DNA of 64,000 nucleotides, taken from NCBI GenBank assembly GCA_021413845.1, contig JAIOPP010000021.1, positions 75,975-139,974 on the forward strand, read 5' to 3'. Positions 1 to 64,000 of the stretch are shown in pieces. The notes below the pieces were generated by a model. That model was not told where the DNA came from, did no database searches, and saw nothing but the letters and a program-made list of their open reading frames with translations. The first letter of the stretch is position 1. Every line of letters starts with the position of its first letter. Both the position numbers and the translations under genes were made by a program. The DNA is from Planctomycetia bacterium. Lineage in GTDB: Bacteria; Planctomycetota; Planctomycetia; Pirellulales; PNKZ01.

Positions 1-2
1 GC

Positions 3-269
3 AGGCCGGAAGAAGACACCGAACGATTTGCTTTCTCGCTCGATCGACCATCGTCGCAAGGGACCGACAATCAAGTCGATTCATTCGAGCACCGGCGGCG
101 ACAAGCGGCGCGGCCGTGGCTCGAAGCTTCCCATCGCGATTCGTCGTCGCATTTATTGCAACATGTCGAAACCTACCGGAGGTCGGAGTCGCGTCTCCTC
201 ACGCCGCTCAACATCGCACGACGCGCCGCGAGATTCAACGCGAAGAATTGGGCCATGTCTACAACGTAG
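3..269 (+). CDS. Possible 3' end of a CDS entering from the left window edge (hypothetical)
   Basis: Frame 3 is open for 88 codons from the window edge to TAG 267-269 (hand-translated, ending ...ARRAARFNAKNWAMSTT*). Composition is less Arg-rich than the other frames. No family recognised. The stop codon lies inside inverted-repeat copy 1. An open frame of this length is weak evidence in high-GC DNA. Confidence 0.2.
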   Translation, partial: RPEEDTERFAFSLDRPSSQGTDNQVDSFEHRRRQAARPWLEASHRDSSSHLLQHVETYRRSESRLLTPLNIARRAARFNAKNWAMSTT

Positions 270-444
270 CAGGCACGTTCCACGTGCCGTCCGCCACAGC
301 TGATACGGAACGATCATCGCGGTGTGGCCCGGATATGCATCCGGGGCTATTGAACGGAGCTGCGTGTGAACGGAGGCTGCGTCGCGATGCTGCACTTAGC
401 TTCAACGGCGCACGTGGCTACGGCACGTGGAACGTGCCTGCTAC
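266..444. repeat. Perfect 25-bp inverted repeat pair (266-290 GTAGCAGGCACGTTCCACGTGCCGT; 420-444 exact reverse complement) bracketing 129 nt
   Basis: Verified base by base. The match does not extend at 265/445 or 291/419. Each arm also contains an internal 7-bp palindrome (GGCACGT/ACGTGCC). Arm 2 contains the coaB stop codon (CTA 441-443 on the plus strand). Confidence 0.9.
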
Positions 445-1085
445 TTTATTCGGATCAGCTTCTTTGCGATGACGTCGAAGATGCCTTGGGCGACTGCCGA
501 TTTCTTGCCGCTGAGTTTTGCGACGACCGTGCCGCTGCGGTCGAGAATCTCCACCGTGTTCGAGTCGGCGCTGATGGCATCGGGCCCGTTCAACACGATC
601 AGATCGCAGCTTTTCTTTTGCAGCTTCGTCACCGCGCGATGGTGATGATCGTCGGTCTCCAGAGCGAAGCCGACGAGCCATTGCGACGTCCCCTGCTCTT
701 GCTTGCGGCGGCCGAGCGTGGCGACGACGTCGGGCGTTTCCACGAACAAGATCGGCAGCGGAGCCCCCGTCTTCGCGATCTTCCGGTCTTCCATGCGCTG
801 CGGCTTGTAGTCGCACGGAGCGGCCACGCCGATCAAGCCGTCGCAGGCGGGGAACTCACGCTCGCACGCCGCGAGCATCTCATCCGTCGTGACGACGGGA
901 ACGACGCGCGCCGCGGCCGGATACGCGATCTCGACCGGACCCGAGACGACGACGACTTCGTGCCCGGCCGCGAGTGCCGCCTCGACCAGCGCGAGCCCCA
1001 TCCGGCCGCTCGAAGCGTTCGTCAGATAACGTACCGGATCGAGATACTGTCGGGTCGGGCCGGAGGTGATGAGGATGCGCGCCAT
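441..1085 (-). CDS. coaB: Phosphopantothenate--cysteine ligase (stand-alone CoaB)
   Basis: 214-aa ORF. N-terminus ILITSGPTRQYLDPVRYLTNASSGRMG matches the start of the CoaB half of Dfp/CoaBC. It lies directly downstream of coaC on the same strand. Confidence 0.85.
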   Translation of the reverse strand: MARILITSGPTRQYLDPVRYLTNASSGRMGLALVEAALAAGHEVVVVSGPVEIAYPAAARVVPVVTTDEMLAACEREFPACDGLIGVAAPCDYKPQRMEDRKIAKTGAPLPILFVETPDVVATLGRRKQEQGTSQWLVGFALETDDHHHRAVTKLQKKSCDLIVLNGPDAISADSNTVEILDRSGTVVAKLSGKKSAVAQGIFDVIAKKLIRIK

Positions 1086-1129
1086 GGCCCGAGCTGGTCT
1101 GTTAATTCAAGGTGCTATATCAAGGCGCG

Positions 1130-1678
1130 CTATTCGGAGAGGGCCGCATCGATGGCGGCGCGAATCACGTCGGGCTCGGCCATGCGGCCGGAGCCGCGCG
1201 TCCGGCAGCTCAGCCAACCTTCGCCGGGATCGACGATCGAAACGCCGTCGGAGCGCAATTGCTCGACGTTGCGCCCCACGGCCGGCGCTTCCCACATTTG
1301 CGTGTTCATCGCCGGAGCCATGAGCACGCGGCCGCCGAACGCGAGATAGAGCGTGCTGAGCAGATCGTCGGCTGCGCCCTGCGCCGCTTTGAAAAGAAAG
1401 TCGGCCGAGGCCGGGGCGACGCAGAGCAACTGCGCTCGCTCGGCTAGGCCGATATGCGCGCCGAGCGGGAACTCTTTGTTGTCGAACACCGTGCGATACA
1501 CCGGCCGGCCCGTCAGGGCCTCGAAGGTCGGCGGGCCGATGAAGCGGCAAGCGGCTTCGGTCATCACGACGGTCACCGCAGCGCCGTCTTGCACGAGCCG
1601 GCTGACGAGCGCCGCGGTCTTAAAGGCCGCGATGCCGCCGGTAATGCCGACGACGATTTCGCGCCCGGCGACGATCAT
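1130..1678 (-). CDS. coaC: Phosphopantothenoylcysteine decarboxylase (stand-alone CoaC flavoprotein)
   Basis: 182-aa [16 protein letters not shown] flavin-binding N-terminus and PAMNTQMW motif are typical of the CoaC half of CoaBC. It ends with its own stop codon 44 nt before the coaB start. Confidence 0.85.
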
Positions 1679-1938
1679 AGCGCGTTGAGATCCAATTCCG
1701 GCGGGCCGCCGGCCGCGGTGTTGTCGCCCGTTACGCGCATGCTGCCCGTCGTGTCGAGATAGATCTTGTCGTTCAATATCTCTGCGAGGACGATCTGCAT
1801 CTTGTCGGCCGTATGGACTTCGACCAACGGGCGAGCGCCGGCGTTGAGCGCGACGAGGCGCTTCTGGATCAAAGTCGACAGCTTAAAGCGGCCGCCCACC
1901 TTGTTGACGATCGCTTCTTCCCGCAGGGCGTCGAGCAT
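1675..1938 (-). CDS. rpoZ: DNA-directed RNA polymerase subunit omega
   Basis: 87 aa. [21 protein letters not shown] resembles the RpoZ core (GNRF-L...RA..L). It sits in the conserved gmk-rpoZ-coaBC position and has a 4-nt overlap with coaC. Confidence 0.7.
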
Positions 1939-1941
1939 ACG

Positions 1942-2520
1942 TTAATCTCCGCAATGAGTTAGAATCCGACAAAGCTCCCCGACCGCCGTATCGACGTCGT
2001 CGTTCGTGACGTGATAACGATACGCGCCGGCTTCCATCATTTCCCGCCGGGCCACTTCCAAACGACGCTGGATCGCTTCACGGGTTTCCGTGCCGCGCGC
2101 CGTTAGCCGCCGCTCAAGTTCTTCGACCGATCGGGGCTGAATGAAAATCGTGATCGCCTCAGGGTAGTGCTGCAAGACAGCGAACGTACCTTGAACGTCG
2201 ATCTCTAATACTACCCATTTTCCCGACGCAAGCCTAGGGGCTACTTCGCTTTGCAGCGTGCCGTACCAATCGCCCCGGCCGAAAACCTCGAACGATTCGA
2301 GGAATTCGCCCCGTTCGCGACGGAGGCGGAATTCTTCGAGCGTCAGAAAGTGGTAGTCGACGCCGTCGGTCTCGCCGGGGCGCGGGCGACGGGTCGTCGC
2401 TGAAACTCCCGCGACGAGCGGAGCATCGCACTCGGCGTACATCCGCTTGAGAAGGGTCGTTTTCCCGGCTCCCGAGGGCCCGGAAATGACGATCAACTTG
2501 CCGTTGGTCGCGCTGGTCAT
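1942..2520 (-). CDS. gmk: Guanylate kinase
   Basis: 192 aa. P-loop ISGPSGAGKTTL, then ATTRRPRPGETDGVDYHF and EIDVQG motifs characteristic of Gmk. Confidence 0.92.
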   Translation of the reverse strand: MTSATNGKLIVISGPSGAGKTTLLKRMYAECDAPLVAGVSATTRRPRPGETDGVDYHFLTLEEFRLRRERGEFLESFEVFGRGDWYGTLQSEVAPRLASGKWVVLEIDVQGTFAVLQHYPEAITIFIQPRSVEELERRLTARGTETREAIQRRLEVARREMMEAGAYRYHVTNDDVDTAVGELCRILTHCGD

Positions 2521-2554
2521 AAAGGCTTGGGGTGGCGAGCTCGGCGGCCGCGCG

Positions 2555-3427
2555 CTACTCGACGTTTTGGATCATCTCTTTGATACGTTCGACCGCGGTC
2601 TTCACTTCGATCACATGCTTCGAGATCTGCACGTCGTTGGCCTTCGAGCCGATCGTGTTGATCTCGCGGAACATTTCTTGCGTGAGAAACTCCAGCTTCC
2701 GGCCGGTGCTTTCCGTCGCCTGAATAAAGTTCTCGAACTGCTCGATGTGGCTCCGCAGCCGGACGATCTCTTCGCTGATATCGGCCCGATCGGCGAACAC
2801 CGCGACTTCCTTGATAAGGTCCGAGACGTTCAGCGTGATCTGATGTTCCGACAACGCGGCTTGCACCCGTTCGATGAGGCGTTTGCGGTATTGCTCGGCG
2901 GTAAACGGCGCACGCTTCTCGATCTCGACGAGCTCCGTGGCGACGACGGCGCAGTTGGCGCGCAAGTCGGTCGTCATGCTCCGGCCTTCGTCGGTGCGGA
3001 ACTTGTCGAGGTTTTCCAGCGCGGCGATGAGCGTTGCGCGGATCGTCGGCCATTGGGCGGCGACGTCGGGCGCGCGGTTCGGGTTCTCCATCACGACGCC
3101 CGGGAGCCCGAGCAGCGTTTCCAGCGGCACCTGATCGGTCACGTGCCATTGATCGTGCATCGCTTGCAATTGCTCGCGATAACCGGCCAGCACGGCCCGA
3201 TTGATGAGATAGTCGTCGGCCGAGGTGAGGCGATCGACGCGGAGATTGATCTGCACGGTGCCGCGGCGAACATGCTCGCGCACGATCTGCTCGATCTCGC
3301 TTTCGAGCGTGCTATAGCCTTCGCCGCACTTGATGTTGAGCTTGAAGTACCGGTTGTTGATGGTACGGACTTCGACCGCCGTCGAGAGTTCCGCCTCACG
3401 ACGATGCGCCTCTCCGAATCCGGTCAT
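2555..3427 (-). CDS. yicC: YicC-family stress-induced protein
   Basis: I moved the start to the internal ATG at 3427 (MTGFGEA..., the canonical YicC N-terminus). The upstream 58 codons are Arg/Pro-rich and overlap secG. C-terminal GRKLEFLTQEMFREINTIGSKAN matches the YicC/DUF1732 signature. Confidence 0.85.
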   Translation of the reverse strand: MTGFGEAHRREAELSTAVEVRTINNRYFKLNIKCGEGYSTLESEIEQIVREHVRRGTVQINLRVDRLTSADDYLINRAVLAGYREQLQAMHDQWHVTDQVPLETLLGLPGVVMENPNRAPDVAAQWPTIRATLIAALENLDKFRTDEGRSMTTDLRANCAVVATELVEIEKRAPFTAEQYRKRLIERVQAALSEHQITLNVSDLIKEVAVFADRADISEEIVRLRSHIEQFENFIQATESTGRKLEFLTQEMFREINTIGSKANDVQISKHVIEVKTAVERIKEMIQNVE

Positions 3428-3497
3428 GCTCAGCAGCAAAAAACGAATCTCCCGAACGATGACATGGCGATCGAGGCCGGCAGCCTGCGGGCGAAGC

Positions 3498-3899
3498 TTA
3501 GGAACCGGTGCCGGTGGCAGCCGGAGCCGAGCCGGCTGGAGCAGTACCAACCGGAGCGGGAGCCGTACCAGCAGGCGCCGTCGCGGCCGGCGGGTTGGCA
3601 TTCGGCAACGGCACGCCCGGCTCGACGCCCGTCGTCACGGCCGGGCTGTTGTCGGCGAATTGCGTATCCAAGCTCGGCCGGAAATACTTCACCGAAGCGG
3701 CGCAGAGTAAAATCCACACGGCCGCCACGATGATCGTGACGCGGGTAAACAAGTCGCCGGCTTTGGTGCCGAAGGCGCTTTGGCCTCCCATGCCGCCGAG
3801 CGCGCCGGCGAGGCCGCCGCCCCGTCCGCGCTGCACGAGCACGAGCAAGATGAGGAACACCGAGATGATGAACAACAAAGTCTTAATCAAGAAGATCAT
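3498..3899 (-). CDS. secG: Preprotein translocase subunit SecG with Pro/Ala-rich C-terminal tail
   Basis: 133 aa. LILLVLVQRGRGGGLAGALGGMGGQSAFG is the SecG signature loop between two TM helices. It lies immediately after tpiA, a conserved pairing. Confidence 0.85.
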   Translation of the reverse strand: MIFLIKTLLFIISVFLILLVLVQRGRGGGLAGALGGMGGQSAFGTKAGDLFTRVTIIVAAVWILLCAASVKYFRPSLDTQFADNSPAVTTGVEPGVPLPNANPPAATAPAGTAPAPVGTAPAGSAPAATGTGS

Positions 3900-4658
3900 T
3901 TAGCTTTTGACTCCGGCCGCGATTCCCAAAAAGTCGGCGGCCTTCAGGCTCGCTCCGCCGACCAAGGCTCCGTCCACATTCGGTTGCGACATCAATTCGA
4001 CCGCGTTACTGGGCTTCACGCTACCGCCGTAGAGGATGCGCACCTTTTGGGAAAGCGGCTCATTGTAGCGTTGAGCGATCAGTTTGCGAAGGTCGGCATG
4101 CACTTCTTCCGCCTGCTCCGGGCTGGCCGTCAGGCCGGTGCCGATCGCCCAAACCGGTTCGTAGGCGATGACGATCTTTTCCATCTGCTCGGCCGAAATT
4201 CCGGCCAAAGAGCCCTCGAACTGCTTCCGGATCACATCTTTGGTCCGGTTTTCTTGCCGCTCGGCCAACAGCTCGCCGACGCAGACGATCGGGCTGATCC
4301 CGGCCGCCAAGGCCGCGAGGGTCTTCTTATTCACCACGGCGTCGGTCTCGCCCAGTATCGTCCGGCGCTCGCTATGGCCGAGGATCACGTATTTGCACTC
4401 GAGGTCGACGACCATCGTGGCGGCCGTTTCGCCGGTGTAGGCACCCGGAGCTTCGGGATACAAATTCTGCGGCCCCCACGCGACGGCCGAGCCTTTCAAG
4501 ACTTGGCGCACCGCATCGACGTAGACCGTGGCGGGAAACACGGCGAGCTCGCATTGCGGATAGTTCTTAGCACCGTCGGCCACGGCGCCGGCCAGGGCGA
4601 CCGACTCGCTGCGGGTGAGGTTCATCTTCCAATTGCCGGCGATGAGCGGGGTTCGCAT
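3900..4658 (-). CDS. tpiA: Triosephosphate isomerase
   Basis: 252 aa. AGNWKMN, GHSERR and IAYEPVWAIGTG motifs. Confidence 0.95.
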   Translation of the reverse strand: MRTPLIAGNWKMNLTRSESVALAGAVADGAKNYPQCELAVFPATVYVDAVRQVLKGSAVAWGPQNLYPEAPGAYTGETAATMVVDLECKYVILGHSERRTILGETDAVVNKKTLAALAAGISPIVCVGELLAERQENRTKDVIRKQFEGSLAGISAEQMEKIVIAYEPVWAIGTGLTASPEQAEEVHADLRKLIAQRYNEPLSQKVRILYGGSVKPSNAVELMSQPNVDGALVGGASLKAADFLGIAAGVKS

Positions 4659-4906
4659 GCTTGCTCTCTCGATTCTCTCGTGCTGAGTGTTCGTTGGGTG
4701 GACTACAGGTTTGCCTTATCGACCGCCGGGCTTGCGATGCGAAAGCCGCTCGAGGCGGCTCCGAAGACGAACGAAGTTCGCCAGGGCGAAGTCTGCACGA
4801 TGGCCGCGAAATTGTCTAGCGGCTCGGAACGACAGGGCCCGTTATTTTCGCGAGACGGGACTAGAAGACCGAGAAGACGCGGCCCGAGCGTGCGAGACGG
4901 AGCCCG

Positions 4907-6034
4907 TTACCCGACCGGCTCGGCCTTCGCATACGACCCTAACACTTCGAGCCGGAGGGTCTTCTTCTCCAACGATTTCAGGGCGTTGCGCACTTTCAGA
5001 TCGGTTTCGTGGCCGTCGAGTTCGACGAAGAACATGTAGCCCCCTTCGGGCCGCGCGATCGGAAACGATTCGATCCAAGTGAGATTCAGCTTGGCGCGCT
5101 TGAAGGCGTTCATCGCGTCGGCCAGCGCTCCCGGTTTGTGCGGCACCTCGAACATCACCGAGAGCTTATCGCGGCCCGTTCGGGCAGCCGATGCTTCGCC
5201 GATGACGAAGAAGCGCGTGACGTTCGATTGATTGTCTTCGATGTTCTCTGCCAAGAGATTCAAACCGTAAACCGCCGCGGCTTGCGCGCCGGCCACGGCA
5301 GCCACCTCCGGGCGCGAGCGGGCCGTTTGGGCGGCGGCGATCGTGCTGGCGACTTCGACCAACCGCGCTTCCGGCAGATGCCGCGAGAGCCAATTGCGGC
5401 ACTGCGACAACGCCTGCGGCTTGCTATGCACTTCGGTAATGCCGGCCCTCGGGCCGACGCCAAGCAGGCTATGGTGGATCGCCAACGGCACCTCGCCGCA
5501 GACGCGTACCCGGAGCCGGGTGAACATGTCGAGCGTGTCGGCAACTCGCCCGTCCGTCGAGTTTTCGACCGGCACGACCCCAAAGTCGGCCTGACCTCGG
5601 TTCACTTCCTCGAAGACGGCCGAAATGCTCCCAACCGGGACTTGGTCGATCGACTGGCCGAAACGGCTCAGCACCGCGAGATGGCTGTAAGTGTAGGCCG
5701 GCCCGAGAAACGCGACCTGGGTCTTGCGTTGCAGCTTCCGCCAACCGCTGGCAAGCTCCCGATAGACGTTCTGCAGCGTCGCGAGGTCGAGCGGACCTTC
5801 GTTCATAGCCTCGGCATCGGCCGGGAGGCTATCGAACGCGGGGGGAATCGCATGGGGTTGGTGAGTTGCAGCCCCGGCCTCGGCTGCGGAGGTGCCGCTG
5901 GTTTGCACGGCCAATTCGGCTCGGCGATTGAGCAGGGCGATGAGTTCGCGGTCGAGCTTCTCGCGTCGGCGGCGCAGAGCTTCCGGCCCTTCGGCTTGGG
6001 GCGGCGACTTCTTTTTGTCGGGCGTTTCAGACAC
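4907..6034 (-). CDS. pheA: Bifunctional chorismate mutase / prephenate dehydratase (P-protein)
   Basis: 375 aa. Chorismate-mutase helix LDRELIALLNRRAELA, PDT region VAFLGPAYTYSHLA ... NVTRFFVIG, and C-terminal ACT-like region (ESFPI...FFVELDGH). Confidence 0.85.
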   Translation of the reverse strand: MSETPDKKKSPPQAEGPEALRRRREKLDRELIALLNRRAELAVQTSGTSAAEAGAATHQPHAIPPAFDSLPADAEAMNEGPLDLATLQNVYRELASGWRKLQRKTQVAFLGPAYTYSHLAVLSRFGQSIDQVPVGSISAVFEEVNRGQADFGVVPVENSTDGRVADTLDMFTRLRVRVCGEVPLAIHHSLLGVGPRAGITEVHSKPQALSQCRNWLSRHLPEARLVEVASTIAAAQTARSRPEVAAVAGAQAAAVYGLNLLAENIEDNQSNVTRFFVIGEASAARTGRDKLSVMFEVPHKPGALADAMNAFKRAKLNLTWIESFPIARPEGGYMFFVELDGHETDLKVRNALKSLEKKTLRLEVLGSYAKAEPVG

Positions 6035-6141
6035 CTAAATCACCTGCTAGCGGAGCGGCCTGCGAGTGCCCCGCTTCCCTCTGTGAAACTGCCAAAATGA
6101 CAACGCCGCTCATTCGTTCCCTAACATGCCAAAACGACAGC

Positions 6142-6170
6142 CTTGAAGAACGAATCGGCTGGCTAAATAT
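6142..6170 (+). promoter_or_regulatory. Candidate sigma32-like heat-shock promoter upstream of dnaK
   Basis: CTTGAA (6142-6147), then 15 nt, then CTAAATAT (6163-6170). This partially resembles the proteobacterial sigma32 consensus CTTGAA-N13-15-CCCCATNT. A strong RBS AAGGAGA lies at 6386-6392 before ATG 6400. Promoter rules for this lineage are unknown to me. Confidence 0.2.
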
Positions 6171-6399
6171 ACCGTTGGATTTCTTGCGAGCAGGCGTAAA
6201 TGTCCTAAGCTAAGCGATTTAACGACTCAATTTTCAGACATTATGCCCGGCGAACGGCGCTGGCACAAACTTTGCTTTATTTGAGGTTCGTCGCTCACAG
6301 CCCGCCACAAACGCAGGCCGATCGACGCGAAACCGCATTTCCAACCAGCGCGCCGTTCGGCGCGAACTCAGTATAGCCGCATCAAGAAGGAGACACTTC

Positions 6400-8319
<1,920 letters not shown>

Positions 8320-8346
8320 ACGTCGTTCAGCTTAAGAGGCAATAAC

Positions 8347-8667
8347 ATGGATGCCGTCACACGTGAGTATGTTGCGGGATTGGAAAATATCTACAAGGAG
8401 ATCTTTGCAACATTCCCCAAAGCGGAACCAGCGAGAAAGGTCGGCTACGGCCTGGCGTTGCCGACCTTTTTCGCCCTCTTGAAAGACAAATGGTCGCCGG
8501 GCGAAATTATTGAAGCGTGTAACCAACTGGAGACGGGAAAAGCCGCCACGATAAAAAACAAGTTCTTCGTACAGCCGACGGAATTAGGCGAAGAAATCAT
8601 CACGGTACTTACCGGTAAAAAAGCCGGCGATTTCAAAGTCCCTGCGTTCGTACCGCCCGGTAGTTAA
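8347..8667 (+). CDS. Hypothetical 106-aa protein, first gene of the low-GC two-gene insert
   Basis: RBS AAGAGG lies 6-8 nt before ATG 8347. The ORF is in a locally low-GC block (hand-counted 26-34 G+C per 60 nt). No family recognised and no signal peptide or TM segment. Confidence 0.6.
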   Translation: MDAVTREYVAGLENIYKEIFATFPKAEPARKVGYGLALPTFFALLKDKWSPGEIIEACNQLETGKAATIKNKFFVQPTELGEEIITVLTGKKAGDFKVPAFVPPGS

Positions 8668-8672
8668 TCCCA

Positions 8673-9314
8673 ATGCCTGCACGATGGCAAATCGATTTCT
8701 GGCCCGAGTGCACGAAACATGCATTCTTGTCGCATTGTGCGGAAGACCGTGCGAATCTCGTATCTCCCGTTTTCGAAGAGCTGGAACGAAGAAAAATTGC
8801 CGGGTGGTTTGACCGGCATCATTATCCGGCAGGAAGAGACTCATTCGAAACGTTACGTGAAGAACTTCTTGGAACGCGCCACGTCGTTTATTTCATCACG
8901 CCTGCGATGCTTAACCAGGGTCGAGGTTGGACTCAAATCGAACGAGGATACTCGGCCACGATTCAGCAGCTTCTTCGTTATGAAGACATTGAACTAGCGC
9001 ATGTAGAACTTCCTCTGCTATTCGCCGATTCGACGGACGATGTGTTCCAGCGTTTGGTCTATCGTTCTCTAATCGACAAATCTCTTCGCTGCAACATTCC
9101 GATTTTGGACGCCGCAGATGGATACTGGGGAAGGAACCACGTCGAGTGGGCGGCGGATGCGATAGAGAGCTTCGTTCACCAAGAAGAGCAGTGGGCGATC
9201 AATCTTGCGGTTCGGTTTGCTCAAGATAGTCATCTACAAGAACGTTTTGCGACGGACGACAATCGAAGACGGCGAATATTAGCGGAAAGCCCGCCGCCGT
9301 TTCCCGGCATTTGA
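8673..9314 (+). CDS. TIR-domain protein (TIR_2-like N-terminal domain plus about 110-aa unknown C-terminal region)
   Basis: 213 aa, starting 5 nt after the upstream ORF stop. Motifs AFLSHCAEDR, KIAGWFDRHHYPAG, RHVVYFITPAML and GWTQIE (W-x3-E, Glu90 codon 8940-8942) follow the order and spacing of bacterial TIR domains. Low GC (28-29 of 60 in two hand-counted lines). Confidence 0.75.
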   Translation: MPARWQIDFWPECTKHAFLSHCAEDRANLVSPVFEELERRKIAGWFDRHHYPAGRDSFETLREELLGTRHVVYFITPAMLNQGRGWTQIERGYSATIQQLLRYEDIELAHVELPLLFADSTDDVFQRLVYRSLIDKSLRCNIPILDAADGYWGRNHVEWAADAIESFVHQEEQWAINLAVRFAQDSHLQERFATDDNRRRRILAESPPPFPGI

Positions 9315-9345
9315 CCCCGATTTGTCTTCGTCGAAATGAGGAACA

Positions 9346-12045
9346 ATGGCATTCCGCTTCGACAAATTCACCATCAAGGCTCAAGAAGCCGTTCAGACTG
9401 CGCAGGAACTTGCGGCCGATCAGGGGAATCCGCAGATCGAGCCAGTGCATCTGTTGGCCGCGCTGACGCGCGAGACCGACGGCATCTTTTGGCCCATCAT
9501 CGAAAAGATCGGTGCCAACCGGCGGCAGCTCCAGTCGATCGTCGATGCGGAGCTGCGGCACTTTCCTAAGTCGACCGGCGGCTCCCCGCCGCAGCTTTCG
9601 CAAGCGATGACGCAAGTGCTCGAGGCGGCGCAGCGCGAAGCCGAGAAGATGAAAGACGAGTTCGTCTCCGTCGAGCATCTGCTCTTAGCGCTCGCCAAGG
9701 CCGACACCAAAGCGAAGCAGCTCCTCAAGGCCAACGCGATCGACGACCAGCAGATTCTCAAGGCGCTGCAAAGCGTCCGCGGGTCGCAACGCGTGCAAGA
9801 TCAGAATCCCGAAGCGAAGTTCCAAGCCTTGCAGAAATACGGCATCGACCTCGTCGACCGCGCTCGGCAAGGGAAGCTCGATCCCGTGATCGGCCGCGAC
9901 CAGGAGATTCGCCGCGTCATCCAAGTTCTCTCGCGGCGGACGAAGAACAACCCGGTCTTGATCGGCGAGCCGGGCGTCGGTAAGACGGCGATCGCCGAAG
10001 GCTTGGCGCTGCGCATCATTCAGGGAGACGTGCCGGAGTCGTTGAAGAACCGCTCGATCGTGACGCTCGACATGGGCGCGCTGATCGCCGGCACGAAGTT
10101 TCGCGGCGAGTTCGAAGAGCGGCTCAAAGCGGTTCTCAAGGAAGTGCAATCGGCCGACGGCAACATCATTCTCTTCATCGACGAGCTGCATACCGTCGTC
10201 GGTGCCGGAGCGGCCGAAGGAGGGAACGACGCGGCGAACCTGCTCAAGCCGGCCCTCGCGCGGGGTGAGCTTCGCTGCATCGGCGCTACCACGCTCGACG
10301 AGTACCGCAAATACATCGAAAAAGATGCCGCCCTCGAGCGCCGTTTTCAACCGGTGTTCGTCGGCGAGCCGAGCGTCGAGGATACGATCGCGATCCTCCG
10401 CGGCCTCAAGGGGCGCTACGAAGCGCATCATAAAGGGGTGAAGATCAAAGACTCGGCCCTCGTGGCCGCCGCGCAGCTTTCGCATCGCTACATCGCCGAC
10501 CGCTTCCTGCCGGACAAGGCGATCGACCTCGTCGACGAAGCGACCGCGCGCCTCGCGATGGAATTGCAAAGCGTGCCGACCGAGATCGACGAAGTGCAGC
10601 GCAAGCTCATGCAACTCGAACTCGCGGCTCGCCAACTCGCCGACGAAACGGAAGAGCACGCCCTCGAGCAAAAGGCCGACATCGAAGCGGAGATGATCGA
10701 GCTGCGCCGCAAGCTGGCGAGCCTCCGCGAGCAATGGGAAGCCGAGAAGCTCGGCGTCGGCGACGTGCAGAACGTCCGCCAGGAACTCGACAAAGTCGAA
10801 CTGCAATTCCAACAGCTCAGCAACGAACTCAAGGAAAAGCAATCGCTCGGCCAAGCGATCGACGAGCAGATGTATCAACGCTTGTACGAGCTCGACGTGC
10901 AGCGCAAGAAACTCACGGCGAAGTTCGAGCAGCCGACGACGGAAACGCCCACCCATAAAGACGGCGACGGCGCGAAGCACGCCGGCCGTAAGCTGCTGCG
11001 CCAAGAGGTCGGGCCGGAGGAGATCGCCGAAGTCGTCAGCGCATGGACCGGCATTCCGGTGACCCGCATGATGGAAGCCGAGAAAGCCAAGCTCTTGGTG
11101 CTCGAAGAGCGGCTGCATCAGCGCGTCGTCGGGCAAGACGAAGCGGTCGAGGCCGTGGCGAACGCCGTGCGCCGTAGTCGCTCCGGCTTGCAAGACCCGA
11201 ACCGGCCGATCGGCTCGTTCATCTTTCTCGGGCCCACCGGAGTCGGCAAGACCGAGCTGTGCAAAGCGCTCGCGCAAGTCCTGTTCGATAGCGAGCAAGC
11301 GATCGTCCGGATCGACATGAGCGAGTTTATGGAGAAGCATTCCGTCAGCCGGTTGATCGGCGCGCCGCCGGGCTACGTCGGCTACGAAGAAGGGGGCCGG
11401 CTGACCGAAGCGGTGCGCCGCAGGCCGTATTCCGTCGTGCTGCTGGACGAAATCGAGAAAGCGCATCGCGACGTGTTCAACGTGCTGCTGCAAGTCCTCG
11501 ACGACGGCCGGCTCACCGACGGCCAAGGACGCACCGTCGACTTCACGAACACGATCATCGTGATGACGTCGAACGTCGGCAGCCAAGCGATTCAAGAACT
11601 GACGCGCAGCGGCGCAAGCCAAGAAGAGATCCAAAGCGCCGTGCAAGAAGCGCTCGAAGAGAAGTTTCTGCCGGAGTTCCTCAACCGGATCGACGAGACG
11701 ATCGTGTTCCACCCGCTCGATCGGAAACACATTCATCGGATCGTCGAACTGCAGCTGCAAAGGTTGGAGAAGCAGGTCGAGCAAAACGATCTACACATCG
11801 AGATTACGCCGGCGGCGATCAACGCCGTCGCGGTCGAAGGCTACGACCCGATCTACGGCGCCAGGCCGCTCAAGCGGGTGATTCAACAGCGATTGCAGAA
11901 CCCGCTGGCAAGCGAGCTGCTGCGCGGCGAATACCCGCCGGGGAGCACGATCGGAATCGATTTCGTCGACGAGGAGTTCGTGTTTTCTCGTCTCGAAGCG
12001 AAAAAACCGGCCGCGCCGCCGCTGAAGCCGGCCACGGCCAAGTAA
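9346..12045 (+). CDS. clpB: ATP-dependent chaperone/disaggregase ClpB
   Basis: 899 aa. Clp N-domain, Walker A motifs GEPGVGKT and GPTGVGKT, and a long coiled-coil middle domain. RBS GAGGA lies before ATG 9346. Confidence 0.97.
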
Positions 12046-12146
12046 CCGTCGATTCGTTCCCCCTCGCAACCTGCTGGCTCGAATCGAGGGCTTGGTATAA
12101 AATCGAGTATCTCCAGCCCTCGCCAGCCCGCCGCCACGGAATTCCC

Positions 12147-14495
12147 ATGAACCAACGCACTCGCCGGTCGTTCTTCGTACCCGCGGTTTTGCTCGCTCCC
12201 CTGGTTCTCGGCTGGGCGAGCTTCGCTTGCTTCGGAGCGGAAGAAAAGCCGGCCGAGAAGACGACGCCGCCGGTCGCCGCTCCGGCCGCGGCAGCCCCTC
12301 CGAGCGCCGAAGAGAAGCACGTGAAGGAGACGATTTCGTTCCTCGCCTCCGACGGACTCGAAGGGCGCGGGCCCGGCACGAAGGGGATCGATCAAGCCGC
12401 GGAGTTCATCGCCGCCGAATTCAAGAAGGCGGGATTGAAGACCGATCTGTTCGCCGGCCAACCGTACCAAGCGTTCTCGATGGGCATCGGCTCGGAGCTC
12501 GGCAAACGAAACTCACTCACGCTCGTCGGCCCGCCGGGACCGGACGGCAAGCCGCGCCGCATCGAACTCAAGCTCGGGCAAGACTATTCGCCCCTTTCGA
12601 TCGGCGGCTCGGGCAAGATCAACGTGCCGCTCGTATTCGTCGGCTATGGCATCACGGCGAAGCAAAGCTCGCAAGCGGCGCTGGATCCGCACGCCGATCC
12701 GCATGCCAACCCCCACGGCGATCCGCACGCGAAGCCGGCGGATCCGAAGACGCCTACTCCCAAGGGAACTGCCCCGAAGGCGCAGCCTGCTGCGGCGAAG
12801 GAACCTGCTAAGGAAAAGGAACCTGTGAAGGAGCCGGCTAAGGAGGCCGCGAAACCGCAAGCGGTGGTTGATCCGCATGCCGCGCCGGTGAAGGCGGGAG
12901 CGAAGCCGGAAGATGCGATCGTGTACGACGATTACGCCGGCATCGACGTGAAGGGGAAGTGCGTCGTCGTGTTTCGCCATCAGCCGCAGCAAGGGAACCC
13001 GCACGGCATCTTGCCCGGCATTCCGAACTCGCCGCACGCTCCGTTCACGCGCAAGATCTCGAACGCCTACGAACATGGTGCCGCGGCGGTCATCTTCGTG
13101 ACCTCGGACTACGACATCAACAACAAGCTCGAAGCCCGGCGGAAGCAGTGGCAAGAGGCGGTCGACGAAATCCTTGAAGAACAAAAGAAGTTTGCGGCGA
13201 TCAAGAAGCCGACGCCGGCCCAAACGGCCGAGTATCGCAAGACGATCGACGCCGCTGCGCAGCAAGTGCTCGACCAGAGCAAGAAGCTCGACGACGAGCG
13301 CGATCCGCTGCTCGAGTTCCGCAGCGCCGGCGGCTCGTCCGACGGCTCGCGCCTCCCCGCGATGCACGCCCGCCGCAAGGTTTGGGACACGCTGCTGACG
13401 GAGCTCAAGAAGCCTACTCTCGCCGGAATCGAGAAGCAGATCGACGAAGGGCCGAAGCCGCAAAGCTTCTCGCTCGAAGGGTGGAGCGTCGAAGGAGAGG
13501 TCGACGTCGAGCGCAAAGAAGCCGAAGTGAAGAACGTGGTCGGCGTGCTCGAAGGAGACGGCCCGCATGCCGACGAAACGGTCGTCATCGGCGCGCATTA
13601 CGACCATCTCGGCTTCGGAGGCGAAGGTTCGTTCGTGCCGACGGTGCGCGAAATCCACAACGGTGCCGACGACAACGCCTCGGGCACCACGGCCCTCTTG
13701 GAAGCGGCCCGCCTGCTCGGTTCGAGCGGCAAGAAGCCGGGCCGACGGATCGTATTCATCGCGTTCACGGCGGAAGAACGCGGCCTGATCGGCAGCGCTC
13801 GCTACTGCAAAGACCCGCTGTTTCCGCTGGAGAAGACGGTCGCGATGTTGAACATGGACATGGTCGGTCGCCTCACCGACGACAAGCTCATCATCCAAGG
13901 GGGGGACACGGCGAAGGAGTTCACGACGTTGCTCGACAAACTCAACGCCGACGAATTTCACTTCAAGCTCACGCACAATCCCGGCGGCTTCGGGCCGAGC
14001 GATCATGCCTCGTTCTATGCGAAGAAGGTGCCGGTGTTGCACTTCTTCACCGGCTTGCATAAGGACTATCACCGTCCGACCGACGACGCCGACAAGGTGA
14101 ACGCGGCGGGACTGATCCGCGTGGCGAAGATGGTGAGCGATACCGCGGCGACGATCGCCCAACTGCCGGAACGTCCGACGTATCAAGAATCGAAAGCCGG
14201 CGCATCCGGCGGCGGCGATCGAGGCGGCGACCGACCCTACTTCGGCAGCATCCCCGACTTCGCGCAAAGCGAGCCGGGCTACGGCATCAGCGGCGTCGCG
14301 AAGGGTAGCCCGTCGGAAAAGGCGGGGCTCAAGAGCGGCGACGTGATCATCAAGTTGGGGGAGAGCCGCGTCGGCAATCTCGACGACTTCGACTCCGCGC
14401 TCCGCAAGTTCAAAGCGGGCGATAAGGTTACGGTCGTCGTGAAGCGCGAGGGGAAGGAAGTCTCTCTGTCGGTGACGCTCGGCGCGCCGCGGTAG
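12147..14495 (+). CDS. Secreted M28-family aminopeptidase with PA-like insert and C-terminal PDZ domain
   Basis: 782 aa. Signal peptide, then M28 metal-ligand motifs ([44 protein letters not shown]). PDZ region [19 protein letters not shown]. Confidence 0.85.
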
Positions 14496-14800
14496 CCCGT
14501 TCGGCCGGTGCGACGAGCGCATATCGAACGCGAAATCGCGCAAAAAACAACGCCTTCGGCGATCGCTGCCGGCGGCTTGAAACGGCCTATTTTACGGGCT
14601 GCGGAGCGTTTTCTTGCGCCTCGATATTCTGACCTTTACCGCTCTGGCCGATTGCGTCACAATCCCGCCTCCACGACCTAGCGCTCGGGCTGCCTGCGAG
14701 GCATGCTCTGATCGGAGCGGCGTTCCCCCACCGGAGCGTGACACGGTCGTGAATGTTGAGTAACGGAAGACTCGACCCAAGCAAGGAGTGCTCTCGCGTG

Positions 14801-15442
14801 ATGAAAACGATTTTCTCGGCATTGTTGGCGACGATTGTTCTATCGATGGCCGCCCCTGCGTTCGCGCAGCAACCGGCTCAACCTCACCCGCAAGTGATCT
14901 CGCCGATCGCCATTCTCGATCTGCCGTACTTGTTCCGCAATCACAACCGTTTCAAGCAAATGGACGAAGTCCTAAAGCAAGAAATCGGCGGTGCCGAAGG
15001 GACCTTCATGACCGAACAAAAGGCCATGAAGGAAATGGTCACCCGTCTGCAAGAGCTCAAGCAAGGGACCCCGGAATACAAGCAGCTTGAGGAAGAGCTC
15101 GCCAAGCGCGACGCCGATATGTCGCTCCGCATCAACATCATGAAGAAGAACTTCGCCGAGAAGAAGGCGAAGAACTACTTCGACGTCTACCAAGAAGTGA
15201 TGCGCTACGTCGGCTACCACGCCCAGAACAACGGCGTCGTACTCGTGATCAACTTCAACGGCGATCCGGTCGACGGCAGCAATCCGCAATCGGTCATCCA
15301 AGGCCTCAACAGCACGGTGCTCTACAAGCACCCGGGCGTCGACATCACGCCGATCGTGCTCGAAATGTGCAACCGCGGCTTGCAGATTCCGGAAACGGCT
15401 CAGAACCCGGCCGCGAATCCCGCGTTCCCGGTTCAGCGCTAA
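14801..15442 (+). CDS. OmpH/Skp-like periplasmic chaperone
   Basis: I moved the start to ATG 14801 (MKTIFSALLATIVLSMAAPAFAQQ signal peptide). About 210 aa, coiled-coil rich (KQEIGG...LQELKQ...EEELAKRD). It lies upstream of lpxC, a typical envelope-biogenesis neighbourhood. Confidence 0.6.
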   Translation: MKTIFSALLATIVLSMAAPAFAQQPAQPHPQVISPIAILDLPYLFRNHNRFKQMDEVLKQEIGGAEGTFMTEQKAMKEMVTRLQELKQGTPEYKQLEEELAKRDADMSLRINIMKKNFAEKKAKNYFDVYQEVMRYVGYHAQNNGVVLVINFNGDPVDGSNPQSVIQGLNSTVLYKHPGVDITPIVLEMCNRGLQIPETAQNPAANPAFPVQR

Positions 15443-15575
15443 GAACGGTTCGTTCGTCCTCCGTTGCGACCCTCACGCATCGAGTGCGCAGTCGTTCGCG
15501 AAACATGCGAACGACTGCGTCCGATCCGAGGGTGCGCGGCGAAACCTTTCTTCCCGCTAGGCCACCGGTATTCCG

Positions 15576-16448
15576 ATGTACGCACCACGACAACAGCGCA
15601 CGATCGCCCGATCGGCCGTCGTCGCCGGTTACGGTTATTGGAGCGGTCGCGACGTTCAAGTCGAATTTCGCCCCGCCCCGCCCGACACCGGCGTCACGTT
15701 CGTTCGCCGCGACTTAACGCCCGCCGTCCGCATTCGGGCCGCGGTCGACCACAGCATCGACGCCCCTCGTCGCACCGTTCTGCGGAGCGGCGGCGCGGAA
15801 GTCGAGATGGTCGAACACATCCTCGCGGCCTTGTTCGGCTTGCATGTCGACAATTGCGAAGTTTGGGTCGATGCACCGGAAATGCCCGGCTGCGACGGCT
15901 CGAGCCAAGCCTTCGTCGACGCGCTCACCACGGCCGGCATCGAAACGCAGCCCGCGATGCGCCGCGCCCTCGTGGTGCGCGAAGTGACGCGCCTGGGCGA
16001 CAAGAACGTCTGGATCGAAGCTCGGCCGAACCCCGCGAACGGCCTTTCGGTCAAGTTTCATCTCGACTACGGGCCGGGCAATTGCGTCGGCGAGCAAACG
16101 TTGTCGCTACCGATTACGGTCGATTCGTTTCGTCGCGAGTTGGCTTCGAGCCGCACGTTTTTACTAAAGAGCGAAGCCGATTGGCTGCTCTCGCAAGGGC
16201 TCGGCACGCATGTGACCCCGAAGGATTTATTGATCTTCGACGCCGACGGCCCGATCGACAACGAGTTGCGCTATCGCGACGAATGCGTGCGACATAAAGC
16301 GCTCGACTTGGTCGGCGATCTGGCTCTGGCCGGATGCGATCTCATCGGACACTTCGTCGCCTATCGCAGCGGCCATCGCTTGAACGCCGATCTCGTTCGC
16401 TCGCTGCTGAGCGAAGCGGCTCCGTCGGAGATTCGCCGCAGCGCTTAG
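15576..16448 (+). CDS. lpxC: UDP-3-O-acyl-N-acetylglucosamine deacetylase
   Basis: 290 aa. VEHILAALFGLHVDN and HKALDLVGDLAL motifs match the LpxC zinc/active-site regions. Confidence 0.9.
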   Translation: MYAPRQQRTIARSAVVAGYGYWSGRDVQVEFRPAPPDTGVTFVRRDLTPAVRIRAAVDHSIDAPRRTVLRSGGAEVEMVEHILAALFGLHVDNCEVWVDAPEMPGCDGSSQAFVDALTTAGIETQPAMRRALVVREVTRLGDKNVWIEARPNPANGLSVKFHLDYGPGNCVGEQTLSLPITVDSFRRELASSRTFLLKSEADWLLSQGLGTHVTPKDLLIFDADGPIDNELRYRDECVRHKALDLVGDLALAGCDLIGHFVAYRSGHRLNADLVRSLLSEAAPSEIRRSA

Positions 16449-16495
16449 CGATGAGCGCCTAGAACAGAGCCTGTACGGATTCGGAGAGTAGCATT

Positions 16496-17587
16496 ATGAA
16501 AAAGATTCGCACGGCCGTCGTCGGTGCCGGACATCTCGGCCGCATTCACGCCCGGATCCTTAAGACACTGGGCGACTTCGAGCTCGTCGCCGTGATCGAT
16601 CCGGTCGAAGCGGCTCGCAACATGGTAGCCGAACAGTTCGGCGTCGCGGTCGACGACGATCATCGCCGCTGGCTCGATCGGGTCGACGCCGTCATCGTCG
16701 CCGCGCCGACGAAATTCCATCACGCAGTCACTCGCGATTTTCTCGAAGCGGGCATCCCGGCATTCGTCGAGAAGCCGATTTGCTCCTCGATCGAAGAAGC
16801 GGAAGAGCTCGTCGAGTGTGCGATGCTCCGTCGCCTGGCGTTGCAGGTCGGGCATGTCGAACGCTTCAATCCGGCTTGGAATGCGGTTCGGCCGCACCTC
16901 AACGCTCCCACGTACATCGAATGCGTCCGCGAAGGGGTGTTCAGCTTTCGCTCGACCGACGTCGGGGTCGTGCTCGATCTAATGATCCACGATATCGACC
17001 TCGTGCTCGACTTGGTGAAGTCGCGCGTCGTCGACGTCGAAGCTTGCGGCACGGCACTCCTCGGCTCGCGGGAAGACGTGGCCCATGCGCGCATCCGCTT
17101 CGAAAACGGCTGCATTGCCGTGCTGAACGCATCGCGGGTCAGTCATGTCGCCACGCGACAAATGAAAGTTCGCACCGCCGACACCATGGCGACCATCGAC
17201 TTCAACAGCCGCACCGCTACGATGACGCGCATCCACGAGAGCCTGCTACGGGGCGATCTGGACGTCGAACGGCTCTCGCATGCAGAAAAGCTGCAAGTAA
17301 AGGAAGTCTTGCTCACGACGTTGCTCAAGCAAGAGACGCTCGAAGCGGCCCCGCGCGATGCCATCGCCGCGGAACTGCAGGACTTCAGCGAAGCGATTCG
17401 GACGGGCCGCCGCCCGACCGTGTCCGGCATCGACGGCTTGGAAGCGCTGCGAGTCGCGACGAAGGTCGTCGCTGCGATCCAAGGCCCGCAAGAAATGCCG
17501 ACGCGCGAGACGAAGCCGAAGATCCTTACCGGCCCGCACTGGCACCTGCGCAGCAACGCGACGATGCCGCGGCGCGAAGCGGGCTAG
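16496..17587 (+). CDS. Gfo/Idh/MocA-family NAD(P)-dependent oxidoreductase
   Basis: 363 aa. N-terminal Rossmann motif VVGAGHLGRIHA and an EKP motif (FVEKPICSS). Confidence 0.8.
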   Translation: MKKIRTAVVGAGHLGRIHARILKTLGDFELVAVIDPVEAARNMVAEQFGVAVDDDHRRWLDRVDAVIVAAPTKFHHAVTRDFLEAGIPAFVEKPICSSIEEAEELVECAMLRRLALQVGHVERFNPAWNAVRPHLNAPTYIECVREGVFSFRSTDVGVVLDLMIHDIDLVLDLVKSRVVDVEACGTALLGSREDVAHARIRFENGCIAVLNASRVSHVATRQMKVRTADTMATIDFNSRTATMTRIHESLLRGDLDVERLSHAEKLQVKEVLLTTLLKQETLEAAPRDAIAAELQDFSEAIRTGRRPTVSGIDGLEALRVATKVVAAIQGPQEMPTRETKPKILTGPHWHLRSNATMPRREAG

Positions 17588-17605
17588 GGTTCTTTCGACG
17601 CACGG

Positions 17606-18553
17606 CTACGCTAAGTCGCGGTCTTCGAACATCAGCAGCGACACTAAGAGCATGATGCCGGTGTAGAGGGCGCAGTAGAGCGTGGCCCAACCGAGATACG
17701 TGCCCCATTGCGCCACGGTGAGCACGGAGTCGCGGCCGGAGGCGATCGCGGCCTGAATGTTGAAGTGCTCGAGCACCGGCAGCAGCGTCGACAGAAATTG
17801 GCCGACGAACGCCACGATCGGCAGCTTCCCGATCGACGATTGCACCAACAGCGGTGTCATGTGGCCGACGACGTAGATCGTCGCGCAGATCAGCATGTTC
17901 GGGACCATCGCCAGGCGCGTGCTGATGGCGACGCTGATCGCCGTCATGACGATCGTTTCCAAGAAGCAGAGAAAGAGCGCCGGCGCGGTTTGAATCATCT
18001 CCGCTTGGCAGGCCATCCAGGCGGGGTCGGGCAACGAATTCTCGCGGGCCTCGAACTTCACCTTGTAGCTCGTCATCGCGAGAAAGAACGCTCCCATGAT
18101 GATGTAATAGATCACGACCGGCATCAGCACGCCGAGCATCTTGCCGACGACGAACTCGCGCCGGCCGATCGGCTTCGAGAGGACCGTGAGCGCCGTACGA
18201 CCGTCGACTTCTTCCGAAATCGAAACCGCGGCCGACGAGACCGCCAGAATGATCGAGAGGACCAGGATCATCATGAGCCCGGTGTCTTTCATCATCTTCA
18301 AGTCGTCGCCGAACGTGCTATAGGGCAAGAAGGCGGAGAAGCCGACGAGGAGAATTCCGAAGAAGATCACGGCGAAGAACAAGCTTTGCGAGACGCACTC
18401 TTTCGCCGTCGTGCGCACGACCGCTTCCACGCGCGGAAACAGCACGTACAGCAGGCGCCGGAAGCTCCACAACAGCGCAAGCTGCACCAACACGCCGGCG
18501 ACGACGATCCACAGCGGGACGATCCAGTTGTACCAAACGCCGAACAAGATCAT
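17606..18553 (-). CDS. ABC-2-type transporter permease-like polytopic membrane protein
   Basis: 315 aa with at least 6 hydrophobic segments. ISEEVDGRTALTVLSKPIGRREFVVGK resembles the conserved loop of ABC-2/NosY-type permeases. No ATPase partner is adjacent. Confidence 0.6.
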   Translation of the reverse strand: MILFGVWYNWIVPLWIVVAGVLVQLALLWSFRRLLYVLFPRVEAVVRTTAKECVSQSLFFAVIFFGILLVGFSAFLPYSTFGDDLKMMKDTGLMMILVLSIILAVSSAAVSISEEVDGRTALTVLSKPIGRREFVVGKMLGVLMPVVIYYIIMGAFFLAMTSYKVKFEARENSLPDPAWMACQAEMIQTAPALFLCFLETIVMTAISVAISTRLAMVPNMLICATIYVVGHMTPLLVQSSIGKLPIVAFVGQFLSTLLPVLEHFNIQAAIASGRDSVLTVAQWGTYLGWATLYCALYTGIMLLVSLLMFEDRDLA

Positions 18554-18614
18554 GGTTCTTAGTCTCGGTTGTGTTTATCCGCCCAGTGCCATCGAAAACC
18601 AGCGCCATCGAAAA

Positions 18615-18917
18615 CTAGTGCTTGATCGAAAAGTCGGGGAATTCCGCCGCGGCGGCGACCGGCTCTTCGATGTCGATCGCGGTGATGTTGCGCTTCATCG
18701 TCTCGCCGAGCGCACAACAAAACCGCTCGACTTCGTCGGCCGCTCCTTCGGCAACCATCAGGACGCGGCCGTCGTCCAAGTTTTGCACGAAGCCGGTCAC
18801 GCGAAAGCGGGCCGCCGTCTCGTGGGCCGTGAAGCGAAAGCCGACCCCTTGCACTCGGCCCGTGTAGCGAACCGTTTGCCGAATGGCTTCATTCGCGGTC
18901 GTTCTGTGTTCCGTCAT
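18615..18917 (-). CDS. acyP: Acylphosphatase
   Basis: 100 aa. GRVQGVGFRFTA ... GFVQNLDDGRV ... EG motifs. Confidence 0.88.
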   Translation of the reverse strand: MTEHRTTANEAIRQTVRYTGRVQGVGFRFTAHETAARFRVTGFVQNLDDGRVLMVAEGAADEVERFCCALGETMKRNITAIDIEEPVAAAAEFPDFSIKH

Positions 18918-19071
18918 CCTAGCGTCCTTACGTCGCGGCTCCGGACTGGTTGTCCGTTCTTTCGCAATCTATCCCCTGCGGTCGGTCGTAGACCAGGGGC
19001 GGCGCAGGGTTCTAACCGAACACTAACAAAACGGCCGGGGCAACCACGCTCCGCTCGCCATTTCCGCCGGT

Positions 19072-19347
19072 TTAATTCAGCACGACTTCTTCGAGCAGGC
19101 AGATCGCCGTCAGTTCGGCTCGCACGACCCACACTCGCTCTCGATTCACCGCCACGCCATGCTCGCGGCAGCGCACGATATATTGCTCGCGCGTCATGGT
19201 CGGCGTATCGCGTAGGTCGTGCGCATCGGCCTGGCGCAACACGACGAACTCGCCGTCGGCCGATTCCAGGTCGCCGATGTAGATGAACGACGTCTTCAGA
19301 TCGAGCACGACGGTCCGGCCGGATAAGGTTTCGATGCCGCTCGTCAT
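19072..19347 (-). CDS. Hypothetical small protein with Sm/LSm-like sequence pattern
   Basis: 91 aa. GRTVVLDLKTSFIYIGDLESADGEFVVLRQA resembles an Sm1 motif (G-x-V-x-V-x-LK...G-x-L...D...V-L). Inference only. Confidence 0.5.
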   Translation of the reverse strand: MTSGIETLSGRTVVLDLKTSFIYIGDLESADGEFVVLRQADAHDLRDTPTMTREQYIVRCREHGVAVNRERVWVVRAELTAICLLEEVVLN

Positions 19348-19553
19348 GACGATGTTTTAACCTGCACGAAGAAACGGAAAAGTCGAAGCCTAGGCCATCG
19401 CGAAAGCAACCGGCCGGGGATGCCGGCAGCCCCTTGCTACCTTAAGTTCTCGACACCTTCGCGACAACCGGCAGTCGGTCGAAGTAGCTTTGCGCAAGTT
19501 CGATTATGCGCCGATCTTGACCGCCCTGGACGTTTCTTCTACCGTCCCGCTCT

Positions 19554-20741
19554 ATGCCGCAAATTAGTTCACTTCTTCGGATCAGCCTCATCGCCGCGAC
19601 GTTGGCCGGCTCGGTGGCGCACGCGCAATCGGGCCCTCCGACGGCGGCCGCCAACCCGATGATGGGAACGGTCGACGGCCTGCTGCTGCTGAAGAACGGC
19701 GAGACGCTCGAAGGGCGGATCTCGCGCTCGGGCGACTATTACCTGCTCATCACGCCGACCGCGGAAATCCAAGTTCGCATTCGGGAAGTGGAAGCGGTTT
19801 GTCGCGACCTCGAAGAAGTGTTCGCCAAGAAACTGTCGCTCGTCAACGCCCGGAGCGCCGACTCTTATCTCGCACTCGCGCAGTGGTGCATCGATCGAGG
19901 ATTGTACGGCCATGCGGCCCGCGCCCTTACCGACGCGATCCGCCTCGACGATCTTCATCCGCGCATCGCGCTGCTCGAGCGCCGAATGCAGGCCGCGATG
20001 TCGACGCCGCGCGCCGTGCCCACGCCGCCGAAGCCCGTTGCGCCGGCGTTCAACGACGAAGAACTCGATCGTGCGGCGAAAAGTATCGGCGCGGAGTCGC
20101 TGCATGAATTCACGGTTCGTGTGCAACCGCTGTTGATGAACTACTGTGCGACCGCGGGCTGCCACGGCCCACGCCCCGCGTCGACGTTTCACTTGGAACG
20201 AGCTTACCTCAACGAACGAACCGACCCGCGGACGGTGCGGGCGAACTTGCACGCGACGTTGAAACAAATCGATCGAGCGCAACCGAACAAGAGCCCGCTG
20301 CTGAATGTTCCGCTGACGGCGCACGGCGGGTCGAAGAAGCCGATCTTCAACGCACACAACGCAGAACATTTCCGGTCGCTGGCCGGCTGGGCGGCGCGTC
20401 TGCCGACGCAACGCAACGGGGTTCCCGTGCCGACGTCGGCCGATGTCGTGAGCGCGACGAATACCCTGCAACAACGGCTACCGATCGCGCCGCCGTCGAC
20501 TCCGGCCACGACTGCTTCGGCCATGGATTCATCGGACCCGGCGAAGCTCAAAACGGCCGTGACGTTGGATGCCGCCGGAGCCGCGATTCCGCTGCCGATC
20601 GGGCCTTCGCCGGCGCCTACGACAAGCAGCTCGCCGACGAATGGACCAGCTACCAATGGGCCGCCGGCCAATTCGCCGGCCGGGATCGATCCGTTCGATC
20701 CCGACTTATTCAATCGGCGTCGCGAAGCGGAAAAGAAGTAG
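19554..20741 (+). CDS. Secreted hypothetical protein with PSCyt1-like (planctomycete cytochrome-C-like) segment
   Basis: 395 aa. Signal peptide (LIAATLAGSVAHAQ). VQPLLMNYCATAGCHGP resembles the PSCyt motif but with C-x4-CH spacing. Pro/Ala/Thr-rich C-terminus. Confidence 0.6.
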   Translation: MPQISSLLRISLIAATLAGSVAHAQSGPPTAAANPMMGTVDGLLLLKNGETLEGRISRSGDYYLLITPTAEIQVRIREVEAVCRDLEEVFAKKLSLVNARSADSYLALAQWCIDRGLYGHAARALTDAIRLDDLHPRIALLERRMQAAMSTPRAVPTPPKPVAPAFNDEELDRAAKSIGAESLHEFTVRVQPLLMNYCATAGCHGPRPASTFHLERAYLNERTDPRTVRANLHATLKQIDRAQPNKSPLLNVPLTAHGGSKKPIFNAHNAEHFRSLAGWAARLPTQRNGVPVPTSADVVSATNTLQQRLPIAPPSTPATTASAMDSSDPAKLKTAVTLDAAGAAIPLPIGPSPAPTTSSSPTNGPATNGPPANSPAGIDPFDPDLFNRRREAEKK

Positions 20742-20915
20742 CCGGCGGGGACCTTCGTCGACTTCGGCACCGTGCGGTCGGCCGCCGTCAGGCTATCCAG
20801 TGCGGCGAGCGTTCGCTAAGGTCTGAGAACTACGCGGCGAACCTCTCTGCAGTGAACTTCTCTGCGGCAGCCGAACGGGCGAACGACGCGGAACCACGTT
20901 TTCCGAGAACTTACG

Positions 20916-21674
20916 ATGGCTTGGATCTCCGACCCGGCGATTTGGATCGCCTTTCTCACCCTCACGATTCTCGAAATCGTGCTGGGGATCGACAACATCA
21001 TTTTCATCTCGATCCTCGCGGGCAAGCTCCCTGCCGAGCAGCAAGGGCGGGCCCGCGTCACGGGGCTGATGCTCGCGACCGTGACGCGCGTCATGCTGTT
21101 GCTCGCGCTCGCTTGGCTCGTGCATCTCACGGATCCGCTATTCAAGGTCTTCGGCCATGAAATCTCCGGGCGCGATCTGATTCTGATTATCGGCGGGCTG
21201 TTCCTCGTCGGCAAAAGCACGCACGAAATTCATGAGAAGCTCGAAGGGGACGACGACCACGACTTCGTCGGTCGCAAGCCGTCGTTCCGAAGCGTGATCG
21301 TGCAGATCCTGTTGCTCGATATCGTCTTCTCGCTCGATTCCGTCATCACGGCGGTCGGCATGGTCGAACACGTCGGGGTGATGATCGCGGCCGTGATCGC
21401 GGCGATCGGCGTGATGCTGTTCGCGGCTCCCGCCATCAGCCGGTTCGTCGAAAAACATCCGACCGTGAAGATGCTGGCCCTGTCGTTCTTGCTGCTCATC
21501 GGCGTGACCCTCATCGCCGAAGGGTTCGACCAACATGTCTCGAAGGGGTATATCTACTTCGCGATGGGGTTCAGCATCTTCGTCGAACTATTGAACCAGC
21601 GGCTGACGAAGGCCGGCACGAAACCGGTCCGGCTGCACTCCAAAATCGACGACCCTTCGATCGCCGACTCGTAA
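20916..21674 (+). CDS. TerC-family integral membrane protein
   Basis: 252 aa. Duplicated TerC motifs LEIVLGIDNIIFISI and LDIVFSLDSVITAVGM. Confidence 0.88.
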   Translation: MAWISDPAIWIAFLTLTILEIVLGIDNIIFISILAGKLPAEQQGRARVTGLMLATVTRVMLLLALAWLVHLTDPLFKVFGHEISGRDLILIIGGLFLVGKSTHEIHEKLEGDDDHDFVGRKPSFRSVIVQILLLDIVFSLDSVITAVGMVEHVGVMIAAVIAAIGVMLFAAPAISRFVEKHPTVKMLALSFLLLIGVTLIAEGFDQHVSKGYIYFAMGFSIFVELLNQRLTKAGTKPVRLHSKIDDPSIADS

Positions 21675-21818
21675 AACATGCGGTTTGCCGCGACAAGTTG
21701 TCGTCCTGAACCGATTTACGAGCGAGGGTGCTACTCGGAATCGGTGCCGCAAGCTATCATCTTAAGGTTCCGCCTCATTGAGGGTCTTGAGGCTACTCGT
21801 ACCTTTCGGAAGACGAGA

Positions 21819-23471
21819 ATGAACCGGCATTTAGGTTCGCTGAAACTGTCTGCCGAGTCCGACGAAGCGCTCTCGGGCACTTACGTGCCGCGCTCGAAGC
21901 TGATTACGTGGCTAGCGAATCATTCGGACTCCGCGAACCAAAGATCGGCGCTGCGGCGCTACGGCACCGCCGCCGCCGCGATCGCCACGGCGTTTACCAT
22001 CCGGTCTCTGCTCGAGCCTTATCTCGCCGGGCGCGTTTCTTACGGCTTCTTTCTGGTCGCCACGGTGTTCGTCGCGTGGCGTTGCGGCTTGGTCCCCGCC
22101 CTCGCATCGGCCGCCATCGGCGCGCTGTTGGGGAACTATTACTTCGAGTCTCCGGCCGATACTTTTTCGCTCGGGTTCTCTCCAAGCCTCTTCTCGTTTT
22201 CGGTCAGCCTGACGATCGGCGTCGTGACGGCGTTCGTGTGTGAATCGTTGCGGGCCGCGGCGATCGAAAACGGACGCCTCTACCGCCTCGCGCGCCAAGC
22301 AGACGCGCGTAAAGACGAGTTCCTCGCCATGCTCGCGCACGAGTTGCGCAACCCGATGGCCCCGTTGCGCAACGCTTTGTATCTGCTCGACGCCATCGGG
22401 CCGCACGAGCGCCAAGTCGAGCAGTTGCATCGGCTCATCGGAACCCAGGTGGCGCATTTGGTGCGCCTCGTCGACGACTTGCTCGATGTTTCGCGAATCA
22501 CTTTAGGAAAAATCGATCTCCAGATCGAACGGGCGGAGTTCGGCAAGATCGTCGACTCGGCGATCAACGCCGTGCGACCGCTCATCACCGAGAAGCAACA
22601 AGACCTCCGGATTCGGTTGCCGGCCGAGAAGATCTACTTGAGCGCGGATGCGATGCGGCTGACGCAGGTCTTCACGAATCTCCTGCACAACGCGATGAAA
22701 TTCACGGAGCCGACCGGCCGCATCTGGCTGACCGTCGAGACCACGCCGACGCTGCTCACGCTCCGCGTGCGCGACACGGGAGTCGGCATGACCGCCGACG
22801 AACTGACGCGTGCGTTCGACTTATTCGAGCAAGCGCACAACACGGTCGATCAAGCCAAGGGAGGCCTCGGCATCGGCCTAACGCTGGCCCGCAGCCTAGT
22901 CGAAATGCATGAAGGAACGATTTCGGCCGACAGCCCCGGCCCGAACTTAGGGACCGAGATCACGGTGCGGCTGCCGATCAAATCGCCCCCGCAAGATTCT
23001 TACGATTTAGAGTCGGACTCCGTGCCGCTGACGCCCGAGTTCCACCGCGACATGGTCGAGAGCGTGGAAGCCGGCGACGCTCGGCAACATCTCAAAGTCG
23101 TGGTGATCGACGACGTCGCGGCGACCGCATCGATCATGGCGAAGCTGCTGTTGTTTTGGAACCACGAAGCGAAAGTCTGCCACGACGGATTCGCAACCCT
23201 CGAAACGATCCGCACGTTCAAGCCGGACGTCGTGCTGACCGACATCGGCTTGCCGCAGATGAACGGTTATCAACTCGCGGAAGAGATCCGCCGCCTCCCC
23301 GGCTTGAGCGATGTGACGATCATCGCGATCAGCGGCTACGGCCAAGCCTCGGACATTCAACGCTCGCGCGCCGCCGGCTTGGCCTATCACCTGACGAAGC
23401 CGATCGATCCCGTGGAGCTGAAAGCCATTCTCGAAGGGCTCAAGCCGGCCGGCGTCAACGTTACGGAATGA
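21819..23471 (+). CDS. Hybrid sensor histidine kinase (DUF4118-like membrane sensor, HisKA, HATPase, receiver)
   Basis: I moved the start to ATG 21819. H-box FLAMLAHELRNPMAP; N/G boxes NLLHNAMKFT, DTGVGM, GGLGIGL. C-terminal receiver VVVIDD...VLTDIGLPQMNG...LTKP. Confidence 0.85.
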   Translation: MNRHLGSLKLSAESDEALSGTYVPRSKLITWLANHSDSANQRSALRRYGTAAAAIATAFTIRSLLEPYLAGRVSYGFFLVATVFVAWRCGLVPALASAAIGALLGNYYFESPADTFSLGFSPSLFSFSVSLTIGVVTAFVCESLRAAAIENGRLYRLARQADARKDEFLAMLAHELRNPMAPLRNALYLLDAIGPHERQVEQLHRLIGTQVAHLVRLVDDLLDVSRITLGKIDLQIERAEFGKIVDSAINAVRPLITEKQQDLRIRLPAEKIYLSADAMRLTQVFTNLLHNAMKFTEPTGRIWLTVETTPTLLTLRVRDTGVGMTADELTRAFDLFEQAHNTVDQAKGGLGIGLTLARSLVEMHEGTISADSPGPNLGTEITVRLPIKSPPQDSYDLESDSVPLTPEFHRDMVESVEAGDARQHLKVVVIDDVAATASIMAKLLLFWNHEAKVCHDGFATLETIRTFKPDVVLTDIGLPQMNGYQLAEEIRRLPGLSDVTIIAISGYGQASDIQRSRAAGLAYHLTKPIDPVELKAILEGLKPAGVNVTE

Positions 23472-24519
23472 AATCTTCGTCGGCTTGAAGATCGCAAGCG
23501 AAAGCCGCGAGCAAGTCGGCCGCGCGATCGATATCGTCGAGCGAGATTACTTCCACCGGGCTGTGCATGTAGCGATTTGGAATGCTGACGAGTCCCGTCG
23601 CCACACCGCCGCGCGAAGTTTGCATGACGTTGGCATCGGTCCCGGTAGCACGACCCGACGCGGCGGGCTGGTAGACGATGCCCGACGCTTCGGCGATCTT
23701 CATCAACCGCTCGACGACCACGGGGCTCATGTTCGGCCCGCGAAACACGACCGGACCGGCGCCGACTTTGATATCGCCGTCTTGCTTCTTATCCATCGTC
23801 GGGCAATCGGTGGCGTGAGTCACATCGACCGCGATCCCGACATGCGGGTCGACGGTGTAGGTGCTGGTTTGCGCCCCGCGCAGGCCGATCTCTTCGGCTA
23901 CGGTCGAAACGGAATACAGCGCACAATTGAGCGACTTTTGCGACGCGCGGCGGAAGGCCTCCATCACGACCCACAGGCCGGTTCGGTTGTCCATCGCCGT
24001 CGACGACGCGAGATTGTTGAGCATCGGACGGAAGCCGAGCTCCATCGTGATCGGGTCGCCGATCTTCACGTGCGAGGCGGTCTCTTCTTTGTTCTTTGCA
24101 CCGATGTCGATCCACAGATCCTTCACTTTCACCGCGACGCGCCGTTCTTCATCGCTCAGCAGATGGATCGGCTTGCGCGCCGTGACGCCGTTGAGCGGGC
24201 CGGTCGACGTCCACACGACGAGCTTCTGACCGATGAGCACTTGCGGATCCCAGCCGCCGATCGTCGCGGCGTAGATAAAACCTTCGGCGTCGATGTAGTT
24301 CACCAGCATGCCGATCTGATCGCAGTGGCCGGCGAACATCAGCCGCAACGGCGCTTGCTTGTTCTTCACCGCATAGACGTTGCCGTGGCGATCGGTCGAA
24401 ACTTCATCCGCGAACGAAGCCATGTACTTGCGCACGACCGCTTGCACCGGCTGCTCGAAGCCGGAAGGGCTCGGAGCGTCGAGAAGTTGTTTGAAGAAGT
24501 CGAGGGCGGAAGAGTCCAT
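23461..24519 (-). CDS. M42-family metallo-aminopeptidase (FrvX/CelM-like)
   Basis: 352 aa. LLDAPSPSGFE N-terminus, AGHCDQIG, AMDNRTG and AEEIGLRGA motifs. The 3' end overlaps the convergent kinase gene by 11 nt. Confidence 0.85.
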   Translation of the reverse strand: MDSSALDFFKQLLDAPSPSGFEQPVQAVVRKYMASFADEVSTDRHGNVYAVKNKQAPLRLMFAGHCDQIGMLVNYIDAEGFIYAATIGGWDPQVLIGQKLVVWTSTGPLNGVTARKPIHLLSDEERRVAVKVKDLWIDIGAKNKEETASHVKIGDPITMELGFRPMLNNLASSTAMDNRTGLWVVMEAFRRASQKSLNCALYSVSTVAEEIGLRGAQTSTYTVDPHVGIAVDVTHATDCPTMDKKQDGDIKVGAGPVVFRGPNMSPVVVERLMKIAEASGIVYQPAASGRATGTDANVMQTSRGGVATGLVSIPNRYMHSPVEVISLDDIDRAADLLAAFACDLQADEDFIP

Positions 24520-24546
24520 GAGGGATCGGGGGGCAGGGGTCGGGGG

Positions 24547-25713
24547 TCAGTTTAGGAGGGCGTTGAGCGCTTGATCTAAATCTTGTTTCAAGTCGTCGAA
24601 GTGTTCTAGGCCGACGGAAAGGCGAATGAGGCCGTCGGTGATTCCGTGCTTCAGGCGATCGGCCGGGGCGTAGCTGGCGTGCGACATGCTCGCCGGTTGC
24701 TCGATGAGCGACTCGACCGCGCCGAGGCTCACCGCGAGTTGAAAGAGCTTCGTCGACTCGCAAACTTGCTTGACTTGCGCAAACGTGCCGGCGGCTTCGA
24801 ACGTGAGCATCGCACCGTAGCCGTCGTGCATTTGCTTCGCGGCGATCGCATGGCCGGGATGGCTCGACAGGCCCGGATAGAAGACGCGCGCCACGCGAGG
24901 ATCGGCCGCGAGAAACTCGGCGAGGCGTTGGGCCGTGCGGCTTTGCTCGCGCACGCGCAGTTCGAGCGTCTTGAGCCCTCGCGAACAAAGGAACGCCTCG
25001 AACGGCCCCATCACGGCCCCGGTCGCGTTCTGGTTGAAATAGAGCCGCTTGAAGAGCTCCGGATCGCGCACCACGAGCGCTCCGCCGAGCAAATCGCTAT
25101 GGCCGCCGAGATACTTCGTGGCCGAATGCATCACGATGTCGACGCCGAGCTCGAGCGGCCGCGTGAGGACCGGCGTGGCGAACGTGCTGTCGATGCCGAC
25201 CAGCGCCCCATGGCGATGCGCAATCTCGGCGCAAGCCGCGATATCCGAGATCGACATCAGCGGATTGCCGGGACTTTCCAGCCAGAGCAGCTTCGTCTGC
25301 GGCGTGAAGGCGCGCTCTAAGGCCGCGAGATCGGTCGTGTCGACGAGCGACGTCGTGATGCCCGACCGATCGACGATCTTGTGCAACAAGCGATAAGTGC
25401 CGCCGTAGATATCGGCCCCGGCGACGACATGCTCGCCGCTTGCCAGCAGCATCATCACGCAATGAGTCGCCGCCATGCCCGAGGCGAAAGCCAGCGCTCC
25501 GCAGCCCGACTCGAGCGAGGCGAGCGTGGTCTCGAAGGCCTTGCGCGTCGGATTGCCGGAGCGCGAATAATCGAACTCGCGCCACTCGCCGGCATGGTGT
25601 TGCACGAACGTACTGGCAATATGAATCGGCGGCACCACAGCCCCGGTCGCCGGATCGTTGTCTTGGCCGACGTGAATCGCGCGGGTGCGGAAAGACCAGT
25701 CTCGTTCGTCCAT
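24547..25713 (-). CDS. Cys/Met-metabolism PLP-dependent enzyme (cystathionine gamma-synthase / beta-lyase family)
   Basis: PLP-lysine signature HSATKYLGGHSD. The start is taken at ATG 25713 (MDERDW...); the longer ORF starts at 25749. The exact reaction cannot be assigned from sequence alone. Confidence 0.85.
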   Translation of the reverse strand: MDERDWSFRTRAIHVGQDNDPATGAVVPPIHIASTFVQHHAGEWREFDYSRSGNPTRKAFETTLASLESGCGALAFASGMAATHCVMMLLASGEHVVAGADIYGGTYRLLHKIVDRSGITTSLVDTTDLAALERAFTPQTKLLWLESPGNPLMSISDIAACAEIAHRHGALVGIDSTFATPVLTRPLELGVDIVMHSATKYLGGHSDLLGGALVVRDPELFKRLYFNQNATGAVMGPFEAFLCSRGLKTLELRVREQSRTAQRLAEFLAADPRVARVFYPGLSSHPGHAIAAKQMHDGYGAMLTFEAAGTFAQVKQVCESTKLFQLAVSLGAVESLIEQPASMSHASYAPADRLKHGITDGLIRLSVGLEHFDDLKQDLDQALNALLN

Positions 25714-25846
25714 CGATAACCACACATTTCTAAAAAACAGTCGCTTCACTTGCCGTTCGTTTGTACCCTATTCGCGTCAACCTTCCAATCGGCCTGAGCG
25801 GATTCAGCCTCCGCAGCCCTACGCCACATGATCGAGCCGGCAACCC

Positions 25847-26542
25847 ATGTTCGAAAACGGATTCGTCTTCATATTCGTGCTCTTCTTCCTCTTCGTCATC
25901 GGGATTGGGATCTGGGCCTATCGAGCGAACATGAAGCGCATGGCGGCCCTGCGCCTGTGGGCTGCCGAGCGGCGCTTTCGTCTTTCCGAAACGAAGAATC
26001 GAGGCTTGGAACTTCGCTTCCCGGAGTTCGCCTGCCTGCGCGAAGGAAGCCGGCGGTACGGCGAAAACGTGCTCGAAGGAACCTTTCGCGAGCGAAGCTT
26101 CACGGCGTTCGAGTACCACTACGAAACCTACTCGACCGATAAAGACGGCAAGACGCAAACGAACCATCACAGCTTTGCGGTGGTCGTCGTCGAGTCGCCG
26201 CTGCGGCTCAAGCCTCTTTGGATTCGCCGGGAAAATTTCTTCGATAAGATCGGCAGTTTCATCGGCTTCGACGACATCAATTTCGAATCGGGAGAATTCA
26301 GCAGACGCTACCATGTGTCGGCACAGGATCGTCGCTGGGCCTTCGATGTGTTGCATCAACATGCCATCGAGTTTCTACTGCAAGCGCCGGACAAACTCTC
26401 GCTGGAAATGCAAGCGACCGGGGTGATGGGTCGAGGCGTTCGCCCGACTCCCGACGAATACGAAGCGAGCTTGAACACGATCGTCGGGCTATTGGAAATG
26501 CTGCCGCGCTCCGTGATCGAGGAATTGAAAGACGGCCGGTAA
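25847..26542 (+). CDS. Membrane protein, DUF3137-like, upstream partner of LemA
   Basis: 231 aa. N-terminal TM (FVFIFVLFFLFVIGIGIW), then a soluble domain. The family assignment comes from memory of the LemA-adjacent DUF3137 architecture. Confidence 0.55.
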   Translation: MFENGFVFIFVLFFLFVIGIGIWAYRANMKRMAALRLWAAERRFRLSETKNRGLELRFPEFACLREGSRRYGENVLEGTFRERSFTAFEYHYETYSTDKDGKTQTNHHSFAVVVVESPLRLKPLWIRRENFFDKIGSFIGFDDINFESGEFSRRYHVSAQDRRWAFDVLHQHAIEFLLQAPDKLSLEMQATGVMGRGVRPTPDEYEASLNTIVGLLEMLPRSVIEELKDGR

Positions 26543-26592
26543 TCGCTCCCCGCCATTCGCATTGCAGTTTCCCAACTCGGATAACACCCCTT

Positions 26593-27159
26593 ATGACTAG
26601 CGACGTCACGACCTGGATCTTCGGCGGCCTCCTGCTGCTCATCGCGATTTGGGTCGCCGTGCTCTACAACGGCCTCGTGCGGCACGTGAACTACTGCAAA
26701 GACTCGTGGGCCGATATCGATACGGAGTTGAAGCGCCGTCACGACTTGATTCCGAATCTCGTGGAGACGGTGCGGGGCTATGCCCAGCACGAAGAGCAAT
26801 TGCTCGCGCGTGTCACGGCGGCCCGCAACGCGGCGGCGTCGAACGACGGCCCGGCGCGAAGCCACGCCGTCGACGAGACGGCGTTATCGGGCGAAGTGCG
26901 CCGGTTGGTCGCAGTGGCGGAGCGGTATCCGGATCTCAAAGCCGACCGCAACTTTCTGGAATTGCAAACGGAGCTGACCACCACGGAAGACCGCATTCAG
27001 CGGGCACGCCGTTTCTACAATGCCAACGTGCGCGATCTGAACACGCGCGTCGAAGTGATTCCGTCGAACATCGTCGCCGGGATGTTCGGCTTCACGCGGC
27101 GCGACTATTTCGAGATCGAATACGCCGCTGAACGCGAAGCACCGCGCGTGAGCGTGTGA
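26593..27159 (+). CDS. lemA: LemA-family protein
   Basis: 188 aa. N-terminal TM, then KRRHDLIPNLVETVRGYAQHE and RRFYNANVRDLN motifs typical of LemA. Confidence 0.9.
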   Translation: MTSDVTTWIFGGLLLLIAIWVAVLYNGLVRHVNYCKDSWADIDTELKRRHDLIPNLVETVRGYAQHEEQLLARVTAARNAAASNDGPARSHAVDETALSGEVRRLVAVAERYPDLKADRNFLELQTELTTTEDRIQRARRFYNANVRDLNTRVEVIPSNIVAGMFGFTRRDYFEIEYAAEREAPRVSV

Positions 27160-27173
27160 ACCGGCGCAAACAA

Positions 27174-27215
27174 AAACGCCTCGAACCGAAAACGATTCGA
27201 GGCGTTTGAGTTTTT
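27174..27215 (+). terminator. Rho-independent terminator after lemA (possibly bidirectional)
   Basis: A 12-nt stem AAACGCCTCGAA (27174-27185) pairs with TTCGAGGCGTTT (27196-27207) around a 10-nt loop. It is followed by TTTGAGTTTTT and preceded by an A-rich tract. Confidence 0.75.
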
Positions 27216-27395
27216 GTGAGCTTCGTCGCCGAGACTTCTACAAGCCGGGCCGGTCGTCGAAAGGGCCACCTGCGACGACTTCTCGGCCCGCACCTCTCCG
27301 GAGTCGAACGGTAAGCTTGTGTCGCGCGGTAGGTCGGCGATCCGATTCCTACTTCGCGAAGCCGAACCGTGCGTGCAACGACTTAACGGCGAACC

Positions 27396-27722
27396 TTACT
27401 TGACCATGTCCTTCAAGGTCTTCAGGGCGACGATGCGCACCTTGTTGTAAGCAGGCTTGGCGGGAATGTCGCGGGTTTCGCCTGGCTTGAACGGATTCGG
27501 AACGTTCTTCTGAGCCGGACGAGCGGCAACCTTCTTCTTGTTGATCTTGAGCAAACCGCCCGGGAGCTTGAAGACGCCGGCACCCTTGGTGACGTTCTTC
27601 TTGATCTCGGCGCCGAGTGCGTCGAAGACGGCGGCCACTTGCTTCTTGGTCAGACCGGTGGCGGTCGCCAAGTTGTTCAGAACTTCACTTTGCGTGGGAG
27701 CCTTTACGGTGGTCTTCGCCAT
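27396..27722 (-). CDS. HU/IHF-family DNA-binding protein
   Basis: I moved the start to ATG 27722 (MAKTTVKAP...). LTKKQVAAVFDALGAEIKKNV and the beta-arm region RPAQKNVPNPFKPGETRDIPAK fit the HU fold pattern. Confidence 0.85.
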   Translation of the reverse strand: MAKTTVKAPTQSEVLNNLATATGLTKKQVAAVFDALGAEIKKNVTKGAGVFKLPGGLLKINKKKVAARPAQKNVPNPFKPGETRDIPAKPAYNKVRIVALKTLKDMVK

Positions 27723-28234
27723 GATTGGGTGTCCTCCTTGGAGATGAAACGGGGATGAATGATTTTGTCCGTCCGAATGTTGGGACCGGGAAGATTTATA
27801 ACTTGCCCGGAGAAAAATCAATCCAAAAACCCGGGAAATACGGTGCATTTGTCAAATTGAGGTCGAAAAACCTCGGGAAACAACGAAGTTCGCCCCTCTC
27901 AGACCGGCTCGCGCAGCCGCCACGCGAAAGCGGTGGGCACCATTTCGAGTTGGTTTCGGATCGTTTTGCATCTGCGACACGCTGTGCGACTTCACCGCGC
28001 TGCGCAGCGAACAGCGCACTGAACAGCGCGACGAACTCTGCGGCGAACTTCGCAACGACGCGCCACGTATACCGGATTTGCTTGTCCGTAGTTTTGACAC
28101 GGTGTAAGATATTGAAATATCGGCGCTTAGAGCTTTTTGGCACCGGTGAATACGTCGAAAGCTCGCGTTCGGCGAGAGCGGTCTTGCGCAAGACGGTTGC
28201 GAAGATGCGGCGATCATCTCAGGAGGGAACTTGA

Positions 28235-31200
28235 ATGAAGACGAAGCATCGTTCGAACATTCGGCACGCGCGATCGAGCCTGATTGCCGGGGCCGCGCTG
28301 CTCCTCTTCGGCCTCAATTTCAGCCTCAACGCGAACAGTGTCCTCAGCCCTAACACTGCCACGGGGCAAGAAACCACTCCGAAAAAAGCCGCGGAAGCGC
28401 CGGCTGCGGAGAAGCCCGCGGAAAAGCCAACTGAAAAGCCTACCGAGAAGAAGCCCGAAGCCCCCGCCCCGGCGAAGCCCGCCGTTGCGGCTCCGGCGCA
28501 AATGCAGATCCAAGTGCAAGGGGGTGCCGGCGGGGTCATCATTCAGGGCAACGTGCAAGTCAAAGGGAACGTGCAGATCAACGGCGGCAAGGTCGTCGTC
28601 AACGGCAACGCCTTCGCCGTGAATGCCGATGGCACGACGACGCCCGAAGACACCGTGTTTCGCGATCCGCCCCGTCCGCTGTTGCAACGCTTCAAGCGGA
28701 GCGAAACGCTCATCGAAGAGAAGCGGTACGCGGAAGCGGTCGAAGAACTCGGCGAAATCCTCGAAGAGCCGGAAGACTATTCGTACAACTTCGATAACGA
28801 AGGCTCGACCCGTCGGAGCCTGAAAGGGGAAGCGCTGCGCCGCATCGGAGCGCTGCCGGACGAAGGGCGCGCCGCCTACGAATTGCAGTACGGCGCAAAG
28901 GCCAAGCAGTTGCTCGAGAAAGCGATTCAAACCGGCGACGAGCGCGGGCTCGCCGAGGTCTCACGGCGCTACTTCCACACCACGGCCGGATACCAAGCGA
29001 CTTACTTGCTCGGCATGCACCATCTCGACCACGATCGGCCGCTCGCCGCGGCGTTGAGCTTGCGGCGGTTGAAGGACGTGGCGAACGTCGCCACGCAGTA
29101 CGAACCGGAACTCTCGCTGAAGCTCGCCACGAGTTGGGCCCGCGCCGGTGCCGCGTTCAACGCCACGAGCGTCCTAACGGCGGCGAAGCAAAACTTCCCG
29201 AGCGCCGAATTCGCCGTCGCCGGAGAATCGCGGCGCTGGTTCGGCCGGTTGGAACAACCGATGGATTGGCTTGCCAAAAGCACGCTCGCTGCGATTCCCT
29301 CCGCAATCGACGCGACGGCGCGCATCGCGCAATGGGCCGTGTATCGAGGCGATGCGGCGCGCAACGCCGCCGGAACCGGCGGGAGCCCACTGTTGAATCG
29401 GCGTTGGGCCGTGCCGTTTGCGAATCATCCCGATATCGAGAAGCTCATCGAAAGCCTGCGCAAGTCGCACAACGAACGGGATCTCGCGTTGCTCCCCGCT
29501 ACGCATCCGCTCGCCGTCGACGACGTCGTGCTGATGCGCAGCCTGACCGGCCTTACGGCGGTCGACTTCCGCACCGGCAAGCGCATCTGGCACGGAGCCG
29601 GCGACGAATACGCGGAAGGCCTACTTGCGAACAACTCCCTCTCCGCGAATCGCCAAGATCAGCAGCCGAGCCCGTTGGCGATGCTGGTCGATGAGCGATT
29701 GTGGCGTGATGCGGCCTACGGCATTTTCAGCAGCGATAGTAGTCGGGCCTACTGCGTCGAAGATCAGAGCAACCAGCAGCAAGACGCTCAAGTTCAGCGC
29801 ATGGTCATTCAAGCCGGCGGCCGGCGCATCTCCGGCATGGGGAACATTCCCTCCTCCAATCGCCTCGCGGCTTACGAACTTGCCAGCGAAGGAAAGCTCG
29901 TCTGGGAAATCGGCGGGCCGTACGGCATGCAAGACCCGAACCTAGCCGACACGTTTTTCCTCGGCGCTCCTTTGCCGCTCGGCGATCGGCTTTATGTCTT
30001 GGCCGAGACGAAAGGGGAGATCCGGTTGATCGTGCTGCATGCCGCGACGGGCAAGTTCGATTGGGCGCAACAACTGGCCGTCGCCAACGAAGCGGCCGAT
30101 ATGAATCTCCGCCGGACCTGCGGGCTCTCCCCTTCGTATTCCGACGGCGTTCTCATCTGCCCGACCGCGCTCGGAGCGATCGTCGCCGTCGACGTGAACG
30201 ACCGTTCGCTCCTATGGGGTTTCCAATATCCTCGCGCCGGCATCAGCACGCGCAACCAAGTCTTCATGGCTTGGCAAATGAACGGCCGAAGCACGCCGAC
30301 CGACAACACCGATGGGAGCGCGATCGTCGTCGCGACGAGCGCCGTCGTCGCCTACGATCTCGCCGACGGTAAACAAAAATGGTCGGCCTCGTTACCCGAA
30401 GCCGCGAAGCCGAGCGGCCGCGGGTTCTTCAACGGCAAACTCTTGTTCTTGCCGCTGTCGTCGGCCGAAGTCGCCTCGCTCGATATCGAGGCGGGTCTCT
30501 TTACGGCCCGCAGCAAGTCCCGCTCGGCGAACGTGCCGGGCAATCTAATTTGCTATCGCGGCGCGGTGATCTCGCAAGGGACCGGCGGTCTCGAATGCTT
30601 CTTCCAATTGGAAGACCTGCGGAAGGAAGTGAAAGACAAACTCGCGGCGACTCCGGAAGATCCGGCCGCGCTGACATCGAGCGGCGAGCTGCTGCTGGAC
30701 GAAGGCAAAGTCGCCGAAGCGATCGACGTGCTGCGCAGCGCCTACCGCAAGAAAGAAGATCCTCGCACGCGCGATCTCTTCCTCGATGCGCTCTTGGAAG
30801 GGCTCGCCTCCGGTCTCGCCGCGAACACGGCGAACCTCGCCGACCTGGAAGCGCTCGCCATCGGCTCCGGCAAGGAAGAGGCCTACTACCGTCAACGCGC
30901 CCTGGCCCATGAGAAGGCCGGCGACAAACTCAAGGCGTTGGAGCAATACCTGAGGCTCGTCGACGGCGCCAAGCTGTCGGATGATACGCTGCGTACTTCC
31001 GCGAACCTGATCTCGATCAGCCGGCCGCGCTGGATTCGGGCCCGGCTCGATGCCTTCGCTTCGTCGAAAGACGATCCGGCGCTCGTGACCGCGCTGCAAC
31101 AAGAGATCGAACGTCGCCGCACGGCCGCGCTCGCCTCCGACGACGTGGCGCAAATGCGCCGCTTCCTCGACTACTTCGGCGACCACGCGGCGGCCGATGC

Positions 31201-33160
31201 TTTGCGCATCAAGCTCTCCGGACGCTTGGTTCAGACCGACGCCTTGCTCGAAGCCGAGAACTTGTTGCGGGCCGTCGTGAAGTCGACCGATGCCGCGCTG
31301 GCCCGCGAAGCGACCGCGCGGCTCGCGCGCTTGCTCGTCGAAAAAGGACGACGGGACGATGCCTCGGTCTACCTCGAACGCTTGACCGGCCCCTGGGCTA
31401 CCGAGATTTGTCTGGAAGAGAAGAACGGCCGCGACTTCGTCGCCGCGCTGCTCGGCGCCGATGCCGGAAAAGCGACCACCGCGCACGACTGGCCGAACGG
31501 CAAGGTCGACGTTTCCGAAGTTCGCGCGCAAACGGGGGTTTCGTTCCGCACGTTCCCCCTGGAGTTCCGCGGCGAGCGGGGGCCGTATTTCGGCCGCTCG
31601 GTGATCGAGATGGATCAGCCGCAACAGGCCCTCGTCGGACATGATGAATACGGCATCGAGCGGTGGCGCGTCTCGCTGAGCGAGCCGAGCCGGCGTGGGA
31701 TCAATCAGGTCAACCCGATGGTGAGCCACATTCGGGCCGACGGCCATCTGATCGTCGTCTCCGTGGGGCATGAACTCATCGCGATCGACACGCTCGGCAC
31801 CGGCGGGCGCGGCACCAGCAAAGTGCTCTGGCGGCAAGACCTGACGGAAACGCTGCCGGGCATGGGAAACAACTTCATTCAACAAGTCCATCTGCGCAAC
31901 GTGCAGATGAACTGGGGCGTGCAACGCTTCTTCGCACAAACTCCCGACGGCAACCCGATCGGCATGTCGGGCCCGGCGACGTTGCGCTACGTTTCGTTCT
32001 TGCGACGCAAGGCGCTGCACGTGGTCGACCCCTTGACCGGCAAGACGCTCTGGATCCGGCACGATATCGACCCGGCTGCCGAGATTTTCGGCGACGAAGA
32101 GTTCCTGTTCGTTTCGCCCCCCAACAGCGACCAAACGCTCGTGCTGCGCGCGTCGGACGGCGAGCAAGTGAAGATCGTGTCGCTGCCGAAGGTCGAAGAA
32201 CGGGTCGCTGCGTACGGTCGGAAGTTGTTGAGTTGGAGGCTCGAAGCCGGCAAGCCGCAGTTGGCGCTGCGCGACATGTTCACCGAAGAGACGCTCTGGA
32301 AGCATCAATACACCGTCGGTGCGAAGCTCTGGCCGCTCGGCACCGACGAAGTCGGCGTGATGGATCGCAAAGGGGCGTTTCAGATCGTGGCGACGAACGA
32401 CGGTTCGCATCGCCTGCAAGCGACGGTTCCGGCGGAACAAAACCTTTCCGAGATCTACGTCTTCCGCGCTCCCGGCAGCTATTTGCTGCTCACGAACGGC
32501 CCGCATCGCCAGCGCGACGGCGTGAACATCCAAGCCGTGCCGGGCGGGTTCAACAATCCGCTTATCAACGGCAACCTCTACGGCTTCGACCGGAAAACGC
32601 AAAAGCAACTCTATCAAACGCGCATCGAGGCCTACGGCTTAACCCTGCATCAGCCGGAAGGAATTCCGATGATGGTCTTCGCGTCGCAGATTTACGAGAA
32701 CCCGCGCAACGGTCAAGTTCGTCCGCCGCAAGCGGTGATGCTCTGCATCGACAAGCGAACCGGTCGCGTGCTCTACGACAAACGCCTCACCGCGCCGATC
32801 AACATGATCGATCTCGTCGGCGAGCCGGAGAAGAACGCCGTCGTGTTGAAGACGATGCGCAACACGATGCGGTTCACGTTCAGCGAAGAGCCGTGGTCCG
32901 ATCCGATCACGCAACCGGATCCGAGCTATAAGGGAATCGGAGCCAAACCGGAGCCCGGGCCGGCAAACGTCGGCAAGGCGCTCGGCGAATCGGCCGAAGG
33001 GCTCGGCAAAGTGCTGCGCGATGCCCAGAAGGAACTCGACAAGCTGCCGAAAGCAACGGGCACGGCAAACAACGCCAAGCCGGCAGGCAATGTGAAACCG
33101 GCGGACGGGCCGAAGCCATCCGGCTCCGGTACCGCCCCGATACCGGCGAAAAAGGAATAA
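28235..33160 (+). CDS. Giant secreted PQQ-like (BamB-type) beta-propeller / TPR-like repeat protein
   Basis: 1641 aa. RBS GGAGGG before ATG 28235, signal peptide, and a Pro/Glu/Lys low-complexity linker. Multiple propeller-blade-like segments (LTAVDFRTGKRIWH, AAYELASEGKLVWE, IVAVDVNDRSLLWG, VVAYDLADGKQKWS, LHVVDPLTGKTLW), helical repeat blocks and a Lys/Pro-rich C-terminus. Confidence 0.8.
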   Translation: MKTKHRSNIRHARSSLIAGAALLLFGLNFSLNANSVLSPNTATGQETTPKKAAEAPAAEKPAEKPTEKPTEKKPEAPAPAKPAVAAPAQMQIQVQGGAGGVIIQGNVQVKGNVQINGGKVVVNGNAFAVNADGTTTPEDTVFRDPPRPLLQRFKRSETLIEEKRYAEAVEELGEILEEPEDYSYNFDNEGSTRRSLKGEALRRIGALPDEGRAAYELQYGAKAKQLLEKAIQTGDERGLAEVSRRYFHTTAGYQATYLLGMHHLDHDRPLAAALSLRRLKDVANVATQYEPELSLKLATSWARAGAAFNATSVLTAAKQNFPSAEFAVAGESRRWFGRLEQPMDWLAKSTLAAIPSAIDATARIAQWAVYRGDAARNAAGTGGSPLLNRRWAVPFANHPDIEKLIESLRKSHNERDLALLPATHPLAVDDVVLMRSLTGLTAVDFRTGKRIWHGAGDEYAEGLLANNSLSANRQDQQPSPLAMLVDERLWRDAAYGIFSSDSSRAYCVEDQSNQQQDAQVQRMVIQAGGRRISGMGNIPSSNRLAAYELASEGKLVWEIGGPYGMQDPNLADTFFLGAPLPLGDRLYVLAETKGEIRLIVLHAATGKFDWAQQLAVANEAADMNLRRTCGLSPSYSDGVLICPTALGAIVAVDVNDRSLLWGFQYPRAGISTRNQVFMAWQMNGRSTPTDNTDGSAIVVATSAVVAYDLADGKQKWSASLPEAAKPSGRGFFNGKLLFLPLSSAEVASLDIEAGLFTARSKSRSANVPGNLICYRGAVISQGTGGLECFFQLEDLRKEVKDKLAATPEDPAALTSSGELLLDEGKVAEAIDVLRSAYRKKEDPRTRDLFLDALLEGLASGLAANTANLADLEALAIGSGKEEAYYRQRALAHEKAGDKLKALEQYLRLVDGAKLSDDTLRTSANLISISRPRWIRARLDAFASSKDDPALVTALQQEIERRRTAALASDDVAQMRRFLDYFGDHAAADALRIKLSGRLVQTDALLEAENLLRAVVKSTDAALAREATARLARLLVEKGRRDDASVYLERLTGPWATEICLEEKNGRDFVAALLGADAGKATTAHDWPNGKVDVSEVRAQTGVSFRTFPLEFRGERGPYFGRSVIEMDQPQQALVGHDEYGIERWRVSLSEPSRRGINQVNPMVSHIRADGHLIVVSVGHELIAIDTLGTGGRGTSKVLWRQDLTETLPGMGNNFIQQVHLRNVQMNWGVQRFFAQTPDGNPIGMSGPATLRYVSFLRRKALHVVDPLTGKTLWIRHDIDPAAEIFGDEEFLFVSPPNSDQTLVLRASDGEQVKIVSLPKVEERVAAYGRKLLSWRLEAGKPQLALRDMFTEETLWKHQYTVGAKLWPLGTDEVGVMDRKGAFQIVATNDGSHRLQATVPAEQNLSEIYVFRAPGSYLLLTNGPHRQRDGVNIQAVPGGFNNPLINGNLYGFDRKTQKQLYQTRIEAYGLTLHQPEGIPMMVFASQIYENPRNGQVRPPQAVMLCIDKRTGRVLYDKRLTAPINMIDLVGEPEKNAVVLKTMRNTMRFTFSEEPWSDPITQPDPSYKGIGAKPEPGPANVGKALGESAEGLGKVLRDAQKELDKLPKATGTANNAKPAGNVKPADGPKPSGSGTAPIPAKKE

Positions 33161-33161
33161 C

Positions 33162-34202
33162 ATGAACTCACGGATGCTGAAATCGTTCGTCGTGATCGTT
33201 GCGATCGGGGGCTTGGCGCCGGCGGCTTCGCCATGCCGAGCCGCCGCAGGACCCGAGCGCGAGAAATGGGAACGGGTCGTCGAGAAAGGTCTCGATTGGC
33301 TCGCCGCACGGCAGTCGACGCAAGGGCATTGGACCGCGAACGACGGCCACTACCCGACGGCGATGACGGCGCTTGCCGGCATGGCATTCCTCTGCGAAGG
33401 CTCTACCACGACGCAAGGCAAGCACGCGAAGAACGTCCGCGCCGCGGTCGACTACTTGATCAGTCGCAGCCGGAAGAACGGGCTCATCGGCGATCCCGCA
33501 GGGGACGATCGCTACACCTACGGCCACGGCTACTCGATGATGTTTCTCTCGCAGGTGCTCGGCGAAGAGGAAGACCTCGAACGTCGGCAAGAGTTGATGG
33601 ACGTGCTGGTGAAAGCCGTGCAGTTCACCGGCGAGGCCCAAACCCAAGCCGGCGGCTGGGGCTACGTGAGCGCGAAAGACGGCAGCAACTTCGACGAAGG
33701 CTCGACCACGATCACGCAAGTGCAAGGGCTTCGGGGCTGCCGCAACGCGGGGGTGCCCGTGCCGGATAAGATCATCGACAAAGCGGTGGAATACATTCGC
33801 AAATGCACCCTGCCGGATGGTGGAGTGCAATACAGCTCGCAAGGAGGCGGCGGACGTCCGGCGATCACCGCGGCGGCCATCGCGTGCTTGTTCAACGCCG
33901 GCGAATACGACAGCGGATACGTGCCGAAGCTGCTCGACTACTGTAAGAAGAACCTCAGCAATATCCAAAACGAAGGCTTCGGGCATTGGCATTACGCCCA
34001 TTACTACTACTCGCAGGTTTGCTACCGCGAGGGGGACGAAATGTGGAAGGCCTATCGCGAGAAGATCTTCGCCCGTTTGATTTCCGAAGCCGGCGCCGAC
34101 GGCTCGTGGAGCCAAGGATACATCGGCACCGTCTATACCACGGCCGTGAATCTGACTATTCTGCAGCTAGAGCTGAACGCCTTGCCGATCTACCAACGCT
34201 AA
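33162..34202 (+). CDS. Secreted prenyltransferase/squalene-oxidase-repeat (terpenoid-cyclase-fold) protein
   Basis: 346 aa, starting 2 nt after the upstream stop. Signal peptide. Repeated QxxxGxW-like motifs (QSTQGHWT, QAGGWGY, ADGSWSQ). Confidence 0.7.
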   Translation: MNSRMLKSFVVIVAIGGLAPAASPCRAAAGPEREKWERVVEKGLDWLAARQSTQGHWTANDGHYPTAMTALAGMAFLCEGSTTTQGKHAKNVRAAVDYLISRSRKNGLIGDPAGDDRYTYGHGYSMMFLSQVLGEEEDLERRQELMDVLVKAVQFTGEAQTQAGGWGYVSAKDGSNFDEGSTTITQVQGLRGCRNAGVPVPDKIIDKAVEYIRKCTLPDGGVQYSSQGGGGRPAITAAAIACLFNAGEYDSGYVPKLLDYCKKNLSNIQNEGFGHWHYAHYYYSQVCYREGDEMWKAYREKIFARLISEAGADGSWSQGYIGTVYTTAVNLTILQLELNALPIYQR

Positions 34203-34294
34203 GCGTTCGCGCCCCTCGATCCATTAAGCTTTCCCGCCTCGCGCTACGACCACCTCGAACTTACCCGCCTAATCTTCCGAAAGGATCGAAATAG

Positions 34295-35365
34295 ATGAGC
34301 CAGGAGCCTGACGAAGGCGCACTTGAACTCACCGCCGAAGCCTCGGCCGCGGTCGCCAAACTAGGCGCCGCTCGCAGCCGGATCATGGAACAACTCTCCA
34401 CCGTGATCGTCGGTCAGACCAACGTCATCGAAGAATTGCTGATCTCGATCTTCAGCCGAGGCCACTGCTTGCTCGAAGGAGTGCCGGGCCTCGCTAAGAC
34501 CTTGATGGTCAGCACCCTCGCGCAAACGATGAACCTCTCGTTCAGCCGCATTCAGTTCACCCCGGACCTGATGCCGGCCGACATCACCGGCACGGAAATC
34601 CTCGATCAAAACGACGGCGGCAAGCGCGACTTCCGCTTCCTCGAAGGTCCGCTGTTCGCCAACATCGTGCTCGCCGACGAAATCAACCGTACGCCGCCGA
34701 AGACGCAAGCCGCGTTGCTCGAATCGATGCAAGAGCGCCAAGTGACGGTCGGTCGCGTGCGCCATAAGCTGCCCGACCCGTTCTTCGTCTTGGCGACGCA
34801 AAACCCCATCGAGCAAGACGGCACCTATCCGCTGCCGGAAGCGCAACAAGACCGCTTCATGCTCAAGGTCTATGTCGAGTATCCGTCGTTTCAAGAAGAG
34901 TTCGAGATCGCGAAGCGCACGACCGGCGCCGCGTCGAGCCCCGTGCAGGCCGTCCTCTCGGGCGAAGAGATCATTCTCTTACAGCAGTTGGTGCGCGAGG
35001 TGCCGATCTCCGATCACTTGGTGCGTTACTGCCTCGCGCTGATTCGCCAAACCCGCCCGCACGAACCGGAAACGCCGAGCTTCATCCGCGACCAAGTCTC
35101 TTGGGGCGCCGGACCGCGAGCCGTGCAGAACTTGATCCTCGGCGCGAAGGCCCGGGCCTTGCTCTACGGCCGAACGCACGTGACCGAAACCGATCTCCAG
35201 GCTCTCGCCAAGCCGGTGTTGAGGCATCGCTTGGTCGTCAACTTCGCCGCCGAAAGCGAAGGGGTGACGTCCGACAAGGTGGTCGAACGGCTGCTCGAAA
35301 ACACTCCCTCCAAAGAAGATGAGCTGACACGCGATGTCCGATTCCAAAAGATTTTTGCATCCTGA
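34295..35365 (+). CDS. MoxR-family AAA+ ATPase
   Basis: 356 aa. Walker [10 protein letters not shown] and Walker B/sensor [32 protein letters not shown] is typical of MoxR. Confidence 0.92.
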
Positions 35366-36236
35366 GGCGATCCAGCGCATCGGGCGCATGGATCTTCGGG
35401 CTCGGCATATCGTCGAAGGGTTTCTCTCGGGCGAGCATCGGAGTCCGTACTTCGGGCAATCGATCGAGTTCGTGCAGCACCGCGAATACGTCGCCGGCGA
35501 CGATCTGCGCCGCGTCGATTGGAAGGTCTGGGCCAAGCAAGATAAGTATTACATCAAGCAATACGAGGAAGAGACGAACCTGCGCGCCACGCTCGTCGTC
35601 GACGTCTCGGCCGGCATGCAATACGGCTCGGGACCGCTCAATAAATACGAATATGCCTCGACGATCGCCGCAAGCCTCGCGTACTTGCTACTCCGCCGGC
35701 AAGACGCGGTCGGCTGCATTTCGTTCGATGAAAAGGTGCGGCGCACCGTGCCGATCAAGAGCCGCATGAACCATCTGCAATCGGTGATCGGCGCACTCGA
35801 CGCCAGCGCGCCGCGCGACAAGACGGATCTGTTCGGCATCCTGAATCATGTCGCCAACGAAGTGCCGCGCCGAGGCATGGTCGCGATCATCAGCGACTTG
35901 TTCGCCGATCGCGCGGGGCTCATCAAAGGCCTTCGCTTGCTTCGTCGCCGGGGGCACGACGTCATGGTCTTTCACGTGATGGACGACGACGAGCTCGATT
36001 TCAACTTCGACGGCGCAACCCGCTTCGAGGGGCTGGAGACCATCGACCAGCTCAACTGCAATCCCCGCGCGCTGCGCGAAGGCTACATGGAAGCGATGCA
36101 CGGGTTTCTCGATGAAGTTCGCCGCGGCTGCTCCCAAAACGCCTGCGACTACGCCCTGATCCGCACCAGCCAACCGCTCGACGCCGCGCTTGCCGCCTAC
36201 CTCAGCAGCCGCCTCGGCATGCACCACCGTAACTAA
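35334..36236 (+). CDS. DUF58-domain protein (MoxR-associated, vWA-like)
   Basis: 300 aa, overlapping moxR by 32 nt. [22 protein letters not shown] is the DUF58 signature. Degenerate MIDAS-like VVDVSAGM. Confidence 0.88.
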
Positions 36237-36305
36237 ACGAAACGCCCGTTCGCCACTCGATCTTTCCGCCACGCTCCGCTCTCTCGCCGCCGAACTCCTT
36301 TCTTC

Positions 36306-38555
36306 ATGCCGACTTTTTTGAATCAACCGCTGCTCTGGGGCCTCGGCATCGTCGCCGCCCCGGTGATCATCCACATGATCAACATGCTGCGGCACAAGCG
36401 CGTGAAATGGGCGGCGATGGAATTCCTCCTCGCGAGCCAACGGAAGCACAGCACTTGGATTCGGTTGAAGGAACTCCTTCTGCTGCTGTTGCGCATGGCG
36501 GCGGTAGCGGCCGTGGTAATGATCGTCGCTCGGCCCCGGCTCGACGGCTCCGTCGGCAAGCGACTCGGCGACGTCACGACGCACCACATCGTGCTGCTCG
36601 ACGACAGCTTCTCGATGAGCGACCGCTTCGCCGAGCGCAACGTGTTCGACGAAGCGAAGGCCGCCGTAGAGCGGATCGCTTCGACGGCCTTAGAAGAATC
36701 GTCGGCGCAGACGTTTACGCTGCTCCGCGCGTCGCGCGCCTCGGCAGCCGGCCCGAAGCCGGACATTCTCGAAGAGCTCGTCAACTCCGACTTCGTCTTC
36801 AAAGATCGCCCCGATCGGAAGCTGAATCGCGTGCTCGAGCCGCTCGCGCCGTCCGATTCGGCGGTCGGCCCGGAAGCGTGCCTGAAGGCGTTGTCGTCGT
36901 TGTTGAAATCGAAGGAGTCGGAAGAGCGCGTGATCTACATCGTCTCCGATTTCCGCGCGAAGGATTGGCGCGACATTTCCGACCTCCGCACGCTGCTCGG
37001 AGCGCAGGAAAAGAAATCGGCGCAGATCTACTTCATCCGCTGCGCCGATGCCGATCGTCCGAACCTCGCCGTCGCCTCGCTGCAACCGCAGTCGGGCACG
37101 GTCGCCGCGGGAATTCATTTCTACATGCAAGTCGAGGTGACGAACTTCGGCACGACGACGGCCGAGAAGACCGCGGTCGAGATTCGTTCCGACGGCGCCT
37201 CGGGAGGCGTCGTGTTCCTCGAAGCGATTCCGCCCGGCAAGACCGTGCGAGGGACCTTTCCGGTGTACTTCTCCGATCCGGGCGAGCACCTTGTTTCGGT
37301 CAGTCTCGAGGCCGACGCCGTCGATGCCGACAATCGCCGTTACGCGGCGCTGCACCTTCCGGCCGAGATGCCGGTGCTGCTGATCGACGGCGAAGCGGAA
37401 TCGCCCGATGCCGCGGCGATCGCTTGGGCGCTCGCGCCCCCGGGCCCGGTGCGCAGCGGCATCGCGCCTCGTCGGCAAGCCCCCGCCTACTTGAACGACG
37501 CCGAGAAGAACCCGCTCGGCGGATTCCGCTCGATCTACCTCGTGAACGTGCCGAAGCTCGATGCCGCAGCGGTGCGCAACTTGGAAGCCTACGTTCGCGC
37601 GGGAGGAGGCCTAGCGTTCGTCGTCGGCGATCGTGCCTCGGCGCAGTTCTATAACGAAAGCCTGTATCGCGACGGCGAAGGCCTGTTCCCCGCTCCGCTC
37701 GATTCCGAGAAGCCGCTGTTCCGCGATCGCGAAGCGAAGGCTTCCGACGTCGCGGCGAGCACCCATCCGATCTTCAAGCATTTCGCCGACGAGCAGAACA
37801 GCCGGCTCTATCAGTGGACGGTCGACAAATACTTCGGCGTCCGCGATGATTGGACTCCGGAGGTCGCCGCGAAGTCGCTGGCCTCGGTGATCGTGAAGCT
37901 GCGCAACGGCGCGCCGCTGGCCGTCGAAAAGCCGTTCGGCAAAGGGCGCGTCGTCGCCTTGCTGACGAAGCCGAGCCGGCCGTGGAGCGATTGGATGTAC
38001 GATAATCCGAGCTTCATCGTCGCGATGCTCGAGTTGCAGTCTTACATTTCGTCGCGCGAACACGCCGGCGATGAAAGTCTCGTCGGCACGCCGATCGCCT
38101 GGACTCTCGACCCGAAATCGTATGATCCGGAAGTGCGCTTCCTCGCTCCCGGCGCTTCGGAAAGCACGGCCGTCGTCGTGCAAGCCGCGATCGCACCCCA
38201 AGGCCTCAAGGTGGAATTCGCCGATACGAGCACGGCCGGCTTTTATCGAACCGAACTTACGAAAACCGATCGGACCAGCGAACTTCGCCACTCGGCCCGC
38301 AACGTCGACTCCGACGAAGGGGAGCTACGCCGCATCGACGACGACACGCTGCGCGAGCAACTCGCCGGCATTAAGGTCAACTTCCGTCGGGCCGATCGAA
38401 TCCAACTGTCGGAAAGCGAGAATTCGTCGTCGAACATGAGCACGGCGATTCTCTATGCCCTGGCGATCTTGCTGATCGGGGAACAAGCGCTCGCGTATTC
38501 GGCTGCGTACCATCCGTCGACCGCGAGCATCGTGCGCAAGGGAGCGGTCGCATGA
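36306..38555 (+). CDS. BatA-N-domain membrane protein with vWA-like MIDAS motif
   Basis: 749 aa. N-terminus FLNQPLLWGLGIVAAPVIIHMI matches the aerotolerance-regulator BatA N-terminal TM domain. LLDDSFSMS fits D-x-S-x-S. C-terminal TM. Confidence 0.8.
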   Translation: MPTFLNQPLLWGLGIVAAPVIIHMINMLRHKRVKWAAMEFLLASQRKHSTWIRLKELLLLLLRMAAVAAVVMIVARPRLDGSVGKRLGDVTTHHIVLLDDSFSMSDRFAERNVFDEAKAAVERIASTALEESSAQTFTLLRASRASAAGPKPDILEELVNSDFVFKDRPDRKLNRVLEPLAPSDSAVGPEACLKALSSLLKSKESEERVIYIVSDFRAKDWRDISDLRTLLGAQEKKSAQIYFIRCADADRPNLAVASLQPQSGTVAAGIHFYMQVEVTNFGTTTAEKTAVEIRSDGASGGVVFLEAIPPGKTVRGTFPVYFSDPGEHLVSVSLEADAVDADNRRYAALHLPAEMPVLLIDGEAESPDAAAIAWALAPPGPVRSGIAPRRQAPAYLNDAEKNPLGGFRSIYLVNVPKLDAAAVRNLEAYVRAGGGLAFVVGDRASAQFYNESLYRDGEGLFPAPLDSEKPLFRDREAKASDVAASTHPIFKHFADEQNSRLYQWTVDKYFGVRDDWTPEVAAKSLASVIVKLRNGAPLAVEKPFGKGRVVALLTKPSRPWSDWMYDNPSFIVAMLELQSYISSREHAGDESLVGTPIAWTLDPKSYDPEVRFLAPGASESTAVVVQAAIAPQGLKVEFADTSTAGFYRTELTKTDRTSELRHSARNVDSDEGELRRIDDDTLREQLAGIKVNFRRADRIQLSESENSSSNMSTAILYALAILLIGEQALAYSAAYHPSTASIVRKGAVA

Positions 38556-41011
38556 ACGCTCTCACCCTGCTAGCCGCCGATTCCGTCGTCCGAACGACCT
38601 TTCAATGGGGTCGCATTCGGGCACCCGAAGATTGGCTGTTGCCGATCGCCGTGACGGCTTTGTTGCTCGGGTATGTGTGGTGGATGTATCGTCGCGACAC
38701 GCGGGCCTTGCATCCGGCGCTTTCCCTCTTTCTGGTGCTGTTGCGAACGCTGACGTTCATCGGCTTGTTGGCCGTGTGGTTGCAACCGCAATGGCGCAAC
38801 GAGGAAGACGTCGTGACTCCGTCGCGCGTGGTGGTGCTCGTCGACTCGAGCCTGAGCATGGCGGAAGCCGCTCGCGATGCCGCTCCCGGCGCTGCCTCGG
38901 CACCCGCCGTTGCGGCCTCCGAATCGGCGGGCATCGCTCCCGGCTCGCGCTCGGCCGAGGCCTTGCGACTGTTGAAGTCGCCGCTGCTCGACGAGATCGC
39001 CCCACGCGGAGCCGAAACGAGGCTCGGCGAAGCGCTGGCTCAGACGTTGTTCGATCAACGGGCCGCGCCGCTTTCCGGCATCGTGCTCCTTTCCGACGGC
39101 GGGCAAAACACGGGGGTCGAACCGCTCGACGCCCTCACGCGAGCCCGCCTCGATCACTTGCCCGTCCCGCCGATCGAAGCGGTCGGGCTCGGGTCTTCGG
39201 AAGAGTTGAAGAACGTCCGGATTCAAGACGTCGCCGCGCCGGCCCGCACGTATCCGAACGACGAGTTCGGCGTGAAGGCTTATCTCCAGGCTCAAGGGAT
39301 GGCCGGCCGCACGGTGACGGTCGAGCTCACTTGGCGCGAAGCGACGGCGGGAAAGCCGGATGCCAATGCCGCTCCGAAGCCGCCGCTGGCGCAGCTGACG
39401 AAGCAAGTGGCGCTGCCGGCCGACGGCAAGCCGATCGGGGTCGACTTTACGCTCAAGCCGACGCAACTCGGCCGGACGACGGTGCAAGTAAGCATCAAGA
39501 ACCCGCCGGCCGACGATCACAACAAGTTCGACAACGTGCTCGATGCCGACGTCGAAATCAGCGAGCGGCGCAATAAGATTTTGCTGTTCGCTTCCGCGGC
39601 GACGCGCGAGTACCAGTTCCTTCGCAACCAGTTGCAACGTATTCTGCGGAGCGACGGCTCGAAGGACAAAGAGTTCATCGTCGACATCTATCTGCAAACC
39701 GGCAGCGAAGGGATCTCGCAAGATTCGAGCGAGATCTTACCCGACTTCCCGGAAACCGGTGCCGCGCTGTTCGACTACGATTGCATCATCGCCTTCGATC
39801 CCGATTGGCGTCGGCTGACGCCGGCGCAGAGCGCGCTGCTGAAGGAATGGGTCGCCGATAAGGCCGGCGGCTTGATTCTCGTCGCCGGCAGAATCTTTAC
39901 CGACATCACGGCGCGCGACCCTGCCCTGTCGACGATCCGGAGCCTGTACCCGGTCGAGTTCGGGCGCATCTTCGCGTCGGCCGGCGACCAGCTCAACGGC
40001 ACGTCGGAACCTTGGCAACTCGCCTTCACGCCCGAAGGCCGCAAGAGCGAATTCCTCCGCCTTGCCGATACGGAAGCGGCCGGTCTCGACGCTTGGGAAA
40101 GTTTCCCCGGCTTCTACGATTGCTATCCCGCGAAGAGCATCAAGGAGAAGTCCGTAGTGCTGGCCGGCTTGCAAGATCCTCGCGCGCCGGCCGGCGGCAA
40201 GCCCAATGCGAAGTTCGCCGACGACGGCCGGCCTTACTTCCTCGTCGAGCATGCGGTCGGTGCCGGCCGTGTGCTCTACGTCGGCAGCGGCGAGTTCTGG
40301 CGGTTGCGCACCGTCAACTCCGGCTACTTCACCCGGCTCTACACGCAGTTCGTCCGGCATGTGGCGCAGGCCCGATTGTTGCGCGGCTCGAAGCGGGGCG
40401 TGCTGATGGTCGACCACGACAACGGACGCTACGTGCTCAACGACATCGTCGAAGTTCGGGCCCAACTGATGGACGCGCAGGCCAAGCCGCTCAAAGCGAC
40501 CGACGTGCCGCTCGAGGTCTCGGCGCCGGATCGCACGTCGTTCACCGTAAAGCTGCAGGCCGACCCAGCCCTCCCCGGCAACTTTCGCGGCTTGTTCCCC
40601 GTTCGCCTGACCGGCCCTTACCGGCTCGACCTCGTGCTGCCGGACGGCGACCGCGACCTTCTGACCCGCCGGCTGCAAGTGCGCGTTCCCAATAAGGAAA
40701 GCGACGACGTGCGCCTGAACGCCGTCTTACTGCGTCGTTTGGCCGAAGCGACCGGCGGGGCCTACTATGAAGGGGTCGACGGTGCATTGGCCGGCATCGG
40801 CTCCGCCGCAACGCCTGCTGCGGGTACGCCGGCCGCGGGTGCGGCAATCGCCCCCCCGACGTCGCTCGTCTCCCGGTTGCTCGACAAGACCCGGATTACG
40901 CCTCGCTTGGCCCGGCCCGTGTCCCTGTGGGACAACCAATGGACGATGATCGTGCTTTGCTCGCTCATGTGCCTCGAATGGCTTATCCGCCGCTTGGTAA
41001 AACTGGCATAA
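38552..41011 (+). CDS. Membrane protein with vWA-like MIDAS motif (Bat-cluster component)
   Basis: 819 aa, with an ATGA overlap with the upstream gene. Two N-terminal TM helices, VLVDSSLSM (D-x-S-x-S) and a C-terminal TM. Confidence 0.7.
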   Translation: MNALTLLAADSVVRTTFQWGRIRAPEDWLLPIAVTALLLGYVWWMYRRDTRALHPALSLFLVLLRTLTFIGLLAVWLQPQWRNEEDVVTPSRVVVLVDSSLSMAEAARDAAPGAASAPAVAASESAGIAPGSRSAEALRLLKSPLLDEIAPRGAETRLGEALAQTLFDQRAAPLSGIVLLSDGGQNTGVEPLDALTRARLDHLPVPPIEAVGLGSSEELKNVRIQDVAAPARTYPNDEFGVKAYLQAQGMAGRTVTVELTWREATAGKPDANAAPKPPLAQLTKQVALPADGKPIGVDFTLKPTQLGRTTVQVSIKNPPADDHNKFDNVLDADVEISERRNKILLFASAATREYQFLRNQLQRILRSDGSKDKEFIVDIYLQTGSEGISQDSSEILPDFPETGAALFDYDCIIAFDPDWRRLTPAQSALLKEWVADKAGGLILVAGRIFTDITARDPALSTIRSLYPVEFGRIFASAGDQLNGTSEPWQLAFTPEGRKSEFLRLADTEAAGLDAWESFPGFYDCYPAKSIKEKSVVLAGLQDPRAPAGGKPNAKFADDGRPYFLVEHAVGAGRVLYVGSGEFWRLRTVNSGYFTRLYTQFVRHVAQARLLRGSKRGVLMVDHDNGRYVLNDIVEVRAQLMDAQAKPLKATDVPLEVSAPDRTSFTVKLQADPALPGNFRGLFPVRLTGPYRLDLVLPDGDRDLLTRRLQVRVPNKESDDVRLNAVLLRRLAEATGGAYYEGVDGALAGIGSAATPAAGTPAAGAAIAPPTSLVSRLLDKTRITPRLARPVSLWDNQWTMIVLCSLMCLEWLIRRLVKLA

Positions 41012-41151
41012 TCGGCTTATCCCCCGAACTTAACCCACGCCGGAACTAGAAACGAACCTGCTACGAACCGACCCCGAATCTCCCCTGAAACCGCCGGCTT
41101 CGAAATTACCAGCCGACCGCTTCGTGCGTGTCGGGTAGACTGAAGAGAGCC

Positions 41152-43452
41152 ATGGCCTCGGCACCCCCGAAAACCGCCGATCGGAGTCCTTCGCTGGAGC
41201 AGATGCTCCGCGAGGTGCGGCGGCGCATTCGCTCCTATGTAGCCGTCGAAGGGTTGGCGCTCGTCGTGGCGACGGCGTGTCTCGGCTTTTGGGTCACGTT
41301 CGCGCTCGATTGGCTCTTTGAGCCGGCCTCGCGCGTGCGGCAAGGGTTCGTCGTCGCGTTGGCGCTCGTGGTCGTCGTCGCCGTTTATCGGATGATCTTG
41401 CGGCGCTTCTTCGCCCGGTTCGCCGATCGGAACGTCGCGATTCTGCTCGAACGCCGCTTCCGCAACCTCGACGATGCGCTACTCACCGCGATCGACGACT
41501 CCGACCGCAAAGCGAAGCACAAAGGCAAGGGGGGCGCCGCCCCTTCTGCCGCGCTCTCCACGCCGGCACAGGCCATGCTCGAAGCGACGCGCCTCGAAGC
41601 GCGCCGCAAGCTGGCCGACGCGCGCCTCGGCGAGCTCTTCGATCCGCGCCCCCGCACCCGCGCCGTCGTCGCGGCGCTCGGGCTCTTGCTTTCCATCGCG
41701 AGCTTCGCGCTCGCCGTGCCGAAGACCTTTCATCTCGGCATCGATCGGCTCGCCGGCCGAACCGACATGCTCTATCCGCGCAACACACGACTGACGATCG
41801 ACGGCTTCGAGAACGGCGAGATCGTCGTCCCGAGAGGAGCCGATCTCGATCTCGTCGTCCGCGCCGACACAACGATGGAAGTGCCGGGCGTCGTCTACTT
41901 GTACTACGAATCCGACGACGGCTCCGTCGAAGAAGAATTGATCATGGATCGCGAAGGTCTCGCTAAGCCGGGGATCGATCCGTATCAACAATACAAGACC
42001 CCGCTCCGCGGCATCGCTTCGACGCTCGATCTCGACATTCGCGGCGGCGACGCTCGCCTGCGCGACTTGAAGATTCGCGTCGTCGAACGGCCGCAAATCA
42101 CGATGCGGTTGCGGTGCAAGTTCCCGCCGTATATGAACCGCGCCGACGATCTGCCGATCGCCGTGACCGGCATCATGCCGCTGCCGCAAGGAACGCTCGT
42201 CACGGTCGAAGCCGAAGCCAACAAGCCGCTGCGCCGGGCCGTCGTCGAACGACTTGCCGATTCGGGCGCCGACGCCAAAGCGGGCACGATCTCGGAAACG
42301 CTCGATCTCATGCACGACGGCAAGCCCCAAAGCGAGTTCCGGTTCGAGCTCGGTCGGCTCGATGCCGACCAAGTCGTGACGATTCGCCTTTTCGACGCCG
42401 ACGGTATCGACGACGCGGCCAAGCTCGCGTTGCAGGTCGTGGCGGATGCGCCGCCGGCGTTTAAGGACTTGGCTCGCAACGGCGTCGACACTTCCGTCAC
42501 GGCGCGGGCCCGCCTGCCGTTTACCGGTAAAATCAACGACGACTACGGTCTGTCGCGGCTCTGGTTCGACTACGCTTTCGACGGCAGCGAACAACTCCAG
42601 GTTCCGACCATCGTTTCCGCCGGCGGAGCGCGCGAGGTCTTGCTCGACGAAGCTCTCGACCTGCGCGACATCACCCCCGGCGGCACCTCCACCCCGCTCG
42701 CACCGGGCCGAACCATAACGATCGGGCTCAAGGCGCAAGACAATCGCAAGCTGCCCGACCAACCGGCGGGCAACGTCGCCGGCGGAGATTCGTTCACGTT
42801 CACGATCGTCTCCGATGCCGACTTACTTCGGCTGCTCGAAGGGCGCGAGATCATGTACCGCGAGCAATTCAAAGCGTTGATCGAAAAGGTGACGCGCGAC
42901 CGCGACTCGCTCGTCGACGTCGGGAAGGCTCAGCCTGCCGCAAGTGCCGAAAAAGTCGACAAAGACGAAGAATCGCAGCCACGCAATCGCGACAAGATCA
43001 TCGTCGATCAGGCCCGCTCGCACACGCAGGAGAATCGTTCGGAAACGCTCGTCGTCTCCACCGGCTTCGCGGGCATCGTCGCCGAGTTGGTGAACAATCG
43101 GGTGCCCGATTCGGATAACCTTCGCGACCGGCTGGCGGCCGACATCTCGGCTCCGCTCGCACGGATCGGCACCGAACGCTTTCCCGATTACTACGCGAAG
43201 TTGACGGCGTTGCAACTCGCGGTCGATCGGACGACGAAAGACCCGGCCGTGATCGAAGCGGCGCGGCGCGAGGCGCTGCGCGCGGCCGACGGGATCTTGG
43301 TCGAGATGAACGTGGTGTTGAATAAGATGCTGGAGTTGGAATCGTTTAAAGAGGCGGTCGACCTGCTGCGGTCGATCATCGCTTTACAAAAGGACATCGG
43401 CGACCGAACGAAAGCCGAACGAAAGAGCAAGGTTCGATTATTGGGCGATTAG
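41152..43452 (+). CDS. Hypothetical membrane-anchored protein (Bat-cluster component)
   Basis: The ORF track start 41128 is GTG. I prefer ATG 41152 (MASAPPKT...), preceded by GAAGAGAG. Two N-terminal TM helices and a large extracytoplasmic domain. No family assigned. Confidence 0.65.
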   Translation: MASAPPKTADRSPSLEQMLREVRRRIRSYVAVEGLALVVATACLGFWVTFALDWLFEPASRVRQGFVVALALVVVVAVYRMILRRFFARFADRNVAILLERRFRNLDDALLTAIDDSDRKAKHKGKGGAAPSAALSTPAQAMLEATRLEARRKLADARLGELFDPRPRTRAVVAALGLLLSIASFALAVPKTFHLGIDRLAGRTDMLYPRNTRLTIDGFENGEIVVPRGADLDLVVRADTTMEVPGVVYLYYESDDGSVEEELIMDREGLAKPGIDPYQQYKTPLRGIASTLDLDIRGGDARLRDLKIRVVERPQITMRLRCKFPPYMNRADDLPIAVTGIMPLPQGTLVTVEAEANKPLRRAVVERLADSGADAKAGTISETLDLMHDGKPQSEFRFELGRLDADQVVTIRLFDADGIDDAAKLALQVVADAPPAFKDLARNGVDTSVTARARLPFTGKINDDYGLSRLWFDYAFDGSEQLQVPTIVSAGGAREVLLDEALDLRDITPGGTSTPLAPGRTITIGLKAQDNRKLPDQPAGNVAGGDSFTFTIVSDADLLRLLEGREIMYREQFKALIEKVTRDRDSLVDVGKAQPAASAEKVDKDEESQPRNRDKIIVDQARSHTQENRSETLVVSTGFAGIVAELVNNRVPDSDNLRDRLAADISAPLARIGTERFPDYYAKLTALQLAVDRTTKDPAVIEAARREALRAADGILVEMNVVLNKMLELESFKEAVDLLRSIIALQKDIGDRTKAERKSKVRLLGD

Positions 43453-43551
43453 AGGCCGTCTGCCGCGCGACCGGTTCATGGTCGCCGCGTCTCGGATAAC
43501 AGGAGCCGATCGATGGTGCGCAATTCGCAAACTGCAACGGACGCCGGCCGC

Positions 43552-43710
43552 ATGAGGCCGAGCGTGCTCGTCGCCCTGCCGGCGATGATCGCCTGCTTAC
43601 TATTATGTTGGTCGACGCGCGTCGCGGCCGCGGACCCGGCACCGGTGGAGAGCAAAGCTCCCGCGAATGCGGCGGTCCCTGCTGCGACGGCGAAGCCGGC
43701 TGCGATTCTC
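43552..43710 (+). pseudogene. Signal-peptide-encoding fragment in frame 1, apparently the displaced N-terminus of the downstream coiled-coil gene
   Basis: Frame 1 encodes MRPSVLVALPAMIACLLLCWSTRVAAADPAPVESKAPANAAVPAATAKPAA, a classic signal peptide with an AxA site. It becomes Arg-rich nonsense after about 43705, exactly where frame 2 becomes protein-like. Confidence 0.45.
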
Positions 43711-45319
43711 CGACGAAGCGGATCAAGACCAAGCCCGCTTGCTGCGGCAAGTCTTCGCGGAAAGCCAATCGCGCTCCCTCGACGTGAAGTTCGAAGACGT
43801 CGTGAAGATGCTGCAAGAGAAGCGGCTGGCGCAAGCCGTCGGAGATCAAGACCAACTGACGGGCCAGCTCGAGCAACTGTTGACGATGCTCTTGGCCGCC
43901 GAGCGTGATAAGGAACTCAAGAACGAGCAAGAGCGCGTTAAAGAGTTCATCAAGCAGATCAAGCAGATGATCAACAAGCAGATGGAGTTGGAAGGGCGCA
44001 CGGCGGAAGCCGACCCGAAGAGCGTGGCCCCCGATCAAGGAAGCCTCTCCGACGCCGCGGCCGAACTCGCCAAGAAGATGAACCCCGGCGGTAACCAAAA
44101 GCCGAAAGAGGGCGAAGCCGGCAAGCCGAAGCCGGGCGAAGCCAAACCGAACGACGACGAAGGGAAGAACGACCCGAAATCCGGAAAGCCGAAAGACGGC
44201 GACTCGAAGCCGGGCGAAGGGAAGCCGAGTGCGTCGAAGCCGGACGATAAGAAACCCGGCGACAAAAAGCCGGGTGAAAGTAAACCCAGCGAAGCGAAGC
44301 CCGGTGAGTCGAAACCTAGCGAAGCAAAGCCGGGCGAGGCCAAACCGGGTGAGTCGAAGCCCGGTGAAGCGAAACCGAGCGAGTCGAAGCCGGGAGAGCC
44401 CTCGAAGTCGGGCGGCAAGCCGAAGCCGGGGAAGCCGAGCGAGGGGCAATCGCCGCCGAGCCCGCCGAGCGAGTCGGACGATCAAAAATCGGACGACAAC
44501 AAGTCGCCGATGCAGTCGCCGCAAAAGCGAGTCGAAGCGGCTCAGCAGCGCATGGCGGAAGCGCGCAAGAAGCTCGACGAAGCCAAACGCGAAAACGCGA
44601 TGAAGGAACAGGAAGAAGCGGTGCGAGAGCTCGAGCAAGCGAAAGCCGAGTTGGAACAGATCCTCCGGCAGCTGCGCGAAGAAGAGAAGGCGCGCCTCTT
44701 GGAAGTGCTCGAGCGCCGGTTTACCGAAATGCTCCGCATGCAGGAAGCGGTGAACCGCGATACGCAAGGGCTGCACGCCATCCCGCTCGCGTCGCGCGGC
44801 AAGGGCGAAGAAATCGAAGCGGGTCGGCTTAGCCGCGAAGAGGGGTTGATCCTCATCGAGGCGGACAAGGCCTTGCAACTGCTCAAGGAAGACGGCACCG
44901 CTGTGGCGTTCCCGCGCACGGTCGAGCAAATGCGCGACGACATCGCGCAGATCGTCGATCTGCTCGCGGCCGTGAAAGTCGACGAGCTGACGCTCGCCGT
45001 CGAGCAAGACGTCGTGATGGCGCTCAAGGAGTTGATCGAGGCCTTGCAGAAGGCCAAGAAAGACATGAAGGATAAGAAACCGCCGAAGCCGGGCGAAGGC
45101 CAACCGAGCGAGCAGCAGCAATCGCTGATCGACCAGATCGCCGAACTGAAGATGATTCGCTCGTTGCAACTGCGCGTGAACCGCCGGACCAAGCTCATCA
45201 GCGAAACGGTCGACGTCTCGGCCGAACAAGCCGCGCTCGAAATGTTGAAGAAGCTCGCCGTTACCGAACTGGACGTCTACCGGATTACCCGCGACATCGT
45301 GTTGGGGAAAAACAAATGA
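43667..45319 (+). CDS. Coiled-coil / low-complexity secreted protein (Bat-cluster component); 5' end uncertain (possible frameshift)
   Basis: 550-aa ORF. The first 13 codons are Arg-rich and look non-coding. Then come coiled-coil segments, a KPGE pentapeptide repeat block and further coiled coil. Confidence 0.7.
   Translation: MRRSLLRRRSRLRFSDEADQDQARLLRQVFAESQSRSLDVKFEDVVKMLQEKRLAQAVGDQDQLTGQLEQLLTMLLAAERDKELKNEQERVKEFIKQIKQMINKQMELEGRTAEADPKSVAPDQGSLSDAAAELAKKMNPGGNQKPKEGEAGKPKPGEAKPNDDEGKNDPKSGKPKDGDSKPGEGKPSASKPDDKKPGDKKPGESKPSEAKPGESKPSEAKPGEAKPGESKPGEAKPSESKPGEPSKSGGKPKPGKPSEGQSPPSPPSESDDQKSDDNKSPMQSPQKRVEAAQQRMAEARKKLDEAKRENAMKEQEEAVRELEQAKAELEQILRQLREEEKARLLEVLERRFTEMLRMQEAVNRDTQGLHAIPLASRGKGEEIEAGRLSREEGLILIEADKALQLLKEDGTAVAFPRTVEQMRDDIAQIVDLLAAVKVDELTLAVEQDVVMALKELIEALQKAKKDMKDKKPPKPGEGQPSEQQQSLIDQIAELKMIRSLQLRVNRRTKLISETVDVSAEQAALEMLKKLAVTELDVYRITRDIVLGKNK
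44255..44401 (+). repeat. Tandem 15-nt (pentapeptide K-P-[GS]-E-[AS]) repeats inside the CDS
   Basis: Protein segment KPGDKKPGESKPSEAKPGESKPSEAKPGEAKPGESKPGEAKPSESKPGEP, aa 197-245 of the 43667 ORF. It sits in a wider Lys/Pro/Glu/Asp-rich region at about 44087-44509. Confidence 0.85.
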
Positions 45320-46425
45320 CGCATCGCGTGAACAACTTCTTTTCGCTAGCGCTGGTCTGGAGCGCGGCTTGGATCGTCGGAGCGGCGTCGGTGCTGCCGG
45401 CGTGGGCCGCCAACGACGCGCCGGGCGTGCCGTCGAAGGTGCAGGTTCGGCGCCTCGGCCGAACCGATCCGGCCGAGATTCAACGCCAAATTTTGCGCAC
45501 GACCGCCGCCGCAACCGCCGACGACGTCTCCGTGCAACTCGCGATCGCGGCGCTTTGGAGCGGGCCCACGAACGTCGCTCCCGGCGAAGACCCCCTGGAG
45601 CGGATCGCCCGCACGGCGACCCTGTTCGACGACCGTGCGGCGAGCTTAGTTCGCATCTGCTCCGGCCCGACCGAACCTTGGCTCGTCCCCGATCAAGCGT
45701 GGCTGCGCGATATGAGCCCCGCCGCCGGCGACCGGCTCGATCCTTGGCTCCGCGACCAACTACGCTTGTACTTCGGCCGCTGGCTGGCTCAGCGGAAGAT
45801 GTACGACCAAGCCCTCGTGGCGCTCGCCGGCCTTGAGCCGACCGACGTCGTCGACCCCGCCTCGCTCCTCTTCTATCAGGCCGCCGCATACCATCATCAG
45901 CTGCGCAAAGCGCCGGGGCTCCGGGCGATCGATCGTTTGTTGAACGACGTCGACCACTGTCCGGCGCGGTTTCAGATCGTCGCCGGCTTGATGCGCGAAG
46001 ACTTGAAGAAGCTCGAAGACGAATCGCTCGATCACATCGCCCGCCGGATGGAAGACATCCGTCGCCGGCTCGACCACGGCCGGGCCGACAAGCGGACGCG
46101 CCGGATCGAAGACGGCGTGATCGCGTCGCTCGATAAGATGATCGAGGACCTGGAAAAGAAGCAACAACAGGGGGGCGGTGGCGGAGGTGGGGGCGGCGGC
46201 TCGCAGTCGGGCCAGCCGATGCAAGACAGCCAGATCGGCAAACAGAAGGGCCCCGGCCAAACCGACCCGAAAGATATCGGTCGCAAATCCGACTGGGGCG
46301 ATCTTCCGCCCGAAGCGCGCGAACAGATCAAGCAACAAATCGGCCGCGACTTACCGGCCCATTACTACGACCTCATTCAGCAGTATTTCAACAACCCCGA
46401 ACGGTCAGGGGCGCGGCCGAAATAG
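45316..46425 (+). CDS. Secreted hypothetical protein with internal Gly10 tract
   Basis: 369 aa, with an ATGA overlap with the upstream gene. Signal peptide (SLALVWSAAWIVGAASVLPAWA). Ten consecutive Gly codons at 46171-46200. Confidence 0.7.
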   Translation: MTHRVNNFFSLALVWSAAWIVGAASVLPAWAANDAPGVPSKVQVRRLGRTDPAEIQRQILRTTAAATADDVSVQLAIAALWSGPTNVAPGEDPLERIARTATLFDDRAASLVRICSGPTEPWLVPDQAWLRDMSPAAGDRLDPWLRDQLRLYFGRWLAQRKMYDQALVALAGLEPTDVVDPASLLFYQAAAYHHQLRKAPGLRAIDRLLNDVDHCPARFQIVAGLMREDLKKLEDESLDHIARRMEDIRRRLDHGRADKRTRRIEDGVIASLDKMIEDLEKKQQQGGGGGGGGGGSQSGQPMQDSQIGKQKGPGQTDPKDIGRKSDWGDLPPEAREQIKQQIGRDLPAHYYDLIQQYFNNPERSGARPK

Positions 46426-46488
46426 TTTCGTCTTCGCTCGCACCGTCCGCCGTTCGTCTCTACTTTTCCCGCACTTAGATCCGCATTC

Positions 46489-47673
46489 ATGCTGAACTTC
46501 ATCGCCCTCGCGCTGCTGGCCGCCGCCCCGGAGTTTCAAGCCGTCGGTTCCGACGGCTCGAAGTTTCGCGGAGAGCTTACCGAGTTCACCGGCGAGAAGG
46601 CCGTGTTCCGCACCAGCGAAGGGGAACGAAGCATCCCGACCGGCGGGCTCGTACGCATGATCCCGAGCGAAGCTTCGACCTCGATGGTCGGCACCGCCGT
46701 GGTTTGGGTCCGGATGCTCGACGGCACCCGTTTCGACGCCGTCTCCTACCAAGTCGCCGGCGGCAAGGCGACGATCTCGTTCGGCAAAGGGCTCGACATC
46801 GTCGTCCCGACCGCGACCATCCATTCCGTGCGACTGAAAGAGCAACCGCAAGCGATCGCCGAGCAGTGGAACGCGATTTTGAATCGCCCCGCGCCGGCCG
46901 ATCTGATCGTGATCCGCGAAGAGACTTCGATCGATTACCTCGAAGGGGTCTTCGGCGACGTGACTGCCGACTCGGTGCAGTTCACGCTCGACGGCGAAGC
47001 GATTCCCGTCAAGCGCCCGAAAGTCGAAGGGCTGGTCTACTATCACCCCAAGGCTCCGACGCTCGAAGGCCCGTTCTGCGTCGTGACCGATCGAGCCGGC
47101 TCGTCCATTCAAGCCGCGCGCACGACGCTCGCCGCCGGCCGACTTAAGATCACGACGCCAACCGGTGCCGAGCTGACCCTGCCGCTCGAGCGTGTGAACG
47201 CGATCGACTTCCCGGCCCGTTATTTGAGCGAGATGAAGCCGGAAGCGTTATCGTTCGAGCCGTTGGTCCGCGAGCCGCGCATCGTCGCCGAGAGCATCGG
47301 CGCGCGCTACCGTCCCCGATTCGATCAAGCCATGGAGCCCGGCCCCTTGCGGCTCGGCGGGCGCGAATACTTTAAGGGGATCGCGCTGCACAGTCGTTCG
47401 AGCGTGACGTTCCTGCTGCCGGAGCCGTTCGTCAAACTGACGGCGATCGCCGGCATCGACGACCGCGTCCGCCCGCACGGCAACGTCTTGCTCACGATCC
47501 ACGGCGACGATCGGGTGTTGCTCGAACGCAACATCACCGGCGCGGAAGAACCGCTGCCGATTTCTCTCGATCTTACCGGCGTGACCCGTTTGAAGTTCAC
47601 CGTCGACTTCGGTGCCGATCGCATCGACGCAGGCGATTACTTAGATCTCTGCGATCCGAGGTTGTTTCAATGA
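46489..47673 (+). CDS. Secreted protein with C-terminal NPCBM-like (carbohydrate-binding-module-like) domain
   Basis: 394 aa. The C-terminal GREYFKGIALHSRSSVTF ... IDDRV...GNVLLTIHGDD ... LKFTVDFG...DAGDYLDLCDPRL resembles NPCBM/NEW2 domains (from memory). Confidence 0.6.
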   Translation: MLNFIALALLAAAPEFQAVGSDGSKFRGELTEFTGEKAVFRTSEGERSIPTGGLVRMIPSEASTSMVGTAVVWVRMLDGTRFDAVSYQVAGGKATISFGKGLDIVVPTATIHSVRLKEQPQAIAEQWNAILNRPAPADLIVIREETSIDYLEGVFGDVTADSVQFTLDGEAIPVKRPKVEGLVYYHPKAPTLEGPFCVVTDRAGSSIQAARTTLAAGRLKITTPTGAELTLPLERVNAIDFPARYLSEMKPEALSFEPLVREPRIVAESIGARYRPRFDQAMEPGPLRLGGREYFKGIALHSRSSVTFLLPEPFVKLTAIAGIDDRVRPHGNVLLTIHGDDRVLLERNITGAEEPLPISLDLTGVTRLKFTVDFGADRIDAGDYLDLCDPRLFQ

Positions 47674-49565
47674 TGTCGTCACGCCGTCGGATGATGATCG
47701 CGAGCATGCTCGCGGCTTGGGTTGCCGTCGCCGATTTCGGCGCCGTGCCCGCGGCCTACGGAGACGTCGAGCGCGACGTGCTGGATGCCGAGGCGGCGCG
47801 AGTCGCCGTGATGGCCGAGGCTCGCAGCAAGACGGTCGCGATCTTCCCGCCGGAAGGAAACGGCGGCGGTTCCGGCGTGCTCATCTCGGCCGACGGCTAC
47901 GCCTTGTCGAACTTCCATGTGGTGAAGGGCTCGGAAAAGTTCATGAAGTGCGGCCTGAGCGACGGCCGTTCGTACGACGCCGTCGTCGTCGGCATCGATC
48001 CGGTCGGCGACGTGGCCCTCATCAAGATCTTCGGCCGCGACGACTTCCCCCACGCCGAGTTCGGCGACAGCGATGCCGTGCGAACCGGCGATTGGGTCTT
48101 CGCTTCCGGCAATCCGTTTCTGCTCGCGCACGACTTCAAGCCGACCGTCACCTACGGCATCGTGTCCGGAGTGCATCGCTATCAATATCCCTCCGGCACG
48201 CTGCTGGAATACGCCGACTGCATCCAAACCGACGCCTCGATCAATCCCGGCAACTCCGGCGGCCCGCTCTTCGATGCACAAGGAAAGCTGATCGGCATCA
48301 ACGGCCGCGGCTCGTTCGAGAAACGCGGGCGCGTGAACGTCGGGGTCGGCTATGCGATCTCGATCAACCAGATCAAGCACTTTCTCGGCTGCCTGAAAAG
48401 CGGCCGGATCGTCGACCATGCTACGCTCGGCGCGCGCACCGCGTCGGACGCCGACGGCCGTGTGATCGTCGCCGACATTCTGGAAGACAGCGATGCTTGG
48501 CGGCGCGGGCTGCGTATCGGCGACGAGATCACGGAGTTCGGCGGGCGGCAAGTCCGCACGGTCAACGCCTTCAAAAACATTTTGGGAATCTTCCCGCAAG
48601 GTTGGCGCGTACCGGTCACCTATCGCAACAAAGGGACGTCTCACAAGACTTTCATTCGGCTCGCGGGTGTCCACGATATCGAAGACCTAATCGAAAAAAC
48701 GATGGGCAAGGCCGAACCCGAGAAAGGTCTCCCCCCCGGCCCGCCGAAGCCGCCGGAAGAGCCGGGCCCGAACGACAAGCCCGACGAGAAGAAGCCGAAG
48801 GACGGCCCCGAAGAGCAACCGAAAGAGGGCAAGTCTCAAGAAGATCATTTGCCGAAGAAGTTTAAGCTGCCGTTCCAAAAGTCGGACGCAGGTGAAGAGA
48901 TCGCGGTGCCCGAGATCGTGAAGAAGCACTACGCCGAGAAGCGCGGCTTCGCGAATTACAAATTCAACGAGCATGAGCGCGACCGCACCTGGAACGCCCT
49001 CTCCCGTTCGATGCAACCCGCCGCTAGTATCGGCGGCACCTGGACGATCGAAGCGGAGCAAATCTCCGGAGGGGCCGCGGCTGCGAAATCGAACCTCACG
49101 ATCACGATCGGCGACGCGTTGGTCGAATATCGGCTCCCTTCCGGCGCGGCGACGCTGCCGGTCGGCGGTTCGTTTGCCGGGGCAGTCGATCCGCAAGGAA
49201 CCGGCGGCTTGCTCGCCGCCCTCTCGCTCTGGCGGCGGCTCATCGTGCTCGGCCCGACGCGCTTCGGCGACCTACGCTACGAAGGGGCGTTTTCCTTGCC
49301 GGGCCTGCCCGACAACTACGACGTATTGCTCGGCCGGCAGGCCGGCGTGGCCTGCCGCTTCTTCGTCGACCCGCGCAGCGGCGATCTTGTGAGCGTCGAA
49401 ATGCAAGCCGACGACGAGCTGGATCCTTGCGAGCTTTTCTTCGCCGACTATCGGGAACAGAAGGGACGACGCTTACCGACGCGCATCGAGATCCGCCACG
49501 GCGATGCGACGTATGCCGTCGTCGTGCCGCGTGAATGGAAATTCTCGCCGGAGGCCGCGAAATGA
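47670..49565 (+). CDS. HtrA/DegP-like S1C serine protease with PDZ domain (catalytic triad intact)
   Basis: 631 aa, with an ATGA overlap upstream. His in SNFHVV, Asp in GDVALIKI, Ser in GNSGGPL (Ser codon 48255-48257). PDZ-like ILEDSDAWRRGLRIGDEI, a Lys/Pro/Glu linker and an extra C-terminal domain. Confidence 0.85.
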   Translation: MMSSRRRMMIASMLAAWVAVADFGAVPAAYGDVERDVLDAEAARVAVMAEARSKTVAIFPPEGNGGGSGVLISADGYALSNFHVVKGSEKFMKCGLSDGRSYDAVVVGIDPVGDVALIKIFGRDDFPHAEFGDSDAVRTGDWVFASGNPFLLAHDFKPTVTYGIVSGVHRYQYPSGTLLEYADCIQTDASINPGNSGGPLFDAQGKLIGINGRGSFEKRGRVNVGVGYAISINQIKHFLGCLKSGRIVDHATLGARTASDADGRVIVADILEDSDAWRRGLRIGDEITEFGGRQVRTVNAFKNILGIFPQGWRVPVTYRNKGTSHKTFIRLAGVHDIEDLIEKTMGKAEPEKGLPPGPPKPPEEPGPNDKPDEKKPKDGPEEQPKEGKSQEDHLPKKFKLPFQKSDAGEEIAVPEIVKKHYAEKRGFANYKFNEHERDRTWNALSRSMQPAASIGGTWTIEAEQISGGAAAAKSNLTITIGDALVEYRLPSGAATLPVGGSFAGAVDPQGTGGLLAALSLWRRLIVLGPTRFGDLRYEGAFSLPGLPDNYDVLLGRQAGVACRFFVDPRSGDLVSVEMQADDELDPCELFFADYREQKGRRLPTRIEIRHGDATYAVVVPREWKFSPEAAK

Positions 49566-50641
49566 TCCGAGTTATGACTAACGCCGATGGGACATTTCGC
49601 CGCGCAGTGCTCTTTGCGGCGTGTTTCCTATTCGCCACGGGCGGAGCGCTCGAAGCGGCGCCGCTGCGCGAGGTGATTCGCGGGGCGCAGCCGAAGATCG
49701 TCAAAATTCAAGGGGCCGGCGGCTATCGGGGGCTCGAAGCCTATCAAAGCGGATTCCTGTTCTCCGCCGACGGCTACATTCTCACCGTAATGAGCTACGT
49801 GCTCGACACCGATTACATCACCGTCACGCTCGACAACGGCCGGAAGTTCGAAGAAGCGAAGCTCGTCGCTTCCGATCCTCGCTTGGAGTTGGCGGTACTC
49901 AAGATCGACGGATCCGAGTTGCCACACTTCGACCTTGCCGCTGCGACGACGGCCGACTCCGGCACGCGCGTCTTAGCGTTCAGCAATATGTTCGGCGTAG
50001 CGGTGGGTGATGAAGAAGCGAGCGTGCTGCACGGCGTCGTCAGCGTCGTGACGAAGCTCAACGCGCGACGTGGAGCGTTCGCCACTCCTTACGACGGCCC
50101 GGCGTATATCGTCGATGCGATGACGAATAATCCCGGAGCGGCCGGCGGAGCGCTCGTCGACTATCGGGGCAACCTGCTCGGGATGCTCGGCAAAGAGCTA
50201 CGGCATACGCAGTCGAACATTTGGCTCAACTTCGCGATCCCCACTTCGGAGCTGCGCGAGACGGCCGAAGCGATCCGCACCGGCAAGTATGTGCGCCGCG
50301 CGCCGGAAGAACGAGTCGCCAAGCCCGACCAACCGCAAACGCTCGACCTGCTCGGGATCGTGCTGGTGCCCGACGTCTTGGAGCGGACGCCGCCGTTTAT
50401 CGATGCCGTCGTGCCGGGCTCTTCCGCCGCGATGTCCGATGTCCGGCCCGACGATCAGATCTTGTTCATCAACAATCGCATCACGCAATCGTGCGCCGCC
50501 GTGCGCAACGAATTGGATTTCATCCACCGCGTCGATCCGGTGAAAGCCACTTTGCTGCGGGGGCAGGAGTTGATCGAAGTGACGCTTCGCGCGCCGCTCC
50601 GCAGCTCGACTTCGGCAGCTGCCGCGGAGAAAACACCGTGA
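49562..50641 (+). CDS. HtrA-like paralogue with degenerate catalytic triad (predicted pseudoprotease) plus PDZ
   Basis: Start is taken at ATG 49562 (ATGA overlap). The His motif is replaced by LTVMSYVL, the Asp motif by ELAVLKI, and the Ser motif by NPGAAGGAL (Ala codon 50141-50143 at the nucleophile position). Confidence 0.75.
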   Translation: MIRVMTNADGTFRRAVLFAACFLFATGGALEAAPLREVIRGAQPKIVKIQGAGGYRGLEAYQSGFLFSADGYILTVMSYVLDTDYITVTLDNGRKFEEAKLVASDPRLELAVLKIDGSELPHFDLAAATTADSGTRVLAFSNMFGVAVGDEEASVLHGVVSVVTKLNARRGAFATPYDGPAYIVDAMTNNPGAAGGALVDYRGNLLGMLGKELRHTQSNIWLNFAIPTSELRETAEAIRTGKYVRRAPEERVAKPDQPQTLDLLGIVLVPDVLERTPPFIDAVVPGSSAAMSDVRPDDQILFINNRITQSCAAVRNELDFIHRVDPVKATLLRGQELIEVTLRAPLRSSTSAAAAEKTP

Positions 50642-50658
50642 GCTTGAATCGCGTTACC

Positions 50659-52641
50659 ATGCCTGTTCGCTCGACTCTGCTCGCGGCGATTTGCTTCTTT
50701 GGCGCAGCAAACGCGCCTGGTATCTCCCATGCGGCCGAAGACCTGTCGCTCCGCGAAGAGGCTGCGTTCCGCGCGGCGGCGGCGCAGGTGTCCCCGTCGG
50801 TCGTCGCGATCGAAACCGTCGGGGGTTTGGATACGCTCGGCGAGTTGCTCGTCGGCACCGGTCCGACCGGCGGGCTCGTCGTGTCCGACGACGGCTATAT
50901 TATTTCCAGCACCTTCAACTTCGCGCACAAGCCGGCGTCGATCATCGTGAGCCTCAACGACGGACGCCGCGCTCCGGCGAAGCTCGTCGCGCGGGACGAA
51001 GTACGCAAGCTCGTGCTGTTGAAGATCGACGCGCAGAAGCTTCCCGTAGCGCAAACCGCTCCCGAGTCGGATATCGCGGTCGGCATCTGGTCGATCGCGT
51101 TGGGCCGCGCGTTCGAGCCGGAGAAGCCGAACGTCTCCGTCGGCATCATCAGCGCCGTAAATCGAATCTGGGGCAAAGCGATTCAAACCGACGCGAAGAT
51201 TTCGCCGGCGAACTACGGCGGTCCGCTGGTCGACATTCGGGGGCGCGTGCTCGGCGTGCTCGTGCCGTTGTCGCCGAACGAAAAAGAAGATCAGTCGGGA
51301 GTCGAATGGTACGACTCGGGCATCGGCTTCGCCGTGCCGATGGCGCATATCGAGCGGATCTTGCCCCGGTTGAAAAAGGGGGAAGACCTGAAAACCGGCC
51401 TGATCGGCGTTAGCTTTCGGGGGAAGAACGTCTACGCCGATCCGCCGATTATCGCTCGGGCCCGCGCGAATTCTCCCGCGTATCTAGCAGGGCTGCGTAA
51501 AGGAGATCGGATTCGGGCCGTCGAAGGGAAGCCGGTCGACTTGCAAGTGCAGGTGATGGAAGCGATTCAAAGCCGCTACGCCGGCGATAAGCTTCGTGTC
51601 TCGATCGCGCGCGGTCCCGACGGCAAGGAAACTTTCGATCGCGAACTGCCGCTCGTCGATCATCTCGATCCCTACAAGCGACCGTTTCTGGGTTTGCTCG
51701 CCGAGCGCAGCTCGCCCGCAGCGAACGAAGGGAAAGTCGTCGTGCGGTACGTGTACGAAGATTCGCCGGCGGCGCTGAAGGGAATCAAAGTCGGCGACGT
51801 CGTCCAAGCGATCAACGGAGCGGCGATCAAGGACCGCGACGCGCTCCGGCTTGCCGTTGCCGAATCGGAAGCCGGCAAGCCGCTCAAGCTCGAGCTGCAA
51901 CGAGCGGGAGAGAAAGTCCAAGTCGAGCTCGAAGCCGCGCCGCAGCCGGAAACCGTCCCCGCGAAACTTCCGCAAGCAGCGGGCGAGCCTGCGGCCGGCG
52001 ACGACGGGGCCGAGCCGAAGGGCGTGAGCGTGAAATTCGCCGAGCATAAGAATGAGTGCAAGCTCTACGTGCCGGAGACCTATTCGGAAAAGCACCCACA
52101 TGGGCTGGTGCTGTTGCTGCATCCCGAAGGTGGTTTTCAAGACGCCGAGCTCGCAGCTCTCGTGAAGCAGTGGATGCCCCATTGCCGGCGCGATGGTTTG
52201 ATGTTGCTCGTGCCGAGCGCCGCCGGCGAAGAAGGCAAATGGGCGGCGGCCGATCTGGAATTCATCGGCAAGGTGATCGATCGGGTCGCCGAAGGCTACG
52301 CGGTCGATCCGGGGCGCGTCGTTGCGCACGGCGTTGAAGAAGGAAGCCTCGTCGCTCTGCGCACGGCGGCTCAATTCCCCGAGCGCATTCGTGCCGCGGC
52401 GGTCGTCAACAGCCCTTCGCTCGCCGCACCGATCGAGGAAGATCCGGCCCATTCGATCGCCTACTACGTGGCGACCGTCTCCGACTTCCAAGCCAAGACG
52501 CGCATCGTCGCAGGCATCGAGCTTCTACGAAAGCAATTCCTGCCCGTCACGGTTCGCGAGTTGCCTCCGCAAGCCAATTATCTCGATGCCGAGCAACTCT
52601 CCGAGTTGGTGCGCTGGATCGATACGCTGGATCGGATCTGA
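50659..52641 (+). CDS. HtrA-like paralogue with degenerate triad, two PDZ-like regions and C-terminal alpha/beta-hydrolase-like domain
   Basis: Start is at ATG 50659 (alternative GTG 50638), with a signal peptide. SSTFNFA replaces TNxHVV, KLVLLKI replaces D-x-A-x-x-K-I, and SPANYGGPL has Tyr (codon 51214-51216) at the nucleophile position. The C-terminal esterase-like segment has G-V-E-E-G (52330-52344) where G-x-S-x-G is expected. Confidence 0.75.
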   Translation: MPVRSTLLAAICFFGAANAPGISHAAEDLSLREEAAFRAAAAQVSPSVVAIETVGGLDTLGELLVGTGPTGGLVVSDDGYIISSTFNFAHKPASIIVSLNDGRRAPAKLVARDEVRKLVLLKIDAQKLPVAQTAPESDIAVGIWSIALGRAFEPEKPNVSVGIISAVNRIWGKAIQTDAKISPANYGGPLVDIRGRVLGVLVPLSPNEKEDQSGVEWYDSGIGFAVPMAHIERILPRLKKGEDLKTGLIGVSFRGKNVYADPPIIARARANSPAYLAGLRKGDRIRAVEGKPVDLQVQVMEAIQSRYAGDKLRVSIARGPDGKETFDRELPLVDHLDPYKRPFLGLLAERSSPAANEGKVVVRYVYEDSPAALKGIKVGDVVQAINGAAIKDRDALRLAVAESEAGKPLKLELQRAGEKVQVELEAAPQPETVPAKLPQAAGEPAAGDDGAEPKGVSVKFAEHKNECKLYVPETYSEKHPHGLVLLLHPEGGFQDAELAALVKQWMPHCRRDGLMLLVPSAAGEEGKWAAADLEFIGKVIDRVAEGYAVDPGRVVAHGVEEGSLVALRTAAQFPERIRAAAVVNSPSLAAPIEEDPAHSIAYYVATVSDFQAKTRIVAGIELLRKQFLPVTVRELPPQANYLDAEQLSELVRWIDTLDRI

Positions 52642-53012
52642 TGGCTGAAGACTCCGCAGCAAAGCAGGAAGCGAAACGCCGCCGCATGATTCTCGGCGTC
52701 CTCACGGGCATCATGGCCCTCATGGCGCTCTGGCTGAACGTGTTCGATCGCGCGACGGGCGACACCTACGCGGCGCTGCAATCCGGCAGCGTGCGCATGA
52801 CGGCCGTCCTCGCCGTCCTCTGGCTCGCCCTTCCCGACACGACGAAAGGCCCCGGCGTCTGGATCTTTCTCGGCGCCCTCGTCTTCGCGGTTGCGATGCT
52901 CTCGCGCGCGGGGAAGCTCGGGTTCAAGGCCGTCATTCCGTTGATCGCGATTCTGAGCGCGTTGGCGTTCCTGCGCAAGTTCACAAGCGCGCTGACCGGC
53001 AAGCCGCGGTAG
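52641..53012 (+). CDS. Small polytopic membrane protein (hypothetical), last gene of the 25-kb run
   Basis: 123 aa, with a TGATG 1-nt overlap with the upstream stop. Three to four hydrophobic helices. Confidence 0.65.
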   Translation: MAEDSAAKQEAKRRRMILGVLTGIMALMALWLNVFDRATGDTYAALQSGSVRMTAVLAVLWLALPDTTKGPGVWIFLGALVFAVAMLSRAGKLGFKAVIPLIAILSALAFLRKFTSALTGKPR

Positions 53013-53026
53013 CGACGGCTTTTGCT

Positions 53027-53950
53027 CTAGCGCCGATCGCGCTGCGGCGTCACGCTCGCGGCGGTGTACGACGGTAGCGAAGTCCCCCCGCCGCCGGCTT
53101 CCAATCGCCCTCGAACGGAAACGAAATCACCGTTGCGGAACCCGTTCACAGGGCTCGTCGGCGAAAGCACGACTACGCCGCCGACCTGATCGGGCCGCTG
53201 CCCCGGCTCGACGTAGCGCAGGATCCACCGGCTATCGGCTGCGGAATACTCGAGCCGGCCGTTGAGCTGCGAATAGGCCGCGTCGAACCCAAAGGCCGGC
53301 TCTTGGCCCGGCAGCGTGGAGTTGCGCACGGTGGCGGGATCGATTCCCGAGGAGATCGGCGCGCTCGGCGCAGCGGCCGGCTGAGTGTAGCTTTGTTGTG
53401 TGGCGCGTCCGGCCCCTTCGGCGGTCTTCGGTTGCGACGTTCGGCCCGCGACCGGCAAGTCCATAATGTCGACCCCTCCGCGCGCGGCGCCGGTATACGT
53501 GCCGGAGTTGCCGGCCGAAGCAGACGGCGTCGACATAGCCGACGGCTCGACGATGCGAATCGATTGTCCGCCGGAGACTCCGTTCGACGGAATGCTCGAA
53601 GGCGCGATCGGCGCTGCGCCGCTCGTGCCGGTGAAGCGCGCCGGGGTCGACGAAGGATTTACGGTCGCCGGTTGCGCGGGAGTCGTGAACGGGTTCGGCG
53701 GCGTCGCGCCGGTGCTATTGTTCGAGTTGAATCCGCCCGGCGGGCTGTAGATCGAGCTGCCGGTCGTCGAGGTATTCAGCGTGGGAGGCGCGGCGGGATA
53801 GTTCCATGCGCCGGGGGGCTGCGCTCCGACGCTGCCGGTCGGCGGTGCCGGAACTTTCGTGCGCCCGAGAAACGGATCGAGCGCGGCAGGTCGGTTCTTG
53901 CAACCGCTGCACAAACTCAACAACATCGCCAGCGCGAGCAAGCGCCCCAT
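53027..53950 (-). CDS. Putative lipoprotein, Pro/Ser/Thr/Ala-rich (hypothetical)
   Basis: 307 aa. N-terminus MGRLLALAMLLSLCSGC has a lipobox-like Cys. A long low-complexity region is followed by a structured C-terminal region of about 90 aa. Confidence 0.6.
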   Translation of the reverse strand: MGRLLALAMLLSLCSGCKNRPAALDPFLGRTKVPAPPTGSVGAQPPGAWNYPAAPPTLNTSTTGSSIYSPPGGFNSNNSTGATPPNPFTTPAQPATVNPSSTPARFTGTSGAAPIAPSSIPSNGVSGGQSIRIVEPSAMSTPSASAGNSGTYTGAARGGVDIMDLPVAGRTSQPKTAEGAGRATQQSYTQPAAAPSAPISSGIDPATVRNSTLPGQEPAFGFDAAYSQLNGRLEYSAADSRWILRYVEPGQRPDQVGGVVVLSPTSPVNGFRNGDFVSVRGRLEAGGGGTSLPSYTAASVTPQRDRR

Positions 53951-54130
53951 AACTCGAACTCCGCTAAAACACCACGCGGCGCAACTCGGCCCTGCCGATT
54001 CGCCCTACGAAGGGGTGCTAGAGTAGCGAAATCGGGACGAGCGCCTAGAGCGGTCGGAGCGGAGCGACGACCGAAGACGGACGCCGGCACTGCTTCCCGG
54101 CCTGCCGATTTATGAACGCTCCCGCTGCCG

Positions 54131-54676
54131 TTAGCGGCCGAGCTTAGTTGCCGACGCGTTCAAGATGGTGCGCTCGAAGTGCGGGTTCACGATGCGGTGC
54201 GGCACGGCCGACGCCGATTTATCGGCTTTCGAAGCGGCACCGACGCCTCCCTTCGAGTTCGCCTTCGGCGGCTTGAAGCCTTGCAACGGTCCCGCCTTCG
54301 GCGAAGGGGAAATAACGGGTGCCGGCGTCGGAGCGCCATTCGGCGCGGTAGGTCCGTTCGAGCCGCTAGCCGAAGGAAGCTGTTCGATAAACGGATTGAC
54401 CACCATCTCCGGTCCGGCCGGCGCGACGTCAGGCGTTTGCACGATGCCCGGATAAGCGAACGGGCTGTAGCCGAACGTACGCGGCACGGCACGGCTGTAG
54501 TACACCGGTGGGTGCAACGCGAAGTACGGCAGGCGATCTTGATCGTAGACCGTGTAGACGTTGCGGCCGTAGAACTGCGGATAGCCCATCCATCCCCATT
54601 GCGCATGGGCATCGCCGGGAGCGAAGATGGAAAGCAGGGCGGCAAGGACGAGGGCACGCGACAAGTTGCGGATCAT
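54131..54676 (-). CDS. Secreted hypothetical protein (Tyr/Pro-rich)
   Basis: I moved the start to ATG 54676 (MIRNLSRALVLAALLSIFAPGDAHA signal peptide). The longer 280-aa ORF has an implausible N-terminus. Confidence 0.55.
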   Translation of the reverse strand: MIRNLSRALVLAALLSIFAPGDAHAQWGWMGYPQFYGRNVYTVYDQDRLPYFALHPPVYYSRAVPRTFGYSPFAYPGIVQTPDVAPAGPEMVVNPFIEQLPSASGSNGPTAPNGAPTPAPVISPSPKAGPLQGFKPPKANSKGGVGAASKADKSASAVPHRIVNPHFERTILNASATKLGR

Positions 54677-54809
54677 AGATGCACCCAAGAGGCGATTCGT
54701 GTAAAGTCGATTGTTGGTTTCGGAAGAGTCGAGTCGACGGCCGAAACGGCGACGGTCTGCCGTAGGCCGAACCGGTGATTTTCGTACCGTATCTTCCAGG
54801 CTAATCCGA

Positions 54810-55946
54810 ATGACCGGCCCGACAACTGGAAAACGGCCGAGTTCGACCGGCGGACGAGCACCGAACACTTTGAAACCACCCCTTTCGCCCCCATTCGACG
54901 TCGCCGCGGAGCACGCCTCGACGTTGACCGTGAAGCTAAAAAACGAGGCCGAACGGCTCGGTTTCAGCCTCACGGGGATTGCGCCGGCCGTCGCGCCGAC
55001 CGGTTTCGAGCGGCTCCGCCAATGGCTCGCCTCGGGCTACGGCGGCACGATGCACTATCTCACGGAGCGCGAATCAGCCTATGCGCATCCGAAGCATGTA
55101 CTCGAGGGAGTGCGGAGCATCGTCGTTCTCGCGATCGGCTATCGCACCTCGGAACCGGTGCCGATCGAGCCCGGGCAAGGTCGGGTCTCGCGCTATGCGT
55201 GGGGGAACGACTACCACGACTTGATCCACGATCGGCTGCATTCTTTGGCAGACTTCTTGCGCGCGAGCGTGCCGGGAGCGCGCGTGCGCGGCGTCGTCGA
55301 CACCGCGCCGCTGCTGGAGCGCGAGTTCGCGCAACTCTCCGGGCTCGGCTGGATCGGCAAGAACACCTTGCTGCTCAATAAGCAGTGGGGGAGCTACTTC
55401 TTTCTCGCGGCGCTGCTCACCGACCAGGAGCTCGCGTACGATGCTCCGCACGAAACCGATCATTGCGGCACCTGCACGGCTTGCTTAGACGCCTGCCCGA
55501 CGCAAGCGTTCGTCGCGCCGTATGTGCTTGATGCGCGGAAGTGCCTGAGCTATACGACGATCGAACTACGCGACTCGATTCCCGAAGAGCTCCGTGCGGG
55601 CCAGGGGGATTGGGTCTTCGGTTGCGACGTCTGCCAAGACGTTTGCCCGTGGAATCGCAAAGCGCCGATCGTCGACGAGCCGGAGTTCCGGCCGCGCGAC
55701 GTTTCGCATCCGCTGGACTTGATCGAGCTGTTCGATTTAGACGACGCCGGCTTTCGCCAACGATTTCGGCATACGCCGCTGTGGCGCTCGAAACGACGCG
55801 GAATTCTGCGCAACGCCGCGATCGTACTGGGGAATCAACGCTGTATCGACGCTATTCCGACACTCACGAAAGGCTTGGCCGACGAGGAGCCTCTGATACG
55901 CGAGGCTTGTGGTTGGGCGCTGGAACGGATTTCCGCGAAACCGTAA
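54810..55946 (+). CDS. queG: tRNA epoxyqueuosine(34) reductase
   Basis: 4Fe-4S motifs CGTCTACLDACP and CDVCQDVCPWN, plus GWIGKNTLL, CLSYTTIE and a HEAT-like C-terminus. The start is uncertain (ATG 54810 chosen; the ORF opens at 54711). Confidence 0.88.
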   Translation: MTGPTTGKRPSSTGGRAPNTLKPPLSPPFDVAAEHASTLTVKLKNEAERLGFSLTGIAPAVAPTGFERLRQWLASGYGGTMHYLTERESAYAHPKHVLEGVRSIVVLAIGYRTSEPVPIEPGQGRVSRYAWGNDYHDLIHDRLHSLADFLRASVPGARVRGVVDTAPLLEREFAQLSGLGWIGKNTLLLNKQWGSYFFLAALLTDQELAYDAPHETDHCGTCTACLDACPTQAFVAPYVLDARKCLSYTTIELRDSIPEELRAGQGDWVFGCDVCQDVCPWNRKAPIVDEPEFRPRDVSHPLDLIELFDLDDAGFRQRFRHTPLWRSKRRGILRNAAIVLGNQRCIDAIPTLTKGLADEEPLIREACGWALERISAKP

Positions 55947-55999
55947 GCGACCTGACGGTTTCCGAGTCAAACGCACTATAAAGCGACTCGCAACTTGCG

Positions 56000-57097
56000 T
56001 TACCCAATCTCGCAGGTCGTGTCTTCCGGCGATTCATCGGGGTGATCCGGCGGGTACCGGCCCGGCAGGTCTTCCGAATAGTATTTGTCGAGGACTTGCT
56101 GCAACTGTTCCGTGCAAGAAACCGCGATGAAGGCGTTGCGAACTTCCAAGGCTTGCGGGTGCAGCCGCGAATACTTGATGCCGAACTTGCGCATCTGCCG
56201 CCCAAAGTGGTTGCTGCCGTAAATGCCTTCGGCCAAGCGATAATGCTCGTGAATGATTTCGCGCTGCGCAAACACGCTCGGCGGCGGGGGCAGCGGCAAC
56301 CCGGCGGCCAGCGCTCGGCATTGCTCGAAGATCCACGGATTGCCGATGCAGCCGCGCGCGACCGTCACGCCGTCGATGCCCGTCTGACGGATCATGTCGA
56401 GGCAGGCCTGCGCCGTGAACAAGTCGCCGCTGCCGATCACGGTGCGCGAGCCGGCGTGGCGTTTCACTTCCGTGAGGAATTCCCAACGGCTCGGGCCCAC
56501 GTAGCGCTGATGGACCGTGCGACCGTGGACCGTGATGGCCGCTACGCCTCGAGCGAACGCGCCGTCGAAGATCGTGAAGAAGTTGTCGCGGCTTTGCTGT
56601 GTGTCGTCGAGCCCGCGTCGCATTTTCACCGAGACGGGAACGTGCGGCGGCACGACATCGCGCACGCGCGAGACGATCTCGAGCGCCGTGTCGGGCGTGC
56701 TCAAGAGAAAGCCGCCGCGACAACGCCCGAGCACCTTCTTCACCGGGCAGCCGAAGTTGATGTCGACCACGTCGAAGCCGGCGGCGACGAGCTCCAGAGC
56801 GGCCGCTGCAAACTGGTCGGGCTCGCTGCCCATGAGCTGGCCCGCGACCGGATGCTCGCCGGGGTCGACCTGGAGAAATCGCTTTTTCAGCTTGTTGCCG
56901 GCTTCGAGAATCAGCTTGTCGAGCACCACTTCGCAGAGCGTATACGAAGCCCCGAGCTTACGCGCGATGACGCGCATCGCCATGTCGCTATAGCCGCTCA
57001 AGGCCGCTTGGACGATGGGGAACCCGATGTCGACGGACCCGATCGCGAGATGCGGTAAGAGGAGCGGCGGCGATGCTAGATATGGAGCTGGATTCAT
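56000..57097 (-). CDS. tRNA-dihydrouridine synthase
   Basis: Motifs GYSDMAMRVIARKLGA, QLMGSEP and VVDINFGCPVKKV. Start is taken at the internal Met22 (MNPAPY...), computed as 57097 from the ORF frame. The ORF track start 57160 is GTG. Confidence 0.85.
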   Translation of the reverse strand: MNPAPYLASPPLLLPHLAIGSVDIGFPIVQAALSGYSDMAMRVIARKLGASYTLCEVVLDKLILEAGNKLKKRFLQVDPGEHPVAGQLMGSEPDQFAAAALELVAAGFDVVDINFGCPVKKVLGRCRGGFLLSTPDTALEIVSRVRDVVPPHVPVSVKMRRGLDDTQQSRDNFFTIFDGAFARGVAAITVHGRTVHQRYVGPSRWEFLTEVKRHAGSRTVIGSGDLFTAQACLDMIRQTGIDGVTVARGCIGNPWIFEQCRALAAGLPLPPPPSVFAQREIIHEHYRLAEGIYGSNHFGRQMRKFGIKYSRLHPQALEVRNAFIAVSCTEQLQQVLDKYYSEDLPGRYPPDHPDESPEDTTCEIG

Positions 57098-57230
57098 CCC
57101 AGCGATTATAACAGATTGCGACGGGCGGATTGAGGGCTCGCGAAACCGCAAGCGGACCACGACGCGGCACGGCTGAATTGTAAACTCTCTAAACTGACCG
57201 CTGCCGCCAAGGCGCGTCTTCTGCTAGCGC

Positions 57231-57269
57231 AAAAAAAAAATCGCCACGGGGGTCACCGTGGCGATTTTT
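57231..57269 (-). terminator. Rho-independent (bidirectional-type) terminator downstream of the HTH-receiver gene
   Basis: A10 (57231-57240), a 9-bp stem TCGCCACGG (57241-57249) pairing with CCGTGGCGA (57256-57264), and T5 (57265-69). Read on the minus strand this is a hairpin followed by a T10 run. Confidence 0.85.
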
Positions 57270-57312
57270 AAGATGTCTTCTAATCGGCGATATCGAACTA
57301 ATTTCGGACTAC

Positions 57313-57888
57313 TTAGCGGACGAGTTCCTTGCGGCCGCCGATCAGCGTGCGGAGGCGTTCCGCGAGCAGAGCAGCGTCGAAAGGCTTCTTGAACGTTTCG
57401 TTGATCGTCGAGCGATCGATGCCCGCCGTGTTGCCGTCGTCCGGCAGCAAAGCGATCAAGATCGTTTCGGCGTACTCCGTATTGCGACGGAGATTTTGGC
57501 AAATTTGGAGGGCCTCGGTTCGACCGATCGAGAAGTCGACCACGATGCTATCCGGATGGAAACTCTCGGCTTGGATACCGGCTTCGAAGCCGGACGCCGC
57601 GACCGATTGCTTAAACGATTTTTCAACCGGCAGTTCACGCTTCAGATTCTCGATGAGGATCTGATCTTGACTGACGATGAGCACCTTGGCCATCGCTTCG
57701 TCTTCCAAGTCGCCAAGGGGCATACCATGCTCCTTGAGGAACTTGATCAGGTACTCACGAGGAATCCGTCGATCCTGCGAGCCAGGGATGCGGTATCCCT
57801 TGAGCCGGCCGGAATCGAACCACTTACTGACGGTGCGGGGGGCCACTTTACAGATCTTAGCGACCTGTCCCGTAGTGAATACCTTCAT
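57313..57888 (-). CDS. Excisionase/MerR-like HTH fused to an atypical receiver domain (response-regulator-like)
   Basis: 191 aa. N-terminal FTTGQVAKICKVAPRTVSKWFDSGRLKGYRIP is an HTH. The receiver retains the phospho-acceptor-position Asp (IVVDFS) and K-P (FKKPF). The acidic pair is S-Q (VLIVSQDQ) and there is no Thr/Ser at the beta4 position (ILIALLPDD). Confidence 0.75.
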   Translation of the reverse strand: MKVFTTGQVAKICKVAPRTVSKWFDSGRLKGYRIPGSQDRRIPREYLIKFLKEHGMPLGDLEDEAMAKVLIVSQDQILIENLKRELPVEKSFKQSVAASGFEAGIQAESFHPDSIVVDFSIGRTEALQICQNLRRNTEYAETILIALLPDDGNTAGIDRSTINETFKKPFDAALLAERLRTLIGGRKELVR

Positions 57889-58728
57889 CGCACGCTCTCC
57901 CGTTGTCTATACGCTGTTTGGTTTATGGAGCACGCGCCGCTGTTGCGTTGTTTGCGGCACATGCGGTCCCTTGCTTGCGGTCGGCGGTATCGGGGCATGC
58001 CCTTTGTGTCCGTGGGTGGTTCGGAACACAAACCGCAAACAACTGGGTTGGGACCCTTCTCGCTTCGGGTGTTGGTGTTGTCGGCTCGGTCTCGGTTTCG
58101 AAATCGAAACCTCGGCCAAGAATCTCATTCGGCGACTTCGGCATTCGGAAACCAAAGAAACGGTGCGCGACCTTTCAGGCTTGTTACAGCCCGCAGATTA
58201 CGGAGCTTCTCAGGCGACCGGCAGCACTGTTGCCCGGCGAGGCAAGGTCAGAGGGGAGCAGCCACAAGACACACCGAACGAGCGCGCGGGATTGCGCTCA
58301 ATCGATGCAAGCACGAATACGCTTGGCTGACGGCAGGTTCCCCCCTGCAGTCTCGTTTCAAGAGGGCCGCTTCTTGCGAAGCCGCACTTTCAAAACATGA
58401 CCTTCCGTAAGTTACTTTCGATTGCGGACGGGGGTTTACTTTAGAAACATTTGCCGCGTGTAAGGAACATCGCGGTCCGCAGCGTCGTGACGAGCGATTC
58501 CGCCGCAGTATTTACGGCAATAATGAGGGTTCGGACCATTGTGGATATTTTTGCGAAGCTACCGATCAACCGGCCGGAGCGATCGGAAATATCCGGCTGG
58601 CAGCACCGCTCTGGATCGAAAACGACGATTTTTCCGATTATTCCGGCGCAGGAGAAGCGCTGAGCACCGCACCCGACAATCGTTGCTCGTCGCGCAATCC
58701 AAGCCTCGGGTCGAACGAGCCCGCCGCG

Positions 58729-59406
58729 CTAGTCGATGACGATCAGCCCGTCATCCAACTCATTGACGTCGTCCGTAGCGCGCGGAAGGACGGCCGCCAA
58801 GCGATCGCCGGCGGTGCGAGCCACGTCGCAGATCGCGCCGATCGGCGATTGCTTGCGGAGCTCGGCAGTGAGTTGCCGGCACAGCTCGTCGAGCGCCGGT
58901 TGCCCGAGCTTTTCCAACACCGACTGATCGGCGATGATCGCGGCCATCCGTTCGAAGAGGGAAACATAGATCAATAGTCCCGACCCGCCGGCAGTGCGGT
59001 GAATGCGCTGGTCGAAGAATGTTTGCCGGGCCCGGGCAAATACTTCTTCCTGCATCTGCACCCTCGGCGTGAATAGCCGGCGCAGCGTCCACGACTTCGA
59101 CCCGAGCACGGCACCGAGCACGAACCCAACGACGACCGCCGCCGCGAAAGCGGCGAGTTGCCAACCATGCGAGGTTTCGCTCCAACTGCCGAGCTCTTGT
59201 GCCGGCGTCGGCCAAACGAACCAAACGCCGGCCAGCAAGACCAGCGCCAGCCACAGCCCGACGACATCCTCCGGGCGATCGTAGCGACCGGAGGAACCGG
59301 CCACCGCGGCGACGACTTCGGCCGAGGTGCGCGACTCGGCGGCGGCGATCGCTTCGTTGACCCGATGGCGATCTTCGGCCGTGATCGTGCGACTGGGGAG
59401 TTTCAT
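58729..59406 (-). CDS. TPM-domain (TLP18.3/Psb32/MOLO-1-type) membrane protein
   Basis: 225 aa. AESRTSAEVVAAVAGSSGRY, two TM helices, and GSGLLIYVSLFERMAAIIAD resemble the TPM_phosphatase/DUF477 family, and the gene is paired with the upstream YgcG-like gene. Confidence 0.6.
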   Translation of the reverse strand: MKLPSRTITAEDRHRVNEAIAAAESRTSAEVVAAVAGSSGRYDRPEDVVGLWLALVLLAGVWFVWPTPAQELGSWSETSHGWQLAAFAAAVVVGFVLGAVLGSKSWTLRRLFTPRVQMQEEVFARARQTFFDQRIHRTAGGSGLLIYVSLFERMAAIIADQSVLEKLGQPALDELCRQLTAELRKQSPIGAICDVARTAGDRLAAVLPRATDDVNELDDGLIVID

Positions 59407-59491
59407 AGCGGGAGAGTTTCGTGAAGAGTCGTGAAAGGTTTAAGCCGGGAGATGGGTGCTTGCCCGGCATTGAGGTGAAGCGTGTGTCCGT

Positions 59492-60328
59492 TTACCAGTC
59501 GCCGGTCGCCCCTCCGCCGCCCGAGAAGCCACCATCGAACCCGCCGCCGGAATAGCCGCCACCTGAACTGTTTGAACTGCTATTCGAGAGCATTTGATAG
59601 AGGATCGTGCCGATGAGGCCGAACAACAGCCCCCAGCCGATCCAGGCCCAGCCCCCCGAGCCGCTGCGAATCAGCGAGATGATCGTGACGATTCCCACGA
59701 TGCCGAGCACGATCACGAGCCATTGCGGAGGTCCGCTCGCCCCGCCCGTGGAACCGGTCGACGAATGAGCAGGAGCCGGCAACGTCAGGCCTCGCGCCAT
59801 CTTGTCGAGTGCTTCGACACCGGCCAAGATGCCGCCGGGGAAGTCTCCTTGCTTGAAGCGGGGCACGATCTGCTCGCTCATGATTTGCTGCGCGAGCTTG
59901 TCTTGGTCGTGTCGCCAATGGTCTCCCAGTTCGATGCGGGCCTTGCGATCTCCTTTCGAAACGAGCAGCAGGATGCCGGTGTTCCAATCTTGGCCGTTCA
60001 CTTTGGCAACACCGACGGCCCATTGATCGAATAGTAGATTGGCGAAGGTTTCGATCCGCATCCCCTCGCCGCCGTGATTCGCCATCTTGTCGATCGTGAC
60101 GACGATGATCGGCGTCGCTTTCTCGGTGAGCAGCTTGTCGCCGATCTGCGTGATCTTCGCGATCTCGGCCGGCGTGAGCAGGTGGGCTTCATCGCGCACG
60201 AATTCCCGATCGCCGGGCCGATCGAGCGTGATCTTGCCGGGCTCGGCCAGCGCGACACCTACGGACGGCCCGCAATAAGCCGCGACGAGCGCGACCAGGA
60301 ACACAAGCACGCGTTTGCGATGCGACAT
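59492..60328 (-). CDS. TPM-domain protein, YgcG-like, with C-terminal TM and Gly-rich tail
   Basis: I moved the start to ATG 60328 (MSHRKRVLVFLVALVAAY signal). PIIVVTIDKM, NTGILLLVSKGDRKARIELG, and a tail GGGYSGGGFDGGFSGGGGATGDW typical of YgcG-type proteins. Confidence 0.7.
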   Translation of the reverse strand: MSHRKRVLVFLVALVAAYCGPSVGVALAEPGKITLDRPGDREFVRDEAHLLTPAEIAKITQIGDKLLTEKATPIIVVTIDKMANHGGEGMRIETFANLLFDQWAVGVAKVNGQDWNTGILLLVSKGDRKARIELGDHWRHDQDKLAQQIMSEQIVPRFKQGDFPGGILAGVEALDKMARGLTLPAPAHSSTGSTGGASGPPQWLVIVLGIVGIVTIISLIRSGSGGWAWIGWGLLFGLIGTILYQMLSNSSSNSSGGGYSGGGFDGGFSGGGGATGDW

Positions 60329-60447
60329 GATTCGGAGCTCCTCGGCAGCGAAGCGCGAGATTCGAGAAAGCAAGCGATTCTCAGAGCGCTGCGATACGAA
60401 GATTATCCGGCAGACCGACGGCGCGGTCAATCGGCGGAGCGAGGCAG

Positions 60448-63400
60448 TCAGGCGGCGTCGGTATCGTTCGACGCCGCTGCGTCGCCGGACTTCGCTTCAT
60501 CGCTCGCGCCACGACGTTCGATGATTTCGCCGTTGTCGCGCACGTCTTCGAAGCGAACCGCGACCCGTTTCGACACGCCGGACTCTTGCATCGTGACGCC
60601 GTAGAGGGTCGTCGCGCAGGTCATCGTCTTCTTCGAGTGGGAGACGATGATGAATTGCGTCCAGGCGAGGAACTCATGCAATACGCCGACGAACCGGCCG
60701 ATGTTGGCTTCATCGAGCGCGGCATCGACTTCGTCGAGCACGCAGAACGGACTCGGCCGATATTGAAACACGGCCAACAACAACGCCACGCAGGTCAGGG
60801 TCTTCTCGCCGCCGCTCAGCAGCGAAATGTTGCGTGGCTCTTTGCCGGGCGGTCGGGCCAAGATCTCGATTCCGGCGTCGAGAATGTCGACCCCTTCTTC
60901 GAGGACGATGTCTCCTTGCCCGCCGCCGAAGAGTTTGCGAAACAAGATCTGAAAATAGCCTTTGACGGTGTCGAGCGTCTCGGCGAAGAGCCGCCGGCTG
61001 TCGGCGTCGATCTTCACGATGATCGCTTCGAGCGACTTCTTCGCCGAGGTCAGATCGTCGTACTGCTCCGAGAGCGACTTGAAGCGGGTCTCGAGTTCAT
61101 CAAGCTCGTCGAGCGCATCGAGATTCACGTTGCCGATGTTGTTGATCTTGCGGCGCAGGTCGGCGATCTGGCGTTCGACTTCCTCGCGCTGTTGCTGTTC
61201 TTCGGCCGAGGCCGGAAGCTCGAGCGTCGCGAGATCGATCCCGTAATCGTCGCGAATCCGATCGGCGAGGTTCGCTCGTTCCATGCGCGTCGTCTCGACC
61301 GATAGCTCGAGCGCGTGCAATTCTTCTTGCAGGCCTCGCAGCCGGCTCCGTTCCTTCTGAGCGTGCGTGGCAAGGGTCGTCCGCTCGGAGCGCAACCCTT
61401 CTTGGCGCTCGACCTGCGCCGCCGCTTCACGCAGCGACGATTCCTTCACCAAGTACGCTTCCGCCGCGTTCCCTTCGGCACGCAAAATGTTGAACTCCGA
61501 GCTGCGAGTGCGCATCAAACACTCGGCCAAGTTCGCGCGGCATTCATCGAGGGCTCGTCGGCGCTCGGCTTGGTCTTGCTCATGGCGAATCTTTTGCGCG
61601 CGCAGATGATTGAGCCGCTCTTCGCTCGTCGCGAGTTCGATCTTCGCCGTGGTCAATAGTTCTTCGAGTTCGCGACGTTCCCCGGCCGACGATTCGAGCT
61701 GCGTCTTGAGATCCGAAATCTCTCCTTCAGATGTTTGTCGGTCTCCCTGCGCCGAGGCGATGCGCAGATCGACTTCGCTGCGACGCCGAGCCACTTCGCG
61801 CGCCTCGGCCGTAGCAGCTTCGGTTTCACGTTGCAGGGCCGACGCCTGGCCCGTCAGGTCTTCATGCTGCTGAGCCAACACCCGTCCGCGGCTTCGTTCA
61901 TCGGCCACGGTTTGCAGCAAACCTCGCTCGGCGGAAACGAGCAGTTGCAATTCCGTTTCCCGTTCGGCGACACGCCCTTCGACGAGCTTCAACGCTTCGG
62001 CGGCGGCGGTGATTTCTTGATCGACCTCGATGATCTGATCGCGGAGAGCTTGCAACTCGCTCCGTCGCGAAACGAGCCCTGCTCCCGCAGCGCGGCGCCC
62101 GACGATCATTTCGCCGGCCGCAGTGGTGAGGTCTCCTTGTCGCGTGACGAAATCGAGCCACGGGAACTCGGCGCGCAATTCCAATCCGCGCGCCACCGAC
62201 TCGACCAACCACGTCGAGCCGAGCAGCAAGCGGACCAAGCCGCGGTGCTCGAAGTCGCAATCGACGAGCAAGTCTAAACGCCCGACGACGCCGACCCGCC
62301 CCGCCGGCGAACTATCGGCAGCCGGGATCGCGACCGGCGGCAGCCCTTCGAGAAATAAGAATCCGACCCGACCATCGAGTTGCTGCGAGGCGAAAGCCGC
62401 GGCTGCGAGCGGACCGGTTTCGGCAGGGACGACGATGAACTGCGCACGCTCGCCGAGCACCGCATCGACCGCCGGAGCGGCATCGAACGGGGAGCGAATC
62501 AGGTCGGCTGCGAGACCGATGGTCGCTTGCAGAGGGCCGGCTTCTTGCTTCTCGCGGAGGCCGAGAATTTGCTTCACGCCGACTTGAAGCCCCTCGCGGC
62601 GGCGTTCCAAATCTTCGAGCAGATGCGAGCGTTCGGCCAGCGCCGCTTGCCGGCGGCGCATCTCGTTGACGCGCTCGGCGCTTTGCTGCAACTCCGACTG
62701 CAACGTCGCAATCTCGCCTCGGGCCGCTTGGCAAGCCGCCGAGGCCGAGGCGAGCTGCGCTTCCCAGGCACTGAGGCGCTCACGGTGTTCGGCAAGATTC
62801 GTCGTCGCGACGGCGAGGCGTTCGCTTAAGTCGGCGTGGCGAGCTTCGCGCCGCGCCGCTTCTTCGCGTTGCACGGCGAGCCGCGCACCGAGCATGGCGA
62901 GCTCACTCTCGGCGGCGGCTTCGGTCTGCTGTAGCTCGCGCATGTGGGCGCGGAGCCGTTCGAGTTGTTTTTCGGCTACGCGACGTCGGTCGTCGAGCGC
63001 CGTGCGGCGCGATTCGACCGTGGCGCGGCCTTCGGTCAACGCGGCGTATTGCGTTTGCGCCGATTCGAGAGCCGACGACGTTTCGACGACCCGAACTTTC
63101 TGGTCACCGGCTTTGCCGTGCAAGTCGCGCAGGTGCCGACGGTGTCGAGCAGCCTCTTCTTCCAACTCGCGACAGCGTTCCCGCTCGTGATGCATCACCG
63201 ACTCATCGGCCGCGATGCGCTGCACGGCTTGCGAGCCACGACCTTCGACGACGCGCAACGAAGCCACGACGTCGCCGAGCCGAACATCGATTTCCAGCAG
63301 CCGCGCTTCGGCCGTATCGAGCTCGCGCGACAGGCTATCGCGACGCGTCGTCTTCTCCGCGACCAACGTCTCTTGCTCGACCAGCTTCTCGCTCATGCGC

Positions 63401-64000
63401 CGCCAATCGACCTGCGCGGTTTGCGTTCGCAGCTGTTGCAAGTGCTCGACGTGTTCTTGATAGCGGCGCGCTTTCGTCGCCTGATTGCGCACGCTCTTCA
63501 GCCGGTTCTCGACCTCTTCGACGATATCCTTCAAGCGGAGCAAGTTCTGGTCGACCCGTTCCAGTCGGCGGAGCGACTCCAACTTGCGGGCTTTGAAACG
63601 GCTGATGCCGGCCGCTTCCTCGAAAATGTTGCGGCGTTCCTTCGGCGACGACTGGAGCAAGACGTCGACTTTACCTTGCTCGATAACGCTATAGGCGTCG
63701 GTCGCGGCACCGGTGCCCGAGAAGAGATCGCGAATATCGCGCAACCGGCAGGGTTGCTTATTGATCAGATATTCGCTTTCGCCGTTGCGATACACGCGGC
63801 GCGTGATCGCGGCGTCGGGGGCGTCGATCGGCAGCCGCTTCGCGGAATTGTCGAAGACGAGGGTCGCTTCGGCGGCGTTCATCGGCGTGCGAGTGGCCGA
63901 GCCGTTGAAAATGACGTCGGTCATTTCCTTGCCGCGCAGGCTCTTCACGCTCTGCTCGCCGAGCACCCATTTAATGGCATCGACGACGTTCGACTTTCCC
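60448..64000 (-). CDS. smc: Chromosome partition protein Smc (5' end beyond the right window edge)
   Basis: The reverse complement of 63957-64000 still reads [17 protein letters not shown] (end of Walker A). Long coiled coils and a hinge ([10 protein letters not shown]...). C-terminal LSGGEKTL signature and Walker [13 protein letters not shown]. Confidence 0.95.

Follow-up and report, generated by a model that had tools for sequence, protein, structure and literature searches.

A conserved pair of winged-helix and TIR-domain genes between dnaK and clpB in Planctomycetia

Two genes of low G+C content lie between dnaK and clpB

The DNA analysed (hereafter the window) is a 64-kb stretch of a Planctomycetia genome in which two short genes, ORF1 and ORF2, are found between dnaK and clpB, all four in the same direction. 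The features of the locus are as follows:

6090-6102 and 6130-6142, + strand: upstream repeats TGCCAAAAYGACA, read from the sequence; candidate enhancer-binding-protein sites
6261-6275, + strand: sigma-54-type -24/-12 element TGGCAC-N5-TTGC, 125 nt 5' of dnaK; candidate promoter
6400-8319, + strand: dnaK (Hsp70), 639 aa; HSP70 match at E=6e-266; 68-78% identical to relatives
8333-8338, + strand: Shine-Dalgarno-like AAGAGG of ORF1, 8 nt ahead of its ATG
8347-8667, + strand: ORF1, winged-helix (wH) partner gene, 106 aa; acidic stand-alone family with a conserved C-terminal motif V-P-x-F-x-P-P
8673-9314, + strand: ORF2, TIR-domain gene, 213 aa; Pfam TIR_2 above threshold
8940-8942, + strand: GAA codon of Glu90 in ORF2, the predicted catalytic glutamate of a W86-x3-E90 motif
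9346-12045, + strand: clpB disaggregase, 899 aa; 64-74% identical to relatives

The gaps between the four genes measure 27, 5 and 31 nt. An earlier note made from the letters alone had given these gaps, the gene coordinates and the shared direction, and all proved exact, as did the ribosome-binding site that it gave ORF1 and its eight hand-counted G+C values for 60-nt segments (8/8). It had also seen no terminator in the gaps, and neither terminator-like nor sigma-70-like sites were found on the + strand from 6000 to 12400. Rfam returned no RNA family on 5800-12400, the sole match being a chance snoRNA on the antisense strand of dnaK. Both ORFs are genuine genes, judging from their homologues: 48 for ORF2 (itself excluded), almost all full-length, and >130 for ORF1.

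Base composition sets the two genes apart. Together they have a G+C content of 50.8%, compared with 60.3% in dnaK, 62.1% in clpB and 62.2% in the whole window, and they form the 1-kb stretch with the lowest G+C in the 64 kb. GC3 is 0.58 in ORF1 and 0.49 in ORF2, against 0.83 in dnaK, 0.81 in clpB and 0.68-0.88 in the window's remaining genes with 150 aa or more. Repeats, integrase, tRNA and mobile-element genes are all absent next to the pair, and the window itself consists of housekeeping genes according to PADLOC and Pfam.

ORF2 encodes a TIR-fold protein and probably an NAD-cleaving enzyme

ORF2 scored above the gathering threshold of Pfam TIR_2 (PF13676; 35.3 bits against 28, E=1.8e-8, residues 18-94), a match that is likewise precomputed for its homologues. 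Its AlphaFold2 model (pLDDT 92.9, pTM 0.90) was closest in Foldseek to AbTir (7uxu; E=3e-5, TM 0.77 on the target), with BtTir, RUN1 and SARM1 next, and all matches in the PDB at E<=0.001 (27/27) were TIR domains. The structural alignments spanned ~150-190 columns, with a sequence identity of 17-20% to the AbTir/BtTir-class matches. For the family profile, the best PDB sequence match was the CRISPR-associated TIR protein Cat1 (E=3.9e-7, W...E segment included). Profile and model thus both place ORF2 in the TIR fold, as proposed earlier from four motifs (AFLSHCAEDR, KIAGWFDRHHYPAG, RHVVYFITPAML and GWTQIE), all of which we found in ORF2 along with the glutamate codon at its expected place.

In the alignment of ORF2 with its homologues (46 sequences), S20, D47, W86 and E90 are invariant, and E90 aligns to the glutamate of the W-x3-E motif in BtTir and Cat1, which bears out the position assigned to it in the earlier note. 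The four residues correspond to S140, D167, W204 and E208 of AbTir, needed for its NADase activity (PMC11374754), and W204, the equivalent of W86, has also been tied to cyclic product formation (PMC11374754). R151 of AbTir, also required for activity, is not kept and is S31 in ORF2. We infer that ORF2 probably cleaves NAD and belongs with the AbTir/BtTir class of TIR enzymes.

The protein consists of a conserved N-terminal extension (residues 1-14), the TIR core and a C-terminal extension. The ~110 aa previously described as unrecognised belong in part to the remaining TIR fold, and for that part the description did not hold; the rest is a family-specific helical extension (residues 154-202). 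With the AbTir/BtTir/TcpB class ORF2 shares the TIR fold, the FxSHxxED beta-A motif and the equivalents of D47, W86 and E90. It is unlike AbTir and BtTir in its conserved 14-residue N-terminal and ~50-residue C-terminal helical extensions, while these two proteins have an N-terminal coiled coil and no dedicated wH partner.

ORF1 belongs to a narrow family of predicted winged-helix proteins

ORF1 had been thought to match nothing, and this view was overturned by a profile built from four sequences, which retrieved >130 homologues; the apparent orphan status, given by a single-sequence search that found only ORF1, was an artefact of sensitivity. This is a small, narrow family (176 clusters at 50% identity in a set of 1.84 billion representatives), its members being nearly all shorter than 180 aa and large multidomain fusions being absent. 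The AlphaFold2 model of ORF1 (pLDDT 93.2) has winged-helix topology, with three predicted core helices and a beta-hairpin wing. The best Foldseek matches were the winged helices of MarR-family proteins, TubR and DtxR, all of them weak (E ~0.05, TM ~0.56-0.61), and on viral structures Foldseek returned generic winged helices only (E>=0.013). Searches against Pfam, NCBIfam, PADLOC and PHROGs gave no match, and a sequence-profile search of the PDB gave nothing significant.

The predicted fold superposes on those of MarR-family and other small winged-helix DNA-binding proteins in the TM range just given, yet the dimerisation helices that flank the winged helix in MarR are absent in ORF1, which has 106 aa compared with ~140-160 aa in MarR. 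The likeness to MarR-type DNA binders is one of fold alone, without profile membership in Pfam or NCBIfam, and the ORF1 family is acidic (median pI 5.1; helix 3 acidic or neutral). From its profile and model, ORF1 is a member of a narrow, previously unnamed family of acidic ~105-aa stand-alone winged-helix proteins; despite the acidic pI, the winged helix may bind DNA.

The wH and TIR genes form a two-gene module

Of 52 non-redundant loci, 43 have a wH homologue immediately 5' of the TIR gene, and one of these is home to a distant wH member. The median distance between the wH stop codon and the start of the TIR gene is 9 nt, which suggests translational coupling; it does not exceed 19 nt in 42 of the 43 loci and is zero or negative in 11. 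The two genes are hence a genuine module that travels together, as had been suspected from the single locus, and they show the organisation of type II toxin-antitoxin systems, namely a small, coupled upstream partner co-inherited with an effector. In some loci the wH gene is duplicated, and some genomes hold paralogous copies.

The pair occupies fixed chromosomal positions across orders

The order dnaK-wH-TIR(-clpB) recurs in eight other loci (L001, L002, L010, L012, L013, L025, L031 and L038) that span the orders Pirellulales and Planctomycetales. The TIR proteins of the loci that share this insertion point are merely 36-55% identical, and TIR identity correlates with DnaK identity (Spearman rho 0.64). 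The pair is not a fixture of all dnaK-clpB loci with a known housekeeping role: its presence is patchy, and loci lacking it (L059, L060, L062, L066, L069, L076, L077 and L081) are interleaved with pair-bearing ones on the DnaK tree. When the dnaK-clpB spacers of these loci were searched for relics with all family members (E<=0.1), only weak opposite-strand matches appeared, which leaves repeated insertion as an alternative to repeated loss. The trees are neighbour-joining trees without support values; that of the TIR proteins, which places L013 and L025 apart from the remaining dnaK-linked copies, is too weakly resolved to prove the dnaK-linked copies monophyletic.

A second fixed position, nadC/wH/TIR/glycogen-synthase-like, was found in seven loci, six of them from Latescibacterota, and most pair-bearing loci have neither dnaK nor clpB within 10 kb. 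In L007, L028 and L033 the stretch between nadC and wH is conserved. At 38 of 46 loci, in many lineages and at many genomic positions, the flanks exceed the pair in G+C, which makes low G+C a family-wide trait. IMG/VR, phage records and plasmids yielded no relatives of the pair. The best reading of these comparisons is that the pair, hitherto undescribed, is an old, conserved and chromosomal module in Planctomycetota and Latescibacterota, not a recent insert, with apparently vertical inheritance over order-level distances.

A conserved sigma-54-type element precedes the dnaK-clpB unit

The sequence TGGCAC-N5-TTGC upstream of dnaK is the single exact match to this pattern in the window. A sigma-54-type element also lies 60-140 nt 5' of dnaK in L001, L010, L012, L031, L059, L066, L077, L081 and L090, and is thus kept upstream of dnaK in ten loci, the present one counted. 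It is likely the promoter of the entire dnaK-wH-TIR-clpB unit. Blocks related to the TGCCAAAAYGACA repeats, CTG(T/C)CATTTTGGCAG and AAAATGGCAG, align 5' of dnaK in relatives, and the repeats would serve as sites for an enhancer-binding protein acting on this promoter. Near dnaK and clpB we found no CIRCE operator at up to 3 mismatches and no HAIR operator; one HAIR-like site far off, at 49883, is within chance expectation.

Co-transcription of the pair with dnaK and clpB is plausible, because the tight spacing recurs in most relatives with this arrangement and no terminator intervenes. The wH gene has no promoter region of its own in the dnaK-linked loci. Loci outside the dnaK position do have their own promoter regions, so autoregulation by wH is possible there.

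The module matches no described TIR system

The pair fits no model in PADLOC, NCBIfam or Pfam and matches no described system, in agreement with the earlier remark that it fitted neither Thoeris nor any other TIR system that the note could name. Matches of ORF2 to defence models were restricted to the shared TIR core and fell far under the family cut-offs: ThsB (E=1.9e-4, residues 16-90 against 168-240 of the 303 profile positions), PADLOC PDC-S66 (E=8.2e-7, partial, residues 17-90 against 151-222 of 282), the NCBIfam Thoeris type III model (14.8 bits, cut-off 220) and the NCBIfam retron-TIR model (score 26, cut-off 600). Literature searches on TIR genes in dnaK or clpB operons, on wH-TIR systems and on PDC-S66 turned up no account of the module.

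Like Thoeris (ThsB+ThsA), the pair sets a stand-alone TIR protein of ~200 aa beside a second gene. Unlike in Thoeris, the partner is a 106-aa winged helix without an effector domain, so the TIR protein itself would need to be the effector, and a ThsA-type effector (SIR2/SLOG or Macro/TM) is absent among the 50 proteins of the window (PADLOC and Pfam, E<=1e-5). In Cat1, TIR-SAVED, TIR-APAZ/SPARTA and retron-TIR systems, the TIR domain is fused to or paired with CARF, SAVED, APAZ-pAgo or reverse transcriptase, and all these sensors are absent at the wH-TIR locus. There is also a likeness to the NAD-depleting type II Xre-RES toxin-antitoxin systems (NatR-NatT, MbcA-MbcT) in the small upstream partner of helix-turn-helix type, tightly coupled to a predicted NAD+-destroying enzyme; NatR-NatT is a chromosomal pair of the core genome whose toxin depletes NAD (PMC11535050). 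The folds differ on both sides: the Xre-RES toxin is a RES-fold NAD+ phosphorylase and its partner an Xre-HTH protein with a neutralising domain, whereas the pair combines a TIR effector with a winged helix, and Pfam gives TIR_2 alone in ORF2 and nothing in ORF1.

Among the neighbours of ~30 non-syntenic loci no Pfam family recurred in more than 4 of 115, the genes being housekeeping ones. PADLOC matches there were few and generic, and defence islands were not found. With neighbourhoods free of enrichment and no phage or plasmid copies, the proposal of a defence or abortive-infection module found no support in genomic context.

A proposed regulator-effector pair run from a chaperone operon

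The explanation we prefer, to which we would grant somewhat less than an even chance, is that of a chromosomally fixed, toxin-antitoxin-like pair of a regulator and an NAD-cleaving effector, run from the dnaK-clpB operon. The acidic ~105-aa wH protein would be translationally coupled to the ~210-aa TIR enzyme, which would cleave NAD+ and possibly cyclise it to a cADPR isomer, since the cyclase-associated Trp is present. In complex with the TIR protein, wH would act as its dedicated regulator, an antitoxin-like inhibitor or sensor; that it would do so at the protein level is suggested by the acidic character of the family and of helix 3, and by the lack of a separate promoter region in the dnaK-linked loci. 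Stress or infection would free the TIR enzyme, leading to loss of NAD+ and growth arrest. The module would have entered the dnaK-clpB spacer before Pirellulales and Planctomycetales split and would have been lost repeatedly since. The pair most likely shares with dnaK and clpB a transcript that starts at the conserved sigma-54-type promoter, in which case the proteotoxic-stress response would raise the dose of the pair.

Long-term vertical retention at housekeeping loci, across distances from order to phylum, is atypical of toxin-antitoxin or abortive-infection modules, and could indicate a non-toxic physiological role. A bolder version, which we regard as quite improbable, would have the TIR enzyme wired into proteostasis for hundreds of millions of years and freed by chaperone overload, with dormancy as the outcome. 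Under proteotoxic stress the sigma-54-driven operon would co-produce the TIR enzyme and its wH inhibitor; wH, alone or in complex with the TIR protein, would be a client of the chaperones, and the freed TIR protein would cut NAD+ or emit a cADPR-type signal. If this is true, folding stress would be linked to NAD+ metabolism in a bacterial, non-immune and SARM1-like manner.

Two further explanations are both unlikely. The pair could be a dedicated anti-phage abortive-infection system in which wH senses a phage component and the TIR enzyme depletes NAD+ to kill or arrest the cell, the chaperone-operon site being incidental or exploiting phage-induced heat-shock expression. TIR NADases are recurrent defence effectors, and the Cat1 match, the weak partial matches to PDC-S66 (E=8e-7), ThsB (E=2e-4) and retron-TIR, the G+C consistently below that of host DNA, the patchy presence, the paralogous copies and the duplicated wH genes all agree with such a role. 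It is opposed by the housekeeping neighbourhoods, the absence of relatives from viral and plasmid collections, a position stable across order-level divergence and the confinement of defence-model matches to the TIR core. The pair could also be a physiological, non-toxin module for NAD-derived signalling or gene regulation, with the TIR enzyme making a cADPR-type signal or removing nicotinamide from NAD-capped RNAs, and with wH as the transcription factor or receptor through which this activity is read or directed when the cell is under stress. Bacterial TIR proteins can strip nicotinamide from NAD-RNA and alter transcript levels before NAD+ drops (PMC10937652), which speaks for this role together with vertical retention at housekeeping loci (beside nadC among them), the conserved W86 and the fact that the winged helix is the commonest bacterial DNA-binding fold. 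A 106-aa protein without an extra domain, however, leaves little space for a ligand pocket, helix 3 is acidic, the known cADPR receptor domains SLOG, Macro and SAVED are absent nearby, and repeated loss from otherwise identical operons speaks against a core regulatory role.

More clearly disfavoured is a recent arrival. That the pair is foreign and newly acquired in this genome's chaperone locus had been concluded from its composition, and it is indeed the segment of lowest G+C in the window, with GC3 values below those of the other genes; this is nonetheless very improbable given an insertion point common to eight other loci, TIR proteins that co-diverge with DnaK, low G+C accompanying the pair irrespective of host or position, and flanks free of mobile-element traces. 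Scarcely credible, and likewise disfavoured, is ORF1 as a heat-shock regulator of the dnaK-clpB operon with the TIR gene as a passenger. Actinomycete HspR, whose gene lies in the dnaK operon and which controls clpB too, offers a precedent, and ORF1 has a winged-helix fold. The wH gene, however, tracks the TIR gene rather than dnaK and mostly occurs far from dnaK and clpB, close relatives run a sigma-54-type dnaK-clpB operon without it, the family is acidic, and neither HAIR nor CIRCE operators were found at the operon.

We know of bacterial TIR enzymes almost solely as anti-phage or virulence effectors moving on defence islands. The wH-TIR family differs from these in having its own unnamed winged-helix partner, a new partner type for the catalogue of TIR systems, in its fixed housekeeping sites (a heat-shock operon in Planctomycetia, the nadC-adjacent position mostly in Latescibacterota) and in its apparent vertical inheritance. 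If the TIR protein is active, the pair would make it possible to test NAD+ cleavage that is tied to a stress response instead of infection. The conserved sigma-54-type element at planctomycete dnaK-clpB also bears on heat-shock gene control in a little-studied phylum.

Gene layout between dnaK and clpB

Two short genes lie between dnaK and clpB in the window, with intergenic gaps of 27, 5 and 31 nt:

6400-8319, + strand, dnaK
8347-8667, + strand, ORF1, winged-helix (wH) protein of 106 aa
8673-9314, + strand, ORF2, TIR protein of 213 aa
9346-12045, + strand, clpB

AAGAGG stands 8 nt 5' of the ORF1 start, ORF2 lacks a Shine-Dalgarno sequence, and a scan of the + strand from 6000 to 12400 gave no terminator-like and no sigma-70-like site. 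Given the short gaps and the lack of a terminator, the most economical reading is that all four genes would be co-transcribed. Upstream of dnaK we found:

6090-6142, two TGCCAAAAYGACA repeats, resembling enhancer-binding-protein sites
6261-6275, sigma-54 -24/-12 consensus TGGCAC-N5-TTGC, the sole exact match in the 64 kb

Nine other planctomycete loci, some with the pair and some lacking it, have the -24/-12 element 60-140 nt 5' of their dnaK, suggesting that the chaperone genes of this lineage are sigma-54 dependent, and not under CIRCE, HAIR or sigma-32 control; no CIRCE or HAIR operator was found near dnaK or clpB.

The pair has a G+C of 50.8% against 62.2% for the window and forms its lowest-G+C 1-kb stretch. 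GC3 is 0.58 for ORF1 and 0.49 for ORF2, versus 0.83 for dnaK, 0.81 for clpB and 0.68-0.88 for the other genes of at least 150 aa. The window otherwise encodes CoaBC, guanylate kinase, YicC, TIM, PheA, peptidases, LpxC, SMC, MoxR/DUF58 and similar proteins, and its PADLOC matches are best explained as generic ATPase-type hits (e.g. the SMC protein to LmuB). Two - strand ORFs, 6433-8253 (606 aa, opposite dnaK) and 9685-11784 (699 aa, opposite clpB), were rejected as genes, as stop-poor reverse frames are typical of high-G+C coding DNA. An earlier note on this DNA had described the layout, the TIR motifs and the Glu90 codon (GAA, 8940-8942), all of which are present where it placed them, and its eight hand-counted G+C values are exact.

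ORF2 is a candidate TIR NADase

ORF2 matches Pfam TIR_2 with 35.3 bits (curated threshold 28; E=1.8e-8). Its AlphaFold2 model, built from 46 sequences (pLDDT 92.9, pTM 0.90), matched only TIR domains among the 27 PDB hits with E<=0.001, the best being AbTir (7uxu; E=3e-5, TM 0.77 on target), followed by BtTir, RUN1 and SARM1. The TIR assignment proposed from the sequence alone is thus borne out. Since the structural alignments span ~150-190 columns, much of the ~110 aa once called unrecognised is the rest of the TIR fold; what does remain peculiar is a family-specific helical extension (residues 154-202). We found 48 homologues besides ORF2, nearly all full-length (200-228 aa) and 36-63% identical. 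Invariant in the 46-sequence alignment are W5, P11, S20, E24, P32, W45, D47, P52, R69, T76, R84, G85, W86 and E90.

NADase activity of AbTir requires S140, D167, W204 and E208 (PMC11374754), and the catalytic residue of BtTir is E230 (bioRxiv 10.1101/2022.05.07.491051). In profile-versus-PDB alignments, S140 and D167 correspond to ORF2 S20 and D47, and W86/E90 align with the W-x3-E segment of BtTir and Cat1; AbTir W204 and E208 correspond to W86 and E90 by the common W-x3-E spacing. With these four counterparts, the predicted catalytic competence of ORF2 is well supported by sequence. AbTir R151, also required for activity, is not kept in the family (S31 in ORF2).

ORF1 belongs to a winged-helix family of its own

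A homologue search with the single ORF1 sequence matched ORF1 alone, and none of the libraries searched (Pfam, NCBIfam, PADLOC, PHROGs, PDB profile) recognises the protein. Small ORFs 5' of TIR homologues on other contigs are nevertheless plainly related (39-47% identity). A four-sequence profile retrieved >130 proteins of ~105 aa, and searching 1.84 billion representatives exhaustively with an HMM gave 176 clusters, nearly all <180 aa, with no fusion to a large multidomain protein; among the few members of greater length is a tandem wH-wH protein. The earlier statement that ORF1 matches nothing is therefore superseded. The AF2 model (pLDDT 93.2) has three core helices, a beta-hairpin wing and one more helix, and Foldseek relates it to MarR-family, TubR, DtxR and GntR winged helices (TM ~0.56-0.61, at an E of only ~0.05). 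We consider the winged-helix fold established and DNA binding only putative. The family is acidic (median pI 5.1), the would-be DNA-reading helix (residues 51-63) is acidic or neutral, and a V-P-x-F-x-P-P motif is kept at the C-terminus.

The wH gene is duplicated in tandem in three loci (L010, 9134-9982; L027, 4855-5448; L035, 9386-9979), and protein P0051 (206 aa) fuses two wH copies. Apparent frameshifts affect the wH gene in L001/L011 (7667-7979) and the TIR gene in L031 (9649-10295), and protein P0102 (188 aa) joins wH to the C-terminal part only of the TIR protein; such cases may reflect gene decay or MAG misassembly.

The two genes form a strict pair

We gathered 57 loci carrying the pair or the TIR gene, from 12 metagenome contigs and 45 species-level genomes (Thermoguttaceae, Pirellulales, Planctomycetaceae, Gemmataceae, Phycisphaerales and Latescibacterota, with one Sumerlaeaceae and one MAG labelled Spirochaetia). 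Dropping five near-duplicates left 52 for pairing counts. A wH homologue lies directly 5' of the TIR gene in 43 and follows it in two (L009, 7361-8312; L024, 10001-10932); in seven, none was detected at the E-value used. ORF1 and ORF2 are hence a strict pair, and even for the distant wH member P0255 the next gene encodes a TIR_2 protein, of 218 aa. From wH stop to TIR start the gap has a median of 9 nt and is <=19 nt in 42 of the 43 loci, with the genes abutting or overlapping in 11, a signature of translational coupling by which the proteins would be made in fixed proportion.

The TIR gene of L009 was missed by the source's gene caller. Some genomes hold two pairs: a Gemmataceae MAG (L016, L032) and a Latescibacterota MAG (L022, L035). 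The Gemmataceae copies fall in separate deep subfamilies of the TIR tree, suggesting an old duplication or transfer between lineages.

Genomic settings and history

Two syntenic settings were found. In group A (the window, L001 on the same contig as L011, L002, L010, L012, L013 and L025) the order is pheA(-), dnaK, wH, TIR, clpB; L031 and L038 have a dnaK-linked pair with no adjacent clpB. Organism labels for dnaK-linked pairs include Pirellulales (L010, L013) and Planctomycetales (L025, L038). Group B, six Latescibacterota loci and L007 (L007, 6952-8942; L027, L028, L033, L035, L039, L052), reads CYTH, nadC(-), wH, TIR, a glycogen-synthase-like gene, a 354-aa gene and an aminotransferase(-). 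There the ~100 nt 5' of wH hardly vary and include a sigma-70-like TTGTCG-17-TATTTT, so that away from dnaK the pair seems to be served by a promoter of its own. The remaining ~30 loci have varied housekeeping neighbours, each Pfam family occurring in at most 4 of the 115 flanking proteins. A widespread metagenomic lineage (24 contigs; L003-L006, 8634-9938) has, in place of clpB, a MATCAP-family metallopeptidase gene after the pair and then a PIN-domain pair.

The earlier note took the low G+C for horizontal acquisition. In 38 of 46 loci the pair has a lower G+C than the 10-kb flanks, regardless of host or position (mean difference -7.3 points for wH, -6.3 for TIR), hence low G+C is a property of the family and not a sign of recent entry here; it could stem from weak selection on codons, from amino-acid content or from a foreign origin long ago. 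Identities of TIR and DnaK are also correlated (Spearman 0.64), and a recent foreign islet is very improbable. Nine relatives have pheA-dnaK-clpB without the pair, as seen in a ClpB N-domain scan (L059, L060, L062, L066, L069, L076, L077, L081, L113), and in a DnaK neighbour-joining tree pair-bearing and pair-less loci interleave in two clades. The simplest history would be one old insertion into the dnaK-clpB spacer, then repeated loss. Repeated insertion is a possible alternative, since neither the DnaK nor the TIR tree has support values, L013 and L025 are out of place on the latter, and the empty spacers of pair-less relatives retain no relics of the pair. L060 has a 1.5-kb dnaK-clpB spacer (4476-6000) of the same G+C as its surroundings, with no convincing ORF and no similarity to wH or TIR.

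Comparison with known systems and possible function

The TIR protein is a TIR_2 member resembling the AbTir class. In agreement with the earlier note, Thoeris was ruled out because ThsA is absent; PADLOC and Pfam searches of the window proteins found no SIR2, SLOG or Macro. PDC-S66, retron-TIR, Cat1, SPARTA and Xre-RES were likewise excluded, as the defining partner or full-length match of each was lacking. Literature searches turned up neither a wH-TIR pair nor a dnaK-clpB operon with a TIR gene in it. In our view the module combines a known effector domain with a dedicated partner that is new, and its genomic lifestyle is unusual, being stable and embedded among housekeeping genes. The observation behind the earlier note is confirmed and its interpretation upheld in part; the framing as a foreign defence cassette fails. 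That a heat-shock operon should have kept a conserved, apparently catalytic TIR enzyme is surprising and open to direct testing.

We tentatively favour, at a little under even chances, a toxin-antitoxin-like regulator and effector. The TIR enzyme would cleave NAD+, possibly to a cyclic product, as its cyclase-associated Trp suggests; the co-translated acidic wH protein would restrain it or serve as trigger; and in Planctomycetia the dose of the module would rise and fall with the heat-shock operon. In function, the closest precedent is NatR-NatT (PMC11535050), a toxin-antitoxin pair of the core genome in which the toxin depletes NAD and yields persisters; its folds differ from those of wH-TIR. 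It is unlikely that the module serves non-toxic signalling or NAD-RNA decapping, wH being its transcription factor; decapping has a precedent (PMC10937652). That wH is an HspR-like regulator is barely credible. A true anti-phage abortive-infection system is as doubtful as the signalling module: no relatives of the TIR protein were found on IMG/VR contigs, phage records or plasmids, and PADLOC matches among the proteins flanking the ~30 non-syntenic loci are few, mostly generic kinases. Group B places a predicted NAD-consuming enzyme beside nadC, the quinolinate phosphoribosyltransferase gene of de novo NAD synthesis, which may be meaningful or mere synteny; the pair is divergent from nadC in six of these seven loci.
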